Positions 1 to 64,000 of a stretch of DNA of 64,000 bases are shown one piece after another. The notes under the pieces are model-generated. The model saw only the letters and a program-made list of their open reading frames with translations. It did not search any database and was not told the DNA's origin. Location: contig OZ004609.1 in assembly GCA_963924565.1 (NCBI GenBank), positions 27,280,001-27,344,000 of the forward strand. Direction: 5' to 3'. A program made the translations under genes and the position numbers. The DNA is from Ascidiella aspersa. Its lineage: Eukaryota. Within the stretch, counting starts at the first letter, position 1, and every line of letters begins with the position of its first letter.

Positions 1-1528
1 GGAGGACCTTTGCAAAGGCTTGCAACATCACAATTTGGTTTACAAAATATTATCTAATGAAAAAAAGCACGTATCTTACCGGAGCCATGGGGATAAATGT
101 CAGAGCGATCTCGATCTCATAATAACGTGTTGAACATTGTGTAATTTAAATCCATTGTGATTACGCTAAACAAAATTACTGTCCCGTTAAGCTATACCCA
201 GACCTGCGCTCGCCCAAAATTATGTTGGTATATAAAACAAATTAGCTTTAATTTAGGATGACTGACAGTGCTATTTAGGTTCGTGTATTCGTTTAAGGCG
301 TAGAGCCAAAAGTATCGATTTAAAACAATAATAATTTTCATACTCAAAGAATTTTATGTCTGTGATCATTTTCTAGCCTTTGAGTTGGAATTTAGTCGCT
401 TAGAATAAATGCCCGTAAATAACCGGTGCACGGAGTGTTTTGGTTTAGTTTGTGATTTGGTAAAGTTGTTGCTCTTCTAAAAAATTCGGCACTTGGTTAG
501 GTGGCGCGAAACAAAATCTATCCCCGGGGGTCAAAATTAACGACGTAAGATGTCTGACAGTATAAAGCATTTACTTTAAATTAGCCGCTACGGGTATTTT
601 TCTACACAACTCGCATACGTTTAGATATAAACATTAAACAAACATCATTCTACACAAGGGGAAATACTCGTGCCGTTATTCATAATCCTTTTCGCAAACC
701 TGTTCTCCTGAGATTGGCGATGGCATGAAGGTTCCCTGCTAGTTTTCTGATCAGATAACACGACTTAAAAATCCACTAGATTGCTTACGTCAAGACTGCC
801 GCTAACCCTTGCGTCACTAGGTGGTGATTTTAGCTTTGGCCTCAGTTCAACCGCTTTACAGCGTGGCATACACCTTAATCATTAAAGCTGCACGATCCGG
901 GACAGGTGACAACCTAAGATTACAGTGCATTTTTTCTTTGGTCTATCGAGAATTAGAAAATTCCTAAACAACGTGCTTGCGGGGGTAATTTTTTTAAAAA
1001 GATCGATCTTTGATGCTGACAGCTGAGAACCTACAAATCCAGTTCCGGCAATCGCTAACGGTCTAAATTTAAACGAACATGCAAACGGACACACGGATTG
1101 CAAACCTTTGTATAAATTTAAAATACGTTAGCACGCTTAGATGATCGCACTTACTTGAATAGACGCTCTGTTTTATTGGTGTTCATATTTCGACGGGAAT
1201 ATACTTATAATACAATGCCACGAAAACGAATGCTAAGACGCTGAACAAAAATGTTGTCAGATTACATGCAATAAATGGCAATTCTACTCATAAATACGAA
1301 CCAGTGTATGTTCTGATTGAAAATAGGGGTCCTTCAGGTCTTTCGATTTAAAGTTCGAACCAAGGTGTCGAGTTCAAAGTTGCAATTCATCATAAACATG
1401 GGGCTATAGGATACGTGCAGCCGCACACGGCAAGCGGCTTTTAAAAAACAACACACAAATTGGCGCAAAGTTTGGCACGCGACTGTATTGCAAGCGGTCA
1501 AGGGCGGAAGTTGAAAGTTGGCGCCGCA

Positions 1529-4500
1529 TCACAAGAAGTCCTTGACGTACATGGTGCGGCGTATGGCGTTGGAAAAGCCCTCGTTGTATCTGAACCACAG
1601 ATCACTGTTTCCGATTCCGGGATCGCGGATTTTCACCTTCTTCGACTCATCTGCGGTTGCAAAGCACGCGTTAGGGCCGCGCCAATTGTTGTGTGCGAGC
1701 TACCGGTTGCGGTTTCGGCAAAGAGTCTTTCTCAAAACGGCGTTTTCGGCGTTTGGCGTGTTTCCACGCAAACAGCTATACATCAAAGCTTTTGCAGGCT
1801 TTCCACGCCTTTCGAAACAATGTTTAACGAAAGAGGCGGTAAACCGTTTTAAAAACCACTGCTCCGTCAGCAGGCAAACGTGAGAAAAAACACCCCGTTA
1901 AAACTCTAAACATGGCGTTGACTAGTGTTATTTTGTGTAAAAGAGGTTGGACTAGATGTTTTGCAAAAAATACTTCAGCGGTACACAGGGTATTTTCTGA
2001 GTAGATTGGCCTTCAATTAACAACAAGTTGTTTACCACTTTTCGCCAAGGTATGCAACACCTACACACAGGAAGTCCGGTTTTTAACTTAAGTGGCGTCA
2101 TCAAAACATGACGTCAAGAAACTCACAGGAAATGAAAGGTTAAACGTCACGGAATGATGAAATCAAGGTAGCGCGATGGCAATGTCACGATCACGGGATC
2201 ATGTCAACCAAGCCAAGAAAAAAAGCGGAAGAAATTGCACAGTAACGCGAGCAATTAAAGGCATCAGGTCAGTTTCTCCAAACGCAGGATATTGATTGGT
2301 ATGTTTACTGAGTCGTGCCGCCACGTGCTGACGTAAGCATAAAGCAGCGTGATGCAGCATATTTTGTGAAAGCCGCTGTGTTTACATTAAGTATGGGAGA
2401 ATTCCAGCGTGCTAGTATTAATACTAAATAGTCCAGAAAATGTCTATTATTAGGCCGAATACATGATTTTAAATGCACTTAATGTGGAACATTTATTTTA
2501 CTAAAATAGTACCGACAACTTGTTTTGGAAATAGACTTAACAATTCCCATTGGACTAACGTGATAAGCCATTATTTAAAATATTATCCTAGGCGTTGATT
2601 TCAGTGGCGTTCAACCTTTTGTGGCAGATGGCCCCCAGTAGGCTCTCAAACAATTTATGTCCCTGCTCACGTTACATAAAAATACGTCACAGAACGTCAC
2701 AGGGCCCCGAAGCCATAATGAAATCACCAACTAAAGTTAAACTGGTAACTAGAGTTAAAATACAAACGCTCGTGGCCCTCCAAGGACTGTATGTGCCCGT
2801 GTTATATACGACCAGTCGACCACTACCGTACTAAAAGAGGCTGCACGCTTCTTTGCGTACTTATCCAATTGCGGCAAGCTTTTAAAAGCGACAAAGTGGA
2901 TTTTGCCCAAACGAAAGTGGATTTCCATCGTTCTAAAAGCCAACAGGTCAGCGGCAAACAAAAAAAACGAAGCGCTGCTGCACCGACGAAAAAAAACGAG
3001 TCGGGTGAGACGGCGGAGAATCTATTTCAAACCGCCCGCACAAATTTGCGGTGTAAACAATTGCGCGACCGTGGGACAACCACCGGCGTTCGAGGAATCG
3101 TGGATTAACACTCTCCACAGCAAAGCGATGACGCAATTTAGCCTCGAGGTCCTGACTGCTGCTGTTCTTCTGTCGCAGACCAAGGAGCTAGAACGATTGA
3201 TGCCCATGCATGATTACACCACAGACCCTTTTGCAGCCGCCTGCCTATTATTAGGTAATTCTTGTTCCGTTCTGTACCCTTGGCCATTTCGCGAAGCTAC
3301 CGATGAGTGGGTTACCTGGTATATGCACAATCCGTAATATATTTTGGACGGTTTTACTATAAAGATAAAAAAAAAAACTGGTTATAATGGTGACGAATCA
3401 TCAATTTTTTTTACTGCCCCGCCCTTTCCCACCTAATAAAAAACTTTTCTCAATGCACTTTAAAAGTATGAGAATGTCAATTTTGTCAAATAAGTTTGCG
3501 ATCTGAGATTTTGCCAGAAAAGGAAAGCCAAGAAGAAAACAAGAACTCGCATAGGTTTTAACAGATTTTATTCTTTCATGTTTTTTTCTGTAAAAGTTTT
3601 ATGGATTTATGTCGAACATTTTGACGAAAAAGTTTTAAAAGTGCAATATGTACAATCTTCTCAACTACACAGGGTCCTTATATTGAACAGCATAAAAAAT
3701 CACCCAGTTAATTTTTTGGATTGTTTCTCCAAATTTGTCCTCAGTATTTTTACGCAGTTTGAAGCGCGACTGTCAGCGAGTCGTACTGAGCAACGTGAAA
3801 AGGTGGCTACTGCAAATGTCTCGCGTGAACCCTGTGCTTCGCTGTGTCGCGTTCGACCTATAGTTCACAAGCACGCACGACGCAAGGCTAACGAATCAAC
3901 ATTGAACGGAGCAATCCTTCCGACTATCTTATCGTGCACCGCATGTTAGCGGCAAACGCAAGTTTCTGGAGAGCTTGTTGTGGATTGAGGTCGGACCGAG
4001 CCGCGGGTTGGTGGCCCGGGTAGTGACGTCACAGTAAATGGCGCGGATGGTAGCGGGAGACTTGGCTGTGCGGTCACTTAGTATCTTATGTGTGATTTCA
4101 AATTCCATATCAAAACCTAAGGAAAAAAACTAACATATTTTATACTTTTTGCGAATCACTTGTTGGTAATGATGGAAATTCGAAGCTATGAAAGTGTAAT
4201 ATAAAGATGATGTTTAGTGAACCTTGTTGGAACGGAGTGGCATCCGCTGTAATACACTGTGTACTAAAGGTTGTTACCATGGATTACAAAAACAGGAAGT
4301 GTATTAAAAACATTAAATTTTACAATTACGGATGAGGTTTCTAATATTGCCAGCATAATTTTGCGTTTGTATGTATTTACAGCATAACGCTCAATGACTC
4401 AACGTTGGGAGGAAAGCACTGACCGTGTGATAGTTGAAGGGCGGGTCGGGACCTGCTGCATGTGTCGAACACATGTACGAGTGACGTAGCAACGCCTAAG

Positions 4501-7500
4501 CGCGGCATTCCATAAACAAGTCGTTTCATTAAACCCAATAAAAGCGGCGTATTTAAAGTGAAAACAAGGCACGAACCGGCGTTAAGCCAATGTTAACAGC
4601 GCAGCGGGCATATGCAACCGGGTGTAGGTACACGGAGGCGGAACATGAGGCGCTGGGCCGATTCACACGCGTTGTGGGGACTTGACTTGACAAGCATTAG
4701 GGCGATTAGTCGATGATCGGCGGCAAATCGTACAGCTACAACGCCCCTTGCTTTGGAAACCGCGCCCGTTGCTGATGCGCGGAATCGGACCGCAAGTCCA
4801 CGTACAAGTCGCTAATCGACAAGCGATCGATGTGTTAATCGCCGGTTTCAGGAGCAGTTTGAAAGCGAAATTCCGGAGGTGTTTCGGCGTGTAAAACGCT
4901 GTTGAACGCGGGGCCGCACCTGTCCTGCATCGGCGGGCGACAAAAGCGGATTAGGCCTCGTCAACAATGCCGAATGCCTATCGAAGTGACAGGCGATGGA
5001 CTGGCTTCAGTCGGTCACTTGGCACATCAAAAAGGCCCCGCGACCCACCTAGGCATTGTTGACGCTTGCGCATGCGGCGCTGACGCGCGACGGCCATTGT
5101 TACGTAATCGCATGAGTGGCTGGCCAACCACCGCAGCCAATCAGTGGTCACCAATTGTAGTTGGTTGTGCGCAGTCGCTGTACAAGTTTACATCGATCAG
5201 AGATCTCGCGACATCGATCAAATGGGCTCGTCGGTGATTTATAGGCGGGGTTCGAAAAATCGACAGGTACGCAATCGAGTGACGTCATCGAGTGACGTCA
5301 TCGCATGACGTTGTAACTGTTACGGCACGTCACACGAGAAGGTCGAGAGTGTTACTTTTATACGTACGGGGCTTGTTTATTGAAGGCCGTATTAACCCAT
5401 AATATAATATTAAAAGCCGTTATATGTAATCCGGCGACGAAATTTTGACAAAATTGAATTTCAAAGCCGATTTCGGCAACTTTACGAAAATAAGCGTTTT
5501 TTTGAAATAAACGTCAAAATCCGCATCCATAAGTGTATGTGAAGTTTTAAATAGAATCTGAAGAAATTTAAAACGCATTTCGTTGCGTTAAATTTGAAAT
5601 TATTGTGTCGGCTCTAAAACCTATTCATTCAACGTTACCCATGGTATCAACTATGTAAATTCGATGTGTCAAAATGATGACCAAATCAGGATTATGTTGG
5701 AATCTACAATTTAATTTCATAGCGTGCGTCACACAAGGGAAAGTCAGTTGAAACGTGACGGTCTCTCTATAGTAGCTTTAGGATTCCCCGCACAACGCCT
5801 TTCACATAAAGTAATGCAACAGTTTCGCTGAACAGATTTTGAAACCGCATTATAGTGACGTAAGGGTTTTTCCTTTGCCATTCATAACGTAGTTTTAATT
5901 TGGAATCCAACTGTGAAAATGGGTCGCTAAATTTGTGGCTCCTTCAAAGGCTTTCAATGCGGCGCCACTACCAAGTGATAAAGCGCGACCATACGTCGTC
6001 TTAAATAGACAATTCCATTGGTACTTGACTGCCGTGGCCTTTACTTGGACGGATTAAGTTAGCTGACCAATCCGAGTGGACACAAGTACTATCGGACAGT
6101 TATACAGGCATCAGGCGTCTCACGACACTTACTTTGTTTTTCGCTGTTCACGTGGATTTTCTTGATCTTGGTGAATCGGCTGAAGAAGTCAACGACCGGC
6201 TGGAAAAAACGGGACATAAAGGAAATTGTTAAACAGCAATAAAAAATGTGTATTGAGACAAAAATATATGCGCGAAAACGTCGTGTGGTAAAAACGAGTA
6301 ACACGGCGTTGCTGTTTTGGTTTCCTTACAACTTTTTTGGCATTTCGGACGACAACAAAAACCTCATTTAGAAATGGAAAAGTAAAATAAAATACGTTTG
6401 CCTGGCTTATTGAAAAAGAAATGATGATAGAGAGCTCTGACAAATCAAATCAAGGCTAGTTTACACTTTTAGGATTGCATTGCACCAGACAGTCGTAATA
6501 TTATATCACAAGATCGTGGTAAAAAATAAAACACACGAGTCGGGAGTGTTTTTGTGATAAAGGTAATGCTATTGTTTAACGTTCTGTGTGTACACATATC
6601 AACACTGTGTGTAAGAGTTGAATGTCGACGACCAAACAATAGGAAAGGAAAGCGACTAAAAGCAAATATTCTTTAGACTTTCCTGTTTTAGTCAAAGTCA
6701 GTCATTAATGAGTTCTAGTCATTTCAAAGAGAAATATGTTTCGCCACAAAACAAGGCATCATCTGTCTCTTGTGCAACTATAATCCAGATTCTATGCCTA
6801 ATTTTATGGCGAAATATATTTCTCTTTTAAATGACTAGAACCTATTAATGACTGACTTTGCCATACGACTGGAAAGTCTAAATCTAAATAATATTTGCTG
6901 CCATTTGAAGTCATTGTCCTTATTTACGTCGTAAGGGCGAGGATATATCTTCATATTTTACACATTCAGTTGGTCATCGATTACAAGCAATTGCATATTA
7001 ACCGACGAACATTTCGTAATGACAAGAAAAGGCTATAGGTACAAAGTCCACGCGACCTAAACGCATGGCTCGCAAAAAGAGTCACAATTGTCTGGGGAGA
7101 TTATTAGGGGGGAATAATCGGGAATTCCATATGCCACCCGTGTTGCGCCGTGTGTCGCCGTTAAAGCACAAAGGATTTCAGAGACGGTGTGAAATTTATT
7201 TTACGAGTTGAGTCAGAGCGCATTTGGTGGCCTCCTATTCGCGGCGTGCGCCTTTTTGTCGTAACAGCCTAAAATGGAAATTTACCGTGGCAAGTCTCTA
7301 ATATTTGACATCTATATAAGTTTTCCAAAATATTTATAACATCGTTGCAACGAAGTCGAATAATGTCATACAGAAAAATTAGCGCCTCAGTGCAATTCAA
7401 CTTAAGCGCTGATAGCACCTGCTTGTGCATTTTTGAGGGCCTAATAAACACAATGTAAGGTTTTAACGCTAGTTGCGAGTTCCTGATGATGAATGGAAAC

Positions 7501-10500
7501 TGTCAGACATAAGCCGCCTAAACTTGCCGCAACATGACAGTCGAGATATGGCTCGATGACAGACTCCCGTGTCTTGGGAGTGGCTTTAAAGTTAATAAAA
7601 AGTTTGACAGCAACAGATGTCAAAAACAGGCAGGCTTTTATGGCCTATACGGGTCTGCTTATCATCATTGGGTTCACAGTGGAACGATAATAATCCGCCA
7701 GCCCAAAACAAGCTGGTGTGCCCACAAGACTGCGAGGCGGTTACTATAAGTCGGTTTTTCGGGATAGAAGAATGTCTTAAGCAACATCGCGAGAGTTGCA
7801 AGGTCACTTTTCTGTATAAAAAGCAAGTCCTTTTTTTAACAATACGCCTCCTCAGCTTTTAGCCATTTGACTGGACCGCTTCAAAATTCGCAAAACAAAA
7901 TAGATTCGTTTCAAAAATGTCCTGCAGCCGGTCCGAGCCAGGTTAATTCTTCCTTGGACAGCCTTAAAGCTGGTAAGTAGTTACTAGTGACCTGTCCTAA
8001 TAGAGTAGTTATGCCACACAATTAAGGCATAAATCATAAATAAAATACAAAAATGGGGTAGTTTAGGTTAATAATACTTACCCTGGCACTATCAAAAAAC
8101 GAACGCTAACCATAATCCAAAAAATATGTCATGTATGTCTCATAAATACCATGAAAGCTTAGCACAAATCAATTTTAATGCCAACAAAAAGATATTCTTT
8201 CCTAACTTTATAAAGGCCCGTCTGCATTTCCTAGTATAAACCAAACCCCGTGTCTGTTACTTGCTATATTGTTTGAGTTGGATTTGAACTTTGAAATTTG
8301 CACTTCCGTTCATGGCTGAGTAAATTTACGACAGCAAATTAAAATGCACAGGCAGAATAACCTGATTGCATCCAATCTACTACTCGGTTTCAAGGCTAAA
8401 TAAGCAAACAAGATTTATAGCGGTTTATAGCCATACAAACCCGTCTGGAAGCCAAGTAAGAATCAGATGTGAACTGACACTACAACAGGGCATTCAAAAC
8501 TTACCTTTTCCGCAGGAAGCGTAACGGCGCTTATTGAAGCCTCGAGGCGCTGAAGGTGGCTCGGCATGGGTTTTTTCGAGTCGTCTTTTTTCTGGCTGGC
8601 AGAAATAGCCTCGGCGGTGGCTTCAGGTTTATGGGATCCCTGTTGAGAAAAATTAAACGTATCTCAAACACTAAAAGAAGGAATATATCAACTAGTCGTA
8701 GCAATTATCTAAACAAAAACTAATCTTAACAACATGGTGCATCTCTGCCGAATATTAACGTAGGATAAATATAAGCCATTTTTCAAACTGGATAAAGAAC
8801 GGATAAGTGATTTAACCTACATGCTGTTTAGTGTTTATATCACAATTAGGCTTCGATTGTTACAATCCTGAACAGACAACTATACCTCGACTACTCACTT
8901 TTAAACTGTAAAACAGGTTTATTTATTATAGCTATACCATTGCAAGCAATGCAAAAAAAGGGAAAAAATGTTTTTTTAGGGGGAGGATGATTTTTTTCAA
9001 AAATTTTCACCTAAATCTGAATTTTCAAATTGACGTATCACGGTCAATACTAAACCTAACATACGCTGATTTGGTTTGTGGTTGTTTTAGAAGCAACCTA
9101 ACAATTCCAGGGGGTCCCTACTAAAAATCGACAAAAAGTGTTTTTTTGAACAACCCTACTATACATCGTGTCAACCTGAGTATATGTTCGCGTGCTAGGC
9201 TCCGTACGCACACTTCGAAAGTGAGTCAGTCAATCGTCACACGTTATAGCAACAAAGATCACCTGAAACCTGCTGGTCATCAGGCGCTCGCTTCGTCTCA
9301 TCCGCTCGCTGTCCACCTCCTTGGCGATTATCTGCTTGGCGGCGTAAGAAAGCTGCCGTCGCGCAGCATTCCCCGGTTCCTCGAAGACACACACCTCCGA
9401 CATATCCCTGCCACATTTATATGGTTGTAGAAAAACATCAGCGGATCAAGTGGGAAACAGTACATTTTTTTGACTGACAAGCTTTTACTAATGAGTTGTG
9501 CCGAGCGGGAAACATACCATACCATGGCATACAGTAACACCATTAAGTTGACAAAATAATGATTAACGGCTAAACGCGAATCGAGTTCAAATACCCCCAA
9601 AGTGATACTCGTAAGGAATACGATTAGTCTTTTTTGCTTAACTCGTGTCAGTTACTCACTACTCATATAAACCATTGCTGCGTAAAACCAAAGAGTTCTT
9701 GATCTAGCGATCCTCGCAACGAGTCAAAAACTGTCAAAAACATGGGCCCAGATTTCATTGGTAAGTCTCTTGGTGCAATCGTTTATATAGGATAAAAGTG
9801 CAATGAATTAACATTTTTTTCTATATTGTGAACAGTCGATGAGCGTTGTTCGAATTTCGTTTGTTATGACATTACAGAAAACCACTGAGCAAAAATGACA
9901 GAAAGGGTGCCGCTAATTATTTCTGTTTTTTGTAGGGTGCATTTAGCCAAAAAGGCTGAGAACTACAACGATAGATTAAGTTTACAAGAACACTTTTATT
10001 GTGTGTGGCCTATTAAACTGAATTTGCATGGTATTTACGTTGGAAGCTTATTCGTCACATTGAACGGTAAGTCAAATTAAAATCAATTTTAATCAATTCA
10101 CACAAGCAATACAAAAATTGCTTTTATACTCGAAGATCGCTATTAAGTTAAGACACTGATCAAACCCTGGAAAACGCCCATTTGTAGCCACATGGCGTCA
10201 TTTAAATGACCAATAACCATACACCAGATGAAAGGATACTGGTTTGGAGCAAATGGAGTATTTGTATACAACAGTTAAACACACACAGGACCCCAATAGT
10301 TTCATGTAAAAATAAACATCAATATTCGCCAATTTTTTCTGCAGATGTAAAGTGGAACGTGGTGGGAGATTGGACGTGACATTACCCACGGAAAACTCGA
10401 AAACTGGTTTTTGACAAGGCAGCATTTGTTCAACGACTTGAGTCATGCCTGGTGCCTGAAAGCTTTTTTGACCACATCGATTTACACCCATTTAGCGCGC

Positions 10501-13500
10501 GTTATCTGGCATTGTATAAAACGGAATTGTTTCTCAAGGAACTGCGGGTGGTCGATTTCAAGTGTATGGGAACGCGTGGTTTGGGAGCAAAAACGCGTCA
10601 CAATATAAACTTCATAAGTGTGAAGCACACAAGGTTAGGGTTACGTTGTTTTATCGTCCAACAACTTGAAGTGCCTTACAATTCCGCAAAGACCATATAG
10701 AATGTTTGATCAGAGCCAAGTTCAATTTAAAAGTGTCCAAACAAAGTGAAACCGCGATAGCTTAACAAACCCGGGGGGTATCGTGATATTTGTTCTACAT
10801 TTCGAACAATGCAAAACATCCGTAGCTATTATAGGAACTGAACGAATAAGTGTAAACTGACGGTTCAAGCACGTAGCGGTATTGTCCCTCCGGGTCCCTC
10901 TCCTGCCTGTAGGTAAGGTTATAGGAGAGCATCGACTGAACCAAGTCGCTAAGCTGCTTCTTTTCAGCGCTACTGTACAACTGCATGTTGACCTAGAGTG
11001 AAAATGCAAAACAATATATAAAATGCAGTGTTGTAATCAAGTCATTTTTAAATTCCAGTCAATCTACAGCCAAATCGTTTCAAATGAATACCAAGTCCCA
11101 GTCAAAAATCACAAAGTCAAGTCGCAGTCAAGTCATAATTAGAGAAAGTCAACTTCAAGCCAAGTCCTGGTAATAAACATATAAGGTTAACATATAAACT
11201 CATCCGATTATATATATGAGCAATAACTCAAGTAAAAAAATCATACACGTAAAGCAATCAATTTTTTTTATGTGCAGCAATTAAGATTATAACTCCATTT
11301 TATCAACCCACGACATTTACCAAAAGACTTAAGTCAAGTCAAGTCATTTCGCTCAAAAGAGTTAAGTCAAGTCTTTGGTCATTACAATACTGATAAATGT
11401 AATAAATGTATGAAAAGTTGTATATCAAAGTGTGTCCCAAAGTTGAACCCAGGATCATTCGATTCGCTACATTTCCTAACCGAATATTGGAATGAAAAGT
11501 CGTTACGGTTTCAAAACTAAATAAAACCATGGTTTCCTGCATCATAATACCGCTTTAATACCACTAGCATGCAACTTTAAAAATGTCATTAAAAATTTAG
11601 CCATGCATGGCACAATATCGACTTTTTAATAGTAAAATGGCAAAAAAGCACAAGAAATACAAATTAGAATAGGAAAGCTCTTATGCAACTAGTGACTATT
11701 TTACTAAATGCACGGTTTAGCGTTTTTCATTCCTAAACATCTCGCTACGGCCACCTACCGGTCGCATTGACGGCGTCATTATGGCCAGCAGGTGGGGCAC
11801 GAGGTCGCAAATTGCCACGGAAGGTGAGGTGTAACATCGAGCGCTGGGAAGCATTTCCTGGTACAGCGATGTCAAAAGGTTTTCGCTCTTTTGCAGTTTC
11901 TGGCGATTCTGAGGAACGAAAAACGACAGTTGATTTGTAAAAAAAAAATTCGGTATAGAGTACGAATAGTTTTTAAAACCTAATAAGAGTAAAGACAAAA
12001 CTACTCAAAGCACGTACAAAATGTTTCAATTTGTTTTAGCCCCGAAACATTTGTTTCAATGGGGATTTCATTGAACCCGTATCGCAAACCAAATCGAACT
12101 CTTTTAAGCCTTGGCTTTAAACTGTTTTAAACGATAGCGGGCATTGGTAGCTGCTCAGTGATTTTCGCCCCATGGCAGGAACAAGATAAGTTTTAAAGCA
12201 CAATTCCCCGAAGATTAAACAATCAATGGCATGGAAATGAAGTTTGTTATAGAACCTGGAGGAAAAAATTGACCACCCTGCTGATGTAACGAGAATAACA
12301 ACAGTCATACATCAAGCATAGTAGCATACTGTTGCACTTACAACTTTGCAAAACTACTATTTTTATTGATCTCGTAGCGCCAAACAAATGAAACAAAAAA
12401 GTTTGCTTCATTTTTAACATTTTCTATAGACGGTAAAATAAGTTTCGTATTTAACTTACCAATACATAATACCCCATAGGTCCCTATGTACAATTATAAA
12501 ATATTATAAGATGGGAGAGAGAGCTTGACAGGGATTAGTAGAGCTATTTCAAAACAAAAAAACTGCAACTTTAAAATTTTCGCACCTCGTTGGCTGACTG
12601 CGGGAACTGTATGCGGGGAGGCTGGACGCAGGCGAAAAGCAGGTGGAAGACGACGAAGAGGTAAGGGACGTAACGCATGAGCACCCACTCCTGACGCACG
12701 CCCACCTCCTGGTTGATTCGGTCGTAGAGCAGCAGCCACTCGAATGCACTGCTCACCGTCTTCATGCCGAGGTCCTTGAACTTCATGGCGAGGAAGTTCT
12801 CGTACACGCCCTGTTGTTGTTGTTGTTGTTGCACAGGTTGTGAGTTAAACTTTTACAGTAGGGTCAGATGGACATTTTATTGCAATACCCGATATTTTAG
12901 ACTAAAAGTTTCGCGATCCGACCCAATACTAAATGACGTCACGAGCAATCAAGCAAAATAGATGAAATTGAAACTTTTAAAGGTATTTAAAAAAATCGCT
13001 TTTGTGTTGAGAAGCAGGTAAAATACTATTTTTCTTGATAAAATTTCTTGATAAAATTTCCTTTTAAGTTAGAAATCACTATGTTGGAAACAAAACATGG
13101 TTGGAACTCCTGTATTAATTTTGAATCTGATGGGAACCTATAACACTCTATTAACCGGCGAGTAGCGATACTACAACTTGGCAGCGGGTGTCGGCCTCGA
13201 GCCAATGTGATCGCACATCCCTATTTCACAGAGGCTTGAGATGTTTTTCTGTGGCAGCTTTTAAGCCAGTCTTTTACGTAACGTGGGACATAAAGAGTTA
13301 GGAAAACACAACGCTAGGTATGAAAACACGAAAATGGCTTAAAACGTTGGGCCAATAACGCAGCTGACATCCTTTTTTACTAATATTACCTAAACCTATT
13401 TGATTGTGTTTTATACGTCAATTAGCTATATTTTCAATGTTTAACCAACTACTTTTTTAGATTCTGTATCGGCGATGGTTACGTTTCAGAAGTGTTTCAA

Positions 13501-16500
13501 TATGCCTCGTTTATCATAGAAATGCACTACTCGTGTCGTGTTGACTTGTGATACCTCTCTGTCAAACCAAACTAAACCTATAGGCAAAACATATTTAATT
13601 TAGTTAAGGGTTTGAAGGTGGATAATGACGAATATGCGCTAGATAAAAGTCGTGTTAAGGTTATTCATGTCGACGTGTGAGGTGATTTTTAACAAATACT
13701 TATGAGACGTGATAGGTAATCAACTGCAAAGCTGGGCAATTTTTAAACGAGGAGCGGCGCTGACTGGGCTCGGTTCCATTACGTAATACCCGGCGGTTGA
13801 AAAGACAAGGTAAGGGTGCGGGGATAGTTGTTCGTTGGTAACCAACCAGAAGTCAAACATGTTCGATTCGATAAATTAAGTCAAAACCAGCTACAGTAAA
13901 CACGAGAAAAGGATGGGTTGTTGGGTATGTGACCAGACATCTCGCTTTCGGTTTATGACAGTCCAGATCATAAATGTCGTGGGAAATGGTATTAATAGCG
14001 AAACACGGGCTCGGCGCTCGTACATGGCGGTAAATCCGCCATTCAGCTCCCGCCCTATTTGTCGAACATGTCTGTCATGTCCGTTATCGCCGCGGTTTCT
14101 GTCCATAAATCAAAATCCGATAAGGCGCCATTATCTCTGGTGTCTATCTGCAAAAGGGAATTTCCACTATCGCATATCCACAGAGTTGGCACAAAATTAA
14201 ATGAAAAATAAATTAAAAAAAAAAACACTTATACGTTTTCGAAGCCAAGGTGGATAAAGTGACGTGTTTTAAATGCAAATCGAAAACAAAACAGTATAAA
14301 TTCTCAATAATACAATAACATAGCTTAGTTTTAAAACGGTATTTTCTAAACTTATATCAATTTAAAGAAAAAAAAGATATCAATTTAAAGACAATTAAAT
14401 GTGTTAAAGCTTTGTGGCAACCACGAGTTAAGGCGGTTCAACGAACCTGCAGGGTTTTCTCATATTCTCCGTTTGCCAACACTACGTCCAGGATGTGATA
14501 AAATCGCGTGGAGAAGAGCGACACCTTCTGGCCGTCTTCCAAATTGCGCTTAACCGTTTGCGAATCGCGATCCATTTTTCTGGGTGTAAATATAAAACAA
14601 TAATCTTCATCCTATTAAAAAGAATGCCCGAACTTATGGCATTTACCGCGGGATTTTGCTTTTTTAATTTAAAAAAATATAAATATTACTAAAAGTATGG
14701 GGAAATATATTTATTTTATACTTAGCGGTTACTGATGAGACAAAACGTTTTCCAGAAACCGTCCGTGTTGGACTTAAATATATTAGTAACACAGCATGAC
14801 AACATTTAGGAAAATTATGTAACAAAAAATGTTAGATAAAATTAAGTTGAGATACAATAGTAAACATTTCATGATAAACATAGTTTGACATCAATATAAT
14901 GCTTCCCGTTCAAGTGCCATTAGTTGACTGTGGCTCTCGCAATTTGGCTGTACTTTTTTAATAGCCGTAATCTTACAATGCCAACATAGTGACCAGCCAA
15001 TAGAGCAAGTGTCGCCAAACTAACCTTTTGTTTTTTGGCAGCTGAAATATCTCCTGCCACGTGTGAAAGATCGACTTGTGCTGGTCCTTCTGTCCGATCG
15101 AGAGGTCCTTTACCATATCAACGCTAAGTCTGCAAACGAGATCATTAAAAAAATAGCGTGGACAGTTTTCGCGTTTTAGTATAAAACATACTCTGAAACT
15201 ACACAACGTGCCAATGTGCCATATTGCAGAAGCTTATATTTAAACAAAAAGTAGATCTCTTTTTCAACATTATTGACGAAATTTCAACATTATTGACGGA
15301 CTGAAAATAAGCGGCCTGAACCATACCATGATAAAAAGCGTTCACATACTGATGATCACCTATTGACATGTTTGCGAAAATACCTTACTCTTCAACAAGT
15401 TAAAATAATTGAAGTTAAAATTGGATAGATCCCAACAAAACCACAGAGTTAAAATATCCGAAACAACTTTATTTAAAACACAGAATACTGCAGTTAAGTC
15501 AAAAACGGCATTATCAGAAATGCCAAAAAGTCATTAAAATAGAATTTCTAATGACAATTTCTATATTCCATTTTTTTTTCTTATTATTTTTTTTTTGTTT
15601 TTTATAAGAAACGATTTTGCGTGTCATCCTTGTGCAGGGGCCACTGATATTGTATTTTTATGTTACCTGGTTGTTCCTTTAGAACGCACGAACTGCAGAG
15701 TGTTAATGCAGGCGCGGATGTCGTTGCCCGACTTTTCGCATAGAGCGAGGAGACTGGTCAGGTCGCACTCCAACGATTGGTGACTGCACAACTGAGAAAA
15801 AGAAACCTTGAGGTTGTTACTGAGGGCAAAGCGTTGTTATTTTAAGGAAATAGTGTAAGAAGTGCATAATAAATTCAGAAACAATAATGATAAACGTACT
15901 GGAATACGGATAGGGTAGGGGCCTAGACCTAAGCATTATAAGTGACAGACAGGCGTAACGATACTGATACTTTTCGTAACGAATGTAAAACGTTACCTAA
16001 ATAAATTAGTCAAAACTAATATAACACAAAATAAAAAAAAATAAAAAAAGCGCTGCCAGCAACCGGTGCAAAAAAACGAGTCTGCACAAAAATTGACAAA
16101 TGACCGGAAAACTAGACTAGTAATTTATAATATAAAAACTTCGCACTGGTTGTATACCTGGCGCAAACGTGAGGCCAGTCTCGCCGTGGTTGTCTCTGGA
16201 AACTGTAGGACGTAGCTTTGCTGGCGCAATAGGCGCAAGGCGGGGACGTACCTGTTGGCAAAACGAGCAAAGGTAAAGGCTCTTTTATGAATTATTATTG
16301 TTTATTTTTCTTGTTCGAGGTAATAGCATAATGTATCGTCGTAGAGTGGTCTTGCTCTGTGAAGGTACAAGCTTGGAAAGTGTGTTGTAGGAGCTTTTCA
16401 TGTAAATATGATCGTTTAGTTAACTATATACAACAATTATCATGATTGGATGAGGGATCGGCCAACATTGATAGAAAATACAATAGTTTATACCGAATGT

Positions 16501-19500
16501 TTTGATAACCTTTTACCATCGTTTTAAAAATCTAATTTAACGACGGTCTCACAATGTGCAATATAAAACCAAATAATTTATACAAAACCTTCCGCACTAT
16601 ATAATGAGTTTTACTCACAGATCATTGCAGATGCAGATGATAGGGCGCTGCAAGAAGTTCTTCGATTGCTTTTTCTTCTTTTTCTGTTTCTCCGGATTTT
16701 TGATGGGGTTGACTGCATTCAGCAAAACGTTGATGGCAGCCTGCGCGGATAAAACATGTCATTTGGGTATATTAGTTCACCTGAATTAAAAATGGCAAAT
16801 CTATGAAATAGAAGTATAAACTTAAACAAGAACAATACCAAAACGCATTGGCCTTGCCATTTGTTTTTTTATAGCGAAAGTCGAATACTCCGATCCACAG
16901 CGTCTCAACATTAAGTGGTTTAAATTATATCACACAGAAAATGAGTATTACATGAATTGATAAGTTGCCTGAATCAATGAGCTTTAAGAATTGTACCTGG
17001 GGCTGCACAACGAGTAATGTAAATCACACGGCATGTTAAACGTATTGTTGTCGCTGGTTACCTGAGGTGCACCGTCAATCTCGTCGATGATTAAACAGTT
17101 GGGTCTCTGATCTGTCCCAAGAACCGACTTCATCTGAGTCGTCTCCTCCAGTTTTCTCTTGAAAGCGTCCGCACTTCGGTCGTCACTGGAACGATGGGAG
17201 ACTGGCTTATGATTACGTCATACCACGTCACAAAAAGCTTAGACCAGAAATTGGAGTGAGCTCGAATACTTCGTTTTTAACACGAAAAGAATATATTACC
17301 TTTCCAAAATTATTAGGTGACTACAGATTTAACTTTAGGCAACGTACGCCCGTTTGGTATTTGTTCTATTAATATTATACATATATTATTGCAATATCTA
17401 CTTGACTAATATTTTGCACCGTACAGCTTTAAAAGACAAAGTAAACTTTAGACGTGCTTCCTATTCAATTATGAGAAAAGAGAGTGCTTTTTCGCAGAAT
17501 GTGATTTTTTGTACCTGGCGTTCATTTCCACAACGTGGTATCCGGCGTGTCGAGCGATGATGTGGGCTAAGGTAGTTTTTCCCAAGCCGGGAGCGCCACA
17601 GAGCAGCGCGAATTTGAAGTGGGGCCTCTTGAATTCATCCAGTTCCTAAAAATAAAATATTAGATGCATTAAAAACTCAATGTACGTTTGCAGTCGCCGG
17701 ATTGACTTTAGATCAGCGGTTTCAACCAGTGGACCATGGTTCACTGGTGGGCCATGGAAACTTTTTAGATGGGCCACAGACCAATTTAAAAAAGCTAAAT
17801 TTAATGAAGAATTTAGTTTCATTTGTGTCCCTATACCTAAATTTACAGGAATAATGGCTTGCAGGGGAATTAAGTAGAAATGTAAATTTATTGTTATATG
17901 CTCCGCTATAAGGTTTTTATAGTTTGTCCATTTAATAAAATTTATTGGGCCACAGAATTTTTGTGCAACGAAAATGGCCACGAAAGATAAAAAGGTTGAG
18001 AACTACTGCTTTAGATTATGTCAACACATTTTCTTAATAACTGTTGCATAATATAACGGTTTTAAAATATATATCTAATTAGGCAAGAATCACATAAACT
18101 CTACTTAGACCGATTAAAAAAAAAGACAACTTTTAGGTAAATTATGACCTCCTCTAGATCTTTAGACTTGAAGTTCTTGCCGAACTTTGCTTTAAGGATT
18201 TGTTGTTTTTCCTCTTTTTCCTTTTCCTCTTTGGACTTTGGTTTCTTTTTGGGCAGTTCCCGGCCGAACACGACGTGATCCCAAAGCTTCAGCCATTTCA
18301 GCAAAGAACGATTCACGCCCTACAAAGAAAATATTTGACTGTAAGGTTTATAGATAGAAATCGCTTTTCTGATGTAAACGAAGTTATAAATGGCGTTTTA
18401 GCAGCAGATACCAGCTGACCTCATCAGGGTTAGTAATTTAATTAAAAAGGGGAATGCGTTATCCAGCTTATATACTTAAAAGTATAAAATAAAAAACTAT
18501 AGATTAAAGTAAGAAATCTAGACGTCGCTGAAGTATGCGATAAGCTGTGACGCGACGGAGTCATCCGGCGCGTCGAACAACGAGCGTTTATGTGTTCTGC
18601 AACGGATGACCCCGTCGTCAGCGTTTTCAATCTAGTAATATGTTGCCTGATGGAGCTAACTCCATGATAAAGGTTCATAGTCTAGTTCCTTTCAACTAAA
18701 CAAATCCCACAAACTATTCGTGATACACGCTTTTCCGCTTCAAACATTTTTAAGTTTGGTGGTGTTTCAACACATTAACTATTTGTAAACACGGCAAGAG
18801 GATTTAAACTACACAATGAATGCACCGTGTTTACCAGTGCAGGCCATTTTACGTACAGATACAAAATTTTAAAAATTTGCACAAAACATTATTTACTTTT
18901 AAAAACTAAAACCTAAAACACAAGCGGTCCTCTGCTGCAAAGTTTCAATTCAACCTCCTGCCAGACTGCTACAGCTTTGGTACAGTGACAATTTGAAAAA
19001 GGTTTTTCTGGTGCACCCTGCATATACACTTTCGTAGGTTTCACGCTCATATCTTGCATTGCAAAAAAATCCAAAATTCAATGTCCCTTACATTAATCTG
19101 CCCATTCAACAAAAGTGTAATACCTCGTCACTGAGGAGGTGGGTGTAATGCGTGGGTGCAAACTTGTTGACCCATAATCCCTCTTGCGGGGTTTCCTCAC
19201 TGCTATAAATGCCCTCATCTTCTTGGCTGTCCAACTCTGTGGTAAGCGTGCTGTCTGACAGAATCTGATTGGCCAAAGTGCTGTCCAGTTGACCCAAAGA
19301 TGAACTGCGGACCTCGTCGGTTATGCGCTGGCTCTCAAGCATTGCCTTGCGTTGTTCCTGCAAATTAAATACAAAGTTTACAAAATCGGGGACTACTTTT
19401 TAGAAATAGGGCCTTATTTAAATAGCAAATGTAAAAAACAAAAGGAACATATAGTGTTTACAATATAATTAGCGATTCTAAAACAATATGCTAAAGTTTA

Positions 19501-22500
19501 ATTAACATCCAATTGAAGCAGTGACTCTATTGTAATACCACTTTTTCAAATATAATTTAGGGTATCCTAATTAGATATTCTGGTGTCCATGTATTAAGGG
19601 GTTGAAGACAGACTTGGGCAACTTAATTAAACTACTAGTAAATTAGTTAAAGCGACATTCGATCAATTCTAAAGCTATTTTTTCAATTATTTGTGTTTTA
19701 TGATTCGAGTCTTAATCTAAATTCTGCTTGGACCAAAAACGCCATTTTGTCCGACTTCATGTTTTAGTTTTTGGTCAAAACATATTATCAGATATGCAGG
19801 AATTAGTTCTGATCTAAATTGGGAAAACTAGAGCGCTCTAATTTTAATTTTGACTTAATAATGCAAAAAACTGAAAAAATTCTAGTTTGTTGAAGCAAAA
19901 TAACACACACTTCTTATTTTTGGCCTCTCCACCTTATTAGGTGGATTTACAGTTACCTGTTCAAAAATACTTTGTCGTAGCTCAGCCACTGAATATGGTA
20001 GTAACTGTGCTGACCGCGATCCTGTAATCAATTCATTCGTATTTACAGCCTGTAAAATAAAATACAATAAATACAAGTGGGAGAACATTCATTTTATAAT
20101 ACAATTAAAACGTATTAATACCATCTAGATTCGATTAAACTAGAGCAATCAAGCTTTTTACCAGTCTAACCCTGGAGTGTATATAGTTATGTAATGGTAA
20201 AGACTGCAAAGTACCTGTGTGATTTTTTCATGAGATCGGAGTCTCATATAGACCCTTTGACCATCAGAGGAAGTTGCAGAAACATAATCACTGTGAACTG
20301 GAGGACAGACAAGCACCTTTGTCAATTGAAAAGGGGTCTTAATCCCTGTTTCAACTGAAAAAAAAAAAAAAAAAATAAGTTTTTGTATTTTAATTACACA
20401 GGATTAACAAAAAAATCACTCCATATTTCAATGATTAATAAAATAATAAGTGGAAAACATTGAGCGGAATTCTAAACTGATCCTTTAAAATCTGTAATTA
20501 GTGGCTAGCACTGAAAGCGACTTTTTTATTTAAGGATTAAATAAACTTAAGTAAATTTGAGCAAAGTGTTGTCGCAGCCAAGTGGTTATGAACTATGCAG
20601 TAACAGTTAAACGCCACTGCTTAGTATGCAGACAGAAAAAAACTCAGTGAAAGTTATTACATTTTTTAAAAACAACTTCTACACGCTTTTCTGTTGAAAC
20701 CTTTCTTTATAAAATTTAAACACATACCTGCTGGCAGAAACTCACTAGAGTCATGTTTGTTTTCACGGTATCTTAAAATCTTGTCAATCATTTGTGGTGT
20801 TGATAAAATATTATTTTCTTTCAGTCTTTGTTCTTCTTTCCTGCCAAATAAATTCAGTTCACATTGCTTTTGCAGTTTTATTCTTTAAAGCAATCTTGTT
20901 CAAAAAAATCAAGTTAACTAGTTCAATCATCCAACCAACCAAATCAAGCCACAACATGTTTCGCGAAGCATGGCTTAGGAGTTAGGATGAAAACCATATT
21001 TTTAATTTTTTTTGTCTATGCTACCGCTGTTCAAAAAATTGAAAAAATTAAACTCAGCTCTGAGTTTTTTTAAAAGATAGTATTGCTTTACAGACTTCCA
21101 TCAAATTTTTGGTATTTTACAATGAAAATCTCTTATGGGCAAAGCAAAAGTTTACTTTGTAAACGTTACGTTAAAACTGCTTCATATATTTTACTAGAAA
21201 AAATGCCAAAATAGTTTAAAGATGAAACAATGTTTGGAAGCAACTTTATGTAGCACTTAACTTATCTATACCAGTTGTTTCCAAACTCTTTTATTCCATG
21301 TGGCAACCACGTTTTTTTTTAAGATTGTAATGAAAATAATTGGAAAAATTTTATAATTATAAAATTAGATAATCTATAGTGAATTTTAATGAGATGAGAT
21401 CACTTACTGCCCTTTATTCGATTTACAAACCTCTTAGTTGCATACATGCATTTATCAATAAAAAGTTTCTCTTTTGAAGCAACATTAAAACTACTTGACC
21501 CAAATTGGTTCCCCGACCCAACTTTAGGAACAGCTGTTCATTTTATTATACATACCACTTTAAGGCAATATCCCTGTCTGTGTCAAGTGTTGTTGGCATG
21601 CTTGGTTTTCTTTGAAAATCCAATCTTGGACGTTTGTTTTGGGGGCCTAAATTAGATAATATACACAACTCTAATTAGCGATACAAAATATTAAACAGAA
21701 AATATCAACAAACAGCAACATACTTAAAGGCACAATATCTTCCTCATCAATTATCAAGTTAGAATCAATTTCAATATTTTGCATAGGAGAAAACAACTTT
21801 CTTCTTTTGTTGATACCAATTTCAGGTAGCTCTTCTTCTGGGATGATTGGTTGTGAAATTTCTTTTGGTTTTGAAGGTAATTGGGTTTTAGAAACACCTG
21901 TTAAAATAACAGTACACATGAAAACCTAAAATTAGAATAAAATACTAGATACCTTTAAACAAACATAATTTGAACCAAACAAGTGAAAAAAAATACTATG
22001 TAAATGACAAATTGCAATAAAATGACAATAACATCAGTTTGTTTAAGTAAAAGGGAAATGTATGCATTTTAAATTTATTGTTATTTATATTTCAAGGGAG
22101 TTTAATTCACAAATTGCTTTTGCGTATGCTACATGTGTTTTTGCTTTTGAATTTCAAGTAATATATTTCACTAGACCAGGGGTCGGCAACCTTTTTGTAG
22201 TCGCGGGCCAAAACCAAACTGAGAAAGGTCTCTGCGGGTCGCACAAAATGTTAACTAGGAATTAAGTTATTAAAATGTTAAAACTACCGTGAATCAGGCG
22301 GACATTGGATCTTTTTTGCGCCTAAAAACGTGTTTAAATACATTTAAGGAGGCAGTAATAAAGTGTTGGCACAAAGCGCGAATAAAATGCGTTTGTTTGG
22401 TTCAACAGTTAATCTAGTTAAGTGTTTGTCAACCTTTTAAAGTCCGGGCACACCTGGCGAGCGAAGCGAGCACAATTTTTTTTTTTTATAACGCCATTTC

Positions 22501-24462
22501 TTGCAAGTTTTCATTAGCCTACATTGCCGATAATAAAAAATAAAAAAAATGCTAAAAAATATATGTCCAATATTTGTGAATACATTTTCCGTTTGTCCGC
22601 GACGCACTTGGCAACCTTCCACGGCACAACGGTAAAGAAGCGCTAATCTATATTTGAAAAGACAGCGTCTAAACGTAATCAAACCGAATGGAGAAGGATA
22701 ATTCACGCGAAGCGCGAAAATTTTTCGCACTTACGTAGTTAAAATAGTTAAAAAGTATTTGAAATGGAATCGTGCCTATAGTTTGTCAAAGAGGCGGCGG
22801 GCCGGATCCGGCCCGCGGGCCGTAGGTTGCCGACCCCTGCACTAGACCTTACATGTTTGTGCCCCCAAGCCTAGACCGGATATTTACCAAAGACTTAATA
22901 ACCAACTCTTCCTGTACATTAAATCACTCTATATGCTGTCAGATGTGCTAAAGTCTTTACTGGTATTTTCAGCCTCGACATACATTTCATAAAAAATTGA
23001 AATTCATTAGCCGTGTAAACCTGAGTCAGCAAATGCGCTGAATTTAGTTGCACCAAATTTCAAATTAAAAATATTTGCGGGGATGTTTATGCAGCCTAAA
23101 ATTGCATTGCTGTAGTATAGCTTCTGCTAAAATTTGAGGGGTTGTAATGTTATCTTTAAAATATGCAGAGCTGAAAATTAAGTACTAGCCTGAAAATCCA
23201 TATGTGTAAGTTAATTTTGCACATTTGAGCTTTTTTTTTTTACTGCTGAAGGAATTTTAAGCTCTTTTGCACAAAATGAGCGGCTATGACTGCGAATGAA
23301 CGGGCAACTGCACTACAGATTAAAACACAAGCCAACTAAAAAGTCGCGTATACAGTTTTTAGTAGTAATTAGTTTACAGCCATACAAATTAGAGGAATAA
23401 CTTCAATACAGCCGCACACATTTAGACTGCTTAGACATGATCGCCCACAATATCCATAGTTTCAAATGTAGTCTGCCCCGAGGTTAAAAAGTTTGGAATA
23501 AATCGCCTACCATTTGCACTCTTAGCTCCTGTCGTACCCAATCATTTCACGAAAATTGCTGTGAAATACGTTTAGCTTTGAAAACTTCAGTACTGCTTAC
23601 GACTTTTGATAGTAATTGATCCATTAGGGAAGTATGGAAAATCTCAACGAGGTCTTCCGGGTGCGAAAAAGAAAATTTGAGTTGATCGGGTGAACAAAAG
23701 TTCAGCGCACCCCACTTGTGTAACAATAGGAATATTGGGGTATATGTTGAGTCAAATAAAAAAACTTGTGTGTGCACTTGCTATACTTTCCACAGTGGGC
23801 AATTCATTAACAACCATGCAGTTCTTTAAAAAAAATGTTAGTACGGCAATTTTAGGATTTCTAAAAATGTCGTGCAAAATACAAAGTTTTTTAATCTGGT
23901 TATCAATCAATGGTAAACACTGTTAGGCCTTATTAGGTATATATACAAAGCAATTGGTTGTTTAGGGGTCAAGGTTCGACTTTTTGTCCTGTATTTACTT
24001 TAACATAACTGAGTTTTTGGCGCTCTTTCACTATTGTACGTGAAAAGTTATGCAAAAAAGAAAAAAATAAGAATACTGCATACCACAACGCATATTGTTT
24101 GGGTTAGGGTGCGGGTTAGAGTTTGGGTGAGGGTGGGTCAAGTAATATTATGTTTATTATTAATAATAACTTGACCCACCCTCAACCAAATGCTAACCCG
24201 AACCCTAACCCAAACAAAATGCGTTGTGGTATGCGGCATTTGAAGAAATTTTTTTCTTTTTTTTATTAATTTTTACGTACAATAGTGAAAGAGCGCCGAG
24301 TTTTTTTATTAGTCTAAATATTGATAAGTTACGAAATAAATTGAATAGCGGATTGTCGTTGACTGAAAAATTCAACTCACCTTCTAGCTCGTCCAACGCA
24401 TCTAGATCATCTGCATACTCTGTTTCATACAAATCATATTCATCAAAACCGAAGTCAGCCAT
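1529..24462 (-). CDS. CHTF18: Chromosome transmission fidelity protein 18 (Ctf18-RFC large subunit, AAA+ ATPase), 22 coding exons, ~968 aa
   Basis: Exons in transcript order: 24381-24462, 21724-21897, 21556-21646, 20728-20840, 20215-20354, 19957-20049, 19124-19357, 18149-18319, 17515-17645, 17062-17185, 16619-16740, 16158-16251, 15667-15791, 15025-15129, 14447-14579, 12586-12810, 11759-11908, 10862-10992, 9263-9407, 8505-8639, 6133-6199, 1529-1650. All introns GT-AG, phases match, total 2907 nt. Motifs: LWVNKFAP..Y..LLSDE, NRSLLKWLKLWD, Walker A GAPGLGKT, EMNASDDR, Walker B LIIDEIDG, RPIICICNDLY, GNDIRACINTLQF, C-terminal WFRYNEGFSNAIRR. Confidence 0.96.
3760..5370. promoter_or_regulatory. 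CpG-rich promoter/enhancer-like island in the last intron of CHTF18
   Basis: TGACGTCA at 4024, 5280 and 5293; minus-strand TATAAA at 5238-5243; GGCGGG at 5244; CCAAT at ~5138; NRF1-like GCGCATGCG at ~5068; TTACGTAA at 5100; very high CpG density. Confidence 0.55.
6661..6899. repeat. Foldback (inverted-repeat) element, ~100-bp arms
   Basis: agcaaatatt..tttagactttcc..caaagtcagtcattaat..ttctagtcattt..gagaaatat.tttcgcca is mirrored at 6793-6899. Confidence 0.85.
11026..11392. mobile_element. MITE with CAAGTC subterminal repeats
   Basis: TIR CAGTGTTGTAAT / ATTACAATACTG; many CAAGTC units at both ends. An inverted relic of similar repeats lies at ~60125-60180. Confidence 0.75.
12811..12832 (-). 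repeat. (CAA)n microsatellite forming the 3' splice site of CHTF18 exon 16
   Basis: Minus strand tgcaacaacaacaacaacaacaacag|GGC. Confidence 0.9.
12859..13224. mobile_element. Dispersed repeat family (hAT-like, ccgatac motifs); relatives at ~25165-25365 and ~27260-27305
   Basis: TAGGG...CCCTA ends. 12876-12941 aligns by eye with 25181-25252 (tttattg..caatacccga.attt...aaaagtt..cgcg....c.atac.aaatga.gtca). Confidence 0.55.
15611..15643 (-). pseudogene. U6 snRNA fragment with A-rich tail, in CHTF18 intron 13
   Basis: Minus strand TGGCCCCTGCACAAGGATGACACGCAAAATCGT matches the conserved U6 core (TGGCCCCTGCGCAAGGATGACACGCAAAWTCGT) with one clear mismatch. Followed by an A-rich tract (15570-15607). 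The U6 5' part and ACAGAGA box are missing or degraded. Confidence 0.85.
17714..18008. mobile_element. hAT MITE
   Basis: Ends CAGCGGTTTCAACC / GGTTGAGAACTACTG; perfect TSD CTTTAGAT; repeated GGGCCAC motifs. Confidence 0.9.
18392..18810 (-). mobile_element. Penelope-like element relic (GIY-YIG-like fragment plus decayed hammerhead)
   Basis: Minus-frame SSIRQH...SSVAEH resembles PLE endonuclease; followed by CTGATGA-GGTCAGC..GCTGCT-AAAACGCC. Confidence 0.4.
22177..22839. mobile_element. hAT (Buster/Charlie-type) MITE, young
   Basis: 16-bp perfect TIRs CAGGGGTCGGCAACCT / AGGTTGCCGACCCCTG; perfect 8-bp TSD CACTAGAC; subterminal GCGGGCCG motifs. Confidence 0.93.
24017..24300. repeat. ~284-bp foldback palindrome with telomere-like GGGTTAGGG units, CHTF18 intron 1
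   Basis: Left arm ggcgctctttcactattgtacg...gcataccacaacgca...gggttagggt...gagggtgggtcaagt is mirrored in reverse complement on the right, around a short AT loop at ~24150-24160. Confidence 0.9.
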
Positions 24463-24562
24463 GTTCAGTTGCACCAGTTTAATTAACAGGTTTATTTTGA
24501 AATATAAAATAGAATGCACTCCAGTTGTTCCTTATTAATATTAATAGAAAACAGCTTTACGA

Positions 24563-24574
24563 TTTCCCGCCAAA
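24563..24574 (-). promoter_or_regulatory. E2F site upstream of CHTF18
   Basis: TTTGGCGGGAAA on the CHTF18 strand, ~100 bp before the ATG. A CHR-like TTTGAA lies at 24496-24501. Both fit a replication gene. Confidence 0.6.
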
Positions 24575-26287
24575 TGAGCATAAAATTAAAATAGGCAGTC
24601 AAGCATGTCGGAATAGCAGCATAAAAATTAAAAAATTACAATCGTCACCTACCGGTTTTTATCGAAATTTTGCCAATGTCAACGCATTTTTTTTCGGATT
24701 TTAGGCTATTAGACTGGATTCAGTTGTAAATAGCGTACAATTTCGCTCGAGAACCATGAATGCTTTTTAGGAATAATTGTTTAAAGACGTCACATCAAGA
24801 CGTAAATTGGCGACATCATCCATAAAAAAGGTCATATCCCAAACAAAAATCCTGGATCCGCCCCTGATCAATACCTTTATAATAATATGCCTCAGCCCTA
24901 ATTTAGCCTATTTAGTAAAATATAGTTAACTAGTGAACTAAAATCTATAGCACCTTTATAGTAGCCTTATTGTGGCTCTCTGGATGGTTGGCCATCCTTG
25001 GTATGTGTTTATGGCATACGGGTTCTTAACCAGCAATGGGTTTTCTCCATGAGTGTCCCGAATAGTCGAAATTCAAGTTCTGTTTGAGTTTAATAAAAAC
25101 TGATTAAAAAAACTTTAATGTAACAAATAGGCCATGTCTTTACCTCAGCTGGAATGTGTTTAAACTCCGATCCGTGCTATTTTATTGGGATACCAATACC
25201 CGACATTTTGATAAAAAGTTATCGCGTTTTGATCCGATACAAAATGATGTCATTACTGAAGTCAAATAAGCAAAACGCACTAATACCACCAGAGTATCGG
25301 ACAAGTACCGAAACTATCCCTTGGCAGAGGAAATCCGGCTCCGATCCGATATTATCGAACCGTCCTAGCTGCAGCAGCCCACTCAGAACCATGTAACGCA
25401 GGATGGTAAACTTTTTCTCTAAGATTTGTAGCAATGGAGCAAGTTCTTAAAATATGACTCTATACCTGCTGACCTGTCTACTGTATTCACATAGCGAAAT
25501 TACAAAAAAACAAGTTTGGCCTATTGCCTATATAACCAGATAGTTCTTAGACTTATATCGTAAAACAATAAAAAGTTCATAACGATTTTTTTAGAGAAAT
25601 CGCTAAAGGGAGTGTCTTAGCAAGTTCAGTGGAATTTAAAATCATTCCGCAATTTCTTCGATCGCTGTATTTTAGGTTTAACAACAACACTTGTCAGACC
25701 GGGAAATAACCTCGGTGCGATGTGTCGTGTTTTGCCATCAACAGTTTCCGCTTTGTCGCGGGAATAGCGTAGCATCAACAATAAGAGCATTGCGCCGGCT
25801 AACTAGACTGTAGTTAAATGAGATACAGGGTAAGTATAGCAGTTACGCTTCGGCAGACTTTGTACCGTTACGCCAGCATAGGTCAGTACAAGAATGGCAG
25901 CAGGTAGGGTGACAGGCAACTAAGTAGGACCTAACGGCAGGGCTACAAAAACATAGTAGACGTTAGAGCTGTCATCGCCCTTTGAAATGTTATTGTTGTT
26001 ATGCGACATTAAACGTGTTTCTCAATACGACAGGAGAAAATATGTGCAACCAACTATATAAGCGAGACAAACGACATGTTTGTTCATTCTATCATACGAA
26101 AACAAATACTGATCGAATAATCATTTCAAAAAGTTGTTATTTAATTGAACGTGATATTTTCAATTCCAGTCGAAACCGCCATTATCTCGAACAAGAAGCT
26201 TATAAACAACGGTGTGAAAATCAGTTTGTTTGTACCTAAACGAATCCACTGAGCATTAAATCCGTAGCTCTACGGTTGAATTACAGC

Positions 26288-29013
26288 ATGGCTTTGCCCA
26301 GCCTTCAAGCAAGATGCTTCTTAACCATAGCCCAGAGGCTTTTGGCGAATTCGAGCGGCGAAACGCTCGGAAGGATCTCTTTGGTGAAAAAATCATGCTT
26401 CGCTACGCAACAAGCAAAGGTTAGAAAAAGCCCATTCATTCGCTAAAAAATGTTTTTAGCAATAGTGACTTTATTTAGACTTGTGTGTTGGTCCATGCAA
26501 GACTTATAGCTTGGTTGTCTTGTTTGCTACTCAAAATCGGTAAAAAGTAAAATGCGTTTTTTGTTCACTTTATACTGAATACAATACCATACGAAAATTC
26601 AAGTGAAAAACTAAAGCTGCATAACTAGTTGGGTATTTGCACGCACATGGTACAGTTCACTAAATACTGTGAAATTGTCAAATATCAGGTGATTCATTCG
26701 CGCAACTTTGCCGTTTCCTCTTCGCGAGCCAACGACAGCACCACTGTTGACCAAAATCAGACGAGGAAGAACGGCAACACCGGGCACGACAAGCAGAAAA
26801 AGTGGTGGTCGATGAGTTTTGAAACAAAAGTCTTCAGCTCGATTCTGTTCGGTCTCGTATCCTATTTCGTCACGACTTACCTGGACAAAAGGCACGCGCG
26901 AAAGGAAATCCAACTGGAACTGATCACGAAACAGGTAATTTGCCCGATCGATTGCAGTTCACGTTGTACGACTTGAGTTACATCAGGTACACGACACGTG
27001 AAACAGTAGATCGTTAGGTTTTTTGTTCATATTTGGAAATTATGCACTCCTGGTAGGACGAATTCAACTGAAATCAGCTTTTTATTCCTCCGAATGCAGT
27101 GTAATTTTTCTTATAAGATCGCATAAACCCCGATGAGTGCTTTACTACTTTTATAGGTTTAAAAGATTTAGTGTACAACATGTAGAAAAAAAAGCACGTG
27201 TATACTTACTCGTAGAGATCTTCAATAATTGCGAATCTGGGCCCATTTTCGATGCTAAATGGTACTATCGGTACTCGCCCGATAGTATCAGTATACCGAT
27301 CTGGAATACTCACATGCATTTTTTTTAAGGTTTGGTTTGGGTGACCGCTAAGTAGTTTTAAGAGACCGCAAGTGTTTCATTTAAATACCAAAAAGTTGCA
27401 AGTCCAAAATTTGGGAATCGCTGGAGAAATTTGGGGGACCGTTTCGGTGCCCTAAAACACCTTAAAAAAAACACTGCTTACATGAAATACGAATTGAAAA
27501 AGTATTGTGTTTAACAACTGGAGGCAACTAAATTTTGAACGCTAAATCTAATTTGGCGTATAGTTACAAAATAAAAACTATATAGTCACTAAGTTTCACG
27601 ACGGTGACTTCTGCCAATAACCTTATAAACTGGTTTATCCAAAAGTGTAACGGTATAGTTGTCGTTTAGATCCGCGATCTCTACGGACCCCTCTACGGCA
27701 ACCGTCTAGTCGAGGATGCCAGCTTCAAGGGGGTTGTGGGCGAGCACAAGCATTTGAGGGACTACCTGAAAAGAGCCGAAGAAGAGAAGAACGCGGAAAT
27801 GATCCAGAAATGGAGGTCCTTCGTCTGGAACGTTCTCTACCCACTGGACAAGGAGGTATATATGACTTGTACGATTGCCAATTTGCGACCAGGCTATTTG
27901 TCTTGATTGGAGGACAATGCTTTTATAGGATTTGTTTCACAATAAAAAATATTTTTGGCTGAAAATGCCCATACAAAATTTAATACTGCTTTAGGCCTAC
28001 AACTGTAACGAAATCTGATAAATCTATCAAATTTACTGAATTTATTACATTTTAACTAATAATTACCACCCGTACTTAAACATTTTTTTGTCTTAGGCAC
28101 AACAGCTGATCTGTGAAAACGCGCACTTGGTTGTCAACCACGAGTTTCCTGGCGAATTTAAACTCTTCCTTACTCACTTTGCCCGACTGCAGTTCGTCAT
28201 GGAGGTTGGCGAAAAAGTTTACTTTAGGAAGAATGACATAAAAGCGTAATAGGCATTCTGTGCAAATATTGCTCAGGTGGTAAATTTTAAACAATAGTTT
28301 GTGTTGTTGTAAAATTCCGCTACAGAGCAAACTGTAATGTGCGTTTACCTTCGATTTTTCACCCAGTAAATTTCCCCTTCGTGGTTCTAAGTTTAAAACT
28401 AAACTCCTCGTAAATAAAAAGAAGACAAAGCTTATATAAACAAGGATATTAGTTGGACATTAAATGCTAAAGCTGAAACACTTTAGGAAGAAAGGAATCT
28501 TCCGCAGACAATAAAATGTAAAAGAAAGATTCTTGTTTTCGTATCAGATGATCTAAGACTGTTTATAAAAAGATAAAACATAAAATAATTTCTTAAAATT
28601 TACAGAAATTTACAGAAACATGACGATGCCTTATAGGCGAAATATATACTGTATTTTTGTAAATGTTGAGAAATGATTTTATGTGTCATATGTTTATATA
28701 AACAGTTTTAGATCAAATGCTAAAGAAATTAATTCGCAATTTTTATGTACCTAAACTCGCTTTTAAGTGGATGTTTTCTAATTTGCAGGAGTGGAAGGGA
28801 AAGGACGGCAATCTGGAGCCACCCAAGGCCTACAGAGCGGTCGACTTCCTTGAGAGAACCAACGCCTCGGGTCAGGCTGGCCTCTCGCAGTTGTTCGAGC
28901 ATGTCGAGTCAAGGTGCGAGGAATTGCGCGCTACTCAGCAGCAGCTTGTCGTGGAACTCAGCTCGGCTGAACACGATCATATTCTGACCGGACTCTTCAA
29001 GAAGTTTCGATGA
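26288..29013 (+). CDS. Uncharacterised ~298-aa protein: mitochondrial presequence-like N-terminus, one TM helix, helical domain
   Basis: Exons 26288-26419, 26689-26934, 27670-27855, 28097-28204, 28789-29013; GT-AG, all phase 0, open throughout. N-terminus MALPSLQARCFLTIAQRLLANSS...HSRNFAVSSSR is R/S/L/A-rich and acid-poor. TM: FSSILFGLVSYFVTTYL. Then KQIRDLYGPLY...WRSFVWNVLYPLDKEAQQLICENAHLV...FLTH...W. Confidence 0.85.
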
Positions 29014-30390
29014 GCTTCCTTTGACTAAGAATTGAATTCGCGCGTTGACCGAAACGTTATTGGCTCGACTGATTGCAAGGCAAAGTTTTTTTCCGTTTAA
29101 CGGCGTATTGTTTTTTCTTGTGACATATATGCGTGCCTTTGCTCATATGAAAACGCATACGCAGGCATCCGTGCCATTTTTAGAGCACTTTTTGTTTATT
29201 TTATCTAAGCAATGCCCCATTCATTCAATGAGGCAAATTATCCCCAAGAGGTATTTTGACCATGATAAGAGGCGCTTATCTTTTACTAATACCAAAGTGC
29301 TTCCAACTGTTAACAGTTTATTTAAATCTAAGTTAATATGGCAATTTGGTTGTGTTTATTTATTAGCTGATAACGGTTATTCATTTTTAAATTAAAAAGT
29401 GGTAATTTAAATCAAAACTGTCCTTGGCAAGGTTAATGATTCCGAAAAGTTGACGAACCAATGCTTTTATGAAATATAAGAGTCAAATGCTATATTGTGC
29501 ACTCGCTGCAAGATTGTTTTGAACCCGTCTAATCTCCGTTCATGCAAACTTTAATTACATCGATTTGTCGTATGTCAGCGTTCAACGCAACTTTATCGTT
29601 TTGTTTCTGACGAGCACTTATATTTTCTCTTTATGTCGTAAATCCAATTTCGCGCTTGTACCCGTCATTGGCCAGACGGCATGTTGTTAATGTTAAAAAC
29701 AAAAACGACTTTTATCTTAAACGAATTTACAAAATGTTTATTTTATGTGTAACTAGAAACACGAGTGGGTAGTTTTGAAAAAAGCACGCACGAAAGCGTT
29801 TATTATAAAAACGCAATCAAAATACAGTCTTGTGCGAGAAAAAAAGTACACGTTGTAAAATAGCACGCGAAAAACGCCGAATTTTAAAATGGGTGGTAAT
29901 TAAATTTTTGATATCAAAATTATGCCGGACTTGTTACGCAAAAAAAAACAGTTTAAGCAAGCTCGATTAAACAAAGATATGTAGCCGGACAGATGTTTTA
30001 TATTAGTGTCATAAGGATACTTTTGACACTTTGGCACTAATACTTGCGCTGTATATATTTTAAAGGGAAGAACGATTTTGCTTAGCAGGAAATTTCGATC
30101 AGGCAGGACTGCTAGTATACACGACAGATATGCTGAGCTGAGTCAGGTATTTTTTTAAAGGGTTTTGCTGAGATGTGATTTAGAACCATTTTCGACTTAA
30201 TCGAGCTAAATGTATTTGGCGAGTCATATCAATAACAAAATATGACCTATACCATAGCACTATACCGCAAATAGGCCTGAATGCGAATGAAAACACAAAC
30301 AACAGAAGTTGGCACATCTCAAACGAATGGCAGTAATACAGCGAAAAAGAAAATAAGTCAAGCAAGAAAATAAAGAGGGTCACTTGGGGT

Positions 30391-33300
30391 TCACGATCGG
30401 GATCTTTTGGGGCGGCGTCCGCGCGCTGTAGGGGTATCAGGGGTCGCACAATCGTCCCCGCTTCCCGGCCTAACCTTTTTCGAGCATTCGTCGCAGTAGC
30501 TCGAGTTCTTGCAGCAAGGGTTGGTCGCTGGGACTAAACAGGTCTGGCACTGCGCGAAATAAGAAATAATTCATATATAAAGTAGCGCGGTTGTTTTGGG
30601 AAAGCTCGTCAATGGGAAACTGCAAGTACCCTCATATAACTGAAACATACGAATACAATTGGGTATGTCCTGTGGTCAAGCCCTTCTGAAGTCGTACTGA
30701 CCAACAATAACGGCCAACGTTATATAGCACAACGACCAACACTATATAGTACAAAGAATGCCTTTGAAAAGGTTAACCAAGTTCAGGCGGCCTTATCAGG
30801 ATTCTCCTGCAACCAAGGCAAGGCTGGAAAACTTTTGCATGCGAAACGGATCGAACTGATACCTTCGCAAAGTCGGTCAGGTGTACTATAATGTGTGCCG
30901 TTTTCGTTGGTTAACGACCAGCATTATATAGTACAACGAATGCCTTTGGAAAGGCTAACCAAAATTAGTCGGCCTTGTCAGAATTTTAATGTGTGTCGTT
31001 ATAGTTGGTCAGTACGACTCCAGAAGGGCTTGGTTACAGAACATACACATGTTGTTTATGAATTTTCAGTTGCTTAATGCGGGCTGTGGATCTCCTTTGA
31101 ATGGTCGAACAGGATACAGCGGAAAATTGTCCTATATAATAATTAATTAATCGTTTCTCGGCGAGCTCACATTGGCTCAGTCGAACAGCGAGGCCATGTT
31201 TGGTCGAAATTCGTGAGTCCGCGATATTAACCTGATTTTGCCGTTTGATTTAGGTAAAATTTCTCGTGGCGTGTACGCTGAACAGTAAACACCCATCTTA
31301 TTTCAACGTTTTTAATTAAACATAACAACCGTTTAAGTCTAAGATAAGCTAGCGCTATTTTTACAATAGAAGCACAAACACATTTTTTTCCTTGATTTAA
31401 AGAACATAACAATCAGTTAAAACCATTTTATGGATTTTACTTTTTTTACAGTTATTTAGGAACGAAATTTTATTGCAATTGTATATGCGAGATGATACGC
31501 CCCCAATTAGTTTTTAACGGTTTCGTCGCAGTTTGTTTGGTCGCATGCAAATTACCCATCGTTGCATTTTAGCTTCAGCTAGTTCCTTTTCGTGGCTTTC
31601 CCGCAGATCCTTCAACTTTTCCTCGTACTCCGCAGTCACTTTGGCGGTGGCTTCGTCGCGCTCGAAATCCGACTGCGTTTAAATGAAATCACGCGTTTAG
31701 AAGCAAAGTGTTTATTTAACGTCTGTTTATAACACTTTAACTTAACGACTTTGCATAGCGGTGGGTAAAGTGGCGATTTTTACGGTCTGTCGGCACTAAA
31801 CTTGCAGAATCCCGCACAAAATCAAATTAACTATTGAAAAAAATGGTATATTGCTCTAAGTCGGCTGTAGTAATGTCCACAGAAACGTATAGTTTATCAA
31901 AAGCTGTATGTTACCGTCCTACATGGCCATTTATTGACATTATATTTATTAAATTAGTAAGTCGAGTAATACTTATAAACCGAGGTAACACAATAGTTTT
32001 CAAACAAAACAACCCTCTATAACAGTGGTTCCAAAACTTTTTTGGCTCGCGGCATACTTTTAACAGAAAAGAATAGAGTCATTTAACAATCGCACTTAAC
32101 ACACGACGAACTATATGTAAAAGTCTCAATATTAATAATTCGTAATGGATAGAGCGTATTTAAGTCGAAAATGCTTGCGTGTATGTCTATTGGCAGTACA
32201 AATAACTTATTTTCGGAAATTACAAAAAGTTTCGCAGCACACTTGACAATCTCTCGAGGCACACTAGTTTGGGAATTACTGCTCTATAATATTGCAAACC
32301 CGTTAATATAGGAATATTTGGCTTTCCACACAGCAGATTAAACCTAATACCTTGATTGCGGCTGCCCTCATCAGCTTGGATTTGTCGAGGCGGTTTGATT
32401 CGATGACGTAGTCCTTGAATTTCATCAGAATAGACTCGTAGCGCTTCTTGCAGCCGCAGTCGGTGGTGTTCAACTCGGACAAAATCGAGTTTTCGCGCGA
32501 GTCGAGCTACCGATATAAATTTTGAGGCAATTAGGGATAAGAGTCCGGGAATCGAACCCGAGTCACGCGCGTATAATGATAAAAACAACAGTTTCTCTTA
32601 CGGAATAAAATTTCAACTTTTGTTACATTGCAAATAAATTTTGTTGTACATACCGAAAACATAAAGCTTTTCGATGATATACAAAAACTACAGTCCGGAA
32701 ATTGTAACGTTTACTGTTTTTAATGGTTCGACAAATAGCGTTATTAGATTAAGTTTTCATCTTTAACAGAAATAGCAGGGTGATAGGCAATAACCAAGGA
32801 TATAGGCTACGCCTAGATTTAGAGGTGCCTATGTAGTTCAAAACCAGGAAAATTACGTTGCTTGGAGCATTTTCTTTCTCCGGCGACGAGTTTTCCAGCT
32901 TTATTCGCTTTGCAGGAATCGCATCCTGCAAAAACAACGCCATAACTTAAAATCTGGCTCCAATGTTCTCTTCGTTCTGGGTAAAGTTTACAGATAATTT
33001 AACTACTTCGAAGTAAATGCGGTTAAAAAGCTCTTGAGCCGAAGCAATCACAAAAAACAACAGGTAAACCTGGCCAGACAAAGGTTGGTCACACATGCTT
33101 ACCGATTCGTTATCATTGTCCAGGGTTCTCTTTGCCAATGCAACGGGACCTTTTGTCTCCGGCGAAGATTCTATGTTAACCGAATCTGAACAATTATGCG
33201 GCGTAAACCAGGATGCTACTATATAGTCACGTTTCTATAAGGCTTTAATGGGGAGCAAATGTAAAATTGATATGACATGGACACACGCAAATCAGTGGTT

Positions 33301-36300
33301 CTTAAACTTTTTGAGACACGCCCCCTTTTACAATTTTACCAAAACTCGCGCCCCACGAAGGCTCGAGGATTAGTAGCAGGAAAATCTCACTTCGCCTTAA
33401 CGTTTAGTCATAATTCATACAGAGTTTGTCAATTTCTCGCGACCCCCCCTGTGAACCTCACACGTCCCTCTAGGGGGGCGCGCCCCTCAGTTTGCACCAC
33501 TGCTCTAAATGAAAAAGTTTCCATTTAGCAATCTACTTTAAAAGTCATAGCTCAAAGGAAACGGAATTTTTAGTAAGATTTCTAAAAATGGTGAAACGCA
33601 GCATTTTTACTATTATTTTAACAAAAAAATTGACAAGGATATAAACTAAAAAACAACAAAAAAAAACTAAAAACTAGTAGAACAGTGGTTTTTGAACTTT
33701 TTGTAACGTGGACACCTTAAATTTTTTGGTTTCACCTGATCAAGTAGACTTAGGAAACCTGCTGTTTTCGGTCCAACCAATGCAATTGAACTTTCTTTTG
33801 AAAACATCTTTTTTTAAATGAAGCGTTTAAGGGCCCCCTCAAACTAGCCCTCTTGTCCCCAATGGGTTCACGGACCCCAATTAAAGAACCCCTGCAGTAA
33901 GAGCAACAAAAACCGCCGTCATTATAATTCTGTTTATGACATTTGTTTCAGTGATCAGTTGGGTTAATGATGTCACCATAAATCTTGTTGTTAATTATTG
34001 ATTGAATTATTGCTCCAATTTAATCGCCATTCCAATAAAAAAGGAACAGTGGCCATTTGACCACTCGTTTTTTGACATTTGATCAAACCTTGGAACAACT
34101 TTTAAATACAACTGAATTCTCTGTTACGTCATTTTTCCTATTAAATACTTTCTTAATCTATATTAAGGACCTTTAGTTAAAAAAAAATTGGTATCAGACA
34201 AAAAAAACCTTTAAACCGTAAATTCAACTATCCGGGCATTTTTGCTAAATTTTAAAACCATCTGTCAAGAAATGTGATTTTTTGCCAAATTGTACATGGT
34301 TTAATATGGCAATACACCAAAATTGGGGGGTTGCGTAGGTTAGTGAAAACTGGAAAGGGGGTCGCGGCAACAAAAAGGTTATGAACCATTGTGCTACATT
34401 AAGCCACCGGTGCAGTATAATCATGATGTGATTTCCTTACCGTCAAGCACCGTAACTTTCATCGATTCGTTTTCCATACAAACAGTCGGACTTTCTTCAA
34501 TGGAGTCGTTTTTCTAAAATACAAAGCAGGAGTTATACTTTAAATAAAACACCTGTTTAACCATGTAAGATAACGCTACCTTAGATTCTTTAGCGGGAGA
34601 GCTCTTTGCACTTCCAGGTTGGGGAGAACTGACAGAATCATTTCTATCTTCCTAAAAAGTCAAATTTGCTGTAAATCAGATAACGACTTTGACCGGAAGT
34701 ACATTTGAAGTTAATAGTTGCACAAGTGAAGTTGCGTACTTAACAGTCGTCCTATGACTAAACCTATTTTGAAACTTACCATTGCAGATACCAGTTCAGA
34801 ATTTTTGCCAATGCCATACGGCGAATCGTACAGGATTATTTTGGATGCTTCGTCTTTTCCCAACACCTGTAATTTAAAACAAATAAATATCACAGGAAGC
34901 GTTACAAATTCGGTCAGAGGTTTAAGTTTGCCTATTGACGATAAGTTTTATAATCCAGGAGAACATGATGCATGTTGTACATAATTTTACTTAGCCGTAG
35001 TTTAGTAATAGAAATGTTGACAGTTAGGGCCTACACAGTTTTACTTCTCCGGGCATACAATTCATCACTATAAAAACTAAGTTGTTTTTGCTTAAGCACG
35101 ATCATGAACTCTTTTTGAATAATAATAGGCCGTTTATATTTATTCAACACCATTGGTTGGCCATCCCTGGTCAAATCAAATATTTTGTTGCCCGTATTAG
35201 CTTCAACCTTCTAATAACTAACAGGTTGGCTATCTCTGGTTCAATCTTTAACAAGCTAGATTTTGTTGCGCAGTATTCCACGATAACATAGGCCGCATCT
35301 CAAGCATCTAACGAAGATTTTTTACTTACACATTCGCACTGCCGAATGTACTCCTTCATTTCATCACTGGCCTGCTTCCACTGTTGTTTGCGTTTTACCT
35401 TAAGCTCAGTGGGGCTCACCGAGATAGCGCGTACTGCATCGATTGGAATCCAAGCCCTGGAAAAAACAATCTAAGTCGTAAATCGTTTACGTTTCAGCCA
35501 AAGAAACCGTAAAGTTGGTAAGCCGGATTTTTTGCCGGTGAGTTACAGTTTCTCTGGCTGGGAAGCCTTAACTGGAGTATGAACCGCTTGGGTATTTGTT
35601 AAAACAGCTTTACAAGGGATAGGAATTTATGGCAGCAGGAAATTACTTGCAAGTTAAAGGAGAGTCGTTAAAATAGGTTAAAATAAAAGTTTTAATCCCA
35701 AATCTGCTGCAAATTTCCAACCTTAGCCAATTGGCAATCTGATAGTCTTTCCTAAATGTATTTAAATTGTGTATCTACTGCAATTATTTCAATATTATAA
35801 ACAATGATGCCTTCTTTACCTTGGGTGATGTCTGCCAAAGAAACGAACATCGACTCTGTCTTTTTCTACTTGAATGATTTTCGCTGGCCAATACTCAAAG
35901 CCCTTTTGCTTTGCCCATACGACTTGATGTGGTGGGTCCTGCATAGAACAAAACATACAACATTGAAAAGAAAAAGGACGATACCTGTACCATCTAAGAT
36001 AACTTTTTATTGGCTTACACAAGGCTTGCAAAACCAATCCTTCATAGGTTTAGTGTTGGAAAGATAAAAGCAGTTCCTGCACAACTTGAGCTCTTGTAGT
36101 TCATAGGAACAATCCTGCAAAAATTATACTATTCTAAAATACAAAATAAGAAAAAGGTGGCTGGTGATATATGTAGGATTTAAATAGCAGTGGTGCTTTA
36201 TAAAAATGTCTAAAAAAGTAATCAGTAAATATGAAACCTATTTAAATTAGGCAAGGATTTTAAATCAATAACCTCAATAAATTGCTGGGCCAACTTTGCT

Positions 36301-39300
36301 AATGCATGATCGAAACCCAACGCTACCACGCAGTTGTGATGAATTTGAAGTGCTTTGGCTTGGAACTCCTCAGTGCATTTGAAGATACAATTGTGGCAGT
36401 CCTTAAAAAATATAAACGTAAAAAATTACAGTTTGCTGTGCACTTTTAAGTGAAAAGCTCCGATATGTTGGTTTATTTAAAAACGAATACTTGCTGATAA
36501 ATTCTTACTCACCATTTGCAGCTTTTCTAGATCGTAGGGAGAGTGAACAAAGTAGTCATAAAAAGGAAAATCCTTTGCAGTTGACAGTTCTTTCCACTAA
36601 AAATTTGGTTTTAGAATGTGTACTGTTATAAAATTTGGATGCAAATAGAATGTAACATGTATGGTTGTGCTTTAAGGTATTTTGTTATGTAGTTCGTCTT
36701 AAATAGTATAAGAAAATAATTTATACACCTTGGCAATACCAGGTCAACTGGTCAAACAGCTAAGATAAACAGGTTTACATATGATACAACATGTCATCAT
36801 TTTCACAGTTAGAATTGCATTCTGTATCCAGTTTTTGCACATATAACCTTATAGACAAAATCAAGGGGGGCTTACTGAGTTGGACAATAACGTTTAAATA
36901 AGTTTTCTATATTTATGGCTGCATTTCAAACTTTCTTACATGCTCCTTTTGTTGAGTGACCACAAAATGCAGGCATTTACCAAGTGCCAATGTTTCCTGA
37001 TCACCTGCATTTGCAGAGCAGCTGCTGGCCTAAAACACATAAAATAAGAAAAAAAGTTAGCACATTGCTTATTGTTAGTGGGCAATTAATTTAGTGAGAC
37101 TCAACCCAGTAAACTTAGCTATGTCAGGGTAGATATATTCATCTAAACTATATAATACTGTATTAAAACTAGTCTTGCATAACGGAACACCAAATTTATG
37201 ATGAGTAATTGATGATATGTATGCATGAGAAAGTAGACAAAGTGTATAGCGAAAGTTTTATTTTCTTTAGGAATAGACCAAGTAATTGAGTGTGGCAAGT
37301 AAATTATGTGCATTCTGGAAATAGACATCATTCCCTAGAATGCATATTGGTTGTGCATTTAATGACCTTTAAATATTTTACTACTGATAGAGTCAACATC
37401 TGGGCATCACATTTTTAAAAGTGAAAAAAAAAATAGAAACACACATGTGTATACAAAGATGAAACACTTTAGAAAAGTAAGGATCTCCCGCGGACAATAA
37501 AATGTAAAAGAAAGACTCTTGTCTTCGTATCCAAAGATCTGAAGACTGTTTATTTATCTGTTTTAATAAATAAACAGTCTTCAGACCAGATGTGTATACA
37601 AATTATTTAATTAAACGATGGCTTTTTAATCGATTTATATATACGTCATGTTAAAAAAACATACCTTACACCAAGAGCATGTGAATTTGTTAAAAGCTTT
37701 CACATCTGGCAAGCAATCTTTGTGGTAAACTCGAAAGCATGCTGAACATCCGACCACCTCTCCGGGCTTATGACAGTCAAAGCAGTACCAATCATGGCTC
37801 TCTTCTTTGATTGCATTAATAAACTGTAACCAAATGGCCAAAAGAAATTGTTATATGTGCACAAAAAATCGTGTGAGTAGTTTAAACAAGTTAAAATTAA
37901 CATTTAAGGCAAGTCCGTCTTCTTATAGAATGTTTAACATCTTACTAAAAACGTTTGTTAGTTTTGGAAAAAACAGTTTTATTGTAAAACCAGGGTTATA
38001 TATTTGTTTTTCAAATAAACACTGAAGTGTTTGAAAAGACAGTTCTGTGGTCGTTACAAAATATTTCTGGAACAACTACAACAATCATACTAAAATTGAA
38101 AACAAAAATAAAAAAAGTGTTATACATTTTCTTTTTCGGGTATCCAATATCCTTCTTGTTCAACACCAGCTTTTGCACCTTTGCAGCCAATAGTAACAGT
38201 TTCAACTATTAGATTGTCGGTAATAGCTTTGTGAAGGTTGATGAGACATTCCTTGGCCGAGAGGCCATATTCTCTGTCAGTAAATCTAAATAAATTAAAA
38301 ACAATAAAAAGTTGTTTTACCATGCATAGTAGTTTACACTTGGGTTCCTCTCCGGGAATGTTTCAACGGGAAATTCCAGGGATTTCCCGCGAATTAACGA
38401 TCCCGAATCTCGGGAAATTCTTTTATAATCTCGGTTACTCAGCAACATAGCAAAACTTGTCGTTTTTGACTGATATAAAGAAAAAAATATTACTAAACCT
38501 ATTAAAGTGGTTGCCTGAGTTGCATTATTTGCGCTTACCAGTGGAAAAACTTAATTAAATTTATTCTACAAACAAAAATGCGCCCTGCATGCGATTTTTT
38601 TTAAATAAAAACAAATAAGGGTGCAGCATTTAATACAAAAAGGCCTAGTAAGATTGCAGAAGCAACACTCCAGAACATAAATGAGCTGAATTAAAAGTTT
38701 GGAGCTAATATAAAATAATTTTAAACATCAAAATGACGTAATTAGGTATAATTTTTTCGTCACGATTCCCGGGAATTTTAATTTTTCAATCCCGTTTTCG
38801 AGAGTGAAAAAATCTGGGAAAAGAGGAACCCTAGTGTACACCAAACTAGTAAACAAGTTACTACATAAACTTGTTAAATGACAGTGACCTAGCTGTTAAA
38901 TGTGAAGTCCACTTGAAAGTTTTTTAACTAAACCTGCACCCCTAAAAGTTTCGAGATCTGGCACACTTGAGACCCAGTCTGCATTCTGTAAAAGCTTAGC
39001 ATTTGTCCACCTTAGATTTTTTTAAGCAATTGGTTTGCCCATTTGTATTAGTAAATTGTTCTCCTAAATTTTGAATAAAATTTAAGTTTGGCACTGTACA
39101 CCTGAAATATTGGTGAAATGTGCAATGAAATGCAGACTCAGAGGAGACTGTGACCCAATTACCAAACCATAGTTACAATAGGCAGTCCTAGTATAAGTCA
39201 ATGAGATTATCAATCAAAGTTTAGAATAAATAACAAAATGGTTGACTCAATTTATTATACATACAATATATTTTCATATGAAAGTGATGTGATTTGACAA

Positions 39301-39606
39301 AATACTATAACTCCAAGACATTTTATTTCTTGAGTTGATTGATGTCATAAATATGTCATTGTAGTTTATATATACAATCTTTCTTCACAGATTATTGAAA
39401 TGCAATATTTTTGGTGATTTTTGTGCAGTACATAACGTAATTGCAATAACGATTAGATAATTAACATTAGTAAGGATATACGCTTACTTCACAATTCGGT
39501 GCAAGTTCGCAATCTGTCGCTGTTTGCGAATCATTTCAATGGCGTGATAAAGTTCCAGGACTACATTTGGTTTTGAAGACCGTCTTCTATTTTCTTCCAG
39601 TATCAT
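30391..39606 (-). CDS. ZMYND11: Zinc finger MYND domain-containing protein 11 (BS69): winged helix-PHD-bromo-ZnF-PWWP-coiled coil-degenerate MYND, 17 exons, ~632 aa
   Basis: Exons: 39488-39606, 38126-38285, 37665-37823, 36940-37029, 36513-36596, 36273-36401, 36019-36114, 35820-35938, 35330-35456, 34780-34866, 34580-34651, 34441-34513, 33103-33185, 32857-32925, 32351-32506, 31556-31672, 30391-30549; total 1899 nt. Diagnostic motifs: [98 protein letters not shown]. Confidence 0.95.
30638..31071. mobile_element. MITE with ~80-bp TIRs and an internal ~72-bp direct repeat
   Basis: caagcccttctgaagtcgtactgaccaac is mirrored by gttggtcagtacgactccagaagggcttg; direct repeats at 30731-30803 and 30913-30985. 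Confidence 0.8.
32023..32281. mobile_element. hAT MITE
   Basis: Ends CAGTGGTTCCAAAACT / AGTTTGGGAATTACTG; perfect TSD CTCTATAA. Confidence 0.88.
33293..33502. mobile_element. hAT MITE (decayed)
   Basis: Ends CAGTGGTTCTTAAACT / AGTTTGCACCACTG; repeated CGCGCCCC/CGACCCC motifs; TSD only partly retained. Confidence 0.7.
33683..33894. mobile_element. hAT MITE (decayed)
   Basis: Ends CAGTGGTTTTTGAACT / TTAAAGAACCCCTG; GGACCCC motifs as in the 49552 family. Confidence 0.68.
37458..37589 (+). mobile_element. Short retroposon insertion with 13-bp TSD and terminal 20-bp hairpin; second copy at 28474-28566
   Basis: TSD ATGTGTATACAAA at 37445-37457 and 37590-37602. The body (tgaaacacttta...gacaataaaatgtaaaagaaaga...gactgtttat) is shared with 28474-28566. 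Confidence 0.75.
38340..38833. mobile_element. hAT-like MITE (TAGGG-ended)
   Basis: TIR T(T)GGGTTCCTCT / AGAGGAACCCTA; TSD GTTTACAC/GTGTACAC (7 of 8); many TTCCCGGGAA-type subterminal repeats. Confidence 0.8.
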
Positions 39607-40398
39607 TGTGTCTTACACAGTTTGGCTTTCACAGCAATAAATCTAGCAAAATAACAGAAGCGTCCCACTTTACGTACGATGGTGAAGTAGAAATCAAAAC
39701 AAATCAACAACGTGTATTGATGCTCGTTACAGCGAATTTTAAGGTTGGTTATGTTTCTTTGAAATGGTAATATGATGATAATAATAATTATTGTATAATA
39801 TGTTTTGTAAATAATAAAAACCCAAAGTTTATAGAAACTATAGATTTTGATAAAACCTACATTAGTCAGCTAGTTAAAATTAGATTTGTATACACTAGTG
39901 TGAAACATTTTAATTTTCGAATCACACCTTTAAAAAAAGTTTTATAAGCCCATTTATCGTCACATGTAATGTTATTCAATGTTTAGGTTTTTATAAATGG
40001 TTCGCAGGGTTAATTTTTAAAAAGATTCCATTGGCATTTTCTACAATTTCATATTTTTAACAACAACGCAAATCAAATACTTCTGCGTCGAGACTAAGGT
40101 TATTACCCGAATAGCCAGCTGATCTTACAAAGACACTCGTATTCAGATATTTTTCCAGGAAACTGCTAATTGTTTATTTCAATAAGTGTGAGGTTACTGC
40201 ACAAGAGAATGCCTGAAGCCCTTGACAATGGAAAACCGGTATAATATATAGTTCCGTAGAATAACGATTAAAGAAAAGCGTGTCGCACTAATTTTATTTC
40301 TCCCACGACAAACTACTGGACCAACATCTCTGTGTGCTGTAAATACGATTTTTCCTGGCTAACTGCCAAGTTGGCCCTGATTTCTTTTAATTCTTTAC

Positions 40399-43300
40399 AT
40401 GGCGAATTTAAAGTTGGTTTCTGTGTGGATTGGGATTTTTATTGGTAAGTAACTTTGTAAATGTGGCTTAGACATCTATATACGTTGTAATTTTAATATT
40501 GTATACTTACGTTTATTTTAACATATTTAACCCATTATTTGTTTTTGTTGCAGTTTACACTGAATGTTCTCTATTTCTACCTTCAATTTCTCAGTATGGC
40601 GTTACTACCGGCCAAAGTGGTAATTTATTTACACTTACATGAACTCGAATGTGAAATAAATTGTACAAACGGAAAAATTGGACCCAAATCTAAAAACTTG
40701 GCTTCATTACAGCTGCACAATTTTTAGGCTTAAAAAAACTGAGTATCCAAGGGATTATTCCATGGTGCAGGCCAAACAATTCAACTGTGAAGTAGAAATC
40801 TATATCTCATTCTTTATCTTTACTATGTACCACTTTATTTAGATAGCTTTTTCCATTCAATGGGTTTGCCCTACATTAATTACCACCTCAAAAGTTTTTT
40901 AGACCACTAGTATTATCTGTACCACATGTAAAACCACTGCTTTGCAGATATAGATTAAAACCTAAAATCATATAATAAATTCTGCAAATCAAATTCCGTC
41001 AAGTGCAAAATAAAAAAGCTGCCGAATAACCCCGGATATCAAATGACGTTATTCAAATGCACTTTTATCAAACTTATTCATTAGACCTGTAAAAGAAATT
41101 CAAGTGTCCCCTTTTTTATTTACAATGGTAAACCTGCCTTTGGGTTTTTGTATATTGGGAAATTCAAATTACAGTTAAGATTGGACTTCAAGCTATTTTT
41201 ATTCCATTTGTTTTCAGGTTGCACTTCATCACAGCTACTGTACAAAACTGAAGGTGTCATTGCGTATCAATCTAACAATACAGTCGGCCATGTATGCTGG
41301 ATTATCAAACTGCCACAAATTCAATATGTAACAATAAGGTATGCATGTTGGAAATCACTCTATGAACAATATATAGTTTTAATAATTTAAAGGAAATATT
41401 GTTAACATCAACACTATTGTCTTGTGCCTTAATGACTATCTTTCATTTTTCAGGGCATCTTATCTTCATATAGAACATCAAAACGCTAGAGACTGCAGTA
41501 ATTATTTGCGTATTCAAGGAAACTCACAGTATAATGGCAATGGTAAGTTCTATTTTTTGTTTAGTTGATATTTATTTTATTTTTTATTTTATTCGTTTTT
41601 TGACAAAAAAAACTGTAATTAGTATTTTGTTTCAAAATTTATCAATAATAATATTCTGTAAACAAAGGTTTTTTAATATATATTTTTTGCATTTCTAGTT
41701 CATGTGCGTTACTGGTGCGGAAACAGTTTACCTGGTGTAGCTGTTTTCTGGTCTGAAAGGGTCCTAATAGAATTGGTTGTTAAAGATATACAGTACAGTG
41801 CACCAATGTTTACGCTGAACTACAAAGTTGGTATGTATGATATATTTTGTACGGGTGTTTGTTAAAGAGTAATAATTTGTATTTCCGTTGCCAAAATGCA
41901 TAGATACATTTAGATCAGGGGTGGGCAATTATTTTTTACACAGCAGGATGAGAAACTTAAAATGTTGTGGCGGGCCGGATTAAAAATAGGATCTCAAATA
42001 CACGCAATATGACGCTATAAAACAAATAAACTAACAAACTTTTTGATACCTGAATTGTGTGCGAATGTTCAGTTTAAGTCGAATTTAAAGAAAAAAAATG
42101 CATTGCATTTGTTTTAAAATGTAAACATTAATGTGGACTTACAGGGAGACGTGACCCGTTTATCAAGTTATTAGGCACGATCCTCAAAATTAGGGTTAAA
42201 ATTTGTAAAAAAAAATTGCACAAAACTTACAATGTATTTTTTGCTTTAGAGGGTTTAAGTTCAAATATGTAGCAACTCACCCTTGTTTTCGTTTAGCTTG
42301 TGTATACAAAAAAAATAAGCTGGGGGCCCGGAATAAAGTGTTTGGCGGGCCGGATCCGACCCACGGGCCATATGTTGCCCAGGTCTGATTTAGATGGTAT
42401 TCCTTTGTTTAAAATTATTTTTTAATATAGAGGGGGTAACAAAAAGTCCTTTCACCCTATTTTCCTAAGTGTAATGTGGCGCAAGCTTTTTGGATTCACT
42501 TTATTTGATTAACACTTGCAGATGACATTTGTGCAATGCATCAGGAGATCCAGTCCTACACTTTCATAACCAGTGTTGGGTATCCCAATTCTGTGCAGGC
42601 TGACTGTGCCTGGACTATTTCCTTGGATCCTGACGCTGGGACTTTGCCATTGGAATTTGAACTCACTGACTGCCAACTGCTTGGCACCAGTTGGATTTAC
42701 ATTTACGATGGTTTAAACAGTTCAAGTCAGCTTTTGTGGTAGGTTTGTGAGTTTATTTAAATGTTGTATTATAATTGTAAACAGATGATTAGCAATACTG
42801 TCAACCCTTCATAATGACTTCGTTTTCCGAAAAAAATGCCTAATGTTTAATAATATTTTTGCACGTAGGTGCTGCCTGTAGGAGTGTAGGTGTACAAAAC
42901 ATTTTTAAAGCAAGGCATTAAAAATTTTGTAACGTAAAATTAGGGTTGGCAAGCCTGTCAATTGACCGGTCAAATACGACCGCACTTTATTTAACTGGTC
43001 AAATACTCATATTGGATTCCAATGTTGTAAATTTTTCAAGGGTTGTTTTTGTGATATAAGTTTTTAATAATACTTTTTTAAAGAGTTAAAATATAAAATC
43101 GAAGTGTTTGTAATAGCAAAATAGATTTATTTTGTTTAGAATAAATCCAGGTAAATGATAAATCGCGTTTGCCATAAAAGAAAACACTAGTTGGGGTATA
43201 CCACAATCTGAGGCTACTTAGAAACTTAGAAGAGACAAAAGTTGTGACAAGTGTTAGCAAAGTCATTAACTTTCCTTGCTAATATTTAAACTACAATTGG

Positions 43301-46300
43301 TTCAAGCAACCACAAGACTGATATTTTTACAAATAAGTTGTTTAAATGATTTCAATTTGATATTGTGATTCTGTGAAAAAATAATTGTGTATCAGGGGTA
43401 CTTCATTGTTCAACCACAGACAAAGTGCCCAGGGATGTTTCTTTAGTATGAGCCAAGTAAACTGCTACTAGACTGTGACATTATTTTTGTGATGTACACA
43501 ATGTTTGTACATGTTTGACAAAAAAAAAACTTTAATTTTAAAAGTTGGTGTTTAATCTTGTAAATAAACATTTATTTCATACACAATGCCCATATATTTT
43601 TAACAGCCATTTGCAAAAAAAAATTATTGGTTTCTGTTTTGTCATGTAGTTTGAATGCTCGTTGTTCACTTGGTGGACCCCCATACAAATCTGTACTCAT
43701 ATAAACTACTTACTCTGTACAAGCTCTAAAATTCTTATTAAAACTTAATAAAAAAAAATATGCACAAACTAAATGTATTTTGTAAGTCAATGATTTTAAA
43801 GTATGTTTATATTCAGACCCCAATAACAAAAATTAAAGAAGCTTTTTATGTTCTTCTGGCCATGTTAATATATTTTTTTTTTATATATATGTTTGTAGCA
43901 CTTGACCAATGACTAGATGCTTAATTGCTTATGTACAAACTAATGATATTTAGGAGCAGCAACTGCATCGATGTATCCCAGCGCACACTTGGTGATAGCT
44001 TGGGCAGTGTTACCACTACAGGTCCCCATATGTTTGTTCAGTTTATAAGCGGTGGTGGTTGGCCATTCAAAGGATTTAATGCCACAGTCAAAGCTAAAGG
44101 TAAGTTTTTTTTTAATGTGTATCAATTCTAATTCAAGCATTTTAAATACAGTGTTTGCTTTTTGTAAAATGCTTTTGTCATTAAATGGTATTATTTTAGG
44201 TTATTGCCTGCCAGGGACATTTTCTTGTGGCGATCAGGAATCTTGTTACACTGCAGAGCAGAAATGCAATGGCAATCGTGACTGTCCTTCTGGTTTCGAC
44301 GAATTAAAATGTGGTATGTTGTAATTTGCCAATTAAATCTGGCAAAAAAATTAGGTTCCTCTACACGTTTTCTTCTTTCTAAGGTAAATAATTGAAAGGT
44401 TTAGAAAATAAACTTGCCTAATGCACTGGATTGGTCTCTCTTTTACATGGTATTTGTTTAAAGATCAATTTTCTTCAAAGATTAAAACGCATTTGACTTT
44501 TTTAATTCTTCAAAATATAATTAAACATTTGTAAATAGAAGGTTTACATCATTCTCATGTGTATTGATTCAAGACAATTTGCGGAAGAGTACAACCTGTT
44601 TTTGCGCCCGCTAGACACGCCACTTTGGTAAAATAATGTATTATGGCGACTTGAGCCATTACAAAACCAAAATCCTTTTCTGTCAGTTAGCGGTCGATAA
44701 AAATTTTGTAGCTTCACCAACTCCAATTTCCAGGTGACTGCGCAGAAGGACTGTTCAATTGCGGGGATGGAAACTGCTATTCTACCCAGCAGTACTGCGA
44801 CGGCAAGGCGCACTGCAGCAACCGAGCCGACGAAGCACATTGCAGTGAGTACCGCAGGATACTTGTCGAAAATGTGTCCCACTTTAGAGTTTTGTTTGTG
44901 CCCCTTGTACTAATAGTACTGAAGCAGTTGACCAACAAAAGCGTTTCTTAAATGGTGTTGGCGTCTTTTGTTTTAAATATTCTTATTTGATAAAGGATAA
45001 TTTAAAATGCGCTTGATGTATGTTTATTTCAACCCGAAATGAGTGCATAATTTTTTTTTTCGACGTGATATAAAAAAAACGGCTTGCCGCGTTTTGAAGT
45101 CTTAACAACATAAAAGTTGATTTAACGAAAACCAAATACATATAGGCTCAAGGCTGGCACTGGACCGCGCCTGTGGCAGTGTTATGTCCTTCTATTGATT
45201 TGACTGACAGTGACGTAGGCTTGCTTTACCCGACACATCGTCGTTGTTAATGCGTCGTGGTTCACAACATAAATGTCGATGACGCTTTTGCGTGACGCGG
45301 CTCGACGAATAACGCGTTGCGCCCTATCTTTACAACGAATAGCCAAGTCGAACAAATGTAGCTACAACTTGTGTAACTGTCTTTGACGATCTCTATAGAC
45401 ACCGAAATAGTGCACTGTTTGCCGTTGATATGCACTTATATTTTACAATGTGTGTCGCTGGCCGTTTGTGCTAACGCGTTGGAAAGCCAAAGCGGAGAAA
45501 TACATCATCTAGGCCAGTAGTCGTAAACACTTCAATCACTCACGCGCCATTGCTTTACGGTTTAAACGGAAGGCGCTTGTCAGTGAGACAACAAAGTGAA
45601 TAAGCGTTTCAGTCGCACCGCCGTCAGCATCCAAATGCGTTAATTCACGTGTAAATGTAACACGTACATGGCGCCCCGTTGTAAAAGCGACAAGCGAATA
45701 AAAAGACGCCCAGTAGCATCGTACCGCGAAGCAAGTACTTTGGGCACATACAATATGCATGTTTGTTGTTGTAAGGAGCCTGACGAAAACGGTTAAAAAA
45801 ACACAATAAACGCTATTGCAGGAAATAACATAAGCACTTATAAAACCCGTAACGTCAAAACGCAATAAAAGGCGGTTTCAGTTGTGCGTTGTTGTTGATA
45901 AACTATGCAATTATAAAGAGGGTTCTTCCGACAATTATTTATTCTGTACCGACGTTTCGATAACGTATCCAGGTAATCTTCATCAGGGCATATAAACTTG
46001 TAACCTTGCAGAGGTATATATACAGTGAAGAAAAAACGACGAAAAAACAAGGTGGCAAAACGAGGCGAAAAAAAGGAAAGTAGGCAATATTTACAAATGC
46101 TATCAACACTAATGTTTTTTAACTGATAGAGTGACACCTTACAAAAAATCACATAACCCGTTGTGGTTCCTTATCATCAGCGAAAACCATGTATTTCTGT
46201 TTCTCCAGTCTGTATTGTCAAAGAAAATTAGCCAGACAAAATCCGATTCAAATATGAACAACACGATAGTTCAAAACATGCTTGTTGCTTGCCTTGAGAA

Positions 46301-49300
46301 GACGTTTAAAATTGGCCATGTTTCTTGGCCCCCCGGAGAACACCCTATTGCTCCATGGGGAATAATGATATATTGATTTGCACCAGGGATCACAAAACTT
46401 TTCACAGAGGCGAGATATTGCGGTCCAGAAACAAAATTTTGTTCCGAATTCTATAGACTACGTACAGTTGTATACAGACGTGGGCAAACTGCGGCTTGCG
46501 AGCCGCATTCCGTTCTTTTATATGTTTTTGTGGCTGTTTTACTTTAAAAAAAGGATATCTAAAAAAATTATAGACAAGTGTATCGCATACTTAACTGTAT
46601 GTTTTCGTTTATTATTAGTAATAATTTCATTGTGGCAAAATAGTATTTTTTTTTATAGAACCCATTATAACACTAGTTTACACTGTGATGTAACAATGTA
46701 TAGTTTAACTGCCTTAAAGAACAAAACTATATAAAAAAATGACAGTGTTTATCATTTATTTCTATGTTTTGAAATATCAGTCGTGGTTTCCAAAGCCCAC
46801 TCTCACGTAATGGTACAAAAATAAACTTTCTTTTATTTTACCATTGCATGTAACCCTTAAAACACTTGAATTTAAAAATACCGCTCGCGTTGCTGAAAAG
46901 TTGCCCACCCCTGTACTAGATTACAAAAAGAACATAATAATTGATTACATCAGCCTTTTGTTTTGATTTGCATACTGTCAACTTTTCCGTTAATAATTTG
47001 TTATGGCATTAAGACGCGGGCCCTAAGTCTTACCCCCACGAGTCAATAGTGACCTGCGGCCGGGTCCCGTGTTCGTTGACCGCTACTTATTTTTATCTAT
47101 TACGTCCCATCAAACGAGTAGAAACATTTGCCGAACCGAGTCCACTTTGTAAACTTTCCCCGTCTTTTAAAGAACACTGCGCACCGGGCGCCTTTCAGTG
47201 CCGCACCAACAAGAACTGTATCTTCGAGCGGTGGACCTGCGACGGAACGCCCGACTGCTTGGACGAGTCGGACGAAGAAGGATGCGTTTGTAAGTTTACT
47301 TGGAAGTCGAATACACACTGAAATTGCCAATTCATAGCATACTTCGCAAACCCTTATTGAGCGTTGGGGCTTATTTTGACTGTTTGGTATAGAATATTTT
47401 AAATACCCTGAAGTTAAATAATGCGCCGAACTAACCTGCGTAAAATTCTGATTCGGGGTGCTCTGCAATTTTTCCGGTGTGATGCTCTGAACCTGGTTTG
47501 TAGTACTAGCATTGGCTTAGTAAATGTCCCATCCTGGTTCATTTAATTATCAAGGCAACATTACCTTGCCTAAAAAGGTAATGTTTCCAACCAAATTGTT
47601 TTCGACAAGAAACAACAAGTCTACGCCTTAGGCTAAAATGATATTATTGAGATTGAGCCATACTGTGGACAACACTTTTACGATATCTAGATTGTTCCGC
47701 AAATTCAGCTACGAAACTATTGATATTCCTGTAGTTGCGTTATAACCCCAAATAACCCTTTGTGTTGCTCACAGACTCGGCAAGTCGCCAAGTGGTGACC
47801 GCGGCCATCGTCGGATCGTTGGTATGCGGTCTACTGTTGGCTGTAGCTCTCGGCTGCTCCTGCAAGCTTTACACGTTACGAAGCGCCACGCGGAACCGGA
47901 GGACCAGACAAGTGGTGCCCACGCCACTGGGACGTATTGCCCGGGTGAGATAGAGATGTCGGTTTATTTCGGAGCACTACGTTCCCCCGATTATTTGCAA
48001 AATAATATAAGGGTTGCCTCAAAGTCTTTGAAGTTTTAAATATTGCCATGTAAACGAAACGTAGTTCTGGGCAAATTTGTGAAACAGGGGTTGCTATAGG
48101 TAAGATTTTTCCAACTCGTACACATTTTTATCGATTTTTCAGAAAATCCACGGTAACTTAACACTAAATTCAAAGGTATTTTAACACTAAAAGCGAAACG
48201 ACCAGGTAATAACTTAAAACCAAAGTTCAAAAACAAGACCTCTACAGGTTTGCCACAAAGCCTTTGGATGTCATTGAATTGGTTTATGTATTGAAAAGTC
48301 TTTGAAAACCTTTTATATTTTACCAAAAGTACTCGAATATTCTTTGTATTTTTATTTTATGTCCTGCCTAAGCTATTTGTTTTTGAAAATGCGTTTAGGT
48401 TTTTTTACGTCGAGCGATCCACTTGAAGGTCTTAAAAAATTACCAATTTTAATTGAAAAGACTTTGAATGTGTTTATTTTATAAAAGTGTGTGGCAACAC
48501 TGTACAACAGAAACCTTTACAATGAATAGCTTGTCGTCAGCTTTAACGGCCCGATCCGGTTTTTCTCTAAACCGCATCGAGACAAAGTCCATCTCATGCT
48601 ACTTTGTTGATATACATTCTGTTCGGACATCGATTTAATTCTCGGAATTTCTCACTTTATTTAACGCTGTGCGTGACTTTTTGATAGCTTCTCGTAGATT
48701 TTGATGTAAATTCTTCCCAGTGTCCAATATTGAGTTATTGCGTGTTGTTCCTGAAAACCGTTTGTTGTTATTGGTGCCACGACAAAAGGTTTTCTTCAGT
48801 CGCAAGACTGCCACCTGATTGTTGTTAAATCAATAAAAAAGCAACAAAACAGCAGCAGCTTAACGTCCACCCTCTCTTCCCGACAACAGCAACTTCTACA
48901 GCGTGAAGCACCGCCTTCCTACTCAATGACGGTGGACGGAGTGGACAGCGACAGTCCCGACTCCTCGCTGAGAAGGAGCTCGGGCTCACGCCAGCGGCGT
49001 CGCGGGAACAGGGAGCGACGGAGCCGGCGGCGCAACCGGAACCGCGACCCGCAGATCAGGCGCGCCCGGCCCGACGTCGTGCCATCACCCCCGCACGGTG
49101 GCGCCGTGGAGCCGTCTCGCGAGGTTTGTCGCGTTTTGTTGTTTTTGGTGGTTTTGTAAATGAGCTTTTGATAGAGAACCTTCGGTTATTAACGATTAAC
49201 CTTTGTTTTTATCTGGTTAAAGTCTTGTTTTTCCCACTAAAAATTCCTGAGAAAACTAGTAATTAAGGGTTACGGTTAACCTAAGGCCGATTTAAATCGC

Positions 49301-50901
49301 CTAATTCATTAAAATTTAATTCTAAAATATAAATCTGGCTGGTAATATTATGTCCGTTTTGCAACGGATATTAACACTTCAAAACAAATCTGTGCATACT
49401 TAATGCCCGAAACACCGCTCGACTTTATTGGTTAGGGCGCGGAACTACGGGTATGTTGTAGCACTCAGCAAACGTAAAGTACCTAGCGCATCAGGCAAAA
49501 TAGTTTAGGATATATTTTATTAATTACAAACAGTTTCTCGTGACCCTAAACCAGGGGTTCTTAAAATGGGGTCAATGGACCCCTTGGGGGTTCGTGAACT
49601 AGTTTTAGGGGTCCATGAAGGCCTAATTGAAATATTAGTGTATATTTGAAAAGTAATCAATTTTTCAAAGAAATAGTTTAAAATAAAACGTTTCTGCACT
49701 GAATGTATTTTTGTTGTGTTTCACTTTCACATGTTTTGGTCTGGAAATAGCAGATTTCTAACGTCTATTGATAATGTAACGTCGATTTATGGCGTAACAT
49801 ATAAAATTTCTTGCCTACCCTGGTCCGTGCAAACCAAAAATAGATTGTAGGGGTCCGTCGTAATAAAAGTTTAAGAACCACTGCCCTAACCGTTTGAAGT
49901 ATAACGTTTTATTTAATCGACATCTATAGGACGCTTCATTCACCAACGCTACACATCAATTACATAAAACTACCTTTTTTACTCAGCAGAGCGACAGTCG
50001 CACAGACAACGTGGTCCAGGCTCCTCCCACCGTCCCTCCTCCCATTCCAAGAAGCGCTCCCGACCCTCCCCCGCTCCCTCAGCACAACTCTCCCACGACA
50101 ACAACCTCTTCCGCAACCAATCCACCTCAAACAAGCGAAGGGTCATCGAGCGCCGAACCTCAAAGCGGCGGTAACGCAAATCCCCCCGAAACCGAGCAAG
50201 CTCCTCCTCTTCCAAAGAAAAGAAGAATCCGACCGGTTCTTGTCGAAGCTCCTTGCAATGACCAGATGGTGGAGGATATTCCCAACTGTGTCTACCCGAA
50301 TCCTCCAGCTTATTCGGATATCACGGATGCCCGGAGCATGGGGGACGGGGATCCTCCCGCGGAAAATTTCCAGGAGAACGCGATCCTTGAGGAGCGCAGC
50401 CACCAGCCGCGGAATCTTCTCCAGCGTCTCGTGTATCGCTTGAGTCCGAACAAGTCTCCCGGATTCTGGGGGAGTCTCTTCGGAAGATCGAACGCCTACC
50501 GTCCCTTCCACGAACTCGAGCAGCAAGCGGACTCTGTGAGCGCGGAGAGCGACAGCGTGCTCTCCATGTCCATGATGACGTCAGTGGCGGTGAATTCACC
50601 CCCGTCCACGTCACGCGTCTCCCCTCCGTTTCACAGCGAGCCATCCGGGAGCAAGATCCATCATCATCCTCCTCTTGTGGATCTTACAGTGAGCGATGAC
50701 GAAGAGGACTCCTTCGACCACCATCTCCCGCATCCGACCAACTTACGTCATCCTTTTGAGATGACCAACATCCAACGAAGGGAGGCGAACTCGCATCGGA
50801 ACAACGCGCACTCTTCCAGTACTTCGTCGCTCGCTTTTCGAATCGGAATGAGCTCGCAAACCGACGATTCCGCTTTTAATATGCAAACCTCGCAGTCCTG
50901 A
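40399..50901 (+). CDS. LRP12: LRP3/LRP10/LRP12-family receptor (SP-CUB-CUB-3xLDLa-TM-long cytoplasmic tail), 13 exons, ~825 aa
   Basis: Exons: 40399-40444, 40554-40619, 41218-41338, 41454-41542, 41699-41830, 42522-42738, 43954-44099, 44200-44313, 44734-44844, 47173-47289, 47775-47944, 48890-49123, 49987-50901. Family signatures: [67 protein letters not shown]. The symbol is approximate; probably a co-ortholog of LRP3/10/12. Confidence 0.9.
41916..42387. mobile_element. hAT MITE
   Basis: Ends CAGGGGTGGGCAA / TTGCCCAGGTCTG; perfect TSD ATTTAGAT; GGCGGGCCGGAT subterminal motifs shared with the element at 22177. Confidence 0.9.
45947..45990 (-). ncRNA. Minimal type I hammerhead ribozyme motif (Penelope-like element pseudo-LTR type)
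   Basis: Minus strand reads tgcc-CTGATGA-A-GATTAC-ctggatac-GTTATC-GAAA-CG-TC-ggta. Catalytic boxes are intact, stem I is tgcc/ggta, stem II pairs 5 of 6 bp, helix III is the palindrome ACGT. AATAAA lies just downstream. Confidence 0.72.
46475..46913. mobile_element. hAT MITE (decayed)
   Basis: Ends CAGACGTGGGCAAACT / AGTTGCCCACCCCTG; no recognisable TSD. Confidence 0.6.
48008..48502. mobile_element. MITE-like element with AAGTCTTTGAA repeats
   Basis: Ends AGGGTTGCC / GGCAACACTG; repeated aagtctttgaa/aagactttgaa motifs. Confidence 0.5.
49552..49883. mobile_element. hAT MITE
   Basis: Ends CAGGGGTTCTTAAA / TTTAAGAACCACTG; TSD CCCTAAAC/CCCTAACC. An inverted partial relative lies at ~61468-61625. 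Confidence 0.85.
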
Positions 50902-53900
50902 TTTTCCTTTTCTATTCTTTTATTCTGTCGCGTTGTTTCGTTGCTTGTTTGCTTCCCCGGCACTCGTGACACAGTTTCTTACGCAAAGTTTTTATGTAAA
51001 CGTTGTGCGTCTTTTTTTATGAAAACGACGTTTATTCTATCACTTTTTAGCTAGGCTGTGGCACTAGTCTCACAACTCAATTATGTTATCCTGTGACTGT
51101 TTTTGTCGTAGACTTTTAAAATTAGAACCAAGACAGATTTAGTTTTCGCGCTACTAAAACCAAAATCTTCATCTGTGTTAGATTTTAGCTTTTTCTGTTT
51201 CAAAATAAACATAACCACTTTACTAGTAGTAGTTGTAAAGTCTTTGGTTTGTTGATGTAAAGCATATGTCTCTGAGTTAAAAGCGGATGGGCTTGTAAAA
51301 AAGCACCTGTACCCTTCAGTTCTTGCCTCGCACGATTGGCGATTTTAAAATATATACTTTTACCCGCTCAAAATCGCCGTAAATCGTTCGAAAGATGCCA
51401 CTCAACTCCTGTCGTACAATTTTTCCTTCTGTTTTTACCAAGATCTAGAAATAGACACCTGTTACTTATTGTAAGGGCAACCTATATCATAAAAAAAAAC
51501 TGTAAAATTGTGATTTTTTCGCACTTTTCATTTCAAGCGTTTATTCCTGATCTGTGTCGGGCGAATCCTGTTTTCACTAAACACCTTTACTGTAAGTTAA
51601 TCAACAAGGCTGGTGTTTTATATGTTGTTACCCCCTTTTTATAAGAATGAAGAGTGTAAGCACCGCCACATTGTGCAATCGAACGAAACGGCCCATAAAG
51701 TTTCCCGTTTCCCTTTTTTACCAAGTTTGTTTGTTGCACTTCGTAGTGTGGTTGAATGGCTCAAATTATCAAATTATCAAATACGAAACGGCCGATATCC
51801 TTAATATAACGGAATATTGAAAAAAAAACGTTAAAATAGAGCGAGCGTGTTTTTTACAGCGTTGTCGATTTTTCGACGGTAAAAAATGACACTAGGTTTA
51901 TTTCGCCTCTTTCTGATTTTGCGTTAAAATGATACATTATATAGCCTGTTAGTGATAATTAGTGGGCGCAAATTCACCGCTGAGATTTATCGCTTGTCCT
52001 GTGTTTTTTGCTCCAGTCATCTCTTCGTTAGCGTATCTATCATGTCAGTATTGCGTCAGCCGTTTCTCACTGATCAAAGAAAAATCGAAAAAGAAGATCG
52101 TCTTGTTTTTTTGAGCCTTTTAGTGCAATGAAAACCATGCTACTGCTACTGCTCGCAATGCCTGATTTCGGTGACTAGTCGATTTTTAAATGAGTTACTG
52201 AATGGTTACAGAGATGTAAAACCGAAAATGGTTAGAAATTTAAAATAAAAATCTTCAACATTGGACAAATATCATACCTTAACTGACAAAGGATAGAAGG
52301 AAACAGTTTATCGTGCAATTCTAGTTACCAGTGGACTGCAAATCCGCTTGGAATTATAAACAGAAAAACATCGCTTTGTGTTGTTTAAAATATTAGTAAC
52401 CGTGACGGAAGAAAATTCGTACGCGCTTATGACACACATGTTGGTTGTATTACTTATTACACACATCACGTCTGGAAAAGTTAAAGTATGACACAATATC
52501 TGGCGGGTCATTCAACTTGAAAATATTTGCACAGACACTTGAAAACTGCGTTGTAAAACTAATTCACACTATACTTTACGTGGGCAGCGTTACATGACGC
52601 TGGAATTTCGTAAAAGTATGAAATAATTTTTCAAATTTATTTTTTTAGAACCATGCATTATATTGTGATCAACTATCACCGAATACGCGACTGTCAATCA
52701 AAGATTCGCAATGAGTAAAGCCAACCTTTTTTACAACAGAAATTAAATTTAGAAAAACAGCAAAAACATTTTTTTTAATTAAAAAAACTTTTAATATATT
52801 GCTTGTTTTATTGTTACTTTTGTGAAAGCGAAAACCTTTTCTTAACCACTAGTTTGACTTTGATTAGGCCTGGCTGCAGGAAAACGTAAGGCTGTTGTTG
52901 TTATTGTACGACATTTTTGGCTGTTTAAAATCAAGCCAACTTGGTGTATGGAAGCGTCGACCGGTCGCGTGTTACCTTGACCTAAACCGTAGACTTTAGC
53001 CTCGTAAAAAGGTGCAGTTTAATGCGTTAACCTCCAACTCGGGTCGTGCAGTCGCCTTAATGCGTGTCATATCGCGCTGGCCGCAGAAGTGAAAAGCAAA
53101 CAGCGCCCGGGTTGCGAAACACGACATTTTACTCTGTGTGCTCTGCGCCGAGCGAAAAAATGAAATAATCACCCGCGAAGTTTATCCGCTGTCCGTATTC
53201 GCCGGCTCATGCAGTCTCCGTAATTGGCAATTAGTGTCGGCGCACTTTCAGAAAGTGGCCGCTTTTGGTAACTCAGATTAGCGATACGGGTGTTGCTTGC
53301 CTAAACTAACACGTGAAAATATATAGGTAAACAAAAACATGTTTTAAAGCGATATAATACGGGTTGAAAGTAAAATTTTATTTAGAACAAAGGAAGTAAA
53401 ATCAATCAGTTTCTTTTGGTTGCTATTATTGAGTGCCACCCTAAATTTCGATGATGAACAGGTGATTTCTTTTATACAGAGAAGTTGTTTATTTTCCATC
53501 ACAAGTAAGGTAATTTGATTATTAAACTAGATCCCAACATGGGAGTTATTAAATATGTACAGACACATAAAGTAGGATAAAGAAATTCAGAAAACTTCGT
53601 ACTTATTACCGGCTTACCGCCTTAGGTGGATCAATTGAAAATCAGTTTAAAGCAATTTCGCAAACGTACGAAAAAAACTTAGTTTAAAAGTTGCAACATT
53701 GACCTACCGACGCTACCCCGTCGATATAAATAATAAATGTTAAAAAAAACGTGATTTTTTTGCTCGAATTGTCACAAATAAAGAGCATGTTACCAATATG
53801 GCAAAAAAAAAACTAAGGTGGATCCTCAGCTAAAGGGTACTCTCAACTATAAATAAAAATGACACTAAAGAAAAGCCACTAATGCCTCGCCGCGTTACTC

Positions 53901-53969
53901 TTTTTTCTTGTACTTTTGTTACGCAGCCTTTGTATTGTTAACCTTTAAACTTTGCTGCTGGAAAGCAAG

Positions 53970-56900
53970 ATGACCGAGCCGAAGATGAACGGCGAGAAAA
54001 CCGAGCTGGGAATTTACGATAACGCCGGCTTCCAGGGTGCTCCGGACGACGTCGTGATCAAAACGAACAAGACGAGGCGGGGAAGTGACGATGACAGCGA
54101 GGCAGGGTCGAGCGTCGACGTTTTGGACGGGCGCGACATCGGCATGGGCGCCCATGTGGCCGAGGAAAAGGGCGGCCGGCCCGCCTGGGACAACCAGGTC
54201 CAGTTCTTGCTGGCCTGCATCGCCTACGCAGTCGGCCTGGGCAACATCTGGCGCTTCCCCTATCTGGCGCAGACTTATGGCGGAGGTGGGCGAATCGCTT
54301 GTTTATTTGTATGGCATTTATATGTATTTGTATGGCATATATACTGAACTGGTGGAAAAGCAAATCAGTTCCGACAAGGATGTGCATTTTCTACGTCGCA
54401 TCGATTGGGTATTAGTAGAAAATACTGCCCAGTTTCAGTTTATACCTTTTGAAAATGTAGGCTACCACAATTTATTTAAGAGAAAACATTCTAGAATTTA
54501 TAGGCAATGTAAAAGATAATACCATGCTAAGAGCTGAAACAATATTCGGGCAATTCTCCATAATCGAGCCAATAGAGTGCTATAAATGTTTTTTTTTCTC
54601 CAACGTACAGTTCAAAATTAAAAAAACACAGGCAAACTGTTGCGTGATGTAGCACCTTATCTGCAATTTGTTTGCTGTCTAAACAAAATATGGCATCCCG
54701 AAAAGTGTAAAGCACTCAATTTACCATGCATAAATCGTTATGACGCATGAGTTATTTAAGTTTTTAATGTCTAACAATGGATAAGCTGGTTTGTATTCTA
54801 CAAGTTTGTTCTGTTCCTTACAGGGGCCTTCCTTATCCCCTACATTCTTATGCTGGTTTTCGAGGGGGTTCCCCTGTTCCTTCTCGAGCTGGCGGTTGGC
54901 CAGCGGCTCCGCCAGGGTTCCATCGGAGCCTGGATGCGGTTCCACCCGTACCTGGGCGGAATCGGAATCGGCAGCATGATTGTGTCTTTTATGGTGGGCC
55001 TCTACTACAACACCATCATCGCCTGGTGCTTCTGGTACATTTGCAATTCCTTCACGGTAAGTTTGAGCCGAAGTGTAAGGTGAAGTGATTTGCGAGATTG
55101 TAGGTGTGCCGGCTAAGCATTGCGTACGGTTAGTTGCAGATAAACAATTGGGGTTGTTTGATAATGAATTTCAAAGCCAAAAAGGTCTAGTAGATTGAAA
55201 TTCATTATCAAGCTTCAATACAGATCCGTGCATAGTGTAGTCAACAATTAAGGTATTTTAGGTATTGCGATTGCTGAAATTTTGGACAGGTTGTTTCACA
55301 GACCGTACAATTCAGATGTAGGTTTTTTTAAAGAACTTTTTAACTAAAACATATTTGTTAGGCTCTTTTGAAGCCAAACATTTGTTAGGCTCTTTTTCAA
55401 GTCAAATAATACAAGGCGCTCTATTTGGCCATGCATTACGGACGAACAACCTAATTTCAAATGTAAATATGCCAGAAAATCAGTTTCGTTTTGGCTTTCT
55501 GCTTCCTTAAAACAACGCTTGTTAGATTATATTTTGTTTGTGTAGAACCGTTTATGCGGTCAAATACTGAGTCAGACAAATTCAAAAAATAAAAACGAAA
55601 TAGAATGACGTATTTTATACAACACTTTACGCAAAACTCGGAAATGTTGATTGGCCGTTTTTGACGTTGGTTTTGCGAGCCAAATAGGTAAAGCTGTTTT
55701 AGGGGGATTATTCCTAAACACCATCAAACTTATTTTTTGTAAAAGTTATAAAGTAAAATTATGGTAACCCTATGCTAAATTAGTTGCTTTTATATTTTTT
55801 TCATTTTGTATTGCTTTACGTATAGTAACGATATTCCCTTTCAAGTGATTTGTAAAGGGGTCGTGAAGCATTAAAAAAATATTTGGGAATCGCCACGTGA
55901 GCTCTCACATTTGGGTAACGACTGGCTTCAATCAAATAAAGTAATAAGCCCGCCCACACTTGGTCATTTACCCTTAGGATCCGCTGCCTTACGCCAACTG
56001 CCCAATAAACAACGATTCGACGGGCTACGTTCAAGAGTGTGAGGCGAGCGGTGTTACGGACTACTTCTGGTACCGCGAAACCCTCGACATAACCCCGAGT
56101 ATTGACGAAACGGGGGGCATCGTGTGGTGGATCCTACTCTGCCTCATCCTGGCCTGGACCGTCGTCTGGGTGGCCATGATCAAGGGCATCGAAAGTTCTG
56201 GAAAGGTCAGTGGCGTTTTTGTAAGACAGCGGGCGTCTAATCGCTATTCCAGCTTCTTGTAAAAACTTGACAACTTTGCCGTTCAGAATTTGCGGTAGTG
56301 TGTATGAGCCATGGATTTAGCTCTGTATAAGTGACAATATCCAAATGTTCAGAATAAGGTTGAACTGATGTAGACTTCTATCGACCTATAATATAATTAA
56401 TCTGCCGCGTAAACAACGTACATAAAATCTATAAATTTCCGTTTTTCTTCTGGATTAAACTCATTTTAAACAGGGTAGTTTTTTGCTTAACAAACAAACA
56501 GAACGTTCGAAATAAAATCGACCATTAAAAACGCCTTTTAAACAAAATTATGTCGACTAAAAATGTACTCTGAATCTACGTAACCTTCGTTTTTGTTAAA
56601 GCTTTTTAGATAGATTTTAGTGTTGGTTTTCCTTGGGAAACCAACTGATTGTAAGCAAACTAGTTTGGGTTTAACATGTGCCGTGAATTAGATAAACAAT
56701 TTTCATTTCTAGGCGATGTACGTCACTGCTACCTTTCCATATTTGGTTCTTTTTATTTTCCTCGTTCGCGGATTAACGTTGCCAGGATCAGGAGTGGGTG
56801 TCACCTACCTATTCACACCCGACGTAAGTATATTTATAGATATTGCTTTAGAATTTGCTGCGTGCGTGATTGAATGATTCGTTCGTTGATTTTAAAGCTT

Positions 56901-59900
56901 AATTCACAAAAACTATTTGCACTTTTAGCTCCTTTTAAATTTCGTATAAGAGAAAGTTAGGTGTATTTAGTTACCGAGTGGCCTTTCGCTTTTAAGTAAA
57001 CTAGGGCAGTAAGAGCATTTTACATTGATTCTCAAGCCGAACTCTTGCCAAATACAAGCTCCCATTCTCTTATCTTGCCACCGACTTTTGTATTTGGCTA
57101 AAATTCTGATCAAAGTGCTAGGCGTGGTCATTCAACAAAATGCGTCATTTACAAAAGGGCTGTCTACATGGTCGAACAATGGAGGCATTAATGCAAGAAA
57201 ATTCGTTCTAATGCAAACAACGATTGCATGATGCAACTTGCCATTTTCCCGAACGTGATCAGATGCATTAAAACATGACACACTTTACTTACATAGGTCT
57301 GCAATTTGTTTTGTACAAATGTGTTTCATTTTATGGTTGTATACTTGGTTGAAATTTTCTTGTAATTATTTTGAGTAGAATTATCCAGCACTGTTCTCCT
57401 CCGCATATACAATTGCAGTATTACTTCCTAATCATAAACCTTGAAGTTATATCGGTATCAATTGAACAAAAACAAAATCAAAGCGGGTTAACTTCTGCCG
57501 CCAGTGTCGCCAAAGAGCAACAAACTGTCACATCACGCGACGTTTTAATAGGAAATATAATATTTCGTTAGCTGTCCTGCGGCTGTTTTACTACGTCAGC
57601 CGCCAACGTTATTAATTAACCAACTTGGCTCGTCGCGGTGGCCTCGTAAAAATTTCCACAACAGTTCCATAGAATGTTGTACTTTTCCATGTCGTCGTTG
57701 TTTGCATTTGTCAAACTGTTTCACACGGCTGTGAACTGGTTTCCCCTGCCCTTTAATAAGCAAGTTCTAGTTTTGGGGGTGTCGAAACAAGTTGAGAATC
57801 TCGATTTTGGTAAGTAAGACATTAATACCAATGGCGTCTACATGAAGCCCCACACTTTTAACAACTTTCCATATAGTTTGGAATCCAGTCGGCTAACTTT
57901 AATGTGGCTGTGCAAACTTGTTGATTTCTGCATAGTAGTTTTCTTGATGACTTCAACAAGGAAGATACAGTTTGCGGATATCACAGTTGGGCTTCAGAAA
58001 GATATGTGTGGAATTTCAGGTCATGACCCCGGTTAAATTGCCAATGCTCTGTGTTCTGGACTGCAAAGTAAAAATAATCACACTATACTATTAAAATTCG
58101 GAACGAAAACTGTCGTGTCATTACACCCAGTTATGTGTGCACACAAGATAAGTTAGACGCTTATTGTGACACTGGCAACCCTTTACGGAAAACAAAATAT
58201 TTTCGCCATTAGTTTAACCAGTTGCTCACGTATAAGTGTTTACCGTCCCCGTTACACAGTAATAGCATGTTGCGGCGGTTCGAGTGTTTGGCAGAATGCA
58301 TGCAAGCTGGACCTTTGTTTTGGCCTTTGCTGAAGTGTTTTTAAAGCCTAGTTCGTCGAATTTACGCCGCAATTTACACGCCTTTTTATATGGTAATTGT
58401 GCTGTTAATAATCGTCGTCTTCGTCATGACTCACACTGGCTCTTATCTTAGGGTGCGTTCCAAGAGCCAATAATGCGTAGAATTGTTTGTAACACAAAGC
58501 ACTGTGTAATGAAATGTCTGATACAGCTATAAGTAAGTGAAACCTTTCCGCTTTTCGCACACCACCGAACTGTTTTGTCATTCCAATGAATGGCTTAATT
58601 AAGCTTGAATTACCAAAAGCATGAAAGAACCGGAAGTTTTGAATTACTTTTTTGGGATTCGTTCTGTCTAAGTTTTAATAATAGAACTATTATCTCCAAA
58701 GTTATAATATAAAATCGCGATAAGTTTGACCAAGTATTCAGGTTTAAAGCCACCCTCACTCAATATCCTTTGTAAAAGTTAGCCACGGTTATATAACACT
58801 TGGGGCGAAAAGTCTGCTGTTGATTCGGTCGGAGCAATGCCGTTTGCCGACGACCATTTATTATCGTCAAACCATCCCCGGTGGTGCATAAAAGTTGCTG
58901 GTGCATCCGCGGTCGATGTGTACTTTACCGTCCGGCGGTCAATATTTGACGGTCGCGATTTCGGGCGCGGTTGGTACGACTTATAAATTCAGGCCAAGCC
59001 GACTTTATTTACCTCCAGTGGACAGAGCTAAATAGAGCGCCGCCACAACCCAAACATTCACTTGTGTATCTGACCTTTGAAGTCTGTACAGCGGTGCGTT
59101 TTCTTCATTTCTTATATGACAATGCATTATTTGGGATCTGATTTTTTCTCCTCTTTAAGGTGGGCGCAGATTGTTATGCGAAAGTTTTCTTTGTCATTTG
59201 CTTTTTGACCAGATTTATCGTACAAATTTTTAACCCTGTATGAACCACCATTGTTAAGTGCTCTGAAACTACGAGTTGCCCTCACGGTTAGGTAACGACT
59301 GGCTTATATCAAATAAGGTAATACGCCTGCCCGCAGCAGCACGTGTATACCGTTTTAGAAACACATTATAGGTCTTGAAGCCGTAAGTAAACGGGTCTAT
59401 CCGGCATAATAATTTTTCTATACAAATACATTAAACACACGATTTACAACCGTATTTTACGCGCAGTTAGCCATCCTGGCCGATCCTCGAGTCTGGCTGG
59501 ACGCGGCCACGCAAATCTTCTTCTCTCTCGGCCTTGGGTTCGGCGGCGTGATCGCCTTTGCCAGTTACAACCCAAAAAAGCAGGACTGCCAACGTGACGC
59601 TCTCATTATTGCTCTAACCAACTCCTTGACCTCCGTCTTCGCTTCGATCGTTATTTTTGCTGTGCTCGGCTACAAGGCCAACGTCCAGTACGAGGGCTGT
59701 CTTGACACGTGAGTTCCCCGCAGTGTTGCAATTAATTAAGTCAACGGCCCTACTTAGACTCGTTTAGGTGACTATTTTAACACAACTGAATTTAACTTTA
59801 GTCATTTCGGCAAATTATTCGAATACTGTACAGTTATTTCCCCCAATTTCGTATATGTTTACCAGTTGTTAGTTGTTTATTTAAATTTCGATGTAGCCTA

Positions 59901-62900
59901 TACAAAATACTGCTTTGAACGGAAAAAGTTTACCAATTCAATAGGTTGCATTTATTGATGTTGAAAATGAATAAAGAGTTTTTCGTTCATTTAAAATGAT
60001 ATCTACTTCTGTATGGGCTTTATATTCTTATTACTTCTTACTACAACCCCCAATCATTATGTTCCAAAGTTACATTTGTTTTTTGTGACAATAACTGAAA
60101 TGGCACTTGGGTACAACTTTTACCCAGACTTGAACTTTGTTATAAGTTAAAAACGACTTGACTTGGACTTGAGTTACTTATGAAATGAACACGATGCTGC
60201 ACCCTCACCATTTACTAAAAAGCATTGAAACTCAGAGTGTCATTGAAACAGCGGCATAAGGCTCACATGATTATCTCGATTTAGGCCGGACCTATTAATA
60301 AAAATATTCTTCGGTCACAAAGATAAAGTAACTAAACATAAAGTGTTGTCTTTTCTATTTTGCTTATAATTTATCCCTATATCTTCACTTATAACTTAAC
60401 TGTTAATTAAACTCTTAAGTTGCCATTCGTGACACCTCCAACTTCAACAAATTACTAAGCCGTCCAATACCGCGTCCCCACAGGTTGTAGTTTGGTGATT
60501 TATGCCTGTCGGTAGTGCTGCGCTATGTGTAGGCCTATATCTAATTTTGGTGTTATTTTAATATGGTGTTAGTCCTATAAATATGTTACTATACAAAATT
60601 CCTATATAGATATTGTTGTTGTAGGTTTTATTAAGTATTCCCTACACGAATTCTGGCATCAGAACATTTCAACCAATCATGAAAATAATCGTTTTTTGCG
60701 GCGTTTTATGTAGAAACATAAACATACTTCTCGGAACGTACGAACTTCCCGAGGGAAGCATCACGTATGAAAACTACGATCAGCAACTAGTCGACTTAAA
60801 TAACACATCAAACTGGGAAGGCAAGAGTATTACCATCGAGTCTCTCAATTTAACGACATGCGATGTGCAGGAAATTCTCAGCGAGGTTACTTTACGTGTT
60901 CTCTTAATACAGAATATGTTATCAATATTTATCCTATAGAAAGTTGTCGTTTGCTTTGAGCCGCTAGTTTTAGTAATAACAAAATGTCTGTGATTTATAG
61001 TTTTTAATTTTGGTAGTGTTTAAATCCTTTACGGATCTCTGGAAACAAATTTAATACAGAATCATTCACATAGAAATAAAAGATTACTAAGATGCGCCCT
61101 TACTTGTGTTTATTCAGGGCGTAAAATTACAAATTTTAACTCAGGCGTCGCAAGGAACTGGTTTGGCGTTCATTGTTTTCACCGAGGCCATCATTAACAT
61201 GCCTGGCAGCCCGGTCTGGTCGGTTCTCTTCTTCCTTATGCTGCTCTCACTGGGACTTGGCTCTATGTTTGGCACCGTGGAGGGAGTCGTAACGCCACTC
61301 TTCGATCTCGGTCTTAAAGTGCCCAAGCCTGTATTAACAGGTAACGTTAAAGTTGCGCAACATTGACCTCGAGCTTCCGCAAACCATTGACAGAATAATG
61401 TGGTGTATTAGTGAAAATTGGGAATGGCGAAAAATATTATCGTAACAACTTTGTACTTTATATAAAACAGGGATTCTTAACTTTTGTTACCGCGGACCTC
61501 TAATATTTCGTGTTGTTTCGCTTGGACCACGGTAAGCAAGAATTAAACTAAAATGACGTCATAAATTGACGTCACATTACAAATAGACCTCACAAATATG
61601 CTGCGTTCGCTCTAAAAAATGTGAAAGTGACATGTAGGCTTAATAAATTCCATTTATTTTATTTTATTTAGGAATGGTTTGTCTCGTGTCCTGTGCGATC
61701 GGAATTATTTTCTGCACGCGAGCTGGAAACTACTGGGTGGACATCTTCAACAACTACGCCGGGTCGATTCCTTTGCTGGTGATCGCTTTCTTTGAGATCA
61801 CGGTCGTGGCGTGGGGATACGGATTAAAAAAGTAAACGACCTGAAATGTTGTCCTACTCCTGTATTATTATATGTTTAAGAGGTCAAGTGATATTATCCA
61901 TACTTGTTATACAGATACATCGTGTTAATACTTTATGTCTATTTGTCCTACTTTTGTAGTAACAAATTTATTTTTTCTGTTAAAATGTGTTTGTGTTCTA
62001 ACACCGTCCAAAGAAAAAAACAAAAAACATTAGTATTCAGTACACACCAAAAACCCAAAGAACGAAGTCGGTTTTTGTTTATTTGAGGGACTTCAAGGGT
62101 TTACCTTTCTATATTATCACTGATGCAAACAGTTTGTGATTTTGTTCTTTAAAACTTCGTGCTGTTACACTACGACAGTTTGAAAACAGTTTCGCCATCA
62201 AACACCGTATATTGTGTTTATTAGTTTCGAGGAAGACCTAACCTGGATGATCGGACCTCCCAAGTCGATTATGGGTCACATCCTTTACTGGTACTTCCGG
62301 CTTTGTTGGCTAATTATCTCGCCAGCCATTCTCATTGCGGTGACCGGTGCATACCTCTACACCACCATCGTTGGGGTTTTCGAGTATCCCGGCTGGGACG
62401 GCGATGTAAGTATTCGCGGAGTTTCAAATAGAAAGGAAAAATATATATTAAAAAATAAGTATTGGTTGGTATGTTGCACGGTATAGGTCTATCTGCAGTA
62501 TGCACAGGTGAAAAGCGATTTGGCATCTGGAATCTCGCCATTGAATTGCCCTGCGTTTCAATTTGGTGTTTAACGCCACACAGTTGACAAATTGGATTTT
62601 CCTGGCCCAAGCCTATATGTTGACATAATAAGGTTTGGCCCCTTTGTTACATGTGGCCTTCTGTTTGCTTCCGTCTACGTTTCTCTGAATAATTTTGATG
62701 ATCCGTGCGCGGACAAATTGCGGTTTGTTGGGAGTGGTGAAATGTATTTCAGCTACCGAAATGCATATGACCATATGTGTTTAGCTTAGGCACGCCAAAT
62801 CGAATTATAAAGGTCAATAGGTCTTGCCGCATTTTTCCGCCGCATTTTTCTTAACTCCGTCAAGCTCATATACCTTTCGGTCTTAATCAAACTAATTCAT

Positions 62901-63323
62901 ATTATAAGTACTAAGATAAATATATTTCGCCAAAAAGATATATTTTCGCTAAAAAGATCATCTTCAGTCTCTTAAATCGAATAAATTAAAATAAAAAAAT
63001 TAGGACAGAAACAGTTTACAGAATGTGTTCATTTTTCTTGAAGGGCGATATCTTATTTATAAATATTAAGTTTGTCATCCATTTACGTTTACTCTATTTT
63101 TTGTGTGCAGGGATCCACGACGACCTTGCCCTATCCTTGGTTCGCCATCTTGGTCATCGTACTGCTTATCGTGCTGCCCTGCATCTTCATTCCCATCAAA
63201 TGGATCTACAGCTGGATAAAGTGCCGCTACTTCGGAGGGGAAGAGCCCAAGGGCCTTCTAGTCGACAAGGACTGGAAGAAGTTCTGGGGCCACATGGCCT
63301 TCTGGAAATACAAGCCCGAATAA
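53970..63323 (+). CDS. SLC6 Na+-dependent neutral amino-acid transporter (SLC6A15-A20 / B0AT subfamily), 10 coding exons, ~683 aa
   Basis: Exons: 53970-54285, 54824-55056, 55978-56205, 56713-56823, 59467-59708, 60714-60885, 61145-61340, 61672-61831, 62225-62405, 63111-63323; total 2052 nt. Motifs: [42 protein letters not shown]....[26 protein letters not shown], long EL4 ending C.....[18 protein letters not shown] (subfamily hallmark). Confidence 0.95.
55901..55955 (+). repeat. Dispersed short repeat (second copy 59278-59335)
   Basis: ctcac..t..ggtaacgactggctt..atcaaataa.gtaata.gcc.gccc occurs twice in SLC6 introns. Confidence 0.7.
57840..58070 (-). mobile_element. Possible BEL/Pao LTR-retrotransposon pol relic
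   Basis: CpG-poor patch. Frameshifted minus translation gives [11 protein letters not shown] and [16 protein letters not shown], resembling the BEL Q...F..EI..L / L.P.L..GLLRVGG segment. Recalled, not searched. Confidence 0.3.
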
Positions 63324-64000
63324 AGCGCATGATCACATGTGCGCTTCTGATTGGACGCGTCGCGCGGCAAAGAGATTGTCTTCTCTTTTTTCTGTCCGCT
63401 GCGGCTGCCAATCTCATGACTCAAACTGCACTCATCAGGATGACGAACGCAGTACAACCGTGTTTGGAAATCTGGCCGTCTGCCATCGGAAATTAGTTAT
63501 TCATTCCTCGTGTAAGCCTCTTACTGTCTCACGAGCATTTCGCTACACATTAACTGGGTCGGGTTGTTGTTTGCGACATGTTTGTTGGATGATCCTCTGA
63601 CAACATTTAATTAGCTATTGTGAAATAAGTTTATTTTTCATTTATTTAGTTTTACGCTTCGGTTGCATTATTGGCCTAGGTAGGGGTATATTGGTGTTTT
63701 CTCGCACTTTCTATTGTTTTGAAATGAGTATTAAAGTAAAAATATTACTGCGACTATGTTGTTTAGATATCCATTTTCATTACGTTGCCCTGCTTTTACT
63801 TGTAGAAGATGAAAGCCATGGGCGCCAGTAGAAGTCAACTGTTTGACAACTAACGCATTAAAATATATCCAATTTTGATTTGAATTTTTTTGGAAACAAT
63901 AACGTCCATATGAAGCGTTTAAAGATGATTCATACCGGTTATCAAACTTCTGCGGGCGCCCTTGTACATATTTGTCCGACGTTCGAGTCTAACTTTATTT

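What the first reader, a model, noticed from the sequence alone, without database searches (positions are those of the whole stretch)
26288..29013. Candidate horizontally acquired gene retargeted to mitochondria
Seen: a clean 5-exon, ~298-aa ORF whose four introns are all phase 0. Exon 1 and the start of exon 2 look like a mitochondrial presequence (RNF/AVSSSR cleavage-like), followed by one TM helix and the pattern KQIRDLYGPLY-x~35-WR.FV..VL.PL....Q.LI.ENAHLV....FP....FL.H.......W-x~25-L..HV.....EL...Q..L. I do not recognise this as a vertebrate or insect family. From memory it follows a widespread bacterial (also algal) hypothetical single-pass family (RLERVNxQLxxxYGPL...WRxWMxxVFMPxN...IxxxAxL...HV). 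Inference: a bacterial gene domesticated by gaining introns and a presequence, giving an unstudied mitochondrial membrane protein placed head-to-head with CHTF18.
Basis: partly seen in the sequence, partly recalled or inferred. Interest (0 to 1): 0.75.

Follow-up and report, generated by a model that had tools for sequence, protein, structure and literature searches.

The report
Bacterial-derived membrane protein gene in tunicate
A sea-squirt gene with four introns encodes a small membrane protein whose only relatives outside sea squirts and lancelets are rare, unstudied bacterial proteins, so an early chordate ancestor most likely took it from bacteria.

Summary
The five-exon, 298-codon model is real in the sequence: all introns are GT..AG and phase 0. 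Exons 2-5 are collinear with uncharacterised proteins of Ciona, Clavelina and Styela, so the genome is a tunicate, not an insect. Exon boundaries recur in a second species. The recalled bacterial family exists. A prokaryote-only profile picks exons 3, 4 and 2 as the three best of 2149 open stretches in the window. That family is in no library tested. It occurs in about 1% of sampled genomes but across nine bacterial phyla, and it often sits beside TIR-TM, SIR2, SLATT or STAND genes. Named eukaryotic relatives are only tunicates and amphioxus, and they form one clade at 100/100 support. One ancient bacterium-to-chordate transfer is therefore the best reading. The donor is unresolved. Mitochondrial targeting rests on composition alone. 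Exon 1 has no homology support, and the sampled RNA gave no reads on any exon. Other agents of this scan noted further transfer candidates in this genome, but not this gene.

The parts
26288..26419 (+). Putative exon 1: ATG plus 44 codons, basic and acid-poor (6 K+R, 1 D+E). This is the proposed start of a targeting presequence.
   Evidence: Open frame, GT donor at 26420 and composition. No similarity to any orthologue. 0 RNA reads in the sample. Unverified.
26647..26649 (+). Alternative in-frame ATG, 14 codons upstream of the exon-2 acceptor. It would give a 4-exon model with a shorter N-terminus.
   Evidence: The ORF 26629..26976 carries an in-frame M at codon 7. The second species' contig has the same arrangement (ATG at L097:1025, 10 codons before its acceptor).
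26689..26934 (+). Exon 2 (82 codons): RNFA motif, hydrophilic linker, conserved WW juxtamembrane stretch, transmembrane helix, basic stretch.
   Evidence: P0001 residues 75-130; L097 1130-1306, 37.5% identity; prokaryote HMM positions 7-42, E 8.7e-3.
26830..26886 (+). Single hydrophobic helix, VFSSILFGLVSYFVTTYLD.
   Evidence: Best 19-residue Kyte-Doolittle window, 1.40. It aligns with the N-terminal membrane helix of the bacterial proteins.
27670..27855 (+). Exon 3 (62 codons): IRDLYGPLY motif and WRSFVWNVLYPL. This is the most conserved part.
   Evidence: 16 hits, best Ciona at 68% identity; 72.6% identity to L097 6127-6312, same length; prokaryote HMM 43-104, E 9.3e-7.
28097..28204 (+). Exon 4 (36 codons): ENAHLV...FP...FLTH.
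   Evidence: 72% identity to L097 6408-6515, same length; HMM 105-145, E 6.9e-4.
28789..29013 (+). Exon 5 (74 codons plus TGA): a chordate-specific insert followed by the C-terminal helix EHV...LRATQQQL.
   Evidence: (P0001 226-300). The prokaryote HMM match here is collinear but only E 6.1.
17472..17645 (-). Walker-A exon of the neighbouring CHTF18 gene.
   Evidence: Motif scan. phmmer against PDB gives CHTF18 at E 1.4e-15, ahead of yeast Ctf18 (3.4e-9) and RFC1 chains at about 1e-6.
24205..24519 (-). Open stretch that probably holds the first coding exon of CHTF18 (acidic MADFGFDEYD... start). It faces away from the gene studied.
   Evidence: ORF list. The assignment rests on position and strand only and was not tested by homology.

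Best explanation
This is an intact, single-copy tunicate gene for a single-pass membrane protein of about 298 residues. From its hydrophobic helix to its C-terminus it descends from an uncharacterised prokaryotic family. Members of that family are 175-210 residues long, with an N-terminal membrane anchor, a basic stretch, an invariant LYGPL motif and a domain of about 140 residues with no obvious catalytic residues. The most likely history is one transfer from a bacterium into the chordate stem lineage or earlier. This was followed by gain of phase-0 introns inside the domain, addition of a 50-95-residue N-terminal extension, and an insert of roughly 15-25 residues before the last helix. The gene was then retained in tunicates, expanded in amphioxus, and not found in vertebrates. 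Shown here: the homology, the narrow eukaryotic range among named hits, the single eukaryotic clade, the integration among host genes, and exon conservation in a second species. Inferred: in tunicates the extension is a cleavable mitochondrial presequence and the moderately hydrophobic helix anchors the protein in a mitochondrial membrane (about 0.5). Also inferred: the conserved domain is a non-enzymatic, membrane-tethered interaction or sensing module rather than an enzyme, because only structural-type residues (L, Y, G, P, W) are invariant. In bacteria the gene travels in variable accessory regions. One actinobacterial subclade keeps it on the same strand beside a TIR-TM gene, so its ancestral role was probably as a membrane partner in a conflict or defence module (about 0.35).
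For: Homology: the eukaryote profile A1 reaches Actinomadura P0058 at E 1.4e-5, plus unnamed bacterial-type proteins at 1e-9 to 1e-14. The 49-row alignment is collinear with LYGPL invariant. A prokaryote-only HMM hits exons 3, 4 and 2 as the top 3 of 2149 stretches, abutting at profile positions 42/43 and 104/105. Prokaryotic range: 67 loci in nine bacterial phyla and one archaeal MAG; at least 370 proteins, capped; 3 Streptomyces plasmids. The family is rare: 4 of 301 Planctomycetota, 5 of 301 Actinomycetota and 1 of 301 Gammaproteobacteria, seeds included. Eukaryotic range: an exhaustive phmmer with exon 3 gave 16 hits of 1.84e9, all of the chordate type. Of 40 profile hits, the 21 named eukaryotic ones are 4 tunicate and 17 Branchiostoma. 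Tree: eukaryotes form one clade at 100/100, amphioxus at 100/97. Integration: four introns and a CHTF18 neighbour; DNA contigs of two further runs cover the locus. Context: TIR_2 in 8 of 42 close same-strand neighbours; a TIR gene cluster in 10 loci; PADLOC TIR-TM at 1e-63 to 1e-89 in 4 of 7 tested; SIR2 and SLATT neighbours. N-terminus: among 26 eukaryotic proteins, the tunicate rows and most rows of the main amphioxus clade have K+R 5-9 and D+E 0-2 in the first 40 residues. An R-x-[FLY]-[AS] pattern lies in the N-terminal extension before the helix in the window, L097, C. intestinalis, Styela P0003 and P0019.
Against: There is no transcript evidence. The one RNA run gave 0 reads on any exon, though only about 6% of it was read. 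Exon 1 has no similarity to any orthologue, and an in-frame ATG at 26647 offers another start. The hydrophobic moment of the N-terminus is matched by 53% of shuffles. No targeting predictor or structure prediction was available. Eukaryotic breadth was tested only through protein collections: one single-exon exhaustive search and two word-seeded searches. The donor is unresolved: the join to the marine Planctomycetota/Gammaproteobacteria group is only 82/58, and a clade with Alphaproteobacteria is not rejected (p-AU 0.455). The tree is unrooted, so the direction of transfer rests on distribution alone. The defence reading is guilt by association: the family itself matches nothing significant in PADLOC (best weak hit E 0.003), and neighbours differ outside one actinobacterial subclade.
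Confidence: 0.65

Rival explanations
1. The gene is an ancient eukaryotic gene, for example from the alphaproteobacterial ancestor of mitochondria. It was inherited vertically and lost in almost every lineage except tunicates and amphioxus.
For: Alphaproteobacterial members exist (L017, L024, L030) and share the NAHL motif. Holding eukaryotes and Alphaproteobacteria together costs only 1.27 log-likelihood units, p-AU 0.455. The product may be mitochondrial.
Against: It needs losses in essentially all other eukaryotes, because named eukaryotic hits are only tunicates and Branchiostoma. The family is rare and patchy even in bacteria. The free tree places the eukaryotes elsewhere.
Confidence: 0.07
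2. The gene is of bacterial origin but the eukaryotic range is wider than I saw (other marine invertebrates, algae). The transfer would then be older, or it reached chordates through another eukaryote, or it happened more than once.
For: An intronless copy without the N-terminal extension lies on a compact eukaryotic contig of unknown taxon (L098). The long-branch group P0048-P0052 is unnamed. In the Atlas, the nearest clusters are 88-95% bacterial, with the remainder not stated.
Against: All 31 eukaryote-type rows, including the unnamed ones, fall in one clade at 100/100, and the unnamed ones sit on the tunicate side. No named non-chordate eukaryote appeared. The chordate-type pattern LYGPLYG[NH][RC] gave 0 relatives in 185,579 prokaryote genomes and none in viral contigs.
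Confidence: 0.15
3. The protein is not mitochondrial. The basic N-terminal tail plus helix acts as a type II or signal-anchor for the ER or secretory pathway, or for the mitochondrial outer membrane.
For: Amphipathicity is no better than shuffles. Basic residues flank both sides of the helix. Some amphioxus paralogues (P0042-P0044) lack a basic N-terminal region (K+R 2 in the first 40 residues), and P0043 and P0044 have no extension at all, with a more hydrophobic helix (Kyte-Doolittle 2.0-2.3) starting at residue 13 as in bacteria. L098 also lacks the extension.
Against: The first 40 residues are basic and nearly free of acidic residues in the tunicate proteins and in most of the main amphioxus clade. 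The helix is only moderately hydrophobic in tunicates (0.9-1.7). An R-x-[FLY]-[AS] pattern recurs before the helix in five sequences. There is no uninterrupted hydrophobic core typical of signal peptides in exon 1 (my reading).
Confidence: 0.35
4. Exon 1 is not part of the gene. Translation starts at the in-frame ATG at 26647 in a longer first exon, giving a 4-exon model of about 268 codons.
For: There is no similarity for exon 1 and there are no reads. A second species has an in-frame ATG in the same place relative to the acceptor.
Against: Ciona proteins P0001 and P0017 have about 53 residues before their R-x-Y/L-S site. That matches exon 1 plus the start of exon 2 (49 residues) better than the 20 residues of the short model. 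Exon 1 has a clean GT donor and phase 0. The one listed exon-1 polymorphism is synonymous by my reading.
Confidence: 0.25
5. The locus is a silent or decaying relic.
For: 0 RNA reads on exons in the sampled run.
Against: All five exons are open with canonical splice sites. Exons 3 and 4 are 72% identical to another species while intron lengths differ. 4 of the 5 listed exonic differences between individuals are synonymous (read). Intron-free contigs of about 1-1.7 kb encode full-length homologues, consistent with transcripts in related species.
Confidence: 0.05

Closest known systems
Horizontally acquired tunicate genes such as cellulose synthase CesA and GH6-1, and the recent Ciona and amphioxus transfer surveys (PMC13390645; PMC13350694)
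   Same: A gene of bacterial type sits in host chromosomes with spliceosomal introns and has orthologues across tunicates. These match two of the three contaminant-exclusion criteria used in PMC13390645 (section 6, read).
   Different: It is not among the eight Ciona groups or the eleven amphioxus genes named in the sections I read. The Ciona screen dropped any gene with a deuterostome hit (Branchiostoma floridae was in its database) among its top five and required E < 1e-25, so it would have excluded this gene. This family is shared by tunicates and amphioxus, has no known enzymatic function, and carries an added N-terminal extension. I did not see the supplementary tables of either paper.
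Pfam DUF4760 (PF15956)
   Same: It has the same general build: an N-terminal membrane helix followed by a domain of about 140 residues, in small bacterial proteins of unknown function. UniRef and the Atlas auto-label some members of the present family 'DUF4760 domain-containing'.
   Different: No Pfam hit to DUF4760 in 15 family members, even at E 1-10. The model does not hit the family gene in 5 genomes that hold it. hhalign of three family alignments against 14 true DUF4760 proteins gives probability 0.3-3.4%, over the membrane helix only.
Bacterial TIR-TM (PADLOC model PDLC03016) and SIR2 defence-candidate genes
   Same: In 10 actinobacterial loci the family gene lies on the same strand next to a TIR gene. 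4 of 7 tested neighbours match TIR-TM at 1e-63 to 1e-89, and one Bacteroidota neighbour matches Aga_SIR2 at 9.5e-23.
   Different: The family itself matches nothing significant in PADLOC, with weak hits only at E 0.003-0.016. The pairing is confined to one subclade, and no defence function has been tested. The chordate genes have no such neighbour in this window.

Membership tests
Unnamed prokaryotic single-pass 'QLRDLYGPL' family | Membrane helix followed by a basic stretch, directly upstream of the motif | tested here: met
   Exon 2 aligns to prokaryote HMM positions 7-42. The helix scores 1.40. The 49-row alignment is collinear.
Unnamed prokaryotic single-pass 'QLRDLYGPL' family | Invariant LYGPL motif | tested here: met
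   L133 Y134 G135 P136 L137 are the only invariant columns across 49 eukaryotic and prokaryotic rows. The window has IRDLYGPLY.
Unnamed prokaryotic single-pass 'QLRDLYGPL' family | Collinear match of the whole C-terminal domain (W..W...P, [HN]A[HD]L, final helix) | tested here: met
   Exons 3 and 4 match at E 9.3e-7 and 6.9e-4, abutting in the profile. Exon 5 is collinear but only E 6.1. W177, P187, L202 and L273 are nearly invariant.
Pfam DUF4760 (PF15956) | Match to the family HMM above 25 bits | tested here: not met
   No hit in 8 eukaryotic and 7 other members. No hit on the family gene in 5 genomes.
Pfam DUF4760 (PF15956) | Profile-profile similarity beyond the membrane helix | tested here: not met
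   hhalign probability 0.3-3.4%, with 5-22 aligned columns.
Horizontally transferred animal gene | Lies in a host chromosome among host genes and has introns (not a contaminant) | tested here: met
   Four GT..AG introns. CHTF18 is the neighbour. The locus is on contig C3 at 27.3 Mb. Two other DNA runs cover it.
Horizontally transferred animal gene | Orthologues in related host species | tested here: met
   Ciona (two species), Clavelina, Styela (two copies), Branchiostoma (three species and hybrids). Genomic contig L097 has the same exon 3 and exon 4 lengths and boundaries.
Horizontally transferred animal gene | Absent from other animals and eukaryotes but present in diverse prokaryotes | tested here: inconclusive
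   Not found outside tunicates and amphioxus. However, only one single-exon exhaustive search and word-seeded profile searches were possible. Prokaryote breadth is shown.
Horizontally transferred animal gene | Transcribed and spliced in the host | tested here: inconclusive
   0 reads on exons, with about 6% of one RNA run read. Homologues on intron-free contigs of about 1-1.7 kb suggest transcripts in other species.
Presequence-targeted mitochondrial membrane protein | Basic, acid-poor N-terminus | tested here: met
   Exon 1 has 6 K+R and 1 D+E. The tunicate proteins and most of the main amphioxus clade have K+R 5-9 and D+E 0-2 in the first 40 residues.
Presequence-targeted mitochondrial membrane protein | Amphipathic helix | tested here: inconclusive
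   Maximum hydrophobic moment 0.37, reached by 53% of shuffles. Only 2 of 11 extension-bearing N-termini beat 95% of shuffles.
Presequence-targeted mitochondrial membrane protein | Processing-peptidase-type R-x-[FLY]-[AS] site (motif recalled from general knowledge) | tested here: met
   RNFA in the window, RYLS in C. intestinalis, RLYS in Styela. RRLS in L097. RSYS in P0019. This is a pattern only; cleavage was not tested.
Presequence-targeted mitochondrial membrane protein | Experimental or predictor-based localisation | not testable with these tools
Known anti-phage defence protein (PADLOC-DB) | Significant match to a PADLOC model | tested here: not met
   Of the 9 proteins scanned, only weak hits at E 0.003-0.016 for three (P0015, L006, L004). 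Only the neighbours match.

The most novel reading that the evidence does not exclude
A membrane protein from bacterial conflict or defence islands, where it partners with TIR-TM and SIR2 genes, entered the genome of the last common chordate ancestor. It has since been kept for over half a billion years in both invertebrate chordate lineages. In tunicates it was sent to mitochondria by a newly added presequence. In amphioxus it multiplied into a family with different targeting, possibly tied to that animal's expanded innate immunity. In vertebrates it was lost. It would be a rare example of a stem-chordate bacterial gene acquisition and of an immune-island protein re-used in an organelle.
Probability: 0.2. 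Interest if true: 0.8.

Novelty: new member of a known kind. Interest (0 to 1): 0.6.

Why it matters
Well-supported bacterial-to-animal transfers are few, and in chordates the accepted cases are mostly tunicate-only enzymes such as cellulose synthase. This gene is shared by tunicates and amphioxus as one clade and was not found in vertebrates. That would date a bacterial acquisition to the chordate stem and add a clean case of vertebrate loss. It would also show the steps by which a foreign gene is adopted: phase-0 introns inside the old domain, and an N-terminal extension added in front of the old membrane anchor. Both the bacterial and the chordate proteins are entirely unstudied. The bacterial pairing with TIR-TM genes and the amphioxus expansion each suggest a simple experiment. 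Recent transfer screens would have missed this family by design, because it has an amphioxus hit and only weak bacterial E-values.

Tried and rejected
Family libraries. Pfam and NCBIfam scanned exon by exon gave nothing meaningful. Pfam on 8 eukaryotic and 7 other members gave only sub-threshold noise. PADLOC and PHROGs on 9 members gave nothing significant. A PDB profile search gave no hit better than E 0.17.

DUF4760. The auto-label was followed up and rejected.

Insect host. This was rejected by the Ciona, Clavelina and Styela hits.

Viral route. No relatives were found in IMG/VR with either profile. No phage record matched.

Donor identification. The nearest prokaryotic group is weakly supported, and the AU test could not exclude Alphaproteobacteria. 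I name no donor.

Amphipathic-helix test. It was not discriminating.

Transcript evidence. RNA reads fell only in the bins holding the two intronic repeats.

A first PDB query for CHTF18 with ORF 19106-19363 found nothing. The Walker-A exon did. A paper search for 'TIR-TM' with 'anti-phage' returned 0 papers.

Rows dropped before the trees: 7 of 67 loci. L005, L022, L062, L063 and L064 are truncated or frameshifted. L015 and L050 were mis-called by my crude ORF finder. For the careful tree a further 21 redundant actinobacterial rows were dropped. My neighbour analysis used a simple longest-ORF gene caller, which recovered the family gene in only 42 of 67 loci. Neighbour counts are therefore lower bounds and may include false ORFs in high-GC genomes.
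Full report
WHAT IS THERE. That is 44+82+62+36+74 codons plus a stop. All four introns are GT..AG and all are phase 0. Exon GC is 49-56% against 30-37% in the introns, similar to a CHTF18 exon at 50%. Every search with window sequence was made exon by exon, and whole-length analyses used natural orthologues.

THE GENE IS REAL AND THE HOST IS A TUNICATE. An exhaustive phmmer of exon 3 against 1.84 billion representative proteins gave only 16 hits. The best was a 300-residue protein at 68% identity. That protein and its relatives are named as uncharacterised proteins of Ciona intestinalis, C. savignyi, Clavelina lepadiformis, Styela clava and Branchiostoma belcheri. tblastn of five tunicate proteins and one unnamed tunicate-like protein (P0019) onto the window finds exons 2, 3, 4 and 5 in order. 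For example, P0001 residues 75-130, 130-202, 192-227 and 226-300 match at E 1e-11 to 1e-27. Exon 3 is single-copy in the 308.6-Mb assembly.

A 10-kb metagenome contig of another tunicate (L097, 97% identical to fragment P0002) has the same four exons. Its exon 3 is 186 nt and its exon 4 is 108 nt, the same lengths as here. They are 72.6% and 72% identical in protein to the window's, and the intron lengths are quite different. Six short database 'proteins' are prokaryote-style ORF calls that run through the same exon-3 donor. These are P0002, P0004, P0005, P0008, P0012 and P0013, and each ends its similarity at ...PLD[KQE][EQK] followed by V. By my reading, 4 of the 5 listed exonic differences between sequenced individuals are synonymous.

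WHAT IS NOT SUPPORTED. Exon 1 has no similarity to any orthologue or to L097. An in-frame ATG at 26647, 14 codons upstream of the exon-2 acceptor, offers a shorter four-exon model. L097 has an ATG in the corresponding place. The one RNA run of this species gave 279 reads on the 3.9-kb stretch. All fell in the bins holding the two intronic repeats, and exon depth was 0. Only about 6% of the run was read, and the stretch laid contains no other gene's exon to serve as a yardstick. So transcription in this species, and exon 1 in particular, remain open. In favour of exon 1, the Ciona proteins have about 53 residues before their R-x-Y/L-S site, against 49 in the five-exon model.

THE BACTERIAL FAMILY EXISTS. 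A profile of 12 eukaryotic members reached Actinomadura chibensis P0058 (E 1.4e-5) and unnamed proteins of 175-209 residues at 1e-9 to 1e-14. The named ones among the 120 listed are all Actinomycetota and all 'hypothetical'.

A pattern scan of 185,579 prokaryotic species returned 67 loci. Of these, 47 are Actinomycetota and 20 are from Cyanobacteriota, Planctomycetota, Pseudomonadota (Gamma and Alpha), Gemmatimonadota, Chloroflexota, Acidobacteriota, Desulfobacterota, Bacteroidota and one Methanocellaceae MAG. A 49-row alignment of both kingdoms is collinear from the membrane helix to the C-terminus, with LYGPL invariant.

As a direct test without eukaryotic intermediates, I built an HMM from the 60 prokaryotic rows only. 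I searched it against all 2149 open six-frame stretches of the window. The three best hits are exon 3 (E 9.3e-7, profile 43-104), exon 4 (6.9e-4, 105-145) and exon 2 (8.7e-3, 7-42). Exon 5 is collinear but not significant (E 6.1). The introns therefore cut the bacterial-type domain at profile positions 42/43 and 104/105.

THE FAMILY IS UNNAMED. There is no Pfam, NCBIfam, PADLOC or PHROGs match and no PDB relative. UniRef and the ESM Atlas auto-label some members 'DUF4760'. However, the DUF4760 model does not hit the gene in five genomes that carry it. hhalign against 14 genuine DUF4760 proteins gives 0.3-3.4% probability.

DISTRIBUTION AND TREE. The family is rare in prokaryotes. With the mixed profile it was found in 4 of 301 Planctomycetota, 5 of 301 Actinomycetota and 1 of 301 Gammaproteobacteria, each count including the seed genome. 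It also sits on three linear Streptomyces plasmids, one of them near an IS5 transposase. It was not found in phage or IMG/VR collections.

Among eukaryotes, the named hits are 4 tunicate and 17 Branchiostoma proteins of 40 profile hits. The chordate-type pattern LYGPLYG[NH][RC] found no prokaryotic relative. In a careful ML tree (72 rows, 212 columns), all 31 eukaryote-type rows form one clade at 100/100 on a stem of 1.15 substitutions per site. Amphioxus is supported at 100/97 and the tunicate side at 97/87. A quick tree with 93 rows agrees. The clade sits next to a marine Planctomycetota/Gammaproteobacteria group, but only at 82/58. An AU test does not reject an alphaproteobacterial sister (p 0.455). 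I conclude one origin for the chordate genes, direction bacteria to chordate on distributional grounds, and an unresolved donor. Because tunicates are closer to vertebrates than amphioxus is (established phylogeny), presence in both implies presence in the chordate ancestor and loss in vertebrates, provided the absence from vertebrates is real.

WHAT WAS ADDED IN CHORDATES. Bacterial proteins start 1-11 residues before the membrane helix. The tunicate proteins and most of the main amphioxus clade have 50-95 extra residues there, whose first 40 hold 5-9 K+R and 0-2 D+E. An R-x-[FLY]-[AS] pattern lies within this extension, before the helix, in the window (RNFA), L097 (RRLS), C. intestinalis (RYLS), Styela (RLYS) and P0019 (RSYS). 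The helix is less hydrophobic (0.9-1.7) than in bacteria (1.7-2.25). However, my hydrophobic-moment test was uninformative, and no predictor or structure tool was available. Some amphioxus paralogues differ: P0043 and P0044 have no extension at all, P0042 has a non-basic one, and an intronless copy on an unidentified compact eukaryotic contig (L098) also lacks the extension. Targeting is therefore not uniform. I put mitochondrial localisation of the tunicate protein at about 0.5.

HOW IT MAY WORK. Only L, Y, G, P and W positions are invariant across kingdoms. I therefore read the domain as a non-catalytic, membrane-tethered module. This is an inference.

In bacteria the neighbours vary, but conflict-system domains recur. 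Among 42 close same-strand neighbours, TIR_2 occurs in 8, TPR_12 in 5, AAA_16 in 4 and NB-ARC in 3. A TIR gene lies on the same strand, upstream or downstream, in 10 actinobacterial loci that largely form one subclade. Four of seven tested neighbours match PADLOC's TIR-TM model at 1e-63 to 1e-89. A Bacteroidota neighbour is an Aga_SIR2-type protein, and a Neptunomonas neighbour is a SLATT/DUF4231 protein. This suggests an ancestral role as a membrane partner in a defence module. The family itself matches nothing significant in PADLOC, and nothing has been tested.

LITERATURE. I read the abstract, outline and screening section of Tamura et al. 2026 (PMC13390645), and the abstract, outline and first results section of Cao et al. 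2026 (PMC13350694). Neither names this family. The Ciona screen excluded genes with a deuterostome hit (B. floridae was in its database) in the top five. The three unannotated amphioxus genes carry LOC numbers other than ours. A full-text search for six identifiers of the family returned 0 papers. 'DUF4760' occurs in one unrelated paper, which I saw as a search listing only. Supplementary tables were closed and may list more candidates.

VERDICT. The horizontal-transfer reading is largely supported, but it is re-dated to an old event shared with amphioxus. Mitochondrial retargeting is plausible but untested. Exon 1 and expression are unverified. Notes from other agents of this scan on the same genome also call it a tunicate and report other transfer candidates. 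None concerns this gene.

Noticed in passing
window 27319-27460 (intron 2) and about 28480-28620 (intron 4): Two very high-copy repeats. Summed contig word-depth is about 450,000 and 27,000, against about 45 for the flanks in the same DNA run. Many loose ends begin at 27319/27320, and these are the only places with RNA reads. They look like short dispersed (MITE- or SINE-like) elements.
   Followed up: no
window 26285-26287: An AG lies two bases before the ATG of exon 1 (..gaattacag|c ATG). It could be a spliced-leader trans-splice acceptor, as is common in tunicates (my recollection). No read evidence.
   Followed up: no
L098 2943-3608 (JGI metagenome contig Ga0115100_10251597): An intronless 221-residue homologue of the chordate type (LYGPLYGNR). 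It starts directly at the membrane helix and sits between two other eukaryote-looking ORFs on a gene-dense 4.9-kb contig. The taxon is unknown. Related fragments (L099-L101, P0048-P0052) appear to have short introns (roughly 80-90 nt between matched pieces in L100).
   Followed up: partly
Branchiostoma proteins P0015, P0024, P0025 and P0036, P0038, P0046: Amphioxus paralogues cluster. Three B. belcheri copies lie on one 1.8-Mb contig, and three B. lanceolatum copies with close gene numbers lie on one 34.6-Mb contig. P0043 and P0044 carry a long extra C-terminal tail. P0040 has a precomputed tetraspanin (PF00335) hit, perhaps a fused gene model.
   Followed up: no
L055, L057, L065, L012, L038 and five more actinobacterial loci: A recurrent two-gene module: the family gene plus a TIR-TM gene on the same strand, with gene order swapped in some loci. 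Nocardia loci instead have a same-strand neighbour of about 800 residues. Micromonospora loci have an alpha/beta-hydrolase plus a neighbour of 1300-1400 residues whose N-terminus looks like a ParA-type ATPase (my reading, not tested).
   Followed up: partly
L067 (Methanocellaceae MAG) and L068 (Bacteroidota MAG): Two closely related, very divergent family members (tip-to-tip distance about 0.5, on a stem of 3.4) are assigned to an archaeon and a bacterium. This is either recent inter-domain transfer or a binning error.
   Followed up: no
window 25600-29500, run X4: A run labelled as a different organism (B, another study) holds 21% of the sampled words. Its low-depth contigs (about 3x) lie over exon 1 and exon 5 with few differences, so it is a close relative or the same species under another label.
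   Followed up: no
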